Assembly: GCA_000708835.1 (NCBI GenBank)
Contig: DF236970.1
Span: 316,247-380,246, forward strand
Direction: 5' to 3'
DNA length: 64,000 bases
From: Klebsormidium nitens
Lineage: Eukaryota > Plantae > Klebsormidiophyceae
The notes under the pieces were generated by a model. It saw only the letters and a program-made list of their open reading frames with translations, had not been told where the DNA came from and made no database searches. Below, piece after piece: positions 1 through 64,000 of the stretch. The translations under genes and the position numbers were made by a program. How positions within the stretch are numbered: the stretch's first letter is position 1; each line of letters begins with the position of its first letter.

Positions 1-683
1 AAGATGTAAGCTGAAGTGCACGGTGACCTTAGACAAGAGCCCTGTTCAAGATGTCTGGGGATAGAAGTTGCATTTCACACCAGAGTGGTGGGTGAAAAAG
101 ACGACCATGATGGAGGAAGAAATCACCCAAAGGTAATCCGCCCACAGATACTCGCTCGAATCAGAAGTGTAAAGACCCAACCAACGAGCATCATCCATAA
201 CCTGAAAGTCACTGACATGTTGTCGACGGTTGTCAGACTGCTTGATGATTGTCGAAGCAGTCTGCTTGAATGACACTTGGGGAGAGCCCCTTCAACAAGG
301 TCTTGGATGATGGCGCGCCATTCATGGACCGGACAGGAGATAATGCCTTGCTCAGTTTTGACAACGGGTTAACCAAAATACCTACTGCTGCCTGGAACCT
401 TTTGCATGCCAGATTAATTGTAACCTCCTGGATTTGAGTAAGCATGCAAGAGTGAAAGAACTGCACACTTTGCTGAAAATCCAACTGCATCCAAGATGCA
501 GTCCACCACTTTCAGGCTTGAAAACTCAAAAGCCACATGCCCCGGGCTCAATCTTCCAACGGAGGAACAGAAAGGGAAGATTTGACCAATGCGGTTGCGA
601 TCCCTAGTCATCCACCACAAATGTCCGAAGCCCCAAAAGCGTATCCCAAGAAGCAAGGGCCATGGAGAACCAGAGGGGCGTAC

Positions 684-2280
684 CAGTGAAGTAGTTGTCA
701 ATGACGATGACCGAGTCCCCACGCTTGATCAGCTTATCCACCAAATGGCTCCCCACAAAGCCAGCCCCCCCAGTCACCAGAACGCGCCGCTCCTTCCTCA
801 GGGGGCTGACCGGCAGCCTGGACAAAGCCTTCGTCGCACCCCCCTGGGCTGGAAGCTTGCGAGGCAGCGAGTCCTCCTCGTCAGGAAGGTCTCCCCCTGC
901 TAGTTCAAACTCTTCAGTGTCGTCGTCTGAGCGCGTGGCGGCAACGCCGGACTTCTTGCTGACATACTGGACACGGGCCTGCAGGCACAGAATTTTGACT
1001 CATTGACCCTCTCGTCTTAAGCACTATCTTGTTGAGCACTCCTGGTTGAGTGCACCATTGAAGGGCTCCTGGTCAGAGTACAAACCCCAGTGATTGATTT
1101 TGAAACTTTAGCAGAAAGGCCACATATCATTCTTTTGGTTCGGTGTAGATCAGGAGTCTCAGAGCCGGGCACCTGGACTCCAGGATGCAGCTCCCAGTAC
1201 AACACTGATCATTGCAACTGAAATCTAAACAGATTTGGCCTGCTGGTTCAGAGCTGGTAGAATATGAACTGCTCTACGACTTTTCTCGCATTTAGCCGAG
1301 CAAGAAGCGGTCAGATTGCAGCAGGCTCCACAACGAAAGAAAATGCAGGTAACGAGCAACAAGAGAACTTCATTCTGCAGGTTACTGTGCCTGGTGGTTG
1401 ATCCCAATAATGAAAATGGATGAAACTCTGACAACCTGACGAAAACACGGCTTTAACATTGATGGGTGACATACTACTGGACGGCCTTTTGAAAGATGTG
1501 CCTCTAATTGGTCGCAAATCATCAACTTGTAACCAGTTGGCGAGGAAGCACAGCAGTTCCAGTATTTGGTAGTGCTTTCCCACGAGGAGGGAAGAAGCAG
1601 GTTCCATTTGCATCACATGTTCTCGGATCTGTAAACTTCAATCAAGCAAACCACAACAGTTCGAATGCTTAGCAACCCCTACGGTAGAAGTGTGAGAGCT
1701 GTTGAACGGGCACGGTTTTGGGATTCAGGGTTTGGCATGAGAGACCAAGCGTGGTAGGTGCACATCACAAGCTTTTTGCGACTGATTTTGAACCTCTGAC
1801 ATCTGATGGTTGTGCAATATTCATAGCTTGCAATGCTCAAGGCACCTCAAAAGAACCATAGCCTTGTGAAGACAAAACCCCTTCCCGAAGCCGCATCAAA
1901 GCGGCTCAGCAAGCAAGGAAGTCAATGCTTTCAATCAGGGATTTTGACTCCAAAATGATCCAATCTGAGCTCTTGCATCACACTGACGGTTATGTAACTG
2001 TCAGAGCAAAGTACACAGTCCGACAAAGAAGCCTCGACAGATTCTCTCAAAACCAACACAACCAATCAGATTGCGATTGATCAACAATGAACTCTAAAAG
2101 GTTCCCCAAAGAACCAGTAGATCTGCAGTTCTCCAAAACAAAATGCTCCTAAGGAGACTTCACCTCTGTTTGCGCTCCCACACCTCTTCCGAACCCGTCT
2201 CCAGCACCCGACACAGGAACGGCAGCCCATGCCGCAACCCCGAGAAGGACCCCAAACAGGATCAATGCCCGACGATCCAT
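684..2280 (-). CDS. UXS: UDP-glucuronate decarboxylase / UDP-xylose synthase (NAD-dependent epimerase-dehydratase family), 5' part only; remaining exons lie left of the window
   Basis: Exon 978-684 (cag| acceptor, |gtacgc donor) reads ...[40 protein letters not shown], the Rossmann GxxGxxG N-terminus typical of UXS. The probable first coding exon, 2280-2184, reads [32 protein letters not shown] (hydrophobic). Its phase requires an intermediate exon; candidate 1628-1534 is uncertain. Confidence 0.85.
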
Positions 2281-2869
2281 GTTGACCTCCTGAAACGATC
2301 AGAAAGAACAACCTTACAAAAATAACAGGGAAAGTGCCCCAGATATTCTTGGATGACTGAGCCGCTGTCAGTGTAAGCTGGTAAGCGCTGGAGCCGGTGC
2401 CAGCGGTGGATTCAAAATGCTGAGCGCTGAAAGAAGAACGCTGGTGAGCCACTGGTTTGGGACCTGTATAATAAACCACCTTGACGCTTAACACCAATAT
2501 GTTTCATAGTCACGAAAAGTAGTTGAGTATGTCTTCGTGTGCCGGCGCCGTTCCAAGGTTTAGGGTCAACATGATTTGCAGACAGTTAACCCTTCCTGGC
2601 ACCGCAAGACAAGCGCAGAACCCTAATTCTAGGATGACGTCAAACTGGGCGCCATGCCCAGCATTGCCATGAGCATATCTCGCACAGCGTTTGGAGGACG
2701 AAAGGCGCAATGCATGCCATAACTGCCGCAGTGCACGTCTTTCACCTGCTTCATTCTTATCGCACTAGGCTGAGTTTTGAAGGAAAGTGAAGGTTGAAAC
2801 CAGGACAGGCAAACGACCAGCACAGCGTTCTGCGGAGAGAATCAGGCTTCTCATAGTGAACTTGTAGGG
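2281..2869. promoter_or_regulatory. Divergent (head-to-head) region between UXS and EDR2, including 5' UTRs
   Basis: Start codons face outward ~590 bp apart. No specific motif was identified. Confidence 0.5.
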
Positions 2870-5800
2870 ATGGCTTCATCAAGGGTTTCTTCGTCCTTCC
2901 CAGTGACCAAGGAAGGGCAATTGTACGTCGTACGGGAGGCAGGGACTCTCAGTCTGCGGCGCTTTAAATGCAAAGGCCGCTACTTTGTCCTTAGAGGCAA
3001 GTTTGCCTACATCTACAAGAAGGCACCCAAGGCGGAATCTGATGCAAAGGCAAGTGAAGCACCAGACTGTTTATGCAGACTTGCATGTGTCACAAGTAAC
3101 TTGGCTCACTCTGACTAGAGGGGTTTGAGGCCGTCAGCCAGTTGACTTGGTCTGATTGACTCCCTGTGACTCACTGGACTTCATATTAATGGTGGGCCTT
3201 CAGTTGACTTTCTATGCTCCCTAGAAAAGAGCGCACCAATTGGAAGCTGTTGGCCCTTCCAAATGCTGCGTCTTCTTCATGCACATCTTCTTTGTTGTTC
3301 CAAATGAGTCTGAAGCCCTTTGATTATGCTTGTTAGACAAGCTGCCAATTTGAATTGGGGAATTGTGAGCAGACCACAGTGTCATGGACCTTGCTACTCG
3401 GATGTTGATTGAGTCAGTAGTTCAAATTTTGTTTGAGATTGCAGTGGATAGGTGGTCCAATTCTGGATCCAGAATTTGAGCACTGCTCCACTTGAGGCCT
3501 TCACTGAAGGTTCTTCCATTGTGTATCTCGTCAAAATCAACCTGGCGTCAGATTGATGGAAGCCCTCCTAAGTTAGGGCGGAAAGCAAAGGAGCACATAC
3601 TCACCAATCTGGATGTCAGAGGATAATTATCATGATCAGACGTAAGTTTATTGAACCTAGAATCGAAAAACCCTTCAGGAGAACGTACGGCGAGGTTACA
3701 TGGGGCCTCACGTCCGCCTGGCCGAGGCCGGGCGCATAATGGCGGGGGGGAACCCCCTGTATATATTCAAGATCTACTCGGCAATTGACCACAAGAAGGA
3801 GCTGACAATTGGGGCGCTCACTCCTGAAGCCGTGCATGAATGGATGAGCGCGCTGCAGTCCGCTATTGACTCGGTGAGGGGGTTTCAATCCTGATGTTGA
3901 TCGGCTCCAGCAGGGCGATAGCTGACTTTAGGAGCAGCAGATGGTTGGATCTGCAAGCCAGGAACATTACACTTAAGCGCCTAATGTGATTTTCATTGTG
4001 AGTCCCTATGTCAAATCAATATGGTGGGAGCAAGGGGATGGCTGCTTTTGTCAAACTTTCTGGTCACAAGAGTGGCTTTGGAGAACGGTCGAACTACAGG
4101 GTACTGAGTTACACAGATAATCTCTTGGTTGTTAACTGGTCAGCTGCTGAAGTCAGTGTGACCAAGAAGGCCATGCAAGATTCCCTGTGATCTTCTGTTG
4201 GGTAGGGACTACCCTGGCAACATCTTGGAAAAGTTGTTAGGCACGTATGTCAAGGACCACAAGAGTTGAAGAGCTTACTTTCAATGAAACTCATTGGACA
4301 ACAGGTTGCAGTGCCGATTGAATTCAGGACCTGGGGGAGTGCTTACCCCTGTATTCAGGGGCTCTACTGCTCTCCCGCTGGTCTTAGCTGGGGATTGCGC
4401 TCGGCACATGGTCAAGCCTCGAAGCCCCAAGAGGAGATGCAAGTGCCCCTAAGGTCACCTGATTGCCCTGCGAGCAGCCAATTCTTGGCAAAGTACCGGC
4501 CTACAGAAGCCAGACTGTGCATCTCACATTGTGGCCACCGGAATCCAAAATGCATGGGCGCAGAAAACGTTAGAGCATTACTTAGAAACAAAATTCTCGA
4601 TCCATTTCTTGTCCAGCTTACCAGATTTCTCATATTGATCCGCAGGTGGGCCCAGTGCGGCTGGTCCACTCCACTAGAGTGAGCACTGCGGCCCCTGTTG
4701 TGGAGGACAGCTTAACCCCCCGGAATATAGCTCGGTTTTCCGAACCGGGCCCCCGCGCAGGGAATGGAGTGAGCCCACGGAGGGTGGAGAGAGCTGAGGA
4801 GGGGCGCTCACAGGAGATGGAGTTGGTTGAGAGGTGCGCGTCTTTGAGGGTCAGGTTGCTAAATGGTCAGACGTTAGGTTGTGAATGGAAATTACTATAT
4901 CAGAGAGTATGCTATTAATCGACTCTTTATAATTGCAAATATCTTTGAGATGCGTGAAGAGTTGGTGATTGGGGCAGGGAATTGCCCCTCGTACTCATCA
5001 GTATAAACATGCTTGTCGAAACCGCTGGCCTACATCTTACTTTTCCGATCGGCTTGGTTGGTGACAAAAAGGCCGCTTCAACTCAGATTCTGACCGACAC
5101 GTAGCCGGCTTGCTCCCTTATTATGCGTGCTTGCACTTTGCAGCGAGTCTCCGGTCGGAAAAGCGCCTGCAATGCTGAGAAAGCACACGCGCAGGAAGGA
5201 CAGCTACGGAAGAGGTGGGTGTCTGATGCTGAAAAGGACTTTACTCAATGCACGGTACGTTTGTCATAGCGAAGGTGTGCACACACCTGGCATGGTTTCT
5301 GTGCATGCGAAGGGCGTGGTTTGTTAGCAGCTGAGAAGTCCAGGGCTTACTACTGAGGCGGCAGCTTGGCCGGCTGACACGCCAACTCTCCCCTGGATGA
5401 ACTTGAAAAAAATGAAGGCTGAACTCTTCTCAAATCACGAATTGTCAAAGCGACACAGCCTCGAGTTTGCTTCCTATTGACAACTCCAGCTGAAGCGCTC
5501 CATCTTAAGCTTTCCCGTGTTGCGAATCGCAGCTTTGCGGAATTCGTCAGTGTCAGCAGGCGGCTCGTTTGAATGTTTTTGACCGCTTACATCTTGACCG
5601 CATGTTCATCACTAGCGGATGTTTCCAAAGAGGAACCGATCCCGTCGAGACACGATAATCTGATGAACATCGAGAAACTGCTTTCTGGAGCCGGCATCTT
5701 TGATCTGGTCGAAAAGTTTGCAAAATGGTTTGAGAGTGTCTCGTCTATTTCGGAATTTGGATCTGACTGGCCCGGTTTATTCACAGGCATTCCTGAGTAC

Positions 5801-8800
5801 TTCAAAGACTGGACGGAGTCGGAGATTGCGCATGCGGGCCACGGAGAAATCCTTGACGCCATGGAGCGGGAGTCGGAGGCAGCGTCCGGAATGTCCTGGC
5901 GGCTCATCCGGTGTAGCAACGGTGAGGGGCATTCACACGGGTGCATTCTTTCCTCATTGGTCTGGGCGCTTGTGAATTGACCTGAGGGCTTTTCACATGT
6001 GGTCTTGAGGTACTCCTTCGAGCGAGAACTCAACGAGCGCAATCATAAGACTTTTCTATCAGCACAAATCCGTTCCGTTGCTTTGCTACCCCAGCGTCTG
6101 ATTTCCGCTTCCCAATTTTGCAAGCTTTCTTATGAGTTCGACCATGTCTGCATCTGGTACAACTGGTGATTAGACTACTTCGATTGGTTTCCTCCTGTTG
6201 CTTATATTCCGTTCCTCTGCTCCCCTTCAGGCCTCCGGTTCTTCGAACAGATACACGACTCCGAGGACGAGGTGGGTACAATCACGCCTCCTTACGTTGT
6301 GCCAACTGGTTTCACGCATTTATCGAGAACTCAGCTCGAGCAACCCCGTTCTATTTCCGCCGGTTCATTTTGAACGTTTGTGTCTTTTTTCCCACTTTTC
6401 CTGAACCCAGGGTTCGGGTTAGAAAAACCTATGATGTGGCCGTTCGGAGAGGCTCTGCAGAGGTGCGAAGCACGGCTTTGAAGGTGACCATCCAGATGAT
6501 TTTGCCAAACTAGCGAGAGACAACGTATACGGACCTTGGGAGGAGTCCTCCCTTCTTTCGTCACCCAAGTTCTGCCATCTGACAGAGCCTGACCGACTTC
6601 GAGGCTTGCTGACAAGCCTTCCGTTTCCAACCTGGAACCTTTTGTCCTGATGTCTTTTCCACAATCGTCCAACTCCCGGTGCTCTTCCTTGCAGAACAAC
6701 ACCCGGACGGTCAAGTCCATCGGCATCGTGGATGCTCCTGCGGACAAAGTGTTTGCTCTCGTAATGAGCATGGGGAAGCTGCGGCTCGAGTGAGTCTTCT
6801 AAATCAGACGGCGAAAAGTTATCGTTGAGAAGGCAACGGACCGTTTGATTTGCTTGGTGACTCGTCCCCCGAGAGCAATCAATCTACTCACGGGCGTGGT
6901 GTTGAATGACGAGCACTCACTCTGTCGAAGTTGCTCCTTCTTGTTTGAAACGGAAGCTTTTCGGCTGCTACTGCAGACGAGCTCAGTATGCGAATCTCAT
7001 ATGTTTTTTTCGTGAGAGGCACATGCTTCGTCATTTAGTCTCTGCATAAGTTGTTGAGGTCCCACAACAGTTGCTGCTCAAGATCCAGAGTCGTTGCATG
7101 GATTGTCGCCACCTGCACAGCACGTAGCACTAACGCGAGCTAATCCTTACGAGCAGTCGAGTCTCATCGCCGTCAAGATCGTCAAGGCCCATAAATTCCA
7201 GAGGTTTCATCGGTCGTAGAGAACCCTGAAAACTGGAAGCAGTCATCGCCGGTCGAGACCTCGAATTCCTGAAACCTCTGAGCTCTTATCGCCCTCCAAA
7301 AACGTCTAATACCTCAAACCTCAACGGCGCCTGGTACTTCAGGTGGGACGCGGTGGTCAAGGAAGGCAAGGTCGTGGAGGAGATTGACGGCCACACTGAC
7401 GTCATCTACAAGAAGCTGCGGAAGGACTGGCACCGGGGCCTGGCACGCAGCAGGGATCTGCTCATTTCGCGCTACTGGCGGCGGACGGAGGACGGCAGAT
7501 ACGGTGAGCCGACATATATTGCAGTGGATCCATACTCTGTTCGGCAAAAGTTTCACTCCGATGAGAAGCCTGGGGCGTTCTACTCGGATCTTGAAAAGCA
7601 GAGGCCAAGCTAGAGGGTCCTCCTATCTGTGCGTGACAGCTTGTTGTCAAGACCCGACGTCCTGGCATCGGACACTCTTAAGCACAGGACGAGAGCGATC
7701 CAATCATGAGTACTCTTGCGATCCTTTGCAAGCTAAAGCTGGAGACCGTACCGGCCGTTTGCAGGGGTAATTTTAGTAGAAGAGTCTTTCTTCAACGCGT
7801 TCCCAATTCTCTCAGCTATTGGGGAATTATGCCCTTTCTCACAGCTATGGTTACGGGTAATTGATTCCAACTTGTTTGCTATGCTGACGGATCCGCATTC
7901 AGACCGGGCACCCGTGCCCCCGTGCGATCAAACATACTGACGAAAAGCTCGTGACTTCGGTGCAGAGATTCTGTACTTCCCAGCTCGACACCGGGACTTC
8001 CCTAAGAAGTTTGGAGTTGTACGAGTCAAGGTTGTCAGTAAGTGTCTGGCACAGCGCTTCTCTTTTGTCATGGGCCATGCTTGTTATACTGGTGGGACAC
8101 ATTGTTTCAGTCCCTTGGATAGAGTGACGGTTTGTTGAGCTTGAACAGCCATCCATCACCTTTGGAGGAATCAATTGGCTGACATCAAGCTTACGAAAAT
8201 GACCCAAAGGATGGATCCACGACGTCCGACCAACTATCCCGCTGCCATGCTACCAGCCCTGAACCTCGTTGTCCTCTCGTGCTCAATCAGATGAACGTCT
8301 TGCTAGCCTATCATTCAATTCTTCAAGCGTTGATCTCCCCGATGCAGCGCATTCTCATGTAACGACGAGGCACTTTTTGGTGCCAGTTTCTCCATGTCAT
8401 CATTATGGTCTTTCACCATCCCTCTTTGGCTGAGATCGAAGTGTACCCATTGCTGACGTCATCACTCTCTCCACAGGCGGCGGCTTCGTGATCTCCCCCA
8501 TGGCACCCGCCCGCGGCACCTCCTCCCCGTGCTGCATCATGAAGCACTCCACCTATGTTTAGGAATCCGCTGACATATGTATCTTCATTGCTGACGTCTT
8601 TACTCTCGACAGGTGGCGGCTTCGTGATCTCCCCCATCGCGCCCGCCCCCGGCACCTCCTGGCGGCGCTGCATCGTGGAGCACGTCACTGCACCAACCGC
8701 AAACGTCATAGAAAACCTGCTGACGTCCGTAAGACTAGTCAATGCTGACGTCATCACTGTCACCACAGGCGGCGGCTTCGTCATCTCCCCCATCGCGCCC

Positions 8801-11800
8801 GCCCCCGGCACCTCCTCCCCGCGCTGCATCGTGGAGCACGTCCTGGAGATGAAGCCGCACGGTGTCTCCTGCTGCTGCGGCCAGGCGGGGCCCACCTACC
8901 GGGAACGCCTCCACTTCATGATGCTCAACCGAGTGGCCGGTAAGCTGTCTTTCTGCTCGCCCGTGTATTTTTCTTCTTCGCCGCTCTGTTGTTAGCTTGT
9001 GCGTTCTCTTTTCCTCGTGCTTAATATGCGCAGCAACACCTGGATGAGAATTTTCTGGAGCGCCTCCATTTCATGATGCTCAACCGAGTGGCCGGTGAGC
9101 CGTCTTTTTGCTGGCCCGTGTATATTTCTTCTTCGCTTGGTTGTTCATTTTTTGTTCTCTTTTCCTCGTGCTGGAAATGCGCAGCGACAAGTAAGTGATG
9201 TTGTGTATGGAAGCGCCCCCACTTGAGGATGCTCAACCGAGGGGCAGGTGATCCGTCGTTTTGCGGGCCCTTTCCCCCTTCTCTTCGTCACAGCAGGTGC
9301 TCCGGAGCTCGCTCTGAACTCTTTCCGGGTCTTCCCCCTCCGTATCTCTTGACTCCCTTACCCTGTCCGACTCCTCTGACGCTCCATCTGTAAACCCTAT
9401 CCCTCTGGCACCTCTCCACTGCCTGCAACATTCTCTCTCGAACTCTCTGCAACATGCTGTGGTGCTCAATTTATCTCGGTCCCTTTGGCAGGCATCCGTG
9501 AGCTGTTCGCTATCAAGCTGGCCAAGCCCCCTGCCCCCGTCTCTGCGTCTCGGACCCGCTCGATCGAGCACACGCACACCAAGGACGACTCCCGAGAGCT
9601 CTTTGTGAAGATGCCCTCCAACGCGTTCGAGTTTGGTAAGCGCGCATCCAAGATCTTTTTGAGTGGGTTCAGACCACACCAACAAGTGACGGGTTTTCCT
9701 CGCCAGGTCTGAGACAAAGGTTTGCAACGACACGGACTTGTGGCGAACTGACGAAAAGGCCACTGCTCAGGTCCATTTAGCGCAAGTTCTGCGTTTCACG
9801 AGCATTGCTGGAGTCTGTTTCTTGACAAAAGGACAGCAGGCTGCTGTCGATTTATGGGTAATGTCATCTACTTTTGGGTGGCTCTCTTTCACTCCCACGA
9901 ATTGCAGCTTCCCGGTTGCACCCCCGCTTCGTCGTTTTCTCTTGACGTCCGTGGACGATAAGGTTCTGACCTTGTTAATTTTGATTGCTCCCCGATCAGG
10001 GCTGCAGATGAGCTTGAGGACTCGGAGACTCTAGTCCCACGGATGCAGCTCTCCCCTTTGCGGATCTCGAACCCTAGGTTTTCACGATAAAAAAAACTGA
10101 CAAATAGAATACCCGGGAGCTCGACTGCAGGCGAGTTTAGAGAACCGGAGACGGCGACCCCGACGGGGCGCAGCTTCCCGTTCGCAGGCTTGGAACTCTA
10201 GCCTCAACAAACGACGCAAGGCTAAGTACCCGGAATCCAATCCTCTCTTCGCTTGGCTTGCAGGCGAGTCGGAAGATTCAGAGACGGCAAGCCCGACGGG
10301 GCGCAGCTTCCCGTTTGCGGACCTGCTGGAGGACGACACCGATGACGAGGACGACTTTTTCGACGCCACCAACGAGCTCACCGAGGCGCAGACCGCGCTC
10401 AAGCGGCAGCTCACGCAGCGGGTGGGTCTCTGCCTTCGGGATTCCTGATTATTGAAATAATTGACAAATTAAAGTTCCCGGGCCCTTCTTGTGGTGGGCG
10501 TTTTAGCGGTTGTCTTTCCTTTTCTCAAGCAACGAGCTTACCCGAGGCGCAGAGTGCTCTTAAGCGGCAGGTCACGCAGCGGGTAGGAATGCGTTTGGCG
10601 ATCCTGACTATTTAAAGGACAAGATGCAAAAAAGGAAAGCTTCGACATTACCTGCTTGTGGTGGGCGTTTCCGGCGGTTGTGTGTTTCACTTTCAACCAA
10701 CGAACTCACCGAGGCGCAGACCGCGCTCAAAGCGACAGCTCACTTGCGGGTGGGGATGCATTTGGGAACCCTGACTATGCATTTGGAATACGTGCTTTTG
10801 TGTGTATCGTTTTCGGTCGTATGACAGGGAGGGGGTTTGGAGATCCAAGGAGGTCCTTCAAGTTATTGTTGCTTTGCAGAGAAGACGAAGAGATAGGGGA
10901 CATCGTTTTGCTCGCCGCTTGGCTTGCTACGTGCTTTTACTGAATCCGAGCGCTCGTGCACTTAGAGTTGCTCCCTCTGAGCGCTCTGAAAAAAACTCAT
11001 AGGTGTTTGCTTCATGCAGAGGTTAAGTGGAAAAGCTCTTTCCACGCCAGAAGACGCGACCGAGCTTCGGCGGAACGCCCCCTACAGCTTCGTCTCTGGT
11101 AAGCGCCCCGGCATGGCAGGTGTTCGAATGCGAGCTATCGGGCTTTGCGTTTTCATCTCTTGGATTGTAAGGCTGTAGGGACGCTCACCGTTTCAAAAAT
11201 GTTCCCACTCTTGCTTTTGCATATTATTCTCGTAGCTTCTGAGGATCGGTCATCGACAGCTCTTGCTCGCACCCAGCAGAGGCACGACCCATGACCAGGT
11301 TGTGAAGTACGCAAGTCTCTCTGATCGGAACTTCGTTTGGAGCTCCATCAGTACTCGTTTACAGTATCCGCAAGTGCACTGTCCACATATTAAAACAGAT
11401 GACAGACTTCTTTCGGGCTTTTGAGCTTCCGTTGGCTGTCTGAGTGCGAGCACGCGGACTTACGTAATTCTCCTTTGCAGATGCCGCAAGGTGTTTTAGC
11501 CTGGCTTTAGCAGGTGGCGCCACACCATCGCTTATGCAGACCCGCCCCTAGCCTGGCTAATAGCAGATGCCGCGCACCGTTTCTTATGCAGACCCTCGGC
11601 ACGTCGTCCCCATTCCGGTTGACTTTGGCTCCTTTGTCGGCACGCTGGGGCGGGGCCCTGAGGAGAACGGCAAAGACAGCTGGAGCGAGCCAGCTGGACA
11701 GCTGTTCAAAGTGCGAGGAGCGAACTACCTGAAGGACCGGCAAAAGGTCAGCTGCTGGAAGCGCTTGTATGTTTACGTTTCTCCAAAAGCAACGAGGGTT

Positions 11801-14800
11801 TTCAGCAAGTTTTCTAGGTTGGCCTAGGATGTTGCAGAAAGGCTTTTGCAAGCGATAGAATGTTGTACCAGAAGGAAAATGCTGCCAGTGCAGTGCAGAC
11901 GACAGCGTCGCTCTTTCTTGCGGATCGGTATTTTTGGGTGTTGCTAATCTTTCTATGTTTAATTGGAACCGGATGATGAAAGATATGTGTACATGAACCT
12001 TCACGTAAGTTCAATCACTTGGAGAGTCGTGAAAGGCGTTTCATCTCGATCTAGCAATGCTCTAGCCGAGGACGGTTACGCTGACCCAACCTGAAACCGG
12101 TAGGTGATGGCGGGCGAGCCGATCTGCCGGTTAGTGGCGACCGACTGGTACAAGTCGAACAAGAAGATGGACGCCCTCGCCAGCCGACCGGGGAACAAAA
12201 TCATGCAGGTGGGGCAAAACTCAAAGAGCCCTCTTTTCTGTATTCTTTCGGAAAATAAAGAGAATTTTGGCACAAAGGTATGTCTGTGGGCTGACAAGTC
12301 CTTCTCTGCGTTGTTTGCCCCTCCACGCGGTTGTGCATAACCGACGCAATCAGCCCATGTGAGAGTTGAGGCATGTGCGCTCAAAAATAAAATGCCTTTC
12401 TTCAGGAGACTTGCAAAGCGCTTCTTAAGTGCCTACTTTTCCAGGTACTCATGTCGCCCGTATTGTGATGGGTGCTTTGAAGTGACAGTATGGAGATCAG
12501 TGTTCTGGCCCCTTCTTCTCGCTCGAAGCTGGGATTTTGTCGAGACTCGACAACTCATCACTGTGTGCAATTATTGAGTCGCAAGCACTCACAGTCAGAG
12601 CCTGGGCTTGCAGAAGTAGCCACTGTCCTTAAACCCCAAAACTAACGACGGATCTTTAAAAAGTTCAATCTCTCTGTGCAGGCGTTCCACGAAGCTAACA
12701 ACGCGGACGGCACCAGTCGGGGGCTCTTTATGTTCGTCATCAACATGCAGGTGACGTCAGCAACCCTCTCGCGAATTATCAAGCATGGGGCCGGCTGGGG
12801 TTGACTCTGCTGTCCACGTTGTTTTCACCAGGGCGTTGATCGATCTTGTTTTCGTTTCCACCTTACATGTGGTCACCGTTGATTGGGCGACAGCTGCCAG
12901 CGAAACTGGTTGGGATGCGTCAAACTGTATAACGTTGACCTTCTGTCTCCTGGTACGTGCAAGGAAAGGTTAAAACTAGCTCACGATAAAGATCCCTTAA
13001 GTGCAATTTTTATTGCCACACCACGAACCGCTGAGACCAGTGAAAACCTGCCGCAGCGCCTCCTTTTTCTGCTTTACACTCTTGGGGCACACGTACTTTC
13101 AAAAGGCGTGTCACCGAACTCACCAAGGTGCCTGGCCTTGTCTGCGCGTTCAAGGTAGTTCTATGCCATAACCCTATTTTTGCCAGTTTCTCTGGGCCGA
13201 CCAACTTCAGCATGGTCTTAAAATCCTTTCAGATTAGTTATCACTGCCAACTTAATTCCTGTCCCAACCTGGCCCTTAACCCGGGAGTGTAACCAACTTC
13301 TTGACACTAATTTTCGTCGCTCCAAGTTCCTGGCCGGCCAACTCCAGCATGGTGCTTTACATTCTCCGGACCGCGTCATAACTCTCGTCTTAACTTTTGA
13401 CCTCAACCCGGGCCCTTAACCCACGTGTTGAACCACTTTCCTGACACTACTTTTTCTCGCTTCAGGTCCCCGGGCCGACCAACTACAGCATGGTGTTTTA
13501 CTTTTTGTGCGACAAGCCGATCGAGGAGGGCTCGCTGCTGCACCGCTTCATCCACGGGGACGACGCGTTTCGCAACCGGCGCTTCAAGCTCATCCCCTCT
13601 ATCGTCAAGGTGGGTGCACTCCATCAAATTGCTCATGTCAGCTTTGGATTCCGCAGGTTGGGACCCACTAATAAAAGTAAAAAGTCATGAGTTTTCGCTA
13701 ACAGTGACGACGCATTCCGCAACCGCCGCTTCAAGCTTATCCCCTCTATCGTCAAGGTGGGCGCACTCCAACAAATTGCTGATCTCAAGCCTTGGATCCC
13801 TTAGGCTGTAACCCACTAAAAAATGGGTCAGGTCACAGGGTTATAGACTTTTCAGTGATGGGGACGGCACGTTTTGCAATTGGCGCTTCAATCTTATCCC
13901 GTCCATTCTCATTTAAATGCAAGCCTTTGAGGATCCGATACTCAAGCTTCGGTCCGTCAGGCTGAAAGCTACTAGAACGTGTCAGGCTTTGGGGCTATTG
14001 GAGTCAAGGATCTTTGGGCTTTTAGTTTCAGGCATCTGGTAAACGGAACTTCGTACGTGAGACGAGGAGGGATCCAGCTGTGTTGTCAAGCTTAGCGTTG
14101 CCGTGTTCAATCAAATGACTTCTAGTCGTTGAGGCAATTGTGTTAATCTTGAGGCTGAGTCCTTTTCCCGGAAAGGTTCAGGAAGTTTCATTGTCAGGGA
14201 CACGTTCTTGATTGAAGCACCAGGATTGGCCTCCGCATACAACACAGTAATATTGCAATGCTTGACCCAGAAGCCGGGCAATTTTAGATCATCTTCCTGG
14301 CTCCAAGCTCGGACGTCCGGGCTTGAACCGGTCGCTTTTGCTGCAGGGCTCCTGGGTGGTCAAGCAGTCGGTGGGTTCCACCGCCTGCCTTTTAGGGAAC
14401 GCCCTCACCATGACGTACGTCCGGGGGAAAGACAATCTAGAGGTGGGTTGCTACTTCGGGGGTGCCAGCTGTGCGCAATCGAACCCCGAGACGGAGGCGA
14501 TTTATTGAGAGCTCTTGCATAGTGTCATTGAAGAGTATGAAAATGCGCAGTGACTATTGCACCTCGGCAGACGAGTGCAATCTGCCCTTCCTTCAAAACA
14601 GGCAGAGACAAAGGAAGCATGCCGAAGAGGGACCAAGCACGACTCCCTGTCCTGACGCGCGACTTCGGAGACATATTGTCATTGCTCAGTTCGAAAGTCC
14701 TCGAGGTCGACATCGAAATTGAAACCGAGATCGGCCTGAAGGACGAACTCAACGGCGTCGTCTTTGTCTTGCAGTTCGAAGTGAACATCGGTTCGTCGAT

Positions 14801-15424
14801 GGTTGCCAACGGCATCATGGGGATGGTCGTGGGCTACATCACGCATCTAGTTGTCGACATGGCGTTCCTTGTACAGGTGAGCCCAGTTGTAGAACCTCCT
14901 CGCTTTTACAGAATGTGTTGGGGCCTTTTGTTTGAAGCATGTTCACATTGACTCGAGAACGTGGCGGGAGCATTTATTGAGCATGTCTTCGTCTTTTTCG
15001 TACTCTCTCTGGGCGTGCGTGCCCTTTCCTTCCCAAGTTCGACTCTAGAGCTTGTCTGGGCTGTCTTGTCACTGATGCTCTTGAGGAGCTTTGCCCAAGC
15101 GTTTCGTCAACGCTCCAACGACTGCTTCCGAACATTGTACGTGATACATCTCGTTAGTCCCCAAGTCAGTTTTGGGAATGGTTGGTCTGTACACAAAAAC
15201 CCCTGTCACGCTCTCCCTCGCTTTTTACCTAATTACACCTTCCGTAAAGCCGTACCAGTCAGTATCACAGCTCAAGTGCGCCTGCTGACGCAAGGTCCTC
15301 ACACTTTGCTTATGCACAGGGCGACACCCCGGAGGAGCTCCCCGAACAGCTCCTGGGGGCCGTGAGGATATCCCGGCTGCAACTGACGTCAGCCGTCGAT
15401 CCCCCACCGGTTGACGAAGCGTGA
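2870..15424 (+). CDS. EDR2: ENHANCED DISEASE RESISTANCE 2-like lipid-transfer protein (PH + START + DUF1336/EDR2_C), 20 exons
   Basis: Phase-consistent exons: 2870-3049, 3679-3873, 4646-4833, 5144-5214, 5616-5921, 6231-6271, 6695-6789, 7343-7503, 7966-8037, 8769-8939, 9492-9635, 10264-10421, 11020-11098, 11592-11746, 12104-12208, 12682-12750, 13466-13609, 14347-14442, 14775-14876, 15320-15424. Motifs: PH (KEGQLYVV...EWMSALQSA); START (WRLIRCSNGLRFF, EEIDGHTDVIY, RYWRRTEDGRY, GGFVISP); DUF1336 (WSEPAGQLFKVRGANYL, FRNRRFKLIPSIVKGSWVVKQSVG, VDMAFLVQGDTPEELPEQLLGAVR). Confidence 0.92.
8450..9260 (+). repeat. Splice-junction duplication arrays flanking EDR2 exon 10
   Basis: 'acag|g(c/t)ggcggcttcgt(g/c)atctcccccat' starts at 8477, 8613 and 8769 (real). 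'atgctcaaccgag...|gt' donors lie at 8940 (real), 9095 and 9248. Confidence 0.95.
10003..10760 (+). repeat. Splice-junction duplication arrays flanking EDR2 exon 12
   Basis: Acceptor-plus-exon-start copies at ~10003 and 10131 (real 10264). 'ccgaggcgcag...gcgg|gt' donor copies at 10583 and 10750 (real 10422). Confidence 0.93.
11470..11600 (+). repeat. Short (~52 bp) acceptor-spanning tandem duplication upstream of EDR2 exon 14
   Basis: 'cttatgcag|accc' occurs twice, and 'tagcctggct..tagcag.tg.cgc' occurs twice. Confidence 0.8.
13165..13915 (+). repeat. Splice-junction duplication arrays flanking EDR2 exon 17
   Basis: 'ccaact.cagcatggt' at 13201, 13338 and 13479 (real). 'ttcaa.ct.atccc.tc.at' at 13583 (real), 13730 and 13887. 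The copy at 13757 keeps aag|gtggg. Confidence 0.93.
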
Positions 15425-17287
15425 CCCGATCCCTCCTTGGGTGGTCACCGCAAGGCCTATAAAGGACAGGGTTAACGTGGACGAAACGAGAGGTATGCGC
15501 ATGCTTGAGCATGTGATGATCTGCCCGCCCGCTCCTTTTTGGAGCTTAGTTTGAATTGAGGAATTGAGTTGACACGCGTCAAGCACCACTTATACCGACC
15601 GGCCCTTTCCGAAGACTTGCACCAGCCAATGCACTGTAAGACTGAGTTTGTACAGTACTGCTGTAAGACTGGGTATATACAGACACTAGTTGAAACCATT
15701 ACGCAGACAATGTTTTGAACCATTCCCTCACCCTCTTCCGAACCCCTTCGAACACATAACAAGCCCGTTTATAACCTTTAGACCGTCGTAATGCACCGTG
15801 ACAGCCGCACCCATTGAAACTTGCATATGTCAAGCTGATTGGAGATTTGCCATGTTCGAGCTGCAAGCAATGATGCCTATAGCTTGGTCACTCATTGTCG
15901 CTCATCACGAACGCTCCCTACTAACGCCTGCGCATATGGGGCGCATATGTCGAATCTCATCCATGATTATGGATCGTTGCAATTATTCAATGATTAGTTA
16001 TGCAAACACTAAGTTCATCATGGCATACAATCCACAAATCATGCCTGATATTGATTGACGGTAAGCACTGAGAGTCTCTGTGTTTTCTTGGCGCACTATG
16101 CATATCATTGATCGATGCCCACGGATGGGCCGCCGTTTGACATACATCAAAAAGTCTGCAATAAAGACTCATCCACCTACTACCGTACCTTTGCTTATGA
16201 CATGCTGCATGGGCCGCCGGCCCGTACTGAACAATTTTACGATCATAAAGACCAGGCTGGGCCGCCGCCTATCACATCAGACGGTAGCAGGACATCATTG
16301 CAGGATGCACAATTGTAAACGATCAATATCGCGTACGTTGTGCCAGATGCTGCGGGGGGGCGCCGCACATGCTGTCAGATCTATGATGCAAGTCTCTGAG
16401 GCTTTGCTCATAGTAGTAAATATGTTTCTGGCTAGCACGCCATGCACACTGCCAGCTGCTGATGCTTGTTTGAGGCATAGGCATTATGCAAGTCATTGAC
16501 GCAAGCTTCGGCGGCCCAGTACGAGCGCGTGGACAGACACGTACGCACATTGTCGATCGCCGCGTATGGTTAATTGACTCGATCTGCTGCATAATAGTCG
16601 ATCGTTCAGCCTATCTTTCTCTGTCATGATATGGCCAAAGATTCGACGTTACAGCCGCACGTATCAAGATCTGAGCGTCTGGAAGGCTAAGTTGCTGTCC
16701 ATGAAACACACGTTCCAACAATCACGAACATGTAAGACGCCCCTAGCTGAACGGGCGGCCCATTCAACATGCAGGACGTCCTCGACCATATAGGTCTCGA
16801 TTTCATGTTGACTAAGGAAAGTGCCCGGGAGACGGGTAGGGTTGGTTTGGGGGTTAGGGTGAGTACGGGTGCAAAGCGTGTCATTTTGTTGGTTTAAGTT
16901 TTTAGTTTTATTCGTTACCCCGAGCACCAACCTTAGTCAACATGCTCTTGGTCAACATGAAGTCGAGAAGTATCTCGACCATCGCAGAGTGCTTAATGAC
17001 CTCCAGCTGTGATAAGACTCCTTTGTACGAAAATCAATTCAAACCATCCACTTCACCGTGACTCAAAATCCGGACTCGAAGCATTGTTGCGCACTGCCAG
17101 CGTGGAAAAGTGCATGCCAAAGCGACCCGTTAAAGTCCCGACTGTATCTGATTGACGAGGAAGTCACGAGGCTACGGTTTAATGCGGTCGCATCTCTCTG
17201 TAAAAGCTGATAGACGACCGAAGCTCGCAACCCTGGAACTGGTCACAAATCACGTACGAAAGCTAAGAAAAGACTGAAAACTCAAAA

Positions 17288-20200
17288 TCACGGAACGGTG
17301 ACAACAATCTTTCCCGTCGCATGCCCCCCGAGGCACCGCTCCCACGCCTTGTCCGCCTCCTTGAGCGGCGTCTTTGAATCGACCACCGTTTTCAGCTCGC
17401 CCCTGCCCATCATCTCAATCAGCAGCTTCAGATCCTCCGCCTTCGAGCAGTCGCAGAAAATGGGAATCATCTTCTGCCCCGCGAACGTTACCGACTGGAT
17501 CGCCGTCCGCAGGAAAGTGGAAAACTCGGGAATCGTGCTTACGACACACCCCTTGGGGGTGAGCACCCGGTGAAAGTGGTCCCACTTCTCCGGAACCGCC
17601 GTCGTGTGCAGGATGACGTCATACAGCTCGCCACCCGGGTGCGCGAGCGGGTTGTCCGGGTCCGCGACCGCCCGGTAGTCGATGACGTCATCGGCGCCGA
17701 GGCTGCGCGCGAGGTCCGCGTTGCGCGCGCCGACCGTGACGGTCACGTGGGCGCCCGCCTTCTTGGCCAGCTGCGCCGGGTGTGGAGGGTTAATCCAAAC
17801 CCGCGGCTTAAAGGTTGTGAAAAGGGTTAAAGTTCGTGGAAATAGGCGTTTGGATGATGTGCTGTGAAAAGGTTGTAGGGATTTCAGAGGACCGCTTCTC
17901 CTGGGAGGCAGGGACGAGAGTCGGAAAGAAGCTTCGAGGACTTCGAAAGAGAAACCCTGCAAGAAGGCAAAGAAGCAAACACAGGAGTGACGCGACTTCG
18001 CGAGACGCGGTCAGAAAAGCACTCTAACCTCCGTTCTCGTCAAGACGGTTGATTGTGACATAAGTGCGTCTCAGGCCGCGATAACAAGGCGAATCAAGCG
18101 GCATGTGTGCACAACGGTAGGCGGTAGGCTCCACGCAGGCTCTTCCTCTTACGATCTCAAACACGAAGTTCTCTATCTTTGCGAATTTGTTTTTCTGGCC
18201 GGTTTTTGCTCTGCTCAATGGAGCACAGTCCTTGTCCATCTGACTTTCATTTTCAGTCGGGGCGATGCGCCGACGCGCCTCCGCAATCAAAAAGCATCTG
18301 AACAAGTGTCACAAAATTTCGTACGAAGCAGGAGACATCAAGCGCATGAACAGTTCGAGGCTGCAGCAGGCAAGATCGTTCAGATGAGCAACCAGTTCCG
18401 CTTTTGAATTTTAACCAGCCCCTGAACAGCATCGTAAGTCTGTACCCCTTTGGCTATCAGTAGCATCACGACCCTTGAATTGCAAATGGAGAGTCGGCTG
18501 GAGGTTAGGAATCCGGTCGAATCAGTTGACCGGTGTGATTGGACGCCCTGCGGAGCTTAGATGCCTTCTCCTTAGGCGACCGCAGAAACGAGCAAACGGT
18601 CCTTCGAACTGATGGACCAGATGTTGTTCGAAGATTTCACTTTCCCTTCTTTTCACGACAAAGTCCCATGGATACGTTCCTGAACACCTGCACCGCGTCT
18701 GCGAACTCTTCTGGAAGCCGCCACAATAAGAATTCGGCCATTCACTCAACTGAGAATGAACCGTTTATTGAAATCAACCAGCCGTGTTCCGAGGATTCTC
18801 TTTTCTCTCATTTTGGTTTCTGACGCTTTCCCAAGAAGATTGTGCCAGTTACCTGCACCGCATAAGCGCCCACTCCCCCTGACGCCGCCATGATGAGCAC
18901 CCGACCCTTACTTGACCAGCAAAAGAATGTTCCAAAGCTTTTCATCTTTCGAATATTCGTTGCCTGCTCTCTTTATCCATGTTAAGGTTCCACGTACCTG
19001 CACCGCATAGATGCCCACTGCCCCAGGTGCCGCCATTACGAGCACCCGGCCATTCACTCAAATAATATCCAACTGATGACAATATCAATCAGACGTTTCT
19101 CAAGGGTTCTTCTATTCCTGCCGTGTTTTCTGACGTTCTTCGAAGAGATTGGGGTGCAGCGCATAGATGCCCACTCCGCCAGACGCCGCCATTATNNNNN
19201 NNNNNNNNNNNNNNNNNNNNNNNNNNNNNNNNNNNNNNNNNNNNNNNNNNNNNNNNNNNNNNNNNNNNNNNNNNNNNNNNNNNNNNNNNNNNNNNNNNNN
19301 NNNNNNNNNNNNNNNNNNNNNNNNNNNNNNNNNNNNNNNNNNNNNNNNNNNNNNNNNNNNNNNNNNNNNNNNNNNNNNNNNNNNNNNNNNNNNNNNNNNN
19401 NNNNNNNNNNNNNNNNNNNNNNNNNNNNNNNNNNNNNNNNNNNNNNNNNNNNNNNNNNNNNNNNNNNNNNNNNNNNNNNNNNNNNNNNNNNNNNNNNNNN
19501 NNNNNNNNNNNNNNNNNNNNNNNNNNNNNNNNNNNNNNNNNNNNNNNAATAAGCACCCGGCCCTTATACCCCGAGAGCGGCACACCGGCCTTGTCCCTGA
19601 GTGCCTGGAGGGCGGTCATTCCCGTGGTGACAACTCCCGAGGCCTCCTCGAACGAGACTGACGCCGGCAGTTTTGCGGCGGCCGACTTTTTGTCGAGGAG
19701 AACGTATTCCGCGAGCCCGCCTGATTTCTGCGGGGGGGTAACGAGGCTAGTTGGTTAGGATACTCAAAGGTAGATTGGGGATGGGATTAAAGGCATGAAA
19801 GCTGAATGAAGTTTTTCACAAGCGGTTTATAGGCTGAGAATACGAGAGGGAAGGTTTCGCAGTGTGGGACTTTACGTACTCGGCGAGGCCGCCTGATTTC
19901 TCCGGGAAATGTACAATGTTGGTTGGGGTATAGAAAAGTAAAGCTGTTCGGCTTAAGGGCTTGAAAGCTGAAAGAAATTGACAAACGGTTCGTTAGGCTG
20001 GCCTAATACGAGAGGGGAACTCTTTGCTGTGGCGGACTTTTTGTCGAGGAGAACGCATTCCGCGAGCCCGCTTGAATTCTGCGGGGGGATAAACGGAGAC
20101 TTATTAAGGTGGTTAGGATTTTGGTGAAAGGGAACGAAGGAACAAGCGTGTTGCAAAGTTGCCATGACGATGGGGAAGGTTTTGAGGCCCGAGGAGGACG

Positions 20201-22947
20201 TGTTCTGCAAGGCCGCCTGATTCTGCGGGGGAGTAAACCGAGATCGATGGGGGTTTAGCGAGATGGCCAGGGTTTTGGTCAATGGGAACGAAGAAACAAG
20301 CGTGTTGCAAAGTTGCGAAAACGACGGGGGAAAGGTTTGCGGCCGACTTTTGTCGAGGAGGACGTATTTAGCGAGCCCGCCTGATTCTGCGGGGGATTTA
20401 TAACGTTGATTAGAGTCTGAATGTAGATCGAGGTTGGCTTCAAATGCTTGAAAGCCGACTAGAGTTTTACAAACGGTTTGTTAGGATATACGAGAGGGGA
20501 AGTGTCGTGACTGCGGACGTGTTCGCAAGCCCGCCCAAGCTCTGCTGAACGGGAGAGATTTGAGTTAGAGGTTGTGGGAAACTGGGTGAACGAGCAGTTT
20601 TCAGAGTCGTAAAAGTCAGGTGGCGAGCTTACCAGCGTCACACACGGGCTCTCAGAAAGGACGGACTTAGCGAACCTGCCTGATCCACAGGGGTCTAGGA
20701 ATCTATGGTGAGGGTTCTGGCGACGTAGCGTGCTGAGCGCAATCGACGGCTTTGAGGATACGAACCGGAAGGACCAACAGATGAGGTCAACGGAGCATAA
20801 GCAACACAAGGCGTGTAGCCCAAAATGAAAGGAGCAAATACAAAAGGCAAATCAAAAACCCATTCAACAAAGTTCGTAATGAGCACACATTGAGCAAGGA
20901 CTATCTTTTCGTAGCTGCACCTTCGTTCCCTGACTAGTCTTTCCGATTAAGATTCACAACCAGAGCTGACGTCAGCTCTGCTCTACCAGAACGGGGGCCA
21001 AAAGCGCACCATGACGTCACTCCAGGCCGCGACCCGGTCTCCCACGGCGAAGTCCGTGACGCCCTCGCCGACGGCGGCGACTGTGCCAGCCACGTCAGTG
21101 CCTGCGGAAAATTTCCTCGATCTAGTTACTCTGGCTGGCGTTTCTCAGAACGCCCTGATTTGCGTCGTTGTTGTGAGTGCCTTCTCATCTGTATCGACAT
21201 TCTTTTCCGTGAACAGAGATTTAAAAAGAATCGCGAAAGTCCTGCAATGAACTGCGCTGAAGTCTCAGCTCGAGAACGCTGATGTTGTGAGTCGGATGGT
21301 CTTTTCGAGTGGCCGATGAGGTGACCAACAACCTGCCTCCCCATGTTTTCCCTTAGGGCTGAGTGCCAGTATCGAACAGTCGACAGGAGATCCTAGTACT
21401 CTGAGCTGAACGGGTTGAGAAGCGCCCTCGAATGGGTTCGGCGCAACCCTCCAAGAAGTCGCATTGAGGACGTCAAAAGCTGGAAAAATGTCTCCGAGAT
21501 TGAGAAGGGACTTGAGGATCAGACTTATGTTACTGAGTAACGACTCACATGGCGTGATGGGGAGCTTCAGACCGTAGATCATCTTCAAGGATCCGGACTC
21601 GAGCTTGTAATCCAGTGGGTTAAGGCTCGTGGCGGCAACCTGCAACGAAATGAGCCGCTTTAGATTTGTCTTTTGAGGCTTGCCAGATTGGGAGAGTAAC
21701 GAAAGCTTTCTCAATTCCCCCCTTAAGATCTGCCAGCTATTGTTGTGGGGGCTCTAATCCAACATCAATTGGCGGGAAGGCCGTTCGATGCAGTAGTTTG
21801 AACCGGCTTTCCATTACACCGTTAGACAAAGAGACTTAAGCATCTTCTCTGGTTGCGATAAGAGAGGTGCGTCAATTGCGTAATGCATTTGAACTCTGCT
21901 GATTGCGAAATCACTTACGATCAGGACGTATGACTGGAATCACATGTCTCTATCCTTGGCTGGCACCCACAAAGAATTGAACAGTCTTGTCAAGCAAGCC
22001 TAGATTGCAGCTAGAACCGGAAGGGTGAAGCCACTCAGTATAAGCAATCAGCAGCTTGGGAAATGTCTCCTCTTTCACCATTTGTCACTCTTATTCTTTC
22101 TACTTGATCTTCCTTCATTTCAGTCATTCATTGAGGCGTCTTTTGTGAAAGCGGTGTACAAATCAACCAACACTCTCCATTTTGTGTAAACCCATGAGAC
22201 CGTAAACCCTCGGAACAGCATCAAAAAATTGAGTGCTTGTGTGCAATGCAATTGAAACGTTGTAGGGACCGCATCCATTTCATCAAGTGAAGATGCAAGA
22301 GAAAGCTTTGATGGAAAGAGCCAAAACATGTTTGCAATCACAGTATAGGTCTGGGATGAAAGTACAATCTTCCTTTTTCAAGAGAGTGGGTGTGAATTTG
22401 AATCCATGTTCGTCTTGTCTGCCAACAGTAACAAACAGGATGCGGGTTGCTCTGAGATCCAGGAGAGTAAGAACCATGCAGTGATTACTGAGTATGTCAC
22501 AACATTGACCATCGACACTGTGCCTGTCTTAACTACCCAAAACTGTCCTTTCAATTGTCAGAGGCTTTGGTCAATAACAGATCAACCCTGTGTCTAAGAC
22601 AAACCTGGTCCTTAGGCTTGCATCGAAGTGGCCTTGCGGGACCAGAAATTGGATCTCAGTGTTGACATATAGATGACCACAGTGACTCAGCTGGGAACAA
22701 CCAAGTTCACTATACGGGCCACCCATTTTAATGGACACTCTCCAATTTGCCGCCCCCATTGCAAACATCAAAGCGTTTATCATACAAAGGAATGCTGATC
22801 TTGAAAGGCAAAAGTTTCTTTTCTGACCTTCACGAGAAGCTCCTTTGGGCCCGGCGCCGGCACTGGCAGCTCCACCTGATGCATCCCCTTGCCGTACTCC
22901 TTGTACTGCCACGCGTGCATCGTAGACGGAAGCGCAATTGCCGCCAT
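17288..22947 (-). CDS. ceQORH: NADPH-dependent quinone/alkenal oxidoreductase (MDR family), similar to chloroplast envelope quinone oxidoreductase homolog
   Basis: Exons 22947-22828 (MAAIALPSTMHAWQY...PGPKELLVK), 21639-21549 (VAATSLNPLDYK), 21101-21010 (TDVAGTV...FAVGDRV), 19727 into the N-gap (GGLAEY...TALQALRDKAG...GRVLI) and 17770-17288 (QLAKKAGAHVT...SLGADDVIDY...GHATGKIVVTVP*). The AASGGVG nucleotide-binding motif is visible only in the duplicated copies beside the gap. Confidence 0.9.
18845..20545 (-). repeat. Splice-junction duplication arrays flanking ceQORH exon 4 (3 donor-side and 5 acceptor-side copies)
   Basis: Plus-strand 'gcccgcctgatt(t)ctgcggggg' variants at ~19719 (real), 19891, 20070, 20215, 20379 and 20533. 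'cctgcaccgcata..gcccact...gccgccat' copies at ~18852 and ~18997, with a more diverged copy at ~19155. Confidence 0.95.
19196..19547. other. Assembly gap (N run) covering the 3' end of ceQORH exon 4
   Basis: Run of n between duplicated exon-end copies. Confidence 1.
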
Positions 22948-23899
22948 GCTCGCACAGCTTCTTACCCTTCTAGCTGTTGAGTTTGCTGCTTTATTGCCAA
23001 CTGCTCTCAAGCGCCTGCGATCTTTATCTGCGTAATAACAAAAGCTCTAACTGCTGAATGAGCTGGCATGGAAGGGATTGCGGAGTTGTAGCTAGCCTAG
23101 TAGCTGAGCGACAGTCACCTCGCTGCATTAATCCTCCACAAGCACATTTGACAGCAGATTAATTTCCAGCTGGTGGCGTTCGTACATGCCATTGTACAAT
23201 GTGTACAAGTACGGTACCTAGTGGGATACATCATACCTAGCTAGCTCTAGGGACCTACGGTACCGGTAATTGCATGTTCTTGCATGTCGCACTGGGCAGC
23301 GGGCTAGGAGAGGACAGTAGGTACATCTTTTGTAGAGGTACCGGTAACCGTAGGCAGTACTAAGGTACAGGATGGGGTGTACATTTTCAGATGTACGGAC
23401 AAAGAAAGTGCGTCATGGTCTGACATCACCGACCCTGCCTCCATGAAATATGTAGGTGGGTAAACTTTTAGTACGTGGATAACCTGACTGACACAACCCG
23501 AGGGTTCAAGCCGGAGCCTTGGCTGTTCAATGTCAATTGCGCACAAGTTTCAATTCCTAACCTTCTTAAACATGAAAGCTTGCCACCCCTTGCTGTCCGA
23601 GCCGGTAGACGATGACGACAGATACCTAGTTACCACGTGGTCCGAGAATCTGTATGCCGTACTCCGACATCTGTATGCCGTACGGTCCATCCGACACGAA
23701 TTTCCATCTGTAATTGGTCGGCGCAAGCGGAAACTTTTGCTTTCCGTCTCGTCTCTAGTTGCTCTTGGAATGCTTAGGGTTTTGTAGCTCTGATTGAAGA
23801 TCAATTGCTGGCCTGCATTTCCCAGCAGAACTTCAAATAAATAGAGAGCGGAGGAAAGGCGTCGCCAGATTGTTTCCAGAGGCAAATGCGGCGGAGGCG
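22948..23899. promoter_or_regulatory. Divergent region between ceQORH and the PPR-SMR gene
   Basis: Start codons face outward ~950 bp apart; the region contains a GTAC/CTAG-rich block. Confidence 0.5.
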
Positions 23900-26800
23900 A
23901 TGGCTACATCATACTGCAAGCTCCATGTCTGCGGTTTGCTCCCTGCCGGGAAGGTGTTAGCGAGGGGCACTAGGGCGGCCACATTTGGTGTGCCGCTGAA
24001 GATTGAAAGCGCATCTTCTCAAAATCTGCGCAGGTAAGGGCCTTGACCGCTTGAAGTGTTTTCAGGATGACAGTAGATTGAGTTTTTTGACCGCACTCTC
24101 TTCTGAAGGTTGGGCAGACAATCTTGGAAATAAATGAGCATTTATGGTCCGAGCTCACCAAGAGTAGAAAACTTCAGATTGTGAGCCCGGGCTTTGGCAA
24201 AATTTCCCCAATTTGATCACTCTTTTTGGCATTCAAAACGCAATGTGCGGCTACTTCTTGGTAATGGTGTGCTGCATTGCAATGTTGTCGTGTTCAACTT
24301 TGGACATCCTGCGCTTACATTTCATACATTCCAGCCGGTTAGAACTGCTCAAACAAGAAGCATGCTGCAGAGTCCTCGCAACAATTCTCGCTGCTTCTGT
24401 TAGTTAAACAGCGGGTGGATCACATGTGGTTACTTTTGGATTAGGGTTCACATCCGCTTTGCGTTCGGAAATGGAGCTGCATGCAATAACCTCAGTGCGC
24501 TGTGTTCTGCTCTTCTTCTTCCTGCAATGCACACTACCAGGTACTTCAAGAGTGACCATCAATTAATTACTCTGAGTAGGAAGTGAAAAGGCAGCGCAGT
24601 CATCAGGTCTAATACGTAAGGTGTTTCGTGCTGTAGATATTTTCGAAAGTCACATTGTACTTGAAAGAAGTCATGACTCCTTACCTTATGTTCGACCAAG
24701 AGTCAACCCGATAGCGAGCGCCACCAAACACTCCCTCGCATCCAGAAAGTATCTATTTCTCCTTCGAAGCTCCGCTTTGATCCTCTACGGTGACTTATCG
24801 CCACCAAAGCCATAACTGCAGGAAGCACCCCGTTCTAGTTCAAGCCTCGGTGGCTACCGAGGCGCCCCCCCCAGCAGGAGGCCCCGATGGTGTCGCTGCC
24901 GCCCAGCCGCGCCCCAGGAATAAGGGCCGCCAGCCCCGAAACAAGGCCTCCTGGAGGAAGGAGAAAGAAGCAACTGGCGATGTCGTTCAAGCGGCATCGG
25001 CATTACTGCAGCCGAAGACCGAAGGGGAGAGCGCGCAGAGCGGGCCGAAAATTCTGGACTGGTTGAACGAGGAAGGAGTGGATAAGACGGCCGAGGTGAG
25101 TAACTGTTGCGTGCCCGCCCAATAGTGGAGAGGTTAAGACAACAATAAGACTGCATCACTTCAATCCATTAAGAGAATTAAAGACAAAGCTCTCCGTGAT
25201 TTGTCTGCCAAGACGAAGAGACCCCAAGGAGTCCTGAGACTTTGAAGCGAACACGGGCGCTCTGGCATGCTTTGTAATGCTCTTGCACGCTCCAGTTGAT
25301 TCACCGATACGTCCCTCTCCCTATCCTAGCGCCGATCTGCAGGGCAGAGATGAAATTCCTAAGAGGCAGTCCACATTCTCTTCAAATTCAAGTTTTCACA
25401 GACTGCTTTCGTTGAACAAGGGGTCGTGCCGAAAATCAGGCCCCATTCTCACCAGCACGTTTTCCCCCTGTTTACAGGCAACGATCCGCAGGGTGAATAG
25501 AGCCATCAGCACCCGGGCGACCGTGCGGGAGGCGCTTCAAGTGGTGGAGGACATGAAGGAAGCGGGGCTGAGCGCAAACGAGGGCACGTTTGCCGCGCTC
25601 GTGACGGTGTGCCGGCGCCAGAAGCAAGGAGAGCGCGCGCTGGTGGTGTATGATGTGAGTGTCAAGTTTCGACATGACTCCAAGAGCATCTTTCGTTGAC
25701 ACTATACCAGATTCATACCCGTTTTGACACAGGGAGAGCACGCGCCAGTGGTTCTCGATGTGAGTGTCAAGTTCGGCCCTGAGTGTAATCCGCATTTCTT
25801 TGACACTAATCAGAGCCCGTTTGACAGAGCCTGGCGCGTAGCGGTGTGCGGGCGCCAAAAGCAGGGAAAGCTCGCGCTGATGGTCTATGACGTTGGTGTC
25901 AGCGTATATCCAAAGTCCGTGTGCGTAATCGGTTCATACGGACTTGGAGTCGTTGTGACAGCATTCTGTCGACGTTTGTGACGGTGTGCCAGGAGAGCGT
26001 GCGTGCACGTCAAGATTCAGCTTACAAATGACATCCGTGATTTGTTGACTCTGGAGAGGGGTAAACCGTAACATTGAGAGCACTTTCTGTCCCTAGTCTG
26101 ACAAAGCCAATGAACAGCCGTCAGGGCATCGCACAGGGAAAGGGGGATTTTAATGTACGCAGACCAACGCAGACCAGGCTTCCGGACACAGCGAGTAGTG
26201 TTTGAGCATCGCCCCCAAACCTGTTTTAGTTGACGAGAGAGTTCTTGCTCTTTGGACTTCCGTTGATAGAGTCTTCTGTATGTTTACCGCAGGCCATGAA
26301 GCAGGCAGGGATCAAAGCCTCGAAACTCACGTTCCGGAACCTTATCCTGGCGTGCCAGCAGGCAGGCATGCAGGACCAGGCTCTAACCATCAAGGTACGG
26401 CTTAACCCTGTTACAGAGGACCCTTGTAGCCGTCAGATTGCATCAAACAGTCGGGTCATCAAACAGTCGGGTTGAAAGTTGAAATGCTAAGACTTTGGCC
26501 GAGGAATCAGAGGGTGATGAACTCGTTCAGGAATATCATATCCGCTTCGAACCACCAGACTTTGAAAGTCCAACGTCGCTTCTGAGATTCGCCTTTCAAA
26601 AGCTTGTGAAATTGGCCTTGGCAAGTCGCCCTTCGTCGATGCTGGCACTTTGATTCCATCTTGCAATCTGCCGTTGCCCTTTGATAAACATGGCTGTTCT
26701 TTACCATGAATCTCCCTCAAAATAAAGTCAAATGTCGCTGCGCAGAAAGACATGATGGCTTCGGGTTACAAGCCGGACCTGGGCACGTACAGCGCACTGC

Positions 26801-29800
26801 TCCAGGCGATCGTGAAAATGTCCCCTTACAGAGGGCGGATCACTCCTGGGCAGAGGTGAGAGGCGCCATTTTATCTCGGGTTGCCTCAGGCACATGCGAG
26901 ATGGAATCCATTACGGACTGTGTGGAGTAATGCAAGACTGAGCTTTGTCAGATGTCAGTCAAGTTTGCTTTGTGCGCATACGGGAACGTTCGATGTGGCG
27001 TGAAATTATCTCGGCCGTGCTTGTGACCTGGAAGGGTAAAGTCGTCCAATTTTGGAAAGCCTCATACGGACCCTTATAAACGATTACGAAGAAATTTGTC
27101 CTGCAGTGCCGCTCTAGATAAGCGTACAGGTGCCACTGTCAAGGCCTTTGCACTCTCAGGACTTCACACAAGCTCGTGACATCCTCTCGCAAGCTCCGAA
27201 TTGCAAAACCTGACCAGTCCGTCGGAGACCTGCCGTCGTATGTTGCTCACGAGAACGCTGACGTTGTCTCCTGCAGGCTCGACAAGGCGCTGGACACGTA
27301 CCAGGAGATGAAGGCGGCGGACATCAAGCCTGACGTCATCGTCTTCAACACGCTGCTGAGCGCCGCAGAGAGGGCCAAGAACCCTGGGAAAGCCCTGGTG
27401 AGAGCGCGCATCCTCTCAAGATTGGGGGCTTTTGTCTCATTGTATTCCTGCCCTATTTTGCTCGTGTTACTATGCGGCATGTCTATGAACGCCTGGAGGC
27501 TAGCAATGATAATTCCGAACCCGAGTGTGAGATAGTGGGGGCCTTCTCTTTCACTTTTTGTCAAATTTGAAAGGGGCCGACGAGCTCATTTGTTTATTAA
27601 ATGGTGATTCCGAGATCAGGGATTGCAGGAGGATACAAACATTGCACTGCAAGTGCGCTCCATATATCCGCGCTTTCTTTCCTCCTGTCACGGGATTTTT
27701 CTTTGTTGCAGAAAGCGGCTTGCGTAAAAAGAAAGCATGCCGATGTTGCACGCAATTTTGCTGGTTTCGTATACCTTCGTTTTCTGATCGACGTCTTTCG
27801 ATTATGCAGCGAAGTGCGGCTTTCGCCGAGCCTGTACTGGTGAAAATGACCAACGGCATCTGATTTACGACGCAACTCGTTGGTAAATTGCACTTTCCAC
27901 CCCGTCTTGACACCATTCTTTCTGGCCTACAGGAGATCTACGCCCTGATGGCCCAGGCGGGCATCAAAGCCAACCGCACCACGTTCGAGACGCTCCTCCA
28001 GACCGTGGGCCACAGCGGGCGGCTCAAAGCTGCGGAAGAAGTCTTCAACGAGATGCGGGTGGTCGGCGTTGCGCCCCGCACGGCGACTTTCAACTTTCTG
28101 ATCGAGGCGTGCGGGACTGCGCCCCAGCCGCAGGTGCAAAAGGCGTTCGGGTACGTGGAGGAGATGAAGAAGTCGGAGGAGGCTAAGCCGAACGTGGAGA
28201 CGTACATTCGGCTGATCAACACGGCCAGCAGGGTGAGTAGTTCCGAGGCTTTTTGGAGGTGTCGAGTTATTTGGGGGTCAGGCGATCCTGGTTACATCAG
28301 GCAAAATGTCATTAAAGGTGAGGAAGTTGGGGGAGGCTGGTCCGAACGTGGAGACGTGTTCCGGCTGGTTAACACGGCCAGCAGGGTGATTAAAGTCCGC
28401 ACCACTCTGTTTCTCCCATTATCGCGAAGCTGTTCCTGGATTGTGCTTAAATTCTGCAGTTGGACGGAAAAGGTGGAGACATAGTCGATGCTCGCACTGT
28501 TTAGCTTGGTGGCAACAATAGAGGATCTCTTGGAGATCTTGAATCGGCTAGTTTGCGGCCAAGCAGGAGCAATACACAATCGGCGAACGCGAATCTTTGT
28601 AGATGGTCTTTCTTGTTGCGGTTGTAGCCGCGGTCCGGTTGCTGTCGGTCGGTGCTGACGAGCGTTTCTTGTGAATGAAGCGCCATTTCCTTGCCGACAT
28701 CAAATGTGCTTCTTGCCCCTCGTAGAAAAGCTATTGCTTCGGTGGTTGCTTCAATCAGAATCACCCGTTGCTCAGAGCGCTCGGGCATAATCTCCAAATT
28801 GTTTTTTGGTATGCAGGGTCCGAGTCCTGGGCAAGCGCTTAGAGCGTACAAGTTGCTCGTGGAGGCAGGGTTCCGGGAAAAGGTCGGCCTATCGGTTTAC
28901 AACAGACTGATCAGCGCGGCAGGCCAGGCGGGCAAGCTAGACAAGGCGTTCGAGGTGAGGGGCGTTCTCCTCTTTCATTATATCCCTTCTTTTTTGTTCG
29001 CTTTGTCTTTGGTGCGTTCTTTTGTTGCTTCCCTGGTTCTTGCGAATTGAAGTCCTCCTTCCTCCACGATATATCCTGTTTATTGCGGGTCCCAGAATCT
29101 CTCTTTCTCAGCTACGTTTCGCTATGCTTTTTGTTTTCCTTTACGTTTCTCATTCGCAATCCAGCCTTCTTTTGTGGGAGTCGGCCTCGAAGGCCCGTCC
29201 CCGTTGCGTGCAGAGTTCGTCTTTAAGGTCCAAAAGCAGTTGCTCTCAGCCTTTTCTCCAACGAGTCTCTCGCGAAGCCCTGCTCTTTTTCCATTAACAA
29301 TCTGTACAACGCCTTCGCTGGGCGCTTCTCGAACTCGGTATCTGAAAAATTCAGTCGCTGAGAAGTTAGTCACTTTGCAGATTTACGATACCTTACGGGA
29401 AGCCGGGTTCAAGCCGGATGGCTTCACATACTCCGCCCTGGTAGCAGCGTGCGGGAAGGCAGGGGATGCGTCGCGGGCTTTGGCCGTGAGCGAAGACATG
29501 GAGAAGGGGTACGGGCTACTGCCTAACCAGGTGGGTGATTTGCTCCTAGTTGACGTTCTACCATCGGTTTGACTAGAGAGAAGTCGAAGTTGGAACCTGC
29601 CAGACTGGAGAGTTTGGCTGAGGTATGTACGATCATTTTACAATCACTCAAATCGACCTCAAAACCTGAACGCTTGACTTTCATGTCCTCATGGCACATG
29701 CGGCAGAGGCGGGCAGTAGCGGAAAGCCCTCGCCCTTCTTTTGCAAATCAAGGAGGGTCTTCGGACATTGTGGACTCTCAAAGCTTCTGCGGTTCGAATC

Positions 29801-32734
29801 TAACTGCCTGAATATCCGGGGTCTAACGAAATCAACTTTTGACATGAAAAGTGTTGCACGCGCTGATGGGCGCGCGTATGAAGGCCGGCAAGTGGTAGGA
29901 GGTGCTCGCTCGTTTCCTGCGGATGAGGGAGGCGCACCCAGACCACCCTAATCTTCGTATCTAACAACTAGCATCTTCAATCTCTCTCACTTCCATCGAT
30001 TCGTTACTTGATAGTTCGTGTTCCACGCGCTGATGGGTGCGTGCGGAAAGGCGGCAAGTGGCAGGAGGCCCTCGCCCTCTTCACGGCGGATGATAAAGGC
30101 GGCCCTTAACAACCTGCTCGGACCCTCTTTCTTTCTAGTACGTCCAAATCCTCAAGTACCCCAAAACCCTCTATCAACAGGTGGTGTTCCATGCGTTGAT
30201 GGGCGCGTGCGGAAAGGCCGGCAAGTGGCAGGAGGCGCTCGCTCTTTTCCGGCGGATGAAGGAGGCGCTTACGGACGAGCCGCCCGGTGTGCTGACGTAC
30301 AGCATCCTCTTCGACGCGTGCTTCGGGGCGCAGGGCGCGGAGGCGCTGCTGAAGGAGGCGCAAAAGGAGGGGAAGCGGCTGGAGATTACGCAGGGTAGGT
30401 CGCGGGGTTCCGGTTGTGGCAGAGACGTCTGCAGTTTGGGAGCTAGAAATTGAGAATGCGAAATTTGGATTTCGGTGATCCGCATCTGGATTTCTGATCT
30501 GAGAGGACGAATAACGGGATTGGGGCTTTTGGTTCGAGGGAAAGCCGGACCTGCGGGGCGCGACTCGGAGGGATGATGCGTTCGGATCCAACGGTTGGGA
30601 CTCGAGAGGTTCGCGAAATTGAAGGTTGAGGTTCGGGGGCGCGGATATCTGTTGCCAATACCCGAGATAGAGTTCCATCCAGCTTACTGGGGCGTGGCGA
30701 CTTAACACAAAACGGAACAAAAATGGATTAAAGAAGGCTTTCTGGTTCCTAAAATGATACCACACTGTCACGCGCTGATGTCATCTTCTGGCGACCAGGC
30801 TACTGCTCCTATGGAACCCTTGTTGCTTTTGACGTCACATCGCATGCGTCCGTCTACACTCTGTTCAACGGCACGTTCAGAAGCACCGACATACGCTATC
30901 ATAAAGACACCTCTAGAACTTTGGAGGATTGCGTCCGACCTTACGGCAACCTTTGCACTTGCTTGTCTCGAGTTGCTTTCATTGAAGCGCACCTCGCATG
31001 TCAGTCCTCACCGTCGTGATTGAATCGTCATCGGTGAACCTCTTGCAGGGATAAAGGCCGCGCTGAATCTGTATAGAGAAGGGCAGACGGCGGGCGTCTT
31101 CAAAAACTTCAGCGAAGATGATCTTACCAGGTAACTCTTACAACGTCAGCACAGGCATTTGAAGTCAGTGCGGGCGCCAACTCTTGATTTGACCTTTTCT
31201 TGGTTCCGTATCGACCAAAGTAAAGAGACGACACAACGGCAGCCAAAATTCAGCTTGTGCATCCTTTGAATGTCAGTCGGAAGCTGTAAGATCACGGGTC
31301 TGGCAACGCTTCCCGTGATCCGGTTCAGTCAGCCCACGTCCCTCAAATTGTGCATCCTTTTAAGACAATAGGGCTTAAAAGGCCAGCTCGTCTCTGGCTC
31401 TTCAGAGCCTGCCAGTAGGTGCCGACAGACCTATGCCTGAAGCATAAAGAATCTCGGGTGAAAGGTACCTTGCCTCCAGCGCTTTGTCTCGACCAGGGGG
31501 AGCCTTGAGCAAATGCTATCTGTGCTCAAGGCAGAAACGGCAAGTTTGTTCTCACCCCATGAGTGCGCTCCGTGAGTAACAACCTTATGCTGACTAGTAC
31601 GGTCCGCTTGTCCGCAGGTGTGACATTCGGACGCTGTCACGGTCCGGAGCCGTGGTCGCGTTGCTGGCGCTGCTCGACCGGCTAAAAGAAAAGCCGCCCA
31701 CTCTAGATCTGGTCGTGGTGACCGGGAGCGACAAGGCCAAGGTGAGCTCGACGTTCGATTTTGCGTCACACTTGCACAATCCGAACACCTTGTGTTTGTA
31801 ACCGACACCATCTCTCAGGCTTGGCAACGTTCCTACGAAGTCGAACCACAATCATCTCCGGACCTTTTTGCTATGTTGACGTGGGATCCTGAAGTCCTAG
31901 GACCGGCTTCAAAAGCCCTCTGAGAAGATTTTACATCCGTCCAGAACGTTGCGCGCGCACTTACGTGGATTGAGCTTGATTGAGAGCACAACTGAGTGTC
32001 AATCAAGTCGTTTTGAGCATGGGAGACGTGGGCCTTTTATTGCCGTCGTACAACCAACCAAGACCGAACAGTCCTTAAGTGGCTCCTTGATTTCCAATTG
32101 CTCGGCATGTCAGACGTTCGGCAGCGACACTGAGCCCGGAGTTGAAAGTGCTGAGGAGCCAGTTGGGAATGATTCAGGCAGATGTTTGCTTAGGACATGG
32201 TCGAAATATCTTGCTAAGCTGTAGATGCTATCATGATTGGGATGAGATCTAGACCCACCCCCCTTTATGTTTTCTTGCCGTGACTAACTGTTTGAAGCTT
32301 GCTCGGTTTCAAGGAAAGTCGCGTGTCAGTGAGAAGAACCTGGGACTCGATGATGTACGAATTGGCAAGGGAGCCAAAGATTAAGCCTTCGTCCCTCCAC
32401 TCTGATTTGACTAATAGAACGTTTATTCCTCCTTTGTGAGCAGGCGTTCATTGCTCGAGGGGCCACGAAGAAACCGACCGGGGGCCGGTTACCAAAGCTC
32501 GCGGAAATCGCTTTGTCAACGTTCAACGCACTGCAGCTGCCGTGCAAACCTTTGACCACTTTGACGTTCCAAGCATTGACGGTAGAAGCCCCCGCGCTGC
32601 AGAAATGGTTACAAGGGGGAATTGAGGGAGGGGAGTCGCTAGCACGTCAGCAAAGTAGTGTAGAGTCCGCTGTCGGTAAGGCGCCGGAAGTGCTTGTAGG
32701 CAACAAGGGGACGATGGAGGCGCTTGCGACTTAG
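23900..32734 (+). CDS. P-class pentatricopeptide repeat protein with C-terminal SMR-like domain, probably organelle-targeted
   Basis: Exons 23900-24033, 24822-25095, 25478-25654, 26293-26394, 26746-26855, 27277-27397, 27933-28232, 28817-28954, 29381-29530, 30181-30394, 31049-31130, 31618-31741, 32444-32734. Repeated PPR signatures (KPDVIVFNTLLSAA, KPDGFTYSALVAACGKAG, VVFHALMGACGKAGKWQEALALFRRMK). SMR-like C-terminus (CDIRTLSRSGAVVALL...LVVVTGS...LTVEAPALQKWL). The basic, Ser/Ala-rich N-terminus resembles a transit peptide. Confidence 0.88.
25655..26000 (+). repeat. Donor-side junction duplications after PPR exon 3
   Basis: 'ggagagc.cgcgc..gtggt...gat|gtgagtgtcaagtt' has its real donor at 25655, a copy at 25760, and more diverged copies at ~25892 and ~25980. 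Confidence 0.88.
28190..28392 (+). repeat. Donor-side junction duplication after PPR exon 7
   Basis: 'ccgaacgtggagacgt...cggctg.t.aacacggccagcagg|gtga' has donors at 28233 (real) and 28386. Confidence 0.93.
29850..30260 (+). repeat. Acceptor-side junction duplications before PPR exon 10
   Basis: 'gtgtt.ca.gcg.tgatggg.gcg.g...aaggc.ggcaagtgg.aggagg' at 29851, 30018 and 30184 (real). Confidence 0.93.
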
Positions 32735-33730
32735 CTTTTGTCTAGACTGGGTTATGCCAGGTGTGGCTGTATTCTAGTTTGTTTTCATTAGGTAATTGCA
32801 GGTGATCAGCATGCTTTGGTTTGCGAGATCTGTTGGAAGCGAAAAAACCAACTAGTCAGAATCGTAGGCATCTACAATGGGCCTCATTCCATTCTTTCCA
32901 ATGTCGAGCATCCTCTAACAGGTCAGTACCTGAAAGGATCGATCGACAAAGATTGTTCTTGCAGCTTTCGAAGCACATCCTGTTTGCGCCAGACAGAATT
33001 GCGCCATGTGGCGCGGCTCAGCTGCATCACAGGCCGCTTTTAACCGCCCTCAGGGCACGGGTTGTGGACTGAGCTCCAGGTTGCGGAACGGCGGGGCCTG
33101 TTTGACACCATCCAACATGATCGACTCTTTGTCAGACCGGCTCTGGCATGCTACATTCAGCGGCTGTATTCTTTGTTCCTAATCAACTTAAGTAAGGGCA
33201 GGGCGGCTAGGCGGGCGAACTTTCCAATTTGCATGCTAGTGGGGGTACCGTCCTGATCGACATTATGGTGCACGCCGTTGCGACTTCAGCGTGGGTTCGC
33301 GCACAAAAACATTCCAGAGTACAGCTAGCCATAGTAAGTAAATAGATAAACATCTCCCCCATGTCATGCGCGCATGTTCATTGACTTGGAGCGTGAGTCT
33401 GAATGCTGGCATCCTAAAGCTGATCGAACCATCCCAACCATGCCCTGACCGTCGGACGAGTCTCGTAAGCTTCCTGTTGATTCGAAGCACCTCGAAGTGC
33501 ATGTTCGAGTCCGAGCTCCATGCAACGTGCTCAGCCTGTCTGCCTAGCTGGCCTTTAACATGGTGAGAGTCTGACGCCACATGCGCACGACTCGGACGTA
33601 CAGGCCCGACTTGTGCATGACGGCCGGGGAGCGGCGAACTACCGGGGGGTCGGGCCGGCCATCGCCGCAGGCGATGGGTGGTCGGGCCCGCAGGGCCCGA
33701 CCCCTTGGGCCTCCTCAAACGTTTCACTAA

Positions 33731-33800
33731 GGTCAATCAATTTCAATCAATCAATTTATTTTATAGTCCCGTAGGAGCCATGGGTGGCTCATGAGACAAG
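33731..33800 (-). mobile_element. Possible 3' terminus of a non-LTR retroelement (SINE/LINE-like)
   Basis: The minus strand reads GAGCCA-ccca-TGGCTC stem-loop, then ...ctataaaataaa followed by an (ATTG)n tail (attgattgattgaaattgattga). I found no RT ORF and no clear TSD. Confidence 0.4.
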
Positions 33801-36800
33801 GTCTGAATGTAAGTCAACAAGGTAAGTCGGTCTTTTGGCAGTGGTATGACCTACACGCGAGCAATCACCGCAGAGGAACTCTACAGAGGTTCCGTAAATT
33901 TCAACCTCGTCTGCATGGCATTCGAAGGTGACCGTCGGGCCAGATCCTATCAAAATCGAATCGGGAAGCTAATAGGGATTATCGGTCTTTTACCGCGCCG
34001 GCACTGCAAATTCAATTTGAATGCAGCGTGACTGTCCTGGCAATGGGCATCACTGTCAGCGATTCAGCATGATGCTCTTCAGCTCCTGTTCTAGTAGGTA
34101 CGCAGGCTTGACGGCGCACTTGGAAAGCGCATAATAAAGTTAATATCATGCAAGACTTATCGGTATTCAGCCGGCAGTGACTTCTCATCCCTTGCCATAG
34201 TTGAATGCAACGTTTTCGTTAGTAGTACTGCCAGGATTGGACTTTATCTCACTTTCCAATGATACAACATCTTCCTTTCGGGACACGTTGCATTATGATG
34301 GCAAGGTCGGCAATGGGCATGCTGTGACGCGACTCGGATCTTAGCTGAATGTAGATCCCAGATCCGGATTGCGTCACATGGTGGGTCTGCCACATGACAT
34401 GCCAGGTGATTTTTCATGCTCATGTTGAAGGACAGACCACCATACAGTGATGTGCTCCGCATTTCAAACGATCGAAGCATATGCTTGCTAAGTCGTATTA
34501 TCTTTCACTGGACACGCTCTGGATGACTACGTTTACATTGACCAACGGCGGCGCTATTCCGGTCGAGGGGCTGGCAACGCACCCGAGTGTCAACGATGAT
34601 CCACGGCAAGATTTGAATAGCCAATGGTGCTACTTTTCATCCGCTGTGATACAGCTCAAGCTTATACCCTGTCCTTCTTGTGCCATCTGCTCCATGTTCT
34701 TAGCAGATCTCATAGGATGGCTCAGTTCTTGAAAGCAGACCTAGATGTTGACCCTCCGATGTGCACTTCATGCACAACTTCATTCGACAGATCTACGCAC
34801 ACCTGCAAGGAAGGGAAACTGTATGTTCAAATGCGAGGCACGAAAGGGGCTCAATAGCATGCTCTGTCAGGTTGACTGCTGCCCAAAGTGCATCAGCAGA
34901 ATCCGTGCAGGCAATCTAGATGACTGTAGGCATGGTTTCCTTGGTCGATTTTCAGTGCCAAGAAGATTCACAGAAGTTGCGCCGGAATGATCATAAGCAA
35001 TGCTGATGATCCTGGTCATTGTCAAGGGCTTCTCATATCCTTGACAAAGCCTACAGTGCACTTGTGGGCCCGGGATTCATTCTGAAGTGTTGCCCATTGA
35101 AGCAAGTCAATGAACGTGCCAATCAGTCTTGCGCTGGCAAACTAGAAAGTTTCCAACAACCACGAAGCAGAGATATCAACGGCGGCTGACCTGCTGTAGT
35201 GCATGGAGCACTAGATGCTTGAGGTGGGCGGAAGCAACCGGGCGTCTGCAATTCTTGAAAAAGAAGAGCATTTTGAATCTGTATGAAGAGCAACCAAAAA
35301 GGAGTGGGTATTATGATGTATTGAGCATCAAAAAGAAGACCAGTAAGGATCAGACCCACCGCAACAGCATATGCCACAAAGAAAGGATCGGAGAGAAGAT
35401 AGAGAGACAGGGTGATTTGGCAACAATCTGGGTGATTTCGAAAAAGCTTATTTACCACTTGAGAATCGTCTCCACTTTACCCACACTAAGCACTTTGTTC
35501 CAGCGGTTTTGAGAGTATCAGTTGCAAAAGTGATCACTGAGAGCCAGCCAGAGCCTGTTCACATGCTTGGAATATAAGGTATCTGCACACCTGGGCATGT
35601 GGAGATGTCCTCGTTCTGCATTGAAGTTATAAGTCCTACCGGCCAGCTCTCAGAAGGCCTGCCGCTGGCGGGATCTGAGACGACCTGACATTTCAGGTAC
35701 TCAAATCTGCATAAGAAGCAATGAGGAATTGAGAGATCAATCGTAAAAAGTGCAAAGAAAGTTTGGATCTGTGTCAAGACTTTTCAAAGAAGCATTCTGA
35801 TAAAGCGCATCCTCCTGGCGCATGGTGCAGGTTGCACCGACTTCCACCGACTTCCTGAAGGGGAGACGGAGAACCAAAAGAAAAGCAAAAAGTGCTCGAG
35901 AGACTCACGGCAGCATGGGTGCAAATCTTGGCCCCCACCTGAACACGTTGAAGCCACGCTTCTTTTGCACCAGAGTGCACTCTGTTTTGGAAGGCGGACC
36001 TGCGGTGGTGCTCTGCGTGACCCCAGCCAAAGCTGAACTGCGTCAAGAATGCATTGGATCATGAGTTGATGAGATGCATTCTGATATGTCCACTTACTAT
36101 CCAATATTTGCGTCGGCTCTTCTGATGCATAAACGTGAGCTACACCCTGTCACAGGTCCCTGTATGTCTCTAGCGAGGCGTATTTCAAACTACTTACAAG
36201 TACCCAAGTCACCAATGCATAAGCAAAGGACCTTTCACCAGATTATCATTCTTTCGCGTGCAGAAAGCTGAAACAGGTCTAGGTACAAAGCTGAAACAAG
36301 CTCGGCACAGACCTTAAGAGACGCTCAGTCGTACTCTTGAGCGCAACCCTGCGATCCAGGAGCCAGCATCTACGTCTCAGGCTGCAGAGCCTGCGGATGG
36401 TTGTAGCGTTGGATGTAAGTGCTTGGATTCAAAACTCCAAAATCGAACGACCAGCGCTTGAGCTTTTTGCAGTCCCGCAACATTCCTACTCTTTCTGACC
36501 AGCCCAAACATAAGGAATACTTTGAGCAGCTCTGCCGCATCTGGAGTCTGAGAAGAACTAAATAAGCGCGATCCAAAAGCCATCGCTTTCTTGCGCGCAG
36601 GCTCCCTTTTTGGAGAACCCATTGCATTGCCATGGCGCCGCTGCCTAAGAAACAAACAGAACTTATGCGCCGTTGAGCTTTTCAGCTAGCAAGCCTTCTT
36701 GTGCATTTCTTCTGCCTGCCAGTGCAGGGGAGGCGCGCCTCAGGCTGTGGTTGATTGATTGAATCTGCAATGCTGGTTCATCGACGACCGTGGCAGCCAT

Positions 36801-37189
36801 GCCAGCGTCGCACCATTTACTCCATTTTAAATTGCACCCACAGATGTCTGGAACTTTGGGAAGTTTTCCGAACCGTAGATGAGAATGCAAAGTTGTTCAA
36901 GGCGTCGGATTGAAAACTTCTGCACTAAAGTCAGAGACGTCCGCTGTCAGACAGAAAGTTGTCTGAACCATCCGATCTTCCAGAGAAGTTTTTGAAGAAG
37001 TTGTTGCATCCGCAGATGAAAGTTTCTGAAGTTTGAAGGGCCGTCCGATGGGTCTGCACAAAAACTTCTGATTGGTCCGGCGGGCTCGACGCTCAAAAAC
37101 TTCGCCGTGCGCGGGGCGAAGCCCAGAGTCCGAGTCTTCATTCAGCCAGTGCAACATGGCGGCCGGCCGAACCCTGAGGTTGCAGAATT

Positions 37190-37613
37190 NNNNNNNNNNN
37201 NNNNNNNNNNNNNNNNNNNNNNNNNNNNNNNNNNNNNNNNNNNNNNNNNNNNNNNNNNNNNNNNNNNNNNNNNNNNNNNNNNNNNNNNNNNNNNNNNNNN
37301 NNNNNNNNNNNNNNNNNNNNNNNNNNNNNNNNNNNNNNNNNNNNNNNNNNNNNNNNNNNNNNNNNNNNNNNNNNNNNNNNNNNNNNNNNNNNNNNNNNNN
37401 NNNNNNNNNNNNNNNNNNNNNNNNNNNNNNNNNNNNNNNNNNNNNNNNNNNNNNNNNNNNNNNNNNNNNNNNNNNNNNNNNNNNNNNNNNNNNNNNNNNN
37501 NNNNNNNNNNNNNNNNNNNNNNNNNNNNNNNNNNNNNNNNNNNNNNNNNNNNNNNNNNNNNNNNNNNNNNNNNNNNNNNNNNNNNNNNNNNNNNNNNNNN
37601 NNNNNNNNNNNNN
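37190..37613. other. Assembly gap (N run)
   Basis: Run of n. Confidence 1.
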
Positions 37614-38008
37614 CAGTGGCGGCGGCGGTTCTTCCAATGATGCCATGACGCGCATAGAACAGCTCCAGTGCTTTCACGAGCGCCTTTCATTGTGCTGATC
37701 AAAAGTAGAGGAGGTATCTGAAACGACCTTCAAGTTCAGTTGTTTAAAAGCTGCAGGGAAGACACTAGTTGGTGAAGAGGTGAAGGTGCGAAGTGCAGAA
37801 GTGAGAGCAGGGCGAGGGGTGGCGTTCAACAAGTTTGAGTGAAGGGAGGAAGCTTGAGACCTGGAGTAGTCAGGGATTTCGAGATTTCTGAAGCTCTGAG
37901 AGTCAGAAGCATGCTTGCAGGGCTTTGCAAAAGGAATATCTCAGCTGGTGAGCAGAATTTGGGTTTCCGCCTCAAGCCCGAAGGCAGCAGCTATCAATCG
38001 ACGCAAGC

Positions 38009-39833
38009 ATGCAGCGGCCAAGCGTTTACGTTGGTGTGCCAGAGCCGAGCTCTGGCTACCTCTCCAAAGCCTCCCCACGCCATGCCTCTCCAGCCTATGC
38101 TGCTACTGAAATCGTGGAAGAGCAGCTGGTGACCAGCCATGAGAAGCCGGCCGTAAAAAAATCTGTGTGGTCTATGAAGCCAGAGGAGACGGTGCATCTG
38201 ATACCTCTCATATTGGTGCTGAGCGGTCTCATTGTGAGCCTCCCAACGTTCTACAATGCATACCAGGGTGAGTTTGACTTCTGCACCGTTTGCTCTCTTA
38301 CTCATCTGCAAGTAAGGAAATGTCTCTACAAAAATCTATGGGAGAAACATACAATTCCGCCTCTGTGAGAAACTCCTCTTTCCAAAGGTTAAGAGTGCTG
38401 CAATCGCTCAAGAGTCTGAGTTCCACTGCCTCTGGTGTGTGATGTGATTGTCCTTTCTACAAACAGCTGAAAGTACGTGGAGATCTGAAGCCCTTCGCAA
38501 AGGTCAATTGCTATCTGGAGTTTGTTTGGACTGTTTTAGTTCCACAGAATCTGAGTTGTCTCACATTCTGGAAACCATATTGCAACTCGTTCACTTTCTG
38601 CAGAGAAACCGAAATCCCTCTGGACCTCTGAAAACGTTTCAAACCATGCTGGGGTGCCATGTCTTCCTGACTCGTCCATCAGACAGAGTCATCTGACTTG
38701 GGAGCCTAAGAAAAGCTTGGCAGAGATTGTTGACTGGAAGCTTCTGCTTCAGATGAGAACCACTTTAACCTGAGCTCTGGGGTTGGTCCCATGTTAGTGG
38801 AATGAGCTTTGGAAGCCTGAGTATGCATGACATGGGGCACTTTTTGTGATTTCTGGATAGGATTGTCCTAGTTGACAGCAGCTGTTCCGATGAACTTGCT
38901 TCAAAGCCCTTTCATACTCACAGCTTGCCGTTTAGACTCATCTACAAGTTGGTGAAGTTAGTAAGGTCGATCTTCAGAAGCTTTTCATTCTGAGCTGACT
39001 GTCCGAATTCCACATAACGTGGCTAGATTGATGCTGACATACAGGACTATTTCGCTTTTGATTTTCTGCAGGCAGGGGCCACTCCTCGGCCCTACTTTGA
39101 AGCTCCCCAACCAAGCATGATTGACAGCTGGCCGTGAACCTTTTGAGATACTCAACAGATCTCACTGCGAATCGAAGACAAGCTGGCACCAGCTAGCTAT
39201 TATGGTTAGGGAACACAATCTGAGCTCCAATGAGGTTCTGTCACACAGTACTCTGTGGTAGGACAGATTTGACACCAACTCCCAGGATTCACCTGCTAAC
39301 AAATTGTATTTGTTTTTTTGACAGGCTTGCCCCTCAGCACGACACACCGCTTGGGAGGCTCTTCTGCAGTCCAGATGCAGAGCATGGCGTCAGGCGACTC
39401 CATTCTGATCCATCCTGAGCTGGGGCGCAGCGTCAGGGACGCTTCCTACGAGGCGCTGAAGCTCTCGGCGAGTCAGAAAGACTGGGAGGATGCGCAGCCG
39501 TCTGAGGAGGTGGTAGCCCTGCGGAAAGCGGAGAAAGAGCTCAAGAAGAGGAAAGTGAGGAGTGCAGGCCTCGGTGCAATTTTCAAGAGCGCAAAGACGG
39601 GGGATGCTGGCATCGAGAATGTTGTTCAGAAGGTTGGGGACGCTGTGTTTGAGACGGAGGAGAAGAGCGTCGCGGCGGGAGGGGAGAGAATTGCGGCAGC
39701 AATAAAGAAGATCGACCCGACCAAGAAGGACAAGAAAAAGGGTGGAAAGCAGGAAAAGAAGAAGAGCACAACTAAGGGGGAAGGAAAGAAGAAGGGGCAG
39801 AAGACAGCGGGAGAGGGGCGACCGGAGCATTGA
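38009..39833 (+). CDS. Uncharacterised single-pass membrane protein with Lys-rich C-terminus
   Basis: Exon 38009-38267 (...EETVHLIPLILVLSGLIVSL, |gtgagt, phase 1) joins exon 39325-39833 (phase 1 acceptor) in frame; the second exon ends ...KKDKKKGGKQEKKK...PEH*. The start codon is uncertain. Confidence 0.6.
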
Positions 39834-41354
39834 GTTTGTAGACGGCCGGAAACAGAAGCGGACGACCGAAGACTTTTACTGACAGTATCAGTTGTCGTAT
39901 CTGAACGGGTTGGATAACAAAAAATCTAACTAACGGATATTGTATGGGGTAAAGACGAATCTGCCTGTTGGATCCGAGCCTGGGCCAAAGGAGCTGCACT
40001 TAGTGAATGAAAGATTCTCTGCCAAGGCTGGGTGGGGTGTTCTGACTTGGAAGTATCTGTCACGGACATCCGACGCAGCCCTTTGACATAGAGATTCTGC
40101 TTTATAAATGCATGGGACGAAGAAAAGAAATGCCGCACGTAGCGAGGCCATCTACAGATACATAGAACCGGTAAGCTTACAATGGAGAATCTCAAAAAGC
40201 AGGCTGGCGGTAGAGTATGAGATGCACTTGTGCCCCCAATTGAAGCATAAAGTGGCAAGTAGTCAAAAGGAGGCCGATGCGTTCGTTGAGTCTCTGCCGC
40301 CTTCACGAAAGACAGAGTAACTGTATAGGTATGTACAAACATCGTATTAAATGACTGGAGCAAGTCGCACAGGATGCGCACAGGAATCGGTAGACACATA
40401 CTGATTCTCGTGTAGTGAGACACAATAAGATCAATACAAGGACCAATATATGATTTAGACAGAACTGCCTATGAGTGATAATTGGCATGGGGGCCAGCCA
40501 GCTTAATTACCGGCCTTCTGATTGAGCCTGGTGTGCTAACTCTTAATCACCTCGGTGAGTAAGTTCGGACTGGCATCATGCGCCGACTCTCCAATCTTTA
40601 CGCCAGCCCAAATCGATCGTCTGAAGATGCTATCATATATGCGCAATCCGTAGAATGTATCAGTTGCAAACGTCAAATGCAATATCGAATAGACTGACAT
40701 CATTGAAAGAGTAAACAACGCTTGGTGCTAATTGAAGCTGCCGCAATAATGTGACAGGGCGCGGCACGCGCACTTGAGTGATCGTGCAGGTCTTGAGATC
40801 GTCAAATGACTCTGATGATCGAAGCAACATACGGAACTTAATTCCACCCATATATGCAGACCTTACACAGGAGCTAAGCTCAAGTTGTGCGCCACACCCG
40901 GCATGCCCATTTGTGCTCATTTGAGCTCAAGGATGTGCATCATGCATGTGATGCTGCTATTCTGGCATGCATGCATGTCCGTAATCCTTCATACTAAACG
41001 TTACGTAGATACCCCGGGCCCGGCCGGGCCTGCATTCTCACCTTGCTGCCGCACCGATATTGAATTATCTAGTTTCGAATGAAGCCAACCAAATCATCTT
41101 AGAAATGATACATACAGCCGCGTCGCTCTGAGGCGAGCATACCCAGCGGGGAGCGGGCAGATTCTGCATGAGTAGGCTCTAAGAAACCTCCCACGATGCA
41201 CCGTTCGCCAACACCAGCATGGTGCATGAACGGCGAAATCAGATGTGAGTTGACAGATCGCTTTGAGTTACCATCGAAACTGCCAGGCGCTCGCAACAAG
41301 AGCTGTGCTTGGAAAGAGCAGCTTTTAAGGCTTGATTACGTAGGAACGTCCAGT

Positions 41355-43205
41355 CTAAGACTCATCAACGGCCCCGGCTCCCTTGTTGTGCTTCTTGGCG
41401 TATCTCTGATTTCTCAAGAACTTGGGGTCCATCTGCAGACAGCAAGAGTCAAAGGGTCAGTCGGCGTAAAACTTCTGAAAGGTGCGGCGACCGCGAAATC
41501 CTGTTTAATTGAACCTAGCATGATTTTAAGCACCAAATGTAGCCTGTTTGATTGCGTGCCTACTATCCAAGGAAAGAATAGCATCTCAGCGAATAGGGGA
41601 GAAAAATCACAGAAGGTCGGAGAGCTTTTCGAACTGAAAAAGACGTTGAGGGAGCGACTTGAATCCAACAAGAATCGCTCTCTGACACTAGCCTCAATTG
41701 AGACGCCCACAGACTATTGCAAGACTCGGTTCAGAGACCAGAACCGTAAGAAAATCCTGATATGACTGACATCCAGAAAAGCATTCAGAACAGTTTTAGC
41801 AATGAGTTGGAAAGATTCAAAGGCTGCTGCACCAACTGTGACTAGCAGACATACCAGACGACATCCATCAAATACACCTGAACCGAAGAAGCTCATGGCC
41901 TCCATGTATTCACAAAGCCAGTCTGTTGCTCCTTCGACTCTCTGTTCGCTCCTCTGAGCGGTAAGTCAACTTCAACAAGAAAGTCCAAAAACGTAGATAG
42001 CATTACTAATGCTCTGTAATTCTGTAGAACCTTAAAAAAAAAGCCACTACTATCCCAGAACTTGCAAGGACTTGCCCGCAAGCAATCTGTATATGAACCT
42101 TCAGAAAGGAGGAACGAGGTCCCACGCTTGTTCATCTAAAGTATCAGCAAACATAGGATGCCGGGCACTCTAAGTCCCAAGAGCACTTTTAGTAACATCA
42201 TCCTGGAAAAAAGCTAGGCAATTCGAATTCCCTCGAAAGTTCAAAGCCCTCCCGACGGACTCCAAGCGAAGCTTCTTGACCTCCAAATGAGGCAAAGTAA
42301 ACCTCTCAGAGACAAACGTACATCGGAGGTTTGCCAGGAACAACAAAGACATGTCACATCTGCTCGAAGGAACGAAAGGTGAAGCGCTTGAATGCCCACA
42401 GCGCTAGCTGCTTTCCAGACTCTATCGTACATGCTTTCTGATGACCTTTGGACCTGACTATAGCTGCCAACCTATGCGACAATCAGCCTCCAAGGTTAGC
42501 CACTTTGTTTGAGGGCACCTCCCTGGAACAGCGATAACAAGCATAGCGGACTCACGGCAGGCCCATACAATAGAGTGCCCCGTCCAGCGATCCGCGTATC
42601 CGAGCTACATAAGTCCGCAGTATTTGCCATTAAAGCGCGTCAACAAGTCATTGGTGCGCAACAGAGTGGGTGTGCTAGAGCTCCCGCAAAGCTGAAATTG
42701 GGCCTCTCGCATGCTCTCGAGCATGCTGGCAATCGAACATTCTGATGTCCCATTGTGGCCCCTAGAATCTCACGTAATTCCAAACTCGCACATTTCTGTC
42801 GCAAGCCCACATAACGTGCTGTGCGCCCCAAGGGCCGAGCGGAGGAAGGACACACCATCAAAATAACACCAAAAGCAGGAGTCTCAGCGACCCAACCCGA
42901 ATCCAGGGATTGATGCGGATACCTTTTTTCGCAGGTCAAAGTTTGGAACAGGGACACATCCGCCAAAGATCAGCCACAAACTAGTACAAAAAAGAAATGG
43001 ACCCATCTGATCCGGCACTTTGAGCGGGCGGTGTGCACAAGCGCTCATGCCGAAAATCCGGAAGAGACGATGCAAAGCTGGCGACTGCAAGGTAGAGGCT
43101 TACCCCCTTCGTCGAGATGTACTTTGTCCGCTTGGGCTTCTTGATCCCATTCTTATGCGCCTTGTATGACTGGTTGTGGGCTGTGTGATTCTTGGACTTG
43201 GCCAT
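41355..43205 (-). CDS. RPL29: 60S ribosomal protein L29 (eL29)
   Basis: Exon 43205-43104 [34 protein letters not shown] plus exon 41432-41355 [25 protein letters not shown]; the eL29 sequence is unmistakable. Confidence 0.97.
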
Positions 43206-44582
43206 CTTTGCTGCTGCGCCAAGAAGGCCAAAACCCCGTCAATGACAAACGGCTGAGAGGGTATACATGCCCGCAGCTCATCCGTTCATTTTGCTGCCCC
43301 CAAGTTGATCCCAAACTGCCCCAACTTGCCAGGCCATCTCCACCATTACCACTCATTATCCTCAAAAGCCGCGACAAAAACATACATATCTCATCTCTTG
43401 GCCCATTAACTGATTAAATAGTTCAACAACCCCTGATTTCCACCTTACTTCCCAATGAGATGAGAAGCATAACTAACAAGAAAAAGAACCCGACTGCCCG
43501 TCAACTGGATACCACCCGCTTGCTTCACCAACACCGTTACCAAAGACACAAGAACCAGCAGGCTTCTGCAACCACAATCAGAATAGGCAAGCAGCAAGAA
43601 TCCGTCTAAAGCATGGGCAGCCATCGGAGAACGCAAGCTGACGCCATGGCTCACCTGACAGACGCACCGACCGCCCGCAGCCCTAAGCTTCAGTCTGGAA
43701 AAGGGAGGAGGGAAGAGGGCGCGCCCTGTCCAAGTCCTTTGGAATCAGAAGTGCGCGACAAGAGTTGGCCTCGCGCGCCAGTCGTAGTCCAGTGCGCTGG
43801 AGAGAAGATCGGAGATGTGCGACTCAGCAGACCGCTTGCGCGGTTCTGCGCGGCGCCGCAAACTGCGTCGAAGTGAGACCGCCCTCCCTGCGGTTTCAAA
43901 TGCATACGAATTGACGTATATTACCTAGGATTTGTTTACATACGAGTTCAGAAACTTAGAGAGAAGAAGGCTTATAAGGATCTAGGTAAGAAGATTAAGA
44001 AAAGTAGCCGGTGGTGTTACCGTGGCGTGGCTTTAGTACAAAGAACTCCACAAATAAGTAACATCCATGATGCTTTGTGATAACGAACCCACCCTAACCT
44101 CCATCCTAACCCGTCTCCAATGTTTTTGTATACCGGTAGGTAGGTAAATCACGTTCTAATTCAGGAACTCATATTCATATGAGTGTATCTCGACCGTGAC
44201 TGGCGCGTGCATACCGCGGCCAATCCCTGGGCCTGGGCCTGGGCCTGGGCCTCTGCGCAATGAGGGCTCCGACTCGAAGCTCAGCTCATGTGCACTGAAC
44301 TTCAAGAGTGATGGAAGACGTCTGACCCATTCTGAACGTCGTGCCACCTTCATTTCAAGACTCAAAAGCGAAGGCGATCTTGCAGAGGGCGTCACTTGCT
44401 TGCGCTCACTCATGAAGGTAGGCAGGCGTTTTATGGAAGAGCAAGAACCCACAGACCATCCTTAATCAAGAGTACTCGCATTTCCCTGAAGCATCTATAA
44501 AGTGCGACCACCAAGCGATCATGCAACGTCTCCTCTGGTTGCAATCTCCCTGAGACTCGGGTACTGCAATTGAGAACCAGGA
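43206..44582. promoter_or_regulatory. Divergent region between RPL29 and the BtuF-like fusion gene (UTR exons and introns likely)
   Basis: Outward-facing starts. There is an RPL29 5' UTR acceptor near 43218 and spliceable segments at 44165-44418 on +. Confidence 0.45.
44225..44252 (+). repeat. (CCTGGG)4 microsatellite with a canonical G-quadruplex pattern
   Basis: ccctgggcctgggcctgggcctgggcct contains GGG-N3-GGG-N3-GGG-N3-GGG at 44229-44249. Confidence 0.85.
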
Positions 44583-47500
44583 ATGGCGTGGTTTTACACA
44601 AACGATCCACCACTTCATCGGGACGCCCTCGAGACGGCCACCCCTCGCGTGGTTTCCTTTCTGGGCGCTGCGACGGAGATAGTCTGTCTCCTGGGCTGCG
44701 AGGATTGGCTGGTGGGTAGGTCGCACGAATGCCAGCGGCCAGAGAGTATCTTGTCTCTGCCATGCGTGTCGTCAGCGGAGCCCATAGGAGATGATCTGGG
44801 CGCCATAAGCAGCCGGGAGATTGATGAGCGGGTGCGGGGGCTGGTGGAGCGGGGCTTGGCGCGATACAAGATCGATGCGGAGATGCTGCGGGATCTGCAA
44901 CCGGACGTAATCTTGACGCAGGACCAGTGCAGGTGGGATTGCGAAAACAAGTCTCTGAGGAGTTGAATCCCACACATAATATTGTTTTCATATTTCAAAG
45001 TCTTCATGTGATCTCTAACAATTATACTTTTATGTTCAAAGTACCTATTCAACAGACGTTCTATGTTCTGTTTGTCTTTTCGGTCTTGTCAGTGTCCAGA
45101 TTTGGGGCGGACTAATAGTATCTTTCGGGCTGCAGGAATTGCTGAGAGTCACATCTGACATGTGTGAAAATCGTTCAGGGTGAAAACTCAAATGGCCAGG
45201 CACTGTGCATTTCCAAGGGATTTTTTTGGTGGCCAGGTTCAAGAGCTGTTGGGCTGAGGTTTACGGTTTTCAGCGATATCTAGTGAAGTGATCTCGCTTA
45301 GAAGAAGCATGCGGTGGTGCATGCCTATAAAACTCCCTGCTCTAGAGCTCCAACTGAGAGATTTTATTTGGGGTTTTGAAATAGTTGAAAATTGTTCAAG
45401 TCTTCTTCAGTCTCGGGGGCCCGAAGTGGTGATTTCTGCGGTTTTGCACTATCGTATAAGAGAACCCGTTTCCTCTTGCTAGAAAGCGATACCGTGCATG
45501 GTGGCAATTGAAAAACTAGGATTCATTGGGCACCTCAAGACCTGCTATATGTGTGCCTCATCTAGTAGCAAAGCGTCCTGCCAGTTTGATCAATGCAACC
45601 ACTTTCGCAATCAGTGTTTGTCATGGGGAGATTAGGGGGAGAGGATCTATGGCCAAGTTGAAGAAGTGAGAACAACTTCTCAAAAACGTTTTCGGTTAAA
45701 GCACATTCTGCAGCGCACTAACCCTCACACTGCACGATTGCCTTTGTGAGGAAAGTGTTCTAAGTGTGCTGCGTTCCTAGGTTTGGACTTGCCCTGAGCT
45801 TGTAAGGTGACCTGTAATGCAAATTGCAGTCGCTCATGTAGGTTTTTCAAAAGGTAGAATGGCTTACTCGCAGCTTGTGCAAGGAGCTTCTGGCTTTTTG
45901 GTTACATATAGGCTCGTGTCTTCCTGATGTGTTCTTGCTCAGCCTCTTAATATTCCTCCCACGTCAGTATTGTATTGTTGCACCGCAGTTCCCAAAAACA
46001 GTCAAGAAGTTCCTGATAATTGGTGCTGCTGAAAGGGACCTTCTTATGGCTTCCTATATCCCCCGTATTAGTGGGTAGCATTCTTTACACATATTGGCCG
46101 TATCTCACGTGCCGTCCACATGACGACGGAGGTTTGAGTTCTTTATCTGGAAAAAGTGCCCCCTTTCGGCATTTGTCGACCTCAAATCCAGGCAATAGTC
46201 CTTGAAGGCGTGAAAGCAGATTTTGGTTTGGCTTGGCTCATTGCAATTCTTATTTTGAATGCTTGCGTGCAGTCATGTTCACAAGCCCTTGAATTGAAGC
46301 ATTCAACCGCAGTCCTTCTTGCTACTAACCCAAGAAGTCCACTGAATCCCTTTCTATATTAGTCTTTGCACTTGGCTTGGATTTCATTCTTAACACGCTT
46401 CTTGTAGTCAGGCCTTTAGTTCATCCACTCAGTCGAATCCCCAGCGATTTTGGCAACTCACCAAGCCAAGCCTCTCAATGAACTCCAACCACCTCTTTCC
46501 ATTCTTAGCCACATCCAACTATCACTGACCCTTGTTAGCGTCTCTGACCATCTCCCTTTTGTCCGAATCTCATCCCTGACTATCTCTACCCCTCTGCGTC
46601 TCTCTTTGCCCCATTGACCATATCTGCTTGTCTTTCATGTTCCTAACCCTCAACCACTTTTGTTCAGGTATGACCATGATCTAACTATCTTCAAAGCATA
46701 TGTGATCACGGCTAACCGTTCATGCTAACCGCATTCGCGCCACCTGTCCGCAGCGTGTGTGCCGTCACCCCCCAAGACCTGGAGTCCGCCTGTTCCCGCT
46801 TCTTCCATGAGGACCAGAAGCCGTGCAAGGTCGTGTCGCTCCGCCCCACCACGGTGAGCTCCTGCGCCTTAACTTTTCCTTTCCCTTTCTGCTTTTTTCC
46901 TCAAACGGTAGTTTGCCATCCTTGTCGCTTTACCGCTTGAAGTCTGGGTTTGGATCCTGCGGAAGATAAGGGTGCCCTCTCCGCTGTAGTAACCGCTGTC
47001 CACCTCTGCATCTCTATTTTTCTTTTGAAGTTGTGTAAGTACGAGCAAACAAGGTGAGTCGCTATTGGTTTTCAAAAGCACAATTGTTGTGTTGCCAAGA
47101 GCGGCTCGGTTCGGACTAATAAGTAGATAGGAATGTCCTCGATCATGTCCTTGTTTTCAGGAAGAGCAGGCTGTTGAGCGTTAACCGGTCTTAAGCATCT
47201 TTGATATTTAAATGCTTGCAAAGGGCTCTGGACGAAGCAACGTTGCGCCCCTCAGCGAAGTGACTCAACAGCAGTGGCCCGCGAGGGTGGCTATGACGAC
47301 CCTTGCGATTGGGGCGCTTTTACGTCCCAATCTTGTGTCGCTCCTTTCAGACCAGCCACTCACCTTGGTCAGCATGTTCGCATCTTTTTCTGTCGCCTCA
47401 AGCGTTCGGCTGGGCGCCGTATTGGAAAAACATGGACTTTTATGAACGGCTTCTCACGCAAGTCGCCGTGTGCCTTTTGAGGTGCACGAGTGCTATCTTC

Positions 47501-50500
47501 TGTCCTAAGCATTTCTCTACCCCGTATGTCGCATGTCACGGGATGCTCTCGGGGCCAGACTCGAAAGGTTTTTTTGGGTGCACCCTAATGCCTAAGGCTA
47601 GGTTTAAAAAAGAGTTGCATCTTGCCCTTCCACTGCCGGAGTGGTACCGAATGGTTCGACAACTCATGGAGAAGCTTGACACTAAGGCGGTTCGTTGTGA
47701 AGGGCTGTGAGATTGTGAGACTTTGTGGTGTCAGCATACACGTTCTTGCGTGCAGTCCTCGCCCAGTGACGGCTGTGTTGTCAAATGCTTGCCGCTTTGT
47801 CAAGAGCGTTGCTTGTCGATCCTTCCATTACTGTGCGAAGTTGCGCTGTGTTCTGACGCTACCTTCTTTGTTTGAGCGCTAATTGGTTGTTAGACAGGCT
47901 TTCAGAACGCCATCTTCGGTTGGCTGTGAAGAATGTGAAGCTGAGCCGGGTATTGACGCTCAGACCAGGACCCTCCAGAGAGCCGCCCTTTCTTGCCTCT
48001 ATTCCGCAGGCAACAATGGCCGTTGCTGTTCTGGTTTCCTCGCTCCCCCCCACTTGGCTCATTGTTGCATTTTCTTACAAGCGCGACCAGTTGGACAATC
48101 CTGATCCTAGGATCGTCCAAAGTGCTGAGGTTCTCTTTATCTGCTTCTAAGCTTAAATTTGTCTGTGATGCCCGTTTTTGAATGCATTGCACCTTGCTTA
48201 CAGTCAGCCGTTTGTAACCGCCAGTTGTTCATGTGTCGCTTGTGCGGATTGTCATCCCGTTATCAGGGGCACCTTTTTACTCAGAAGCAATCCAAGTTGC
48301 TTATTGATGGCTTGGATGCAGCTTTCAAAGCTGGGCTCGACTGCCCAAGGATACAGAGATGCTGATGCCACGTGTCGATCCCTTCCTTCGATCGTTAATC
48401 AGTACAACTTGAACGCCCAAAAGCTGAGATTCTTACTCGGGTTGAGGAGTAGTGGCACCTCGATCTGCGCGATTTCGTTCAACAATATCAAAGCTCATCT
48501 AAGCTACTTCCAACTCAAGACCCTTCACAAAGCGGCTCAAAAGGTTCATAGCTCGTTCCTTCCCTTCTTTGAGGTCTCTTCGCGAAACAATTTGGTGTTG
48601 AAAGTGTGCATGAATGAAGTGCGCACTTTCTCGGACTGAAGAATAGGAAAGCGTCGTAGGTTGCTCCGGCCCCAAAGAACTAGGCACTGTGTGCAGTCCA
48701 TTGATTGGTCTTGTCAATCTGTCTGCTCAAGGCCGAAATGGCGTCTGTGGCATTCATAGCGTGCCAGTCTTGCGAGTGAGCCCTTCCTGACGCTTATGCC
48801 ATGAAGTCCTTTCTTAAAAGCGTGTTCGTGTATGTGGTAGTACATCATTGCATCAGCAAAGAGCGGTTTGGCTATGACGACGCAGGATGAGCGGAGCAAC
48901 ATTCGTGCTAGCTCATCCACGCTATTTTGCCCGAATGCCATCCGACCAAGCGAATGAGAAGGCAGATTATCTGCCAACGAAAAGCCCATTTTGAGCTCCA
49001 AGTGCATTGCCTTCTCATGCTCTTCTCCTTTCAGCAAGACTGCTTGCAAAAGCCGCCTTTATTTGGACACTCCTTTCCTTTCGCTTTTGGTCTCATCCGG
49101 ATCCGTTCATCCTTTCAAAGCGCCAGGCGGACCAACAGTCCAACTGGCTGTGAAAGAGCTTCTGTTCTTCTGCGTTCCTCACGGGAAAGCGGGTCAAGAG
49201 AGTCATAAGGGCGGCAAGCTCGTACGTTGTCTGTAGAGTGGGCAATGAAGCAGACCAAAATGAAGCGCACTGCTTAGTGATTTCAATGGTAATTTTTTGT
49301 TGGATGCCATAGCGTTGCTTAAACCCTATGATTGGGCCGGTTGTGGCTAATGACTTTCTCGTGCTTTGAGATGATGGGGCAATCTGTCGTCAACCGTGCT
49401 GTTGTTCCTTCTTTTAGGACGATTTCCAACTGTTAAAGAGTCATCCCGGTAGAATGTAGGGTCCTTATTTTGCGCTTCTTAGGAGCTTTTTTTGTACGAT
49501 CCCATTGCGACTGAGATTTTTTCCTTGGAAGACGGCTAGACCCAGTCAGCATGTCATGACGTTGGCGACTTTCGCTGTGTTCGATACTCTTCCTCAACCC
49601 ACTGCGCAGCGTTGCAAGAAGCTGCGTCGTAACGTAGGGTACCTTCCTCTCGTCTGATCAGATTCCCACCTTCTGTTCTGCGCGATGCTCCGACGGGTGA
49701 AAGGACGAGCTAAATTGGTCTTAAATTTTACCGTTCCTTCTACAAAAAACCAGTCTTCGGACTGCTCTAATCATTCGTTGTTGGCACAAGTTTCAGCGCC
49801 GGCGATGATGCCAACGCGTGTTGGGTTATGATTAGCCCAGGGGGTTTTTGAGAAGCCATTGGCCGAAGCACCTGAATGATCGTGAGAAAAACTCTGACGC
49901 ACATCGATCTTGGACGGAGTATGGTTGTGGCCCCGATGAAGCTGTAGTTTGGCTGCTGCTGCCACTTTTGAAGGTTTAAAGTGGCAGCAGGAACTTCAGC
50001 TTGATGCCACGGTTTCCGAGTGCACTTGGATCCGCCTGTTGGCACGTGACCCTAGAATCCGCCTCGATTCTACTTGATGGCTTCACGTTACCAACGCCGT
50101 AATTACTAGACAGGTGGCCGAAGGGGTTCGACACTGTTTACCAGAGGACACTTTTATCCAGAGGAAAGCTGCTCAGAACGTGGATTTGTCAGAAAGAGGG
50201 CATGTTTGGGGGCTGTGAAGTCGGTGGAATTGATCGCACTTTGGCGGTCAGTCGCCTAATGACGAACCCGATTGCCAACGTCAAAGCTGTCGAAGAAGGG
50301 CAAGGAAGGTCAGACAAGCAGTCATGTCGCTCGTCCTTTCACCTCCATATCAGCGTCGCAATCTGCGAGGCGCGATATGCGACAAAGCCGACTGGTGCTC
50401 TCAAACGGTTGGTGGGGGGCTGTGAAGACTGCTGGGCTGAGGTGGCGCAGAATTTGGCAGCTCATCGCCAGCGCTGCAGGGATGTCTGAGTGCCACTCGT

Positions 50501-53500
50501 CTTAACTTTTGGGTTTTGATTTGCAATCAAACTCTCCTCGCGGAGCTAGTAAGGAGTATTCGAGGATTGCGCGACGTTTCCAATCAGCAAAGTCAGCTCG
50601 CTTGACCGGCCTGCATAACCAAAGCTTAACGGTTTTCAGTACGACTGTCTGTAAGTAGTCTGCTTTCAGTTCGCTTGATTATCCCTTCGGTCCGGCAAGC
50701 GAGCAGGCACTCGCGTGGCCGACTCCTTCTTGAGTCATGAGTATCTCAGTCGAGTGGTTGCTGATGTTGGCAGTTGCGGTAACCTTCTTCCTTTTCTATC
50801 TTGTTTGCTCTGGGCGGTCATCTTCTTCCTTTTTCTATCTTATCTGCTCTGGGCAAACAGGACTATGTTCGTGCTTCGCTTCGTGCTCTCATCTTGTTGT
50901 GATAAGTACACAGAAATCCGCCCGCGTTTTTGTTCCGAACTCACATGTCGACAAAGTTGTACTGCTGTGTGGGCTTCAGAATCCACAACATCGTTATTTG
51001 AACCAGTCGACCGTTCTTGGTCGCAAATGCTCTGGCCTCTTGAGCCTTTTTGACTCGTACAAGGGCGAATCGTGCTGACGAGTGGAGGACATTGCTTTTG
51101 ACACCCTCCATGAAGAGTCTGACTTATCAAAGCTGGTGCGTAGGATTAGAAGCTGCTTCGTGCGATTTAGAAACAAAAGAGCTTGCTGGCTGCCAAACAT
51201 GTTGGACAAACTGTGGGATGGGATGCGATACCTGCTCTGGGTTTGAACTGCTCATCGGTGTCATTCTGAACTGATGCCCACCCCGGAGAGCCTTCAAGGT
51301 TTCTCAAGTAACCGTTATACACCCTCTACCACGAGATATCGTCTGCTTGGTGTTCGTGTCATGCAACAATCTCGGACCTTCGTTCTCTTGCTGAAAGAGT
51401 CTGTTTCAAGGTAGTATGCTTGTGAAAGAATTGTGTTCCTCACGTTTGCCTCTTTCTGCGCTCGGCCGGCAGCGAGTGATTTCTGGATATTCAGCGAGCC
51501 AACGATGGCATTGGGGATGCTCGTAGCACGGAAGGGTGCTTTCTGAAGTGCCATGGCCGCCAGGATCTGAGTGCTGAGGCGGATGCCATCCGTCGGCTGA
51601 TTCGGCACGCTTTTGATCCAATGTGCTCCCAAGAAAGTTCTTTCTGCCACTGTGTTGCAAAGACGAAGTCTCTGTTTTTATCTGATTGGCAAAGACGAGA
51701 CACCCAGTCTTGAGCACCTCGGTGGGGCCTCAGTGCACTTGTAGCGTCCTCTATGAGCCAATTTTTAGACACCATTATTGTCCTGCCTCGCTCTTTGGGT
51801 GATCCCTTTCGCGTTGGGTTCGTTTCTCTGAGCGCAAAAATGGCGATGATGGGCTTTTACATGGGCGGCGCCCAGATGTGGGCCTAGGTTGACGCCATCT
51901 TTCGAGAAAGAGGGTACGAACATGTGTCCACTCTCCATTCGTTGCCGACTGTACAGCGACACCTCTGTGCCACAGCACGTCTTTAAGTTTGTCTGTGAAA
52001 AGCAAGTTGAATACGTTCTTCATCAGTCGTTTACATATCCCAACCGTTAGGAACGAGAATGCGTCGACCAAGTTGCAGGATTTCGACCCTCTCGAGCATT
52101 TTCCATGTTTTCGTCTCGATCTGACATCTTCTGGACTATGAAGAGTTCATTTCGTAGGGTTTGGTTCTAAGGAGTCATTGCCAGATTTCAGCTCCTTGTT
52201 GTTCGCACGATGCACTATACATCATGCTGCACTCTTGTCAGCAACTGCACAAAAGTTGTTGCACGATCCAGAATTCCGAATGTTGAATCTTATGCAGTCT
52301 CCCGTTGTCAGTTTTGGTTAGGCTAGGACGAGGCTTCTCCTGAGGACTAGAACACCGGTCCTTATTCTTGGTAACCCTGAGGTCCCTCTGAGGCCAAATC
52401 TCGTTTGGGCACACGAGAGACTCCATGATCTGTTGCATGCTGATTCTGCGTTTCGACTGCACCTTTTCAGCGTCTACAAATGCATGAGAGCGCGGTCTCA
52501 CACCAACGCCTGGCATGTCGCTCTGCGCGTGAGGTCATGTCTTTGTTGTGGATTGGCACAAAAGCTGCCCACTCTGCTTTCGCTGGCTTTTGAGAGGGAA
52601 AATTCTCACAACATCCAATCTTGCGGATGTCTTCACTTTTGGCAAGGGAGCAATGTTGGAATTCTGGTCCGTTGGTAGGTAAAGATGGTTCGTCCGCATT
52701 TTCTGCATTCTTATCACTTTCGACATGTGGTAGAGTCTTATGCTCAGTTTGGTAAACAAAAATTGCACGGTATAGTCTGACCCTCTCGCCAGCGCACTGG
52801 ATGTGTTTCTGAAAAAAGTTAGTGGTCCTTTTAGTGTGTATCATGATGTCGGTAAGTCCACTATTATCAGGGCAGACTGGTAATGACAAAGTTTCTCTGA
52901 GAGTGCAATCTCAAAAATCATCCGTTGTCCGGACGCCAGTTACGCATGTCGTCAGAGGGGTTGTTGCAGTAGTGGTACAACGAACAGCTTGTGTCTCTTG
53001 CGTTGTCAGGACCGTTAGCAAATCTCGCCTGCAAGAAGAAGCTTTTCGTATGACCTGTCAGAGGGACGCCTTGAGAGTGCAACTGCCCTTTTCCGCTCTC
53101 CAATTTATCTGCGGCGATCGTTTGGATGATCTTTGCCACTGGATCCACCCATTCTCCCGGATCTGTGCTGGGGTTGAAGCGTTGCGCTTTCACAAGCCCT
53201 TAGGGGCAACGAACAGGCGCGCTACTTTGACAGGCGACTTTGACGGTCTATTCGGAATGAATGATGCAGGACGACGTGAGCAACCTGACCGGAATTCGGC
53301 GTTTGAGATTAGTGACCGAATGAGTTCTATGTCAATGCTTGTCGTTCTTGGCTGCCACATCGGGATTGTTGGAGGCTGGTGCCTTTAATGGCCGAGTTGC
53401 CCCTCTTCTCTCCCTCTTCTCCCACCCTGTATGGTGGGCTTTTCTGGGATTTTAGTAGAAGGACCGAATAACCTGCATGTTTCGTTGGTATAGATTGCAC

Positions 53501-55318
53501 ACATCGCTTAAATTAAAGTCATCTTCCCAATAACCACATATCTGGTATTCTAGCTACTGCTGAGTTCCTCGAGCAATTGCAGCCTTACTCCACCCCCCCC
53601 TTTTACAGCCCACGTTCTAATGAAGAGACGAGTCGGTGCAAAACAGGAACTGCTGCCTTGACCTTCCATTTTGCGGCCCTTTGCGTTCTGGAATCTAACC
53701 CACTGGTCTGGGTGAGACTTTGCCGAAAGCTTCTGATCCTGATGGCTCACTTTCGTGTTTTCAAAGGGTGCATATCGGTCTTATATTCCGAGTGGAGATT
53801 GTAGCTTTTGTCTGGTGCTTAGATACTGCCGTCAACTCTGTCTCGAGTCATTTGTGGCATTGGCGATGATCAGGACATATTGGGCATTGTACCGACCCAC
53901 CAAATGTGGTCGTCTGCCCATGACGCCGTTGCTCTCATTGGCATCCTTTGCATGCTACCCTCTCGAAGTTCTGAGTGCCGCGCCGGTTTTGTGAGCTTGT
54001 AAGCTAACATCTCGTCTTTCTTTCGTCAGCTTCAAGATGCTCTAAGTTCTTGGCACGTTTTTTGAGTACAGAGATGTTCGGAATCACTTGTCTTGTTTGC
54101 AAGAGCGTCGAAAGAATGGTCAGTAACTCAGAGATCTTCTCGAACGCCGCTGGCACTTGACTTTCATGGTAATCAGCACCTGTGAGCATTGACATGTGGC
54201 CGATACATGTTGCTGATAAGCTTCGACGCTTCGGAACGGGTTCCTGCATGCTTGAACTTCCAAGTATGGGCATTATGCAAGCCTTTTTGCGCTTTGCTTT
54301 CCTTCCGATATTTACCGCCGGTTCTTCTGGGCTGTCGGCAGACGGCACGCTGGCTATGAGTAACGCTCTTTGAGATGCCCCTGTGCGCGTCCCAATGAAG
54401 CACGATTTCCCAAGATGGTATGTATCGCACCAAAGCCAGCTTGTCTTGCAACACTGCTCGGTAGGGAACTGCCATTGTCCATTTATTGTTAGGATCTAGA
54501 AGCGAGGTTGTGTTTGCGAATATTTGTGTGTCACGTAACACCGACTGTACACCCTCCGACATTCCGGAAGGGACAGAAGCGCGATCCTCCCTCTGGTCGA
54601 GTCCACGTGGCTGTGCCGGCTGCCAAAATCTCCTTCTGAGCAACTTCGATCACACATCCGTTCTCAACATACCGCAATGCTTGGCAAACTGCAGACCTTG
54701 TCCTCGTGGTTTCCAACTCAGGCCAAGAAAACATCCAATCCTTGGAGTCGTTCAGGCATCCGTCAAAGCCGCGTATTGATGCTTCGAACGTCCATCTTCT
54801 CTGCAGATGTCCGACGTTTGGGAGAACGTCCGGATCATCGCCGACGCCCTCAACGTGTCCGAAAAGGGCGAGGCGCTCATCAAGTCGCTCCGAGCGGAAT
54901 GGGACTCGATCCGGCGGAACACCCCCCAGTACAGCGACGGAATGCCCCCCCTCAGCGTCGCCTGTCTCCAGTGGACCGACCCCCTGATCGGCGCCGGTTA
55001 CTGGGTTCCCGAAATAGTTTCCTGCGCCGGGGGGGTAAATCTGCTGGGTGAAAAGGGGGGGGGCAGCCCGAAAGTGACGCTTGAAACCCTGGCGGAAGCC
55101 CAGCCAGAGGTTATCGTGGTTATGTGCTGCGGGTTAGGCCTTGACCGTGGGGTTAAGGACGTGGAGGCGCTGGAGAAACAGGCGGGCTGGGCGGGGTTAA
55201 GGGCGGTTAGGAACGGAAGGGTTTATGTCGTGAATGGGGACGAGTATTTCAACACGAGTTCGGCGGCGGCGGCGGTTGAGAGCGCGAGACTGATGGCGGA
55301 GATTTTGCACGGCGGCAG
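44583..55318 (+). other. Periplasmic-binding-protein (class III helical backbone; BtuF/FepB/TroA_f-like) domain, exons 1-3 of the large gene
   Basis: PRVVSFLGAATEIVCLLG...LVGRSHEC; YKIDAEMLRDLQPDVILTQDQCSVCAV; VACLQWTDPLIGAGYWVPEIV; PEVIVVMCCG; WAGLRAVRNGRVYVVNGDEYFN. I recognise these as motifs of the bacterial cobalamin/iron-chelate-binding family. Confidence 0.88.
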
Positions 55319-58300
55319 GTGGGATTCTGGGCGTCACTTTTTTGTATTGCAGAAATACTTGCTTGGCTGTTTCTTCCGGGCTTGGTTTGAGTCTGTTTCA
55401 GTGACTTGGTCGAGGTCACAAGCATTTGTATTGCGAGTCGATAGTGGAGGAGACTCTGCTTTTGAGTTGGGTGTTTTTGGGTTACTAGCTGCTCCGAAGC
55501 TGAGGATCTTGCCTATTTTGTCTCTCGTGGTTGATTCTTTTTCTTCGGAGGTTTGTGATAAGCAGGAGTTGACGTCGTTGGATTGTCCTCCCAATCTGAC
55601 GTTCTTCGACGCTGTTTGATGTGGCTGTCAATCACTGCATTCGTCCGTTCAACATTTCCGTCCGGTCCGCCATTCCGATCTCAATTATCAGTGAGCTCCT
55701 GAACCCCTGAGTAGATCCCTGAATCCGTACTCTCTCTCAACACAGCGTGGTTTCTGTCAGGCCCACTACTAGCTGCTTTCAATAGTCGGTATTGTGGAAA
55801 AGCCGCCTCACTTGTGGAGTCAGGTCGGAAGCCAAGAAGAACGGCCACGAATTTGCGCAAGCAGAGTTGGCTGATATGCTTTTGGTCCTTCTCGGCCCTT
55901 GCTTCGTTCGTTCCTCAAGAACTCTTGCCGTAACCAGATGTGGAATGTGTCAACCCTCTTTCTATAATTCGTCGGAGACGGTGTTCCCGTTGCTCAGCCA
56001 CCGGAGTTGTACTACGCTTTGGGTTTCTGCCATTGCCATCCAAGATCGAGTGAAGGCCGCCGATTCCTTCATAGTTGACATGTACTCCTCCTTTTTCCTA
56101 AAAGGTCGGGTCTCGAAGGCAGCGCCTACGTCAGGCGTCCCGCCATCTCTCCGCCAACCGACGTCAGCAGTGACGTCAGCGCAGTCCCTCGGCCCGCCGC
56201 GCACCCCAGGCGCCCCCCTCCCCTGCCCACGTGGCTCCAGGGTGCGGAGACCAGGTCGCAATCCAACGGCGGACATTTTTCGGGGGGGTCAGACTTGCAC
56301 AGGGAGAAGGGGGGTGCGAACGGGCATGCGCATGTAGACAGTCCCCGAGCAGAGAGCCCAGTTTCCACTCCGGGGGGGTCCGGTTTCAGACTGTTTGAGA
56401 GTGCGGCTGGCACCCCCCCGTGGGGGGGTTCGCCGATGGGCTCGAGCCCCGGGGCAGCGAACCCCCCGGAAGAGCGGGAGGAGTTCTGGATGGGGAATGA
56501 TAGCGACGAGGAAGGCTGGACGGGGAATCGGGACGTGGTTCTGGGGGGGTTCTCGGATTCGGACAGTGAGTCCGACGATGATTTTGAAAGCCTGGTCGAA
56601 TTGCCACTTGCCGAAGCGAAGTGGTCTCTCGAGAGAGGGGGGAGGGAAGGAGAGGCGTTAAGCGAAGGTTCTGGCCTAACCCAGGGTCTGGTTCTCGACA
56701 GCGAGCTGGACGCTATTGCAGAAGGGGTGCGGAGGCGCGAGAGTGAGGAGCGGAGGGGTAACGTCAATGAGGCGGACGTGACGTCAGGTGAAGTGGGTAG
56801 TGCGCGCCAGGCGCAAACGGAGCCGGTTAGCAAACCAGCGGGGATGGGTTACGGTTCCCGTGCGAAAGCGCAGCCGCTGCCGGTGCCCAAAAGAGGCGAG
56901 TTCTCATTCGATACCAGCTCGGCGGGTCACCCTAACTACGATCTTAACCCGCCGCCGGAACCTAGAAGCTGGCAGGAGCCACGTGTCCTCTCGCCCGACT
57001 CGTTGAAGTCGTCGCCAACGCGATGGCCCTCGTCGCACCCCCCCACGTGGCCCGAAACCCCGAGGACACCGCAAACTCCCCCGAGCCTGGACGAGTTCGA
57101 AAAGCAGTTTCCATTTGACTTTGGCCGGGGCCGGAGGCAAACGGAAACGAACTCGACCAGGTTTGCAGACGAAGCGGGTTTTGGTGTCCGTGAAGAGAAG
57201 GAGTTTGGGTCGGAGAAGGAGGAACTCGGCAGGGGGAAAGAGTGGCTAAAGGACAGGTCAAACTCACTCAGCGACGATAGACCGGGGGTGCGCGGAGCAG
57301 AAAAAGTGCGCCCCCGGCTTGAAGTCGAAACGACAGGGCTGACCGTTTTCGAGGGGCCCCATTCCCCGCTGGAGAGCTCCGGTCCACATGCTGCAGGAAA
57401 CAGCGGATCGCCGGAACTAGAGAGCGTCTCGTTAGAGTCTCCCAGAGACCGAGGCGAAAGGGGGGTGGAAACGGCGGGCAACAAGTCCCCCCTGGAGGGA
57501 GGCGGTGTCGAGCACTCGGCCTTCAAGCGCATCCATCTCGTAGGGCGGCCCCTCTCCCTCGACGTCAGCAAACGGCCCGACGCCGACGTCAGCCCGCCCC
57601 ACGCTGACGTCATCACCCCCCCGGCGCGGCCCTCGACTCCCCCGCCAGTCTCGCCGCCCCCACCCGGCGAGCTGCTTTCGCCGATGGCATCTCGTCCTGG
57701 GTTTATGGCTAATCTGCTCGAAACCCAGACCCAAACTTCCCCCCCGCTGAGTCCCATTCCGGACTCCCCCTACGTCGCGCGCCTCCGCCCCCGAACCGCC
57801 CCTCCAAGCCCCCCAACTTTTCCATGCTGCCAAACCCGTCCGATCTGCCCGCGCTTATGGACCTCGGGAGCGTTCCCGCGCTCAAGACCCTGTCGCCCAT
57901 TCGCACCGGGCGCCATTTCACACCGGTGCCGACGTCCCCGCCCTTCGCGCCGGCGGAGCTCCCGAGGGGGCTGCCGGTATTCCCGGCTCTGGATCTGTCG
58001 CGGGGGGGGGGGCAGTCTTCCCCTTCCCCCCCTAGCAGCCCTTCGCTGTCCCCCCTTTCCTCCCCGCTGGGAAACGGACGGTTACGGGAAAACGGTTACC
58101 GCCCCCCAAAATCGCCTAGCTCGCCGCAAGCTCTGGCCTCGCCTCGGTTCTCCCCTCTTTCTGTGCTGCCCTATCTCAGCTTGGACGCGTCCCTGGATCC
58201 GTGGTCAAACCCTAAAACGCTTGACCCGGCGGAGTTAGTGGAAGAAACCGGGTTAGAGCCGATGGAAACCCTGGGGGGAGAGTCGGGGTATGATAATGAT

Positions 58301-61300
58301 ATCAACAGCTTGGAGGATAGCATTCGGAGGAGTATGGACCGATGGATGTGGGGGGAGATCGGAATGGAGGGAGTCACGGCGGCCGCTGGTAAGGCCAGGT
58401 TTTCTGTCAAGGTTTCAGTCGGTGCTGATCTGGGGATTGTTTTCTGTATGAATGGAGTATTGCACATGTCGAGCTTCGCCGATATGTTAAAGAATTCAGA
58501 CAGTCCGCGCTTCTTACCAGTGGAAGAATTGATTTTTGTCAAAATTCAAGGTATCTTGATCAGTCCAAGAAAAAATTGGGTTCTGGAATTATCTGGACCA
58601 GTCAGAAGGGTTCCGTGATCTCTGTTGACTGGAAGCACACCTGTAATTCTCGTCATGCAAGTGCTCGCCTTCTGTTACTGCGTGATTGACCTTCTGCTTA
58701 GTGAAAGCAAAGCTTGATTTTAAAGGCTTCATACTTCCAAGAAGGCCTACAGTTGCAAAAGTTTGCGGCTGTCAACGATAGATGGTAACTGCTTTGTTTC
58801 TAATGTTGCCTCTTCCTCCAACAGGGCTGGACAACGTCCAATCCACTGGCGCCGACTTCCCCTCTGAGGCAGGGCCCGTTTCGGACGCTGACCCTCGCAC
58901 ACCTGGCACCCCTGAGGGCGTCCGTACGGCTTCTGAGGGCGTTCGTACGAGTGCTGAAGGCGGCCGTTCAGTCTCGGACGACGTCCCTGGAGATGCGGAA
59001 GGCGTCCGTACGGCTTCTGTGGCCGTCCGTACTGGTCCGGAGGGCGTCCAATCGGCTTCTCAGGGCGGTCGTACGTCTGAGGAAAGCGTCCGAACAACTA
59101 CGAAGGGCGTCCGAACGTCTTTTGAGGGCGTCCGAATGCGTCCGCTCACGGCCAAAGCGGAGGAGCTGAGAACCGTTTTGGAGGAGGCCGTCGAGGCGGC
59201 CCTGCCTGCGGACTGCATCATTCTGAGTGGGGGGCTGGACACGTGTGTACTAGCGGAGTTGGCAGCGGCGGGGGTGGGAAACGGAACGGACGGAAACGGA
59301 ATGAATACGGACGGAACGGATGCGGACGGAATGGGTGAGGTCAAGGACGGTGGTGGCAGAGTGGACGAAGAGCAGTTATCTGGTACGGGAAACAATATGC
59401 CTATTAACGAGTATGGAGAACTCAATGATGACCCGCTTAAAAGGTTAGACGAGCATAAGCAAGCAGAGGTCCGCATACATATGCAGCAGCCGATAAGCAA
59501 TAGCACGACCAGGCCCACTTCTATAAGCGCTCCCCGGGCAGACAGCGTTCTAATCACAGATCAGTCGCAGAGCTATGATAAACGCCCAGAGCATATAGAT
59601 ACGAGCAGCGCAAACGCCGCCAATCGTCAAACGACAGGTGAAATAAGCAGGGAAGGTCAGCAAAAGAGCGCAGAAACTGCGTCGAGAATAAAGGAAGCGC
59701 TTACGGTTCTTACGGGGGAGCATGCAACGGACCGGCGGTACGCGGAAGAGATTGCGAAGCGGTGCGGACTGCGCCATACGGTGGTGAGTGCAGCCTGAAG
59801 GCTTATGGATCCTGCTCTATGACAATGTCACATTCTTGAGGTTTTATCCATCCCGCTTCAGAATCTGATGCACAGATGCGAAACCGTATCAATCTTTCTC
59901 CACGAGGTCACAATCTCGAGATTCTACTCATCCCGCTTTCTCAGGATAGCATATATCATCAAGGTCTATCTCTCCTGCTCTATGGCAAAGGCAGATTCTT
60001 GAGATGGTTTTCATCCCGCTCTACCACGAATTTTCAGCCTTAAGAGTTCTATCATTTCGCTCTAGACCGACACGCGGCCTCCCAAGATGCTCGAGACGCG
60101 GAGCTGAATCTTCTGATGCGAAGTACAATAGTTCTAGCTTCCACGGGATCCTTCAATCTCATCACTACGAAGTGCCAAATTTTGTATTTTTCCATCCCGC
60201 TCTAGATCGAGACGCGGACGCCCGAGGCGCTCCTGGATTCGGAGCTGGAGTTTGTTGTGCAGACAATATTAACTCTAGCTACCACAGGCTCCGGCCACAT
60301 AAAAGTTACGAGCTAAATTCTGCTGTTCTTTTTTATCCCGCTCTAGATCGAGACGCGGACGCCCGAGGCGCTCCTGGACCTGGAGCTGGAGTTCGTCGTC
60401 CGCACGCTGCGGACGTTCGACCCGATGGAGGTCCGCAACAGCATCGCAGTAGCGGCTGCGCTGCGGGAGGCACACAGACGCGGGCACACGAGCGCGATCA
60501 CCGGAGACGGGGCCGATGAGCTGCTGGGGGGGTGAGTGAACTCCTGAGACTCCGCTCAGACTTAACGTCTCTTTCTAGATGAAATGTAAAGTTCACAAGA
60601 ACGGCCTGGGAGAGGGCGGAGTGACGGGTGCACACGAGCGTGATCACCGGAGACGGGGCCGATGAGCTACTGGGGGGGTAAGTGCACTTCTGAGAGTCCG
60701 CTCAAACTCATTTGTCGTTTAAGAGACTTCGATCATGTTTGAAAGGACGTTGGTTGACTTTCAAACCTGGGGGAGGGCGCAGTGACGGGGCCACACGAGC
60801 GTGTTTAACAGGGCGGCGACAGGGCCGGTGAGCTGCTGGAGGGGGTGAGCAATTCGCATTGTTTACTGTTTTGTGAATCTGAGCTTTGTTGGGTTTAACA
60901 GCTCTTCTTGTCTCAAAGTATTTGATCTTTTTAAACCCCCGAGTGTCACAGGTTTTGCCGAACTGGGCACACCTTTCAGGAAACCCTCCCGCAATCACTA
61001 GCGACGAGGCCTATGAGCTACTGGGGGGGGGGGGTAATTTGCTGAGAATCCGCTCGAGGTCGGTTTTGTATACAGCACTGCTTTTCAAGATGTTTCCTAT
61101 CGCGCCATCGCCAAGTCAGACAGAAGGTTGCGGAATATGCACAGCGTACATAACGGATCATTGCAAACATCTTAACAGTTGTGTTGAAATAGCAGAATTT
61201 CGACCAAATTCCGAAAAGGTGCTCTTCAATACGCTGCTTTGTTACAAGTCGGATCCAGACCGTCTTAAAGAAGGCACGCCCTCAGGCATCCTCTCCCCAT

Positions 61301-63157
61301 CATTTCCTGGCTGCCTCCTACTCCCATTTCTGACGTAAATCAGCGAGTCATAGCAACGTTTTGACGCATGCTGCACACAAAATCATGTTTGCATGAGTGC
61401 AAAGGTGCCCAGGAATGCTGCGCACTCAGATCTTTCACGTAAATTAACGGATACCTCTCGCCTATCAGGTACTCGTTCACGCACGGCCTCTCCCCCGAAA
61501 AGTTCGCCGAGTACCGTACCCATCTGCGCTCCGTCATGCGCTTCTCCGCAGTGCCGCTCGGCGCGGCGCTCGGGATCGAAGTCCGACAGCCGTACCTCTT
61601 CCCGAAATTCGTCGATCATGCGCTCGCCAGTCTGGCGCGGGAAGATCTAGTGGGCCCGGTTCCGGCGGACCTGCTGACGGAGAGCGTCTGGAGCGGAATT
61701 GAGCGGACTTGCCGGGCGGAAGACTTGGGAAGGCTGGGCGGGGAAACCGTGCACGGGAAGTTGGCGTTAAGGGAAGCGTTCCCCGGAGTCTATGCGGCGT
61801 GGCGCAGCAAGGACCCAATCGAGGTGCGCTTATGATCGTATTTCGGAGTAACAAGCGCGGGTAGCGATTTTTGACGACCTGTTGGAAAACCTGTGCGCTG
61901 ATGATACTTGCTCTCCCGTTTCTTCGTTGGCAACTTGAGGCGTCTGCTGCTTATTGAGTGATTCACGCCAGTTGCGATTGCATTTGACTGGTTCAGAATC
62001 CGGCTCTTAGAACCCCACCAGCAATCAGTACGCGACAGATTCCCAAACGTTTTCGTGACCGCTTATTTGACAGAACCGTCACACCACCTTCAGGCGCACT
62101 TACCTGGATCATAACCGACACACTTGCGTAGAAGAGGGCTCATTGAGACACCATCCAATCCTAGGGTTGTGCCTTTCTTTTTTCCTAATGAATCTGCCCT
62201 AAATCTGGCCACACACAGCTCGTCGGATGAAGCCTGCAGACTGGCATACCGTGTTGGAGCAGAAGAGACTTTTTGTCTCTTGCCACTGTATGTTATGACC
62301 GCTCGAGGGCCCCTCAAGCTCGTTTTTAAATACCATAAATTCCTGGTGAACCGCTCATCATTGTTCGTCGTTTTGCAGGTCGGGTGTGGCACCACCGTCC
62401 TCCCCGCCCGCTTCAAAGAGGCCCTGTCCGACGCCGAGTTAGCGGCCGCCCAGAAAAAGATACTCGCACAAGACCAGGTAAGGATCCGGAACGCGGAGCA
62501 CTTGCACTACTACAGGGCCTTTCGGACGGTCTTCGGACCGGGGGGCCCGCCCGAAATGGTCCGGTGGGGTGCGGACCCGTGCGTCGCGTGCGGGTATGAG
62601 CTCCAGCAACCGAGCCAGATGTTTTGCGTGGTGTGCGGGGAGTATCCGGCCAGGAAAGCGGCGGGGGGGGTGAAAAGCGCCGGGGGCCAGGGGGGGGAGA
62701 GGAAGAGAAGCAAGGGGGGGGCTTGCAGAGTGGTGAGGGGGTGGCCACGGGGGAGGGAAAAAGTGGCGGGATTGGGGAGGGGAATGAGGGGGAAAAGGAG
62801 GAAGGGGGAATGCGGATTGGAGGGGAGAGTGCGGCAACGGGCGACGATCAGCCGAGTACAAGTGGGTGGGGACAAGAAAGCTTGGGAAATGAGGGGGGTG
62901 CCAGCGGCATGGTCGAAAGGAAAACTCCGAACGAGGGGAAGGAGACGGTAGGGGCGAGTGGGCAGCAGGTACTTGCTACTGCCGTTTCGGTCCTTGGGGA
63001 AGAGAAAGGGAACAGCGCTTTGGAGAGGGGGGCAGTGTTCGGTGGGCGGAACGAAAGCCCAAGGTTGCTAGCAACTGTTTCAGGGACGTCGTCGTCTGCG
63101 GACTCGAACGAAGATTATGCGTCGGCTGATGAGTGCTTCGACGAGTCGGACATTTGA
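44583..63157 (+). CDS. Putative fusion gene (~1840 aa): BtuF/TroA-like substrate-binding domain + long disordered linker + asparagine-synthetase-like ATP-PPase + Zn ribbon + acidic tail
   Basis: Exons 44583-44932, 46754-46853, 54807-55318, 56105-58388, 58825-59783, 60347-60531, 61469-61823, 62379-63157. All intron phases match (2,0,2,1,0,2,0). The model needs two single-base (-1) frame corrections, near homopolymers at ~57739-57745 and ~62663-62697. The start codon and possible extra small exons at 55786-56049 are uncertain. Confidence 0.65.
58914..59140 (+). repeat. Coding 21-bp minisatellite (7-aa EGVRT[AS]S repeat, ~9-10 units)
   Basis: Variants of 'gagggcgtccgtacggcttct' translate as PEGVRTASEGVRTSAEGGRS...EGVRTAS...KGVRTSFEGVRM. 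Confidence 0.9.
59150..62660 (+). other. Asparagine synthase C-terminal-like (N-type ATP pyrophosphatase) domain with terminal CxxC-CxxC zinc ribbon; no glutamine amidotransferase domain
   Basis: PP-loop ILSGGLDT; FDPMEVRNSIAV; ITGDGADELLGGY; EVRQPYL; GKLALREAF; WRSKDPIEVGCGT; EHLHYYRAFR; CVACG...FCVVCGEYP. Confidence 0.9.
59820..61035 (+). repeat. Splice-junction duplication arrays flanking the FDPMEVRN/TGDGADE exon (60347-60531)
   Basis: 'catcccgct..ag' acceptor copies end at ~59861, 59944, 60065, 60205 and 60346 (real). 'gagct.ctggggg|gt' donors lie at 60532 (real), 60678, 60845 and 61034. Confidence 0.93.
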
Positions 63158-63894
63158 GGAGTCGCAGGTGGAGAAAGTGGGTATGTGAATTTGTCAATCT
63201 ACTGTGGAACCGGCCCGTTATTAGTCTCTTTGATGTGTCGACTCCGGTTGGTGGTTCGTGTCCCTGATCCCTCTCAGATCGCGAGTCTTCCGATTGATCT
63301 CATAGCCTTCCGTCTTATTAGAGCCGGAACACGGATATGTGCACGTATTAGGGGTGCTGAATACAGGTTAGAAAGCTCGATTGAACGTTGCATTCTTGAC
63401 CGCCTAGCATCCACGGTTCACCTGATTATCGCACGGCATGCCACCGTGTGCTTCAACATCGTCCAAGTCGTTTCTTGAGTTTAACAAAATGTAAGATACC
63501 AGATTTCCACTCCGTTGACTTGCTCAATGGCTCGTTACTTTTCCTCCCATCTGCAAGGCGGCATGGTTCCTGTGCACACGTAGTCCAGCGGCAAAGATCA
63601 GTTGATTAGCAATGCGGGATCACTGCCGACACAGGCTATGGATCATGAGGATCATGATGGCAGCGCAGCCTACCTACGGTAGTCCAGACTCTTTGAAAAC
63701 TAATTATTCCAGACATCGAATCGGGCCGCCCGAAGCAGCAACATACTGTAGACGTAGGTATGGCCGCCGCCCTTGTTTGTAGTACCGTACCTACCAGATG
63801 ATACGGTATGTACATGTGACGTCTGCCATGCGGCGTGGAATGATAGTGAGTGAAACGCCTTTCGTATACGAACTTGCGTCCATGGAAAACGTGC

Positions 63895-64000
63895 ACGCAG
63901 CACGTCGGATGATGAAAGCGTCGGCATCATTGCACCCGGATGTCATAAGCGTCATCATTGCACGTCGGATGTCGAAAGCGTCATTCCTTACACGTGGCAC
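63895..64000. repeat. ~30-bp tandem repeat running off the right edge
   Basis: gcacgtcggatgatgaaagcgtcggcatcatt / gcacccggatgtcataagcgtcatcatt / gcacgtcggatgtcgaaagcgtcattcctt. Confidence 0.85.

Follow-up and report, generated by a model that had tools for sequence, protein, structure and literature searches.

The window, a stretch of 64,000 nucleotides from Klebsormidium nitens, raises the question whether a BtuF-like binding domain and an asparagine-synthetase-like enzyme are encoded by one gene and, if so, which ligand and which reaction are involved. An earlier note had proposed such a fusion at 44583-63157. The window gene was searched exon by exon against databases; its own annotated protein was not among the matches of these searches, which were restricted by query length or to distant cluster representatives. 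Transcript contigs from four public runs (four studies) were aligned to window positions 54700-60600. Single contigs of 5291 and 5189 nt aligned in the blocks 54806-55316, 56103-58387, 58824-59782, and 60346-60533. All segments skipped by the transcript contigs were of the GT..AG type; therefore, these records derive from spliced RNA.

Exon 3 (54807-55318; all exons lie on the + strand) contains no stop codon, and at its joint with exon 4 the window reads ...GGC GGC AG/GTGGGA at the donor (55318/55319) and ...CCTAAAAG/G at the acceptor (56104/56105). Intron 3 (55319-56104, GT..AG) is spliced out in the main transcript form. The joint 55316 to 56103 was found in spliced contigs of all four runs, in agreement with the proposed in-frame passage from ...ILHGG AG (55318, phase 2) to the acceptor at 56104. 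Furthermore, low-depth contigs (~5% of exon depth) span 55319-56104; hence, a minor intron-retained form exists. Exon 4 (56105-58388) ends in phase 1 and is joined to exon 5 (58825-59783) by the donor GCT G/GTAAGG (58388/58389) and the acceptor ...CAACAG/G (58824/58825); the predicted phase-1 splice from 58388 to 58825 into the SGGLDT exon is contained in single spliced contigs. Exon 6 (60347-60531) follows by a transcribed joint 59782 to 60346, and transcript letters beyond 60533 match 61471-61500 in exon 7 (61469-61823). In the 5' direction, the 30 nt of transcript contig preceding 54806 are an exact match to 46823-46852 in exon 2 (46754-46853). The transcript contigs end at about 62665, as reckoned by length, in exon 8 (62379-62951).

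The window differs from every covering transcript contig (X1, X2, X13) in a patch at 57760-57808, where six short indels, summing to a net -2 nt, accompany four substitutions. By the net change of -2 nt, ORF 56295..58238 passes into ORF 57824..58618 and one frame is restored. The frame shift was thus as assumed in the earlier note, but the single homopolymer correction invoked there is really a patch of 50 nt. The mismatch is the source of the apparent frameshift and probably an assembly error; the exon 4 ORF runs without interruption in two relatives (P0001, P0002). With the patch corrected, exon phases are consistent over 4743 nt, i.e. 1581 codons, to the end of exon 7, and the restored frame comprises about 1,670-1,770 residues. 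The stop in the window frame is located at 62951, whereas the gene end proposed at 63157 requires another frame change in poly-G runs. The fusion is confirmed: one expressed gene, via one spliced mRNA, joins the binding domain and the glutaminase-less Asn-synthase-like enzyme by a long disordered linker. This linker is encoded mainly by exon 4 (~760 residues with short conserved islands; P 13%, S 13%, G 10%, E 9%); it matched no Pfam family and shares 41-46% identity with the corresponding open frames of the two relatives.

The binding domain is encoded by exons 1 to 3. Exon 1 (44583-44932) carries the start codon and the N-lobe with the motif SHEC (44721-44732), and ends in phase 2 within the codon run for QDQC/S; its Pfam Peripla_BP_2 match is weak (0.15), but alignment to the subfamily places it in the N-lobe. 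Exon 2, delimited by splice sites in the sequence, provides the second Cys of a CxVC motif (VCAV, 46755-46766) and the first part of the segment between the lobes. Exon 3 encodes the C-lobe with CLQW (54963-54974) and MCCG (55122-55133) and matches Peripla_BP_2 at 1.1e-15 (58.2 bits, cut-off 27.5); the full binding domains of Chara, Closterium, and P0076 reach 39-64 bits. About 20 residues separate the start codon (44583) from the first strand of the fold, and an in-frame TGA lies 12 nt 5' of this ATG; therefore, the protein is devoid of a signal peptide, and no hydrophobic leader was found on it. This agrees with the single cytosolic protein that had been postulated. ESM Atlas feature searches with exons 3 and 7 returned only fragments of the two Pfam families.

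Which ligand does this domain bind? For the orthologous domain P0076:236-545, AlphaFold gave a model (pLDDT 90) of two alpha/beta lobes linked by one long helix, and its best PDB matches are all class III binding proteins (E about 1e-15). Foldseek placed it nearest to the small tetrapyrrole binders BtuF, ShuT, PhuT, and BhuT with a TM-score of about 0.8 (by target). An alternative is that the ligand is haem, a siderophore, or another metal chelate, amidated or ligated by the enzyme, instead of a corrinoid. Consistent with this, the closest solved structures of exon 3 by sequence are the haem binders 5gj3 (4.7e-6) and 2r7a (6e-5), ahead of BtuF (3.5e-4); Foldseek ranks haem binders and BtuF together, and the best NCBIfam match is IsdE. 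Judged from sequence and modelled fold, the domain lies equally close to haem binders and to BtuF, leaving B12 and haem undistinguished. One His and three Cys are invariant in the subfamily; they could be metal or cluster ligands instead of binding a corrinoid. Another NCBIfam match was Btr, a regulator in which a ligand-binding domain of the same fold acts as a sensor. By analogy, the algal domain might be a B12 sensor that switches the synthetase, with a non-corrinoid substrate such as an amino acid or a protein carboxylate. The tether between both domains, long and disordered with roughly 870 residues, is compatible with such an arrangement, as it does not oblige one domain to pass substrate to the other.

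The synthetase domain belongs to a tight, unnamed, archaeal-eukaryotic family, which consists of a glutaminase-less Asn-synthase domain with a terminal zinc ribbon (alignments A2/A6). Exons 5 to 8 cover the 321-position family profile collinearly from position 6 to 321 with E-values of 1e-9 to 1e-32 per exon. Exon 5 contains the linker end, the PP-loop ATP pyrophosphatase motif SGGLDT (59226-59243), and profile positions 6-44 and 44-80, with a low-complexity insert of roughly 135 residues (about 59265-59693) after SGGLDT. Exon 6 covers positions 88-138 with FDPMEVRN (60416-60439) and TGDGADE (60500-60520), and matches Pfam Asn_synthase at 8.9e-5 (22.7 bits, cut-off 21). The middle of the domain (positions 141-234) is encoded by exon 7 with GKLALREAF (61755-61781), and its end (235-321) by exon 8 with the CxxC...CxxCG.YP zinc ribbon (62580-62648), followed by a Gly-rich tail. 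All invariant family motifs are retained. An N-terminal Ntn-type glutaminase domain is absent, as the synthetase match begins ~25 residues before SGGLDT and the sequence upstream is unmatched disordered linker. Nothing useful emerged when exons 5, 6, and 7 were compared by sequence with the PDB.

Family members are labelled 'asparagine synthase' in public sources and archaeal members match the AsnB model at positions 210-513 (1e-54), as expected for an ordinary ammonia-dependent asparagine synthetase fused by chance to a binding domain. We regard this as very improbable. The glutaminase domain is missing, and the AsnB equivalog cut-off of 499 bits was reached neither by the window exons (15-19 bits) nor by whole archaeal members (160-185 bits; 184 bits in the comparison that bears on this explanation). 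Moreover, exon 7 alone matched nothing in Pfam or PDB, and the family has its own invariant motifs, the zinc ribbon, and a cobamide-salvage context.

A search for the Peripla_BP_2 plus Asn_synthase architecture, which the earlier note had suggested, found the fusion also in two related algal contigs, Chara, four Closterium strains, and Prasinoderma; the Prasinoderma with the fusion is a B12 auxotroph. Relatives share the splice sites of the window gene, and synonymous changes are in excess. In the comparison with L001 and L002, which was made within a 10-kb flank that does not reach their exons 1-2, exon 3 showed 84-86% identity (57 synonymous versus 24 non-synonymous codon changes) and exon 7 80% identity. 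The idea of a system special to an early streptophyte had to be abandoned, since the enzyme family is old and occurs in many eukaryote groups, among them green, red, and brown algae, glaucophytes, oomycetes, early-branching fungi, a slime mould, and Corallochytrium. Among the enzyme relatives listed there were no animals, though animals use B12. In Spizellomyces and Acytostelium, where the enzyme stands alone, the neighbouring genes were uninformative. There is no support for a recent acquisition of a prokaryotic gene pair by algae; a branch with 100/100 support parts all eukaryotic enzyme domains from those of prokaryotes with an adjacent binding protein.

The enzyme family has further fusion partners. 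In oomycetes, an MMACHC (CblC) domain is located N-terminal to the enzyme module; the Thraustotheca domain matches Pfam above cut-off (1.4e-11), and the oomycete N-terminal profile matches human MMACHC structures at about 1e-8. Two archaea carry the enzyme joined to a CobY-like domain. These partners argue against haem or another chelate as ligand, and a fusion to the enzyme CobY is also hard to reconcile with a mere sensor; on the other hand, the enzyme of Corallochytrium is fused to a diphthamide-synthase-type domain, as would suit a switched synthetase with a non-corrinoid substrate.

In prokaryotes, the cobamide genes CbiZ, CbiB, CobD, CobT, CobS, or BtuFC were found ≤8 kb from the enzyme gene in 39 of the 80 best loci, many of them from one lineage, Bathyarchaeia; CobU genes are also among these neighbours. 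Operons with the enzyme and cobamide genes occur in Hadarchaeota, Dehalococcoidia, Bathyarchaeia, and Nitrososphaerota; those of Hadarchaeota and Dehalococcoidia are co-directional, and a cobalamin riboswitch (40.8 bits, cut-off 31.5) is located upstream of a 13-gene operon of Dehalococcoidales (L023). No cobamide neighbours were found in the Nitrosopumilaceae loci. The proposed co-occurrence of the binding protein and enzyme families was recovered as adjacent genes in several archaeal and bacterial MAGs. These adjoining binding proteins are leaderless, in contrast to the transporter BtuF of L023, L028, and L029, and the algal binding domain matches them at 1e-55 as compared to 1e-12 for transporter BtuF. 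A conserved 301-residue protein (c4) flanks CbiZ in Bathyarchaeia; it gave no PDB, Pfam, or NCBIfam match, and a diverged binding protein was rejected (hhalign probability under 1%).

The location of the enzyme among corrinoid genes and behind a cobalamin riboswitch, with neither haem nor siderophore genes seen among its conserved neighbours, makes a haem, siderophore, or other chelate ligand unlikely. Of the two ligands left side by side in the earlier note, the corrinoid is thus favoured by the MMACHC and CobY-like fusions, the salvage operons, and the riboswitch, although the fold fits haem binders equally well. Since the remaining genes of the prokaryotic operons all act on corrinoids, there is also little probability that the binding domain is a B12 sensor for an enzyme with an unrelated substrate.

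The same neighbourhoods raise another explanation: with or instead of CbiB, the enzyme might join the f-side-chain carboxylate of cobyric acid to the aminopropanol linker, or activate this carboxylate, in rebuilding the nucleotide loop after cleavage by CbiZ. CbiZ is the commonest cobamide neighbour (26 of the 80 best loci), the fusion with CobY directs attention to the step immediately preceding CobY, and carboxylate adenylation followed by amide formation is known chemistry of the fold, established for AsnB and beta-lactam synthetase. However, CbiB is encoded in the same operons (L008, L023, L029, L031, L037), and we know of no CbiB or CbiZ in the enzyme-bearing eukaryotes considered. In Bathyarchaeia, a nitrilase-type hydrolase, resembling the glutaminase domain of NAD synthetase (8e-11), adjoins the enzyme; it is transcribed divergently from the enzyme gene, as is CbiZ. 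This hydrolase fits amidation with ammonia and, as a possible ammonia donor, suggests ammonia as the nucleophile. Loop rebuilding therefore seems an improbable function.

Because relatives of the enzyme are found in archaeal and bacterial B12 salvage operons, the algal fusion looks like an undescribed eukaryotic B12-handling enzyme; no published description of such a fusion protein or enzyme was found in the literature. We consider it somewhat more probable than otherwise that the protein is a cytosolic corrinoid handler of ~1,700 residues whose PP-loop domain amidates a corrin carboxylate for cofactor salvage or repair. The binding domain would hold a corrinoid, either vitamin B12 or a version of it that is incomplete or damaged, and the PP-loop domain would adenylate a carboxylate on it with ATP. 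The adenylated carboxylate would react with ammonia or another amine to give an amide, by which the cofactor would be salvaged or repaired. In support of this, the carboxylic acids that arise by deamidation of B12 side chains are inactive (PMC9822362). From domain content and gene context we infer corrinoid binding, the amide-forming reaction, and the reaction site; amide formation on a corrin carboxylate is probably the task of the synthetase domain. An argument to the contrary is that the operons already encode CbiB, CbiZ, and the customary genes of loop assembly, so that a gap at a known step is not obvious.

A broader reading, which we think possible though somewhat less probable than not, is that an ancient PP-loop amide ligase, common to archaea and many B12-using eukaryotes, is a missing enzyme of corrinoid salvage or repair and was tethered three separate times to a corrinoid-handling domain. 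If true, green algae would have joined the enzyme to a BtuF-like binder, oomycetes to MMACHC, and archaea to CobY. One candidate reaction would be the re-amidation of deamidated B12 side chains. Eukaryotic B12 metabolism would gain a new step that the human pathway lacks. If damaged or incomplete corrinoids are restored, it would also bear on the forms of B12 that are bioavailable to phytoplankton and soil microbes, and the enzyme could serve as a tool to make or repair cobamides. Eukaryotic B12 handling is known almost wholly via the human cbl genes, and hardly from the processing, repair, or remodelling of corrinoids taken up by algae, oomycetes, and early fungi. The three kinds of fusion, together with the conserved operons and the riboswitch, converge on one uncharacterised enzyme family. 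It is a concrete, testable candidate for catalysing a new reaction of salvage or repair, and a second PP-loop enzyme beside the uncharacterised DUF71-B12.

Compared with known systems, the algal binding domain shares with BtuF and ShuT/PhuT/BhuT the two-lobe fold on a long helix and a Peripla_BP_2 match above cut-off. It differs from them by the lack of a signal peptide, a lipid anchor, and an ABC transporter partner, by its fusion to an enzyme, and by an additional N-lobe insert, helical and ~45 residues long; the invariant His and three Cys distinguish the algal-type domain from transporter BtuF. In oomycetes, MMACHC, the cobalamin-processing chaperone of eukaryotes, precedes the same enzyme module on its N-terminal side, in the position that the binding domain has in the alga; its fold is unrelated, and it is absent from the algal gene. 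A precedent for ATP-dependent amidation of corrin carboxylates is provided by the side-chain amidotransferases CbiA/CobB and CbiP/CobQ; however, these have an unrelated fold (MinD/ParA-type ATPase plus triad glutaminase) and act in de novo synthesis, not in salvage operons. With AsnB, beta-lactam synthetase, and lasso-peptide cyclases the synthetase domain shares SGGxDT/S, TGDGADE...GGY, R.P(Y/F)L, and GK..LR, and its matches to the synthetase half of AsnB are collinear, whereas the algal-type family lacks the N-terminal glutaminase and has the C-terminal CxxC...CxxC zinc ribbon, the invariant motifs FDPME.RN and M.FSS.PL, and a cobamide context. For DUF71-B12, Dph6-like PP-loop ATPases, a role in B12 salvage was predicted from clustering with btuFCD and cbiB, the reaction being unknown (PMC3541065; de Crecy-Lagard et al. 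2012); neither the family of glutaminase-less AsnB with a zinc ribbon nor its eukaryotic fusions are described there. DUF71-B12 is likewise of the PP-loop amide-ligase type and neighbours the present family in 12 of the 80 best loci, but it is a separate PP-loop family (Pfam Diphthami_syn_2, not Asn_synthase). Finally, glutamine-dependent NAD synthetase (NadE) divides its labour between a nitrilase hydrolase and a PP-loop domain in the same way as the Bathyarchaeia loci, where, in contrast to NadE, the two genes are separate and divergently transcribed, and the algal fusion does without a nitrilase domain.

Contigs from four public sequencing runs of four studies, taken by guess to be RNA runs, were aligned to window positions 54700-60600. 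Single contigs of 5291 and 5189 nt connect 54806-55316, 56103-58387, 58824-59782 and 60346-60533, and the skipped stretches are GT..AG in every case; since these intron-less joins fall at canonical splice sites, the runs derive from spliced transcripts. In the window sequence, the binding-domain exon ends at 55318 with GGC GGC AG/GTGGGA, CCTAAAAG precedes the start of the linker exon at 56105, the linker exon ends at 58388 with GCT G/GTAAGG, and CAACAG precedes the start of the SGGLDT exon at 58825. The splice sites proposed in the earlier note are present, and spliced contigs join across them. Contigs over intron 3, at about 1/20 of exon depth, show that a minor form retains this intron. Overhanging ends of the contigs matched 46823-46852 and 61471-61500 exactly, leading to an eight-exon gene model: 44583-44932, 46754-46853, 54807-55318 (the C-lobe part of the binding domain), 56105-58388 (the Pro/Ser-rich linker), 58825-59783 (carrying SGGLDT), 60347-60531, 61469-61823 and an exon from 62379. 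A stop lies in frame 12 nt upstream of the ATG at 44583.

The earlier note had also assumed one homopolymer correction in the linker exon. A shift of frame was indeed found in the transcript contigs, but not as a single change: at 57760-57808 the window differs from all covering contigs by four substitutions and six small indels, the latter with a net effect of -2 nt, within a GC-rich patch of 50 nt; these contigs come from runs X1, X2 and X13, under two organism labels. The transcript version moves the frame from the ORF 56295..58238 to the ORF 57824..58618, and all exon phases agree once the correction of -2 nt is applied. Probably, the assembly is locally in error here, and the reading frame is broken as a result. 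In the corrected frame the zinc ribbon ends at about residue 1670 of the product; when the window's own frame is read on past the ribbon, a stop is reached at 62951. Past about 62660 the coding tail crosses poly-G tracts. Several such runs occur at 62655-62900, where a Gly/Glu/Lys-rich tail is open in two frames; this tail is without conservation in L001 and L002, the loci of two relatives.

Two introns showed features of their own. Intron 2 (46854-54806), about 8 kb in length, interrupts the binding domain and contains numerous ORFs, 60-190 residues in length, on either strand. Within 60477-61029, the end of exon 6 (its last ~40-86 nt, with the donor site) is repeated in tandem three times in intron 6, in decaying form: 60623-60708 (90% identical to the exon end, retaining the GGGGGGGTAAGT donor), 60805-60844 (68%) and 60990-61029 (83%). 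In the aligned transcripts only the true donor at 60531/60532 is used.

The linker exon as query found two unbroken ORFs, P0001 and P0002, with 41-45% identity on long JGI contigs. Their loci, L001 and L002, harbor exons 3 to 8 in identical order, with identical donor (ILHGG AG/GT) and acceptor phase. Identity was 78-86% for the domain exons and 36-46% for the linker. Synonymous codon differences exceeded non-synonymous ones in every domain exon (57 vs 24 in exon 3); hence, both halves are under purifying selection. The fusion gene is almost certainly real; it is expressed and conserved, and its product combines a BtuF/haem-type binding domain that lacks a leader with an enzyme of a distinct PP-loop family.

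Exon 3 matched Peripla_BP_2 with 58 bits at a cut-off of 27.5 (Pfam). For the orthologous domain of the transcriptome protein P0076, the AlphaFold model (pLDDT 90) was nearest to the small tetrapyrrole-binding proteins, namely BtuF (5ysc, 1n4a) and, among haem binders, ShuT, PhuT, BhuT and RhuT, whereas siderophore binders matched more poorly. B12 and haem binders could be told apart neither by sequence nor by fold. A check of prokaryotic gene neighbourhoods, as the earlier note had proposed, revealed binding-protein genes directly adjoining the enzyme gene at five loci (L038, L042, L032, L041, L043). The algal domain matched their products at 1e-33 to 1e-55, as compared to only about 1e-12 for the transporter BtuF of L023, L028 and L029; a hydrophobic leader is present in these transporter proteins and absent from the enzyme-adjacent ones. 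Members of the binding-domain subfamily share an N-lobe insert and invariant residues, i.e., a His (in S/T-H-E-C), Cys-x-Val-Cys, a Cys-Gly and two Trp, which could be candidate ligands for corrinoid cobalt or for a separate metal.

The protein of the window gene was compared exon by exon. Exons 5-8 cover the 321-position family profile in order (6-44, 44-80, 88-138, 141-234, 235-321), with a low-complexity insert of ~135 residues within exon 5. All enzyme motifs are present (SGGLDT, FDPMEVRN, TGDGADE..GGY, GK..LREAF, WR.KDPIE and the CxxC...CxxCG.YP ribbon), and no glutaminase domain was found upstream. Exon 7 gave just 82 matches among 1.84 billion cluster representatives, and word searches and cluster look-ups delineated a tight group of proteins of ~320 residues. 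Its members occur in Archaea (Asgard groups, Bathyarchaeia, Hadarchaeota, Nitrososphaerota, Thermoprotei), a few Bacteria, early-branching fungi (chytrids, Allomyces, Basidiobolus, Kickxellomycotina, Mortierellomycotina, Umbelopsis) and, among other eukaryotes, Acytostelium, Corallochytrium, Cyanophora, Galdieria, a brown alga, Botryococcus and Myrmecia. Among the family proteins identified, which come from incomplete lists, none was seen from a land plant, a Dikarya fungus or an animal; cobalamin use was reported for all non-Dikarya fungal lineages (PMC8085122). In a maximum-likelihood tree of 63 rows, a 100/100 branch sets all eukaryotic sequences apart from a 31-row prokaryotic clade, outside which two unplaced metagenome proteins (P0144, P0154) also fall, and the streptophyte fused forms cluster together. 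From this topology the family looks old in eukaryotes; a recent transfer into them is disfavoured by the same branch.

A search for the joined architecture, suggested in the earlier note, found it again in Chara braunii (GBG72075.1), Closterium NIES-53, -54, -65 and -67, P0076 and Prasinoderma coloniale, a B12 auxotroph (PMC7455551). The Prasinoderma form (P0213/P0227) is compact, with 973 residues, only a short linker and two tandem binding domains, the second with His and Cys motifs that the first lacks. Furthermore, an MMACHC-like domain precedes the enzyme module in the oomycetes Aphanomyces, Thraustotheca and Globisporangium and in two transcriptome proteins; the Thraustotheca domain scored above the Pfam cut-off (1.4e-11), and a profile of these N-termini matched human MMACHC structures at ~1e-8. 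A CobY-like nucleotidyltransferase precedes the enzyme in the Thermoprotei protein P0209 and the Nitrososphaerota locus L008 (TIGR00454, 2e-39; adenosylcobinamide-phosphate guanylyltransferase model, 5e-31, under its cut-off). Additionally, the module was seen with a diphthamide-synthase-type C-terminal piece in Corallochytrium (P0019), a polysaccharide deacetylase domain in Entophlyctis (P0051) and DUF924 in Cyanophora (P0048), each a real fusion or a merged gene model.

A scan of species-representative genomes found the family in at least 560 species. ORFs were called on the best 80 loci and neighbours were clustered, revealing CbiZ (Pfam 1.5e-45) at 26 loci, a nitrilase-type hydrolase at 23, mostly directly adjoining the enzyme, a Dph6-like PP-loop protein at 12, a BtuF-type binding protein at nine, CobS at eight, CbiB and CobD at six and archaeal CobT at five. 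At least one cobamide gene was present at 39 of the 80 loci, many of them from Bathyarchaeia and not independent; in Bathyarchaeia, the enzyme gene is transcribed divergently from those of CbiZ and the hydrolase. No cobamide genes were seen at Nitrosopumilaceae loci. In Dehalococcoidales (L023), thirteen abutting genes on the plus strand encode BtuF, BtuF, an unknown protein, BtuC, an ABC ATPase, CbiB, CobD, the enzyme, CobT, CobS, CobC, the Dph6-like protein and CobU. A riboswitch scan of 11 loci placed a cobalamin riboswitch ahead of these genes (1030-1173; 40.8 bits, cut-off 31.5). The Hadarchaeota locus L037 encodes, in one direction, CbiB, CobT, CbiZ, CobS, CobY, the Dph6-like protein and the enzyme.

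Two further ORFs were observed at such loci. In L047 (3599-4516 and 5969-6853) and at 18 further Bathyarchaeia loci, CbiZ is flanked, beside the enzyme gene, by two copies of a conserved protein of 300 residues that contains an invariant F-C-x-C-x-R-C motif. This protein had no match in Pfam, NCBIfam or PDB and bears no relation to the binding domain. A 377-residue ORF on the minus strand (L040:4211-5344), adjoining CobS, the Dph6-like gene and the enzyme, combines a CobY-like N-terminal domain (residues 1-195) with ~180 residues of unknown kind.

Operons, the riboswitch and two further fusions link the enzyme family to cobamide salvage, and it likely works on or with corrinoids. A literature search for papers tying proteins of the asparagine-synthase type to MMACHC, CbiZ or corrinoid salvage found none. 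The closest earlier case is the Dph6-like "DUF71-B12" subfamily, predicted to act in B12 salvage by a reaction as yet unknown (PMC3541065), of which no later characterisation was found; this family is the Dph6-like neighbour at the enzyme loci. When side chains of B12 are deamidated by hydrolysis, inactive carboxylic acids result (PMC9822362); therefore, a re-amidating repair enzyme would have a natural substrate. A role at the f-side chain, concerning the linker amide, appears rather improbable. Side-chain amidation may tentatively be proposed by analogy: the enzyme would form an amide on a corrinoid carboxylate in an ATP-dependent manner, as suggested by AsnB-fold chemistry and by a pairing resembling that of NadE, in which a PP-loop enzyme is combined with a nitrilase-type hydrolase, here encoded by neighbouring genes.
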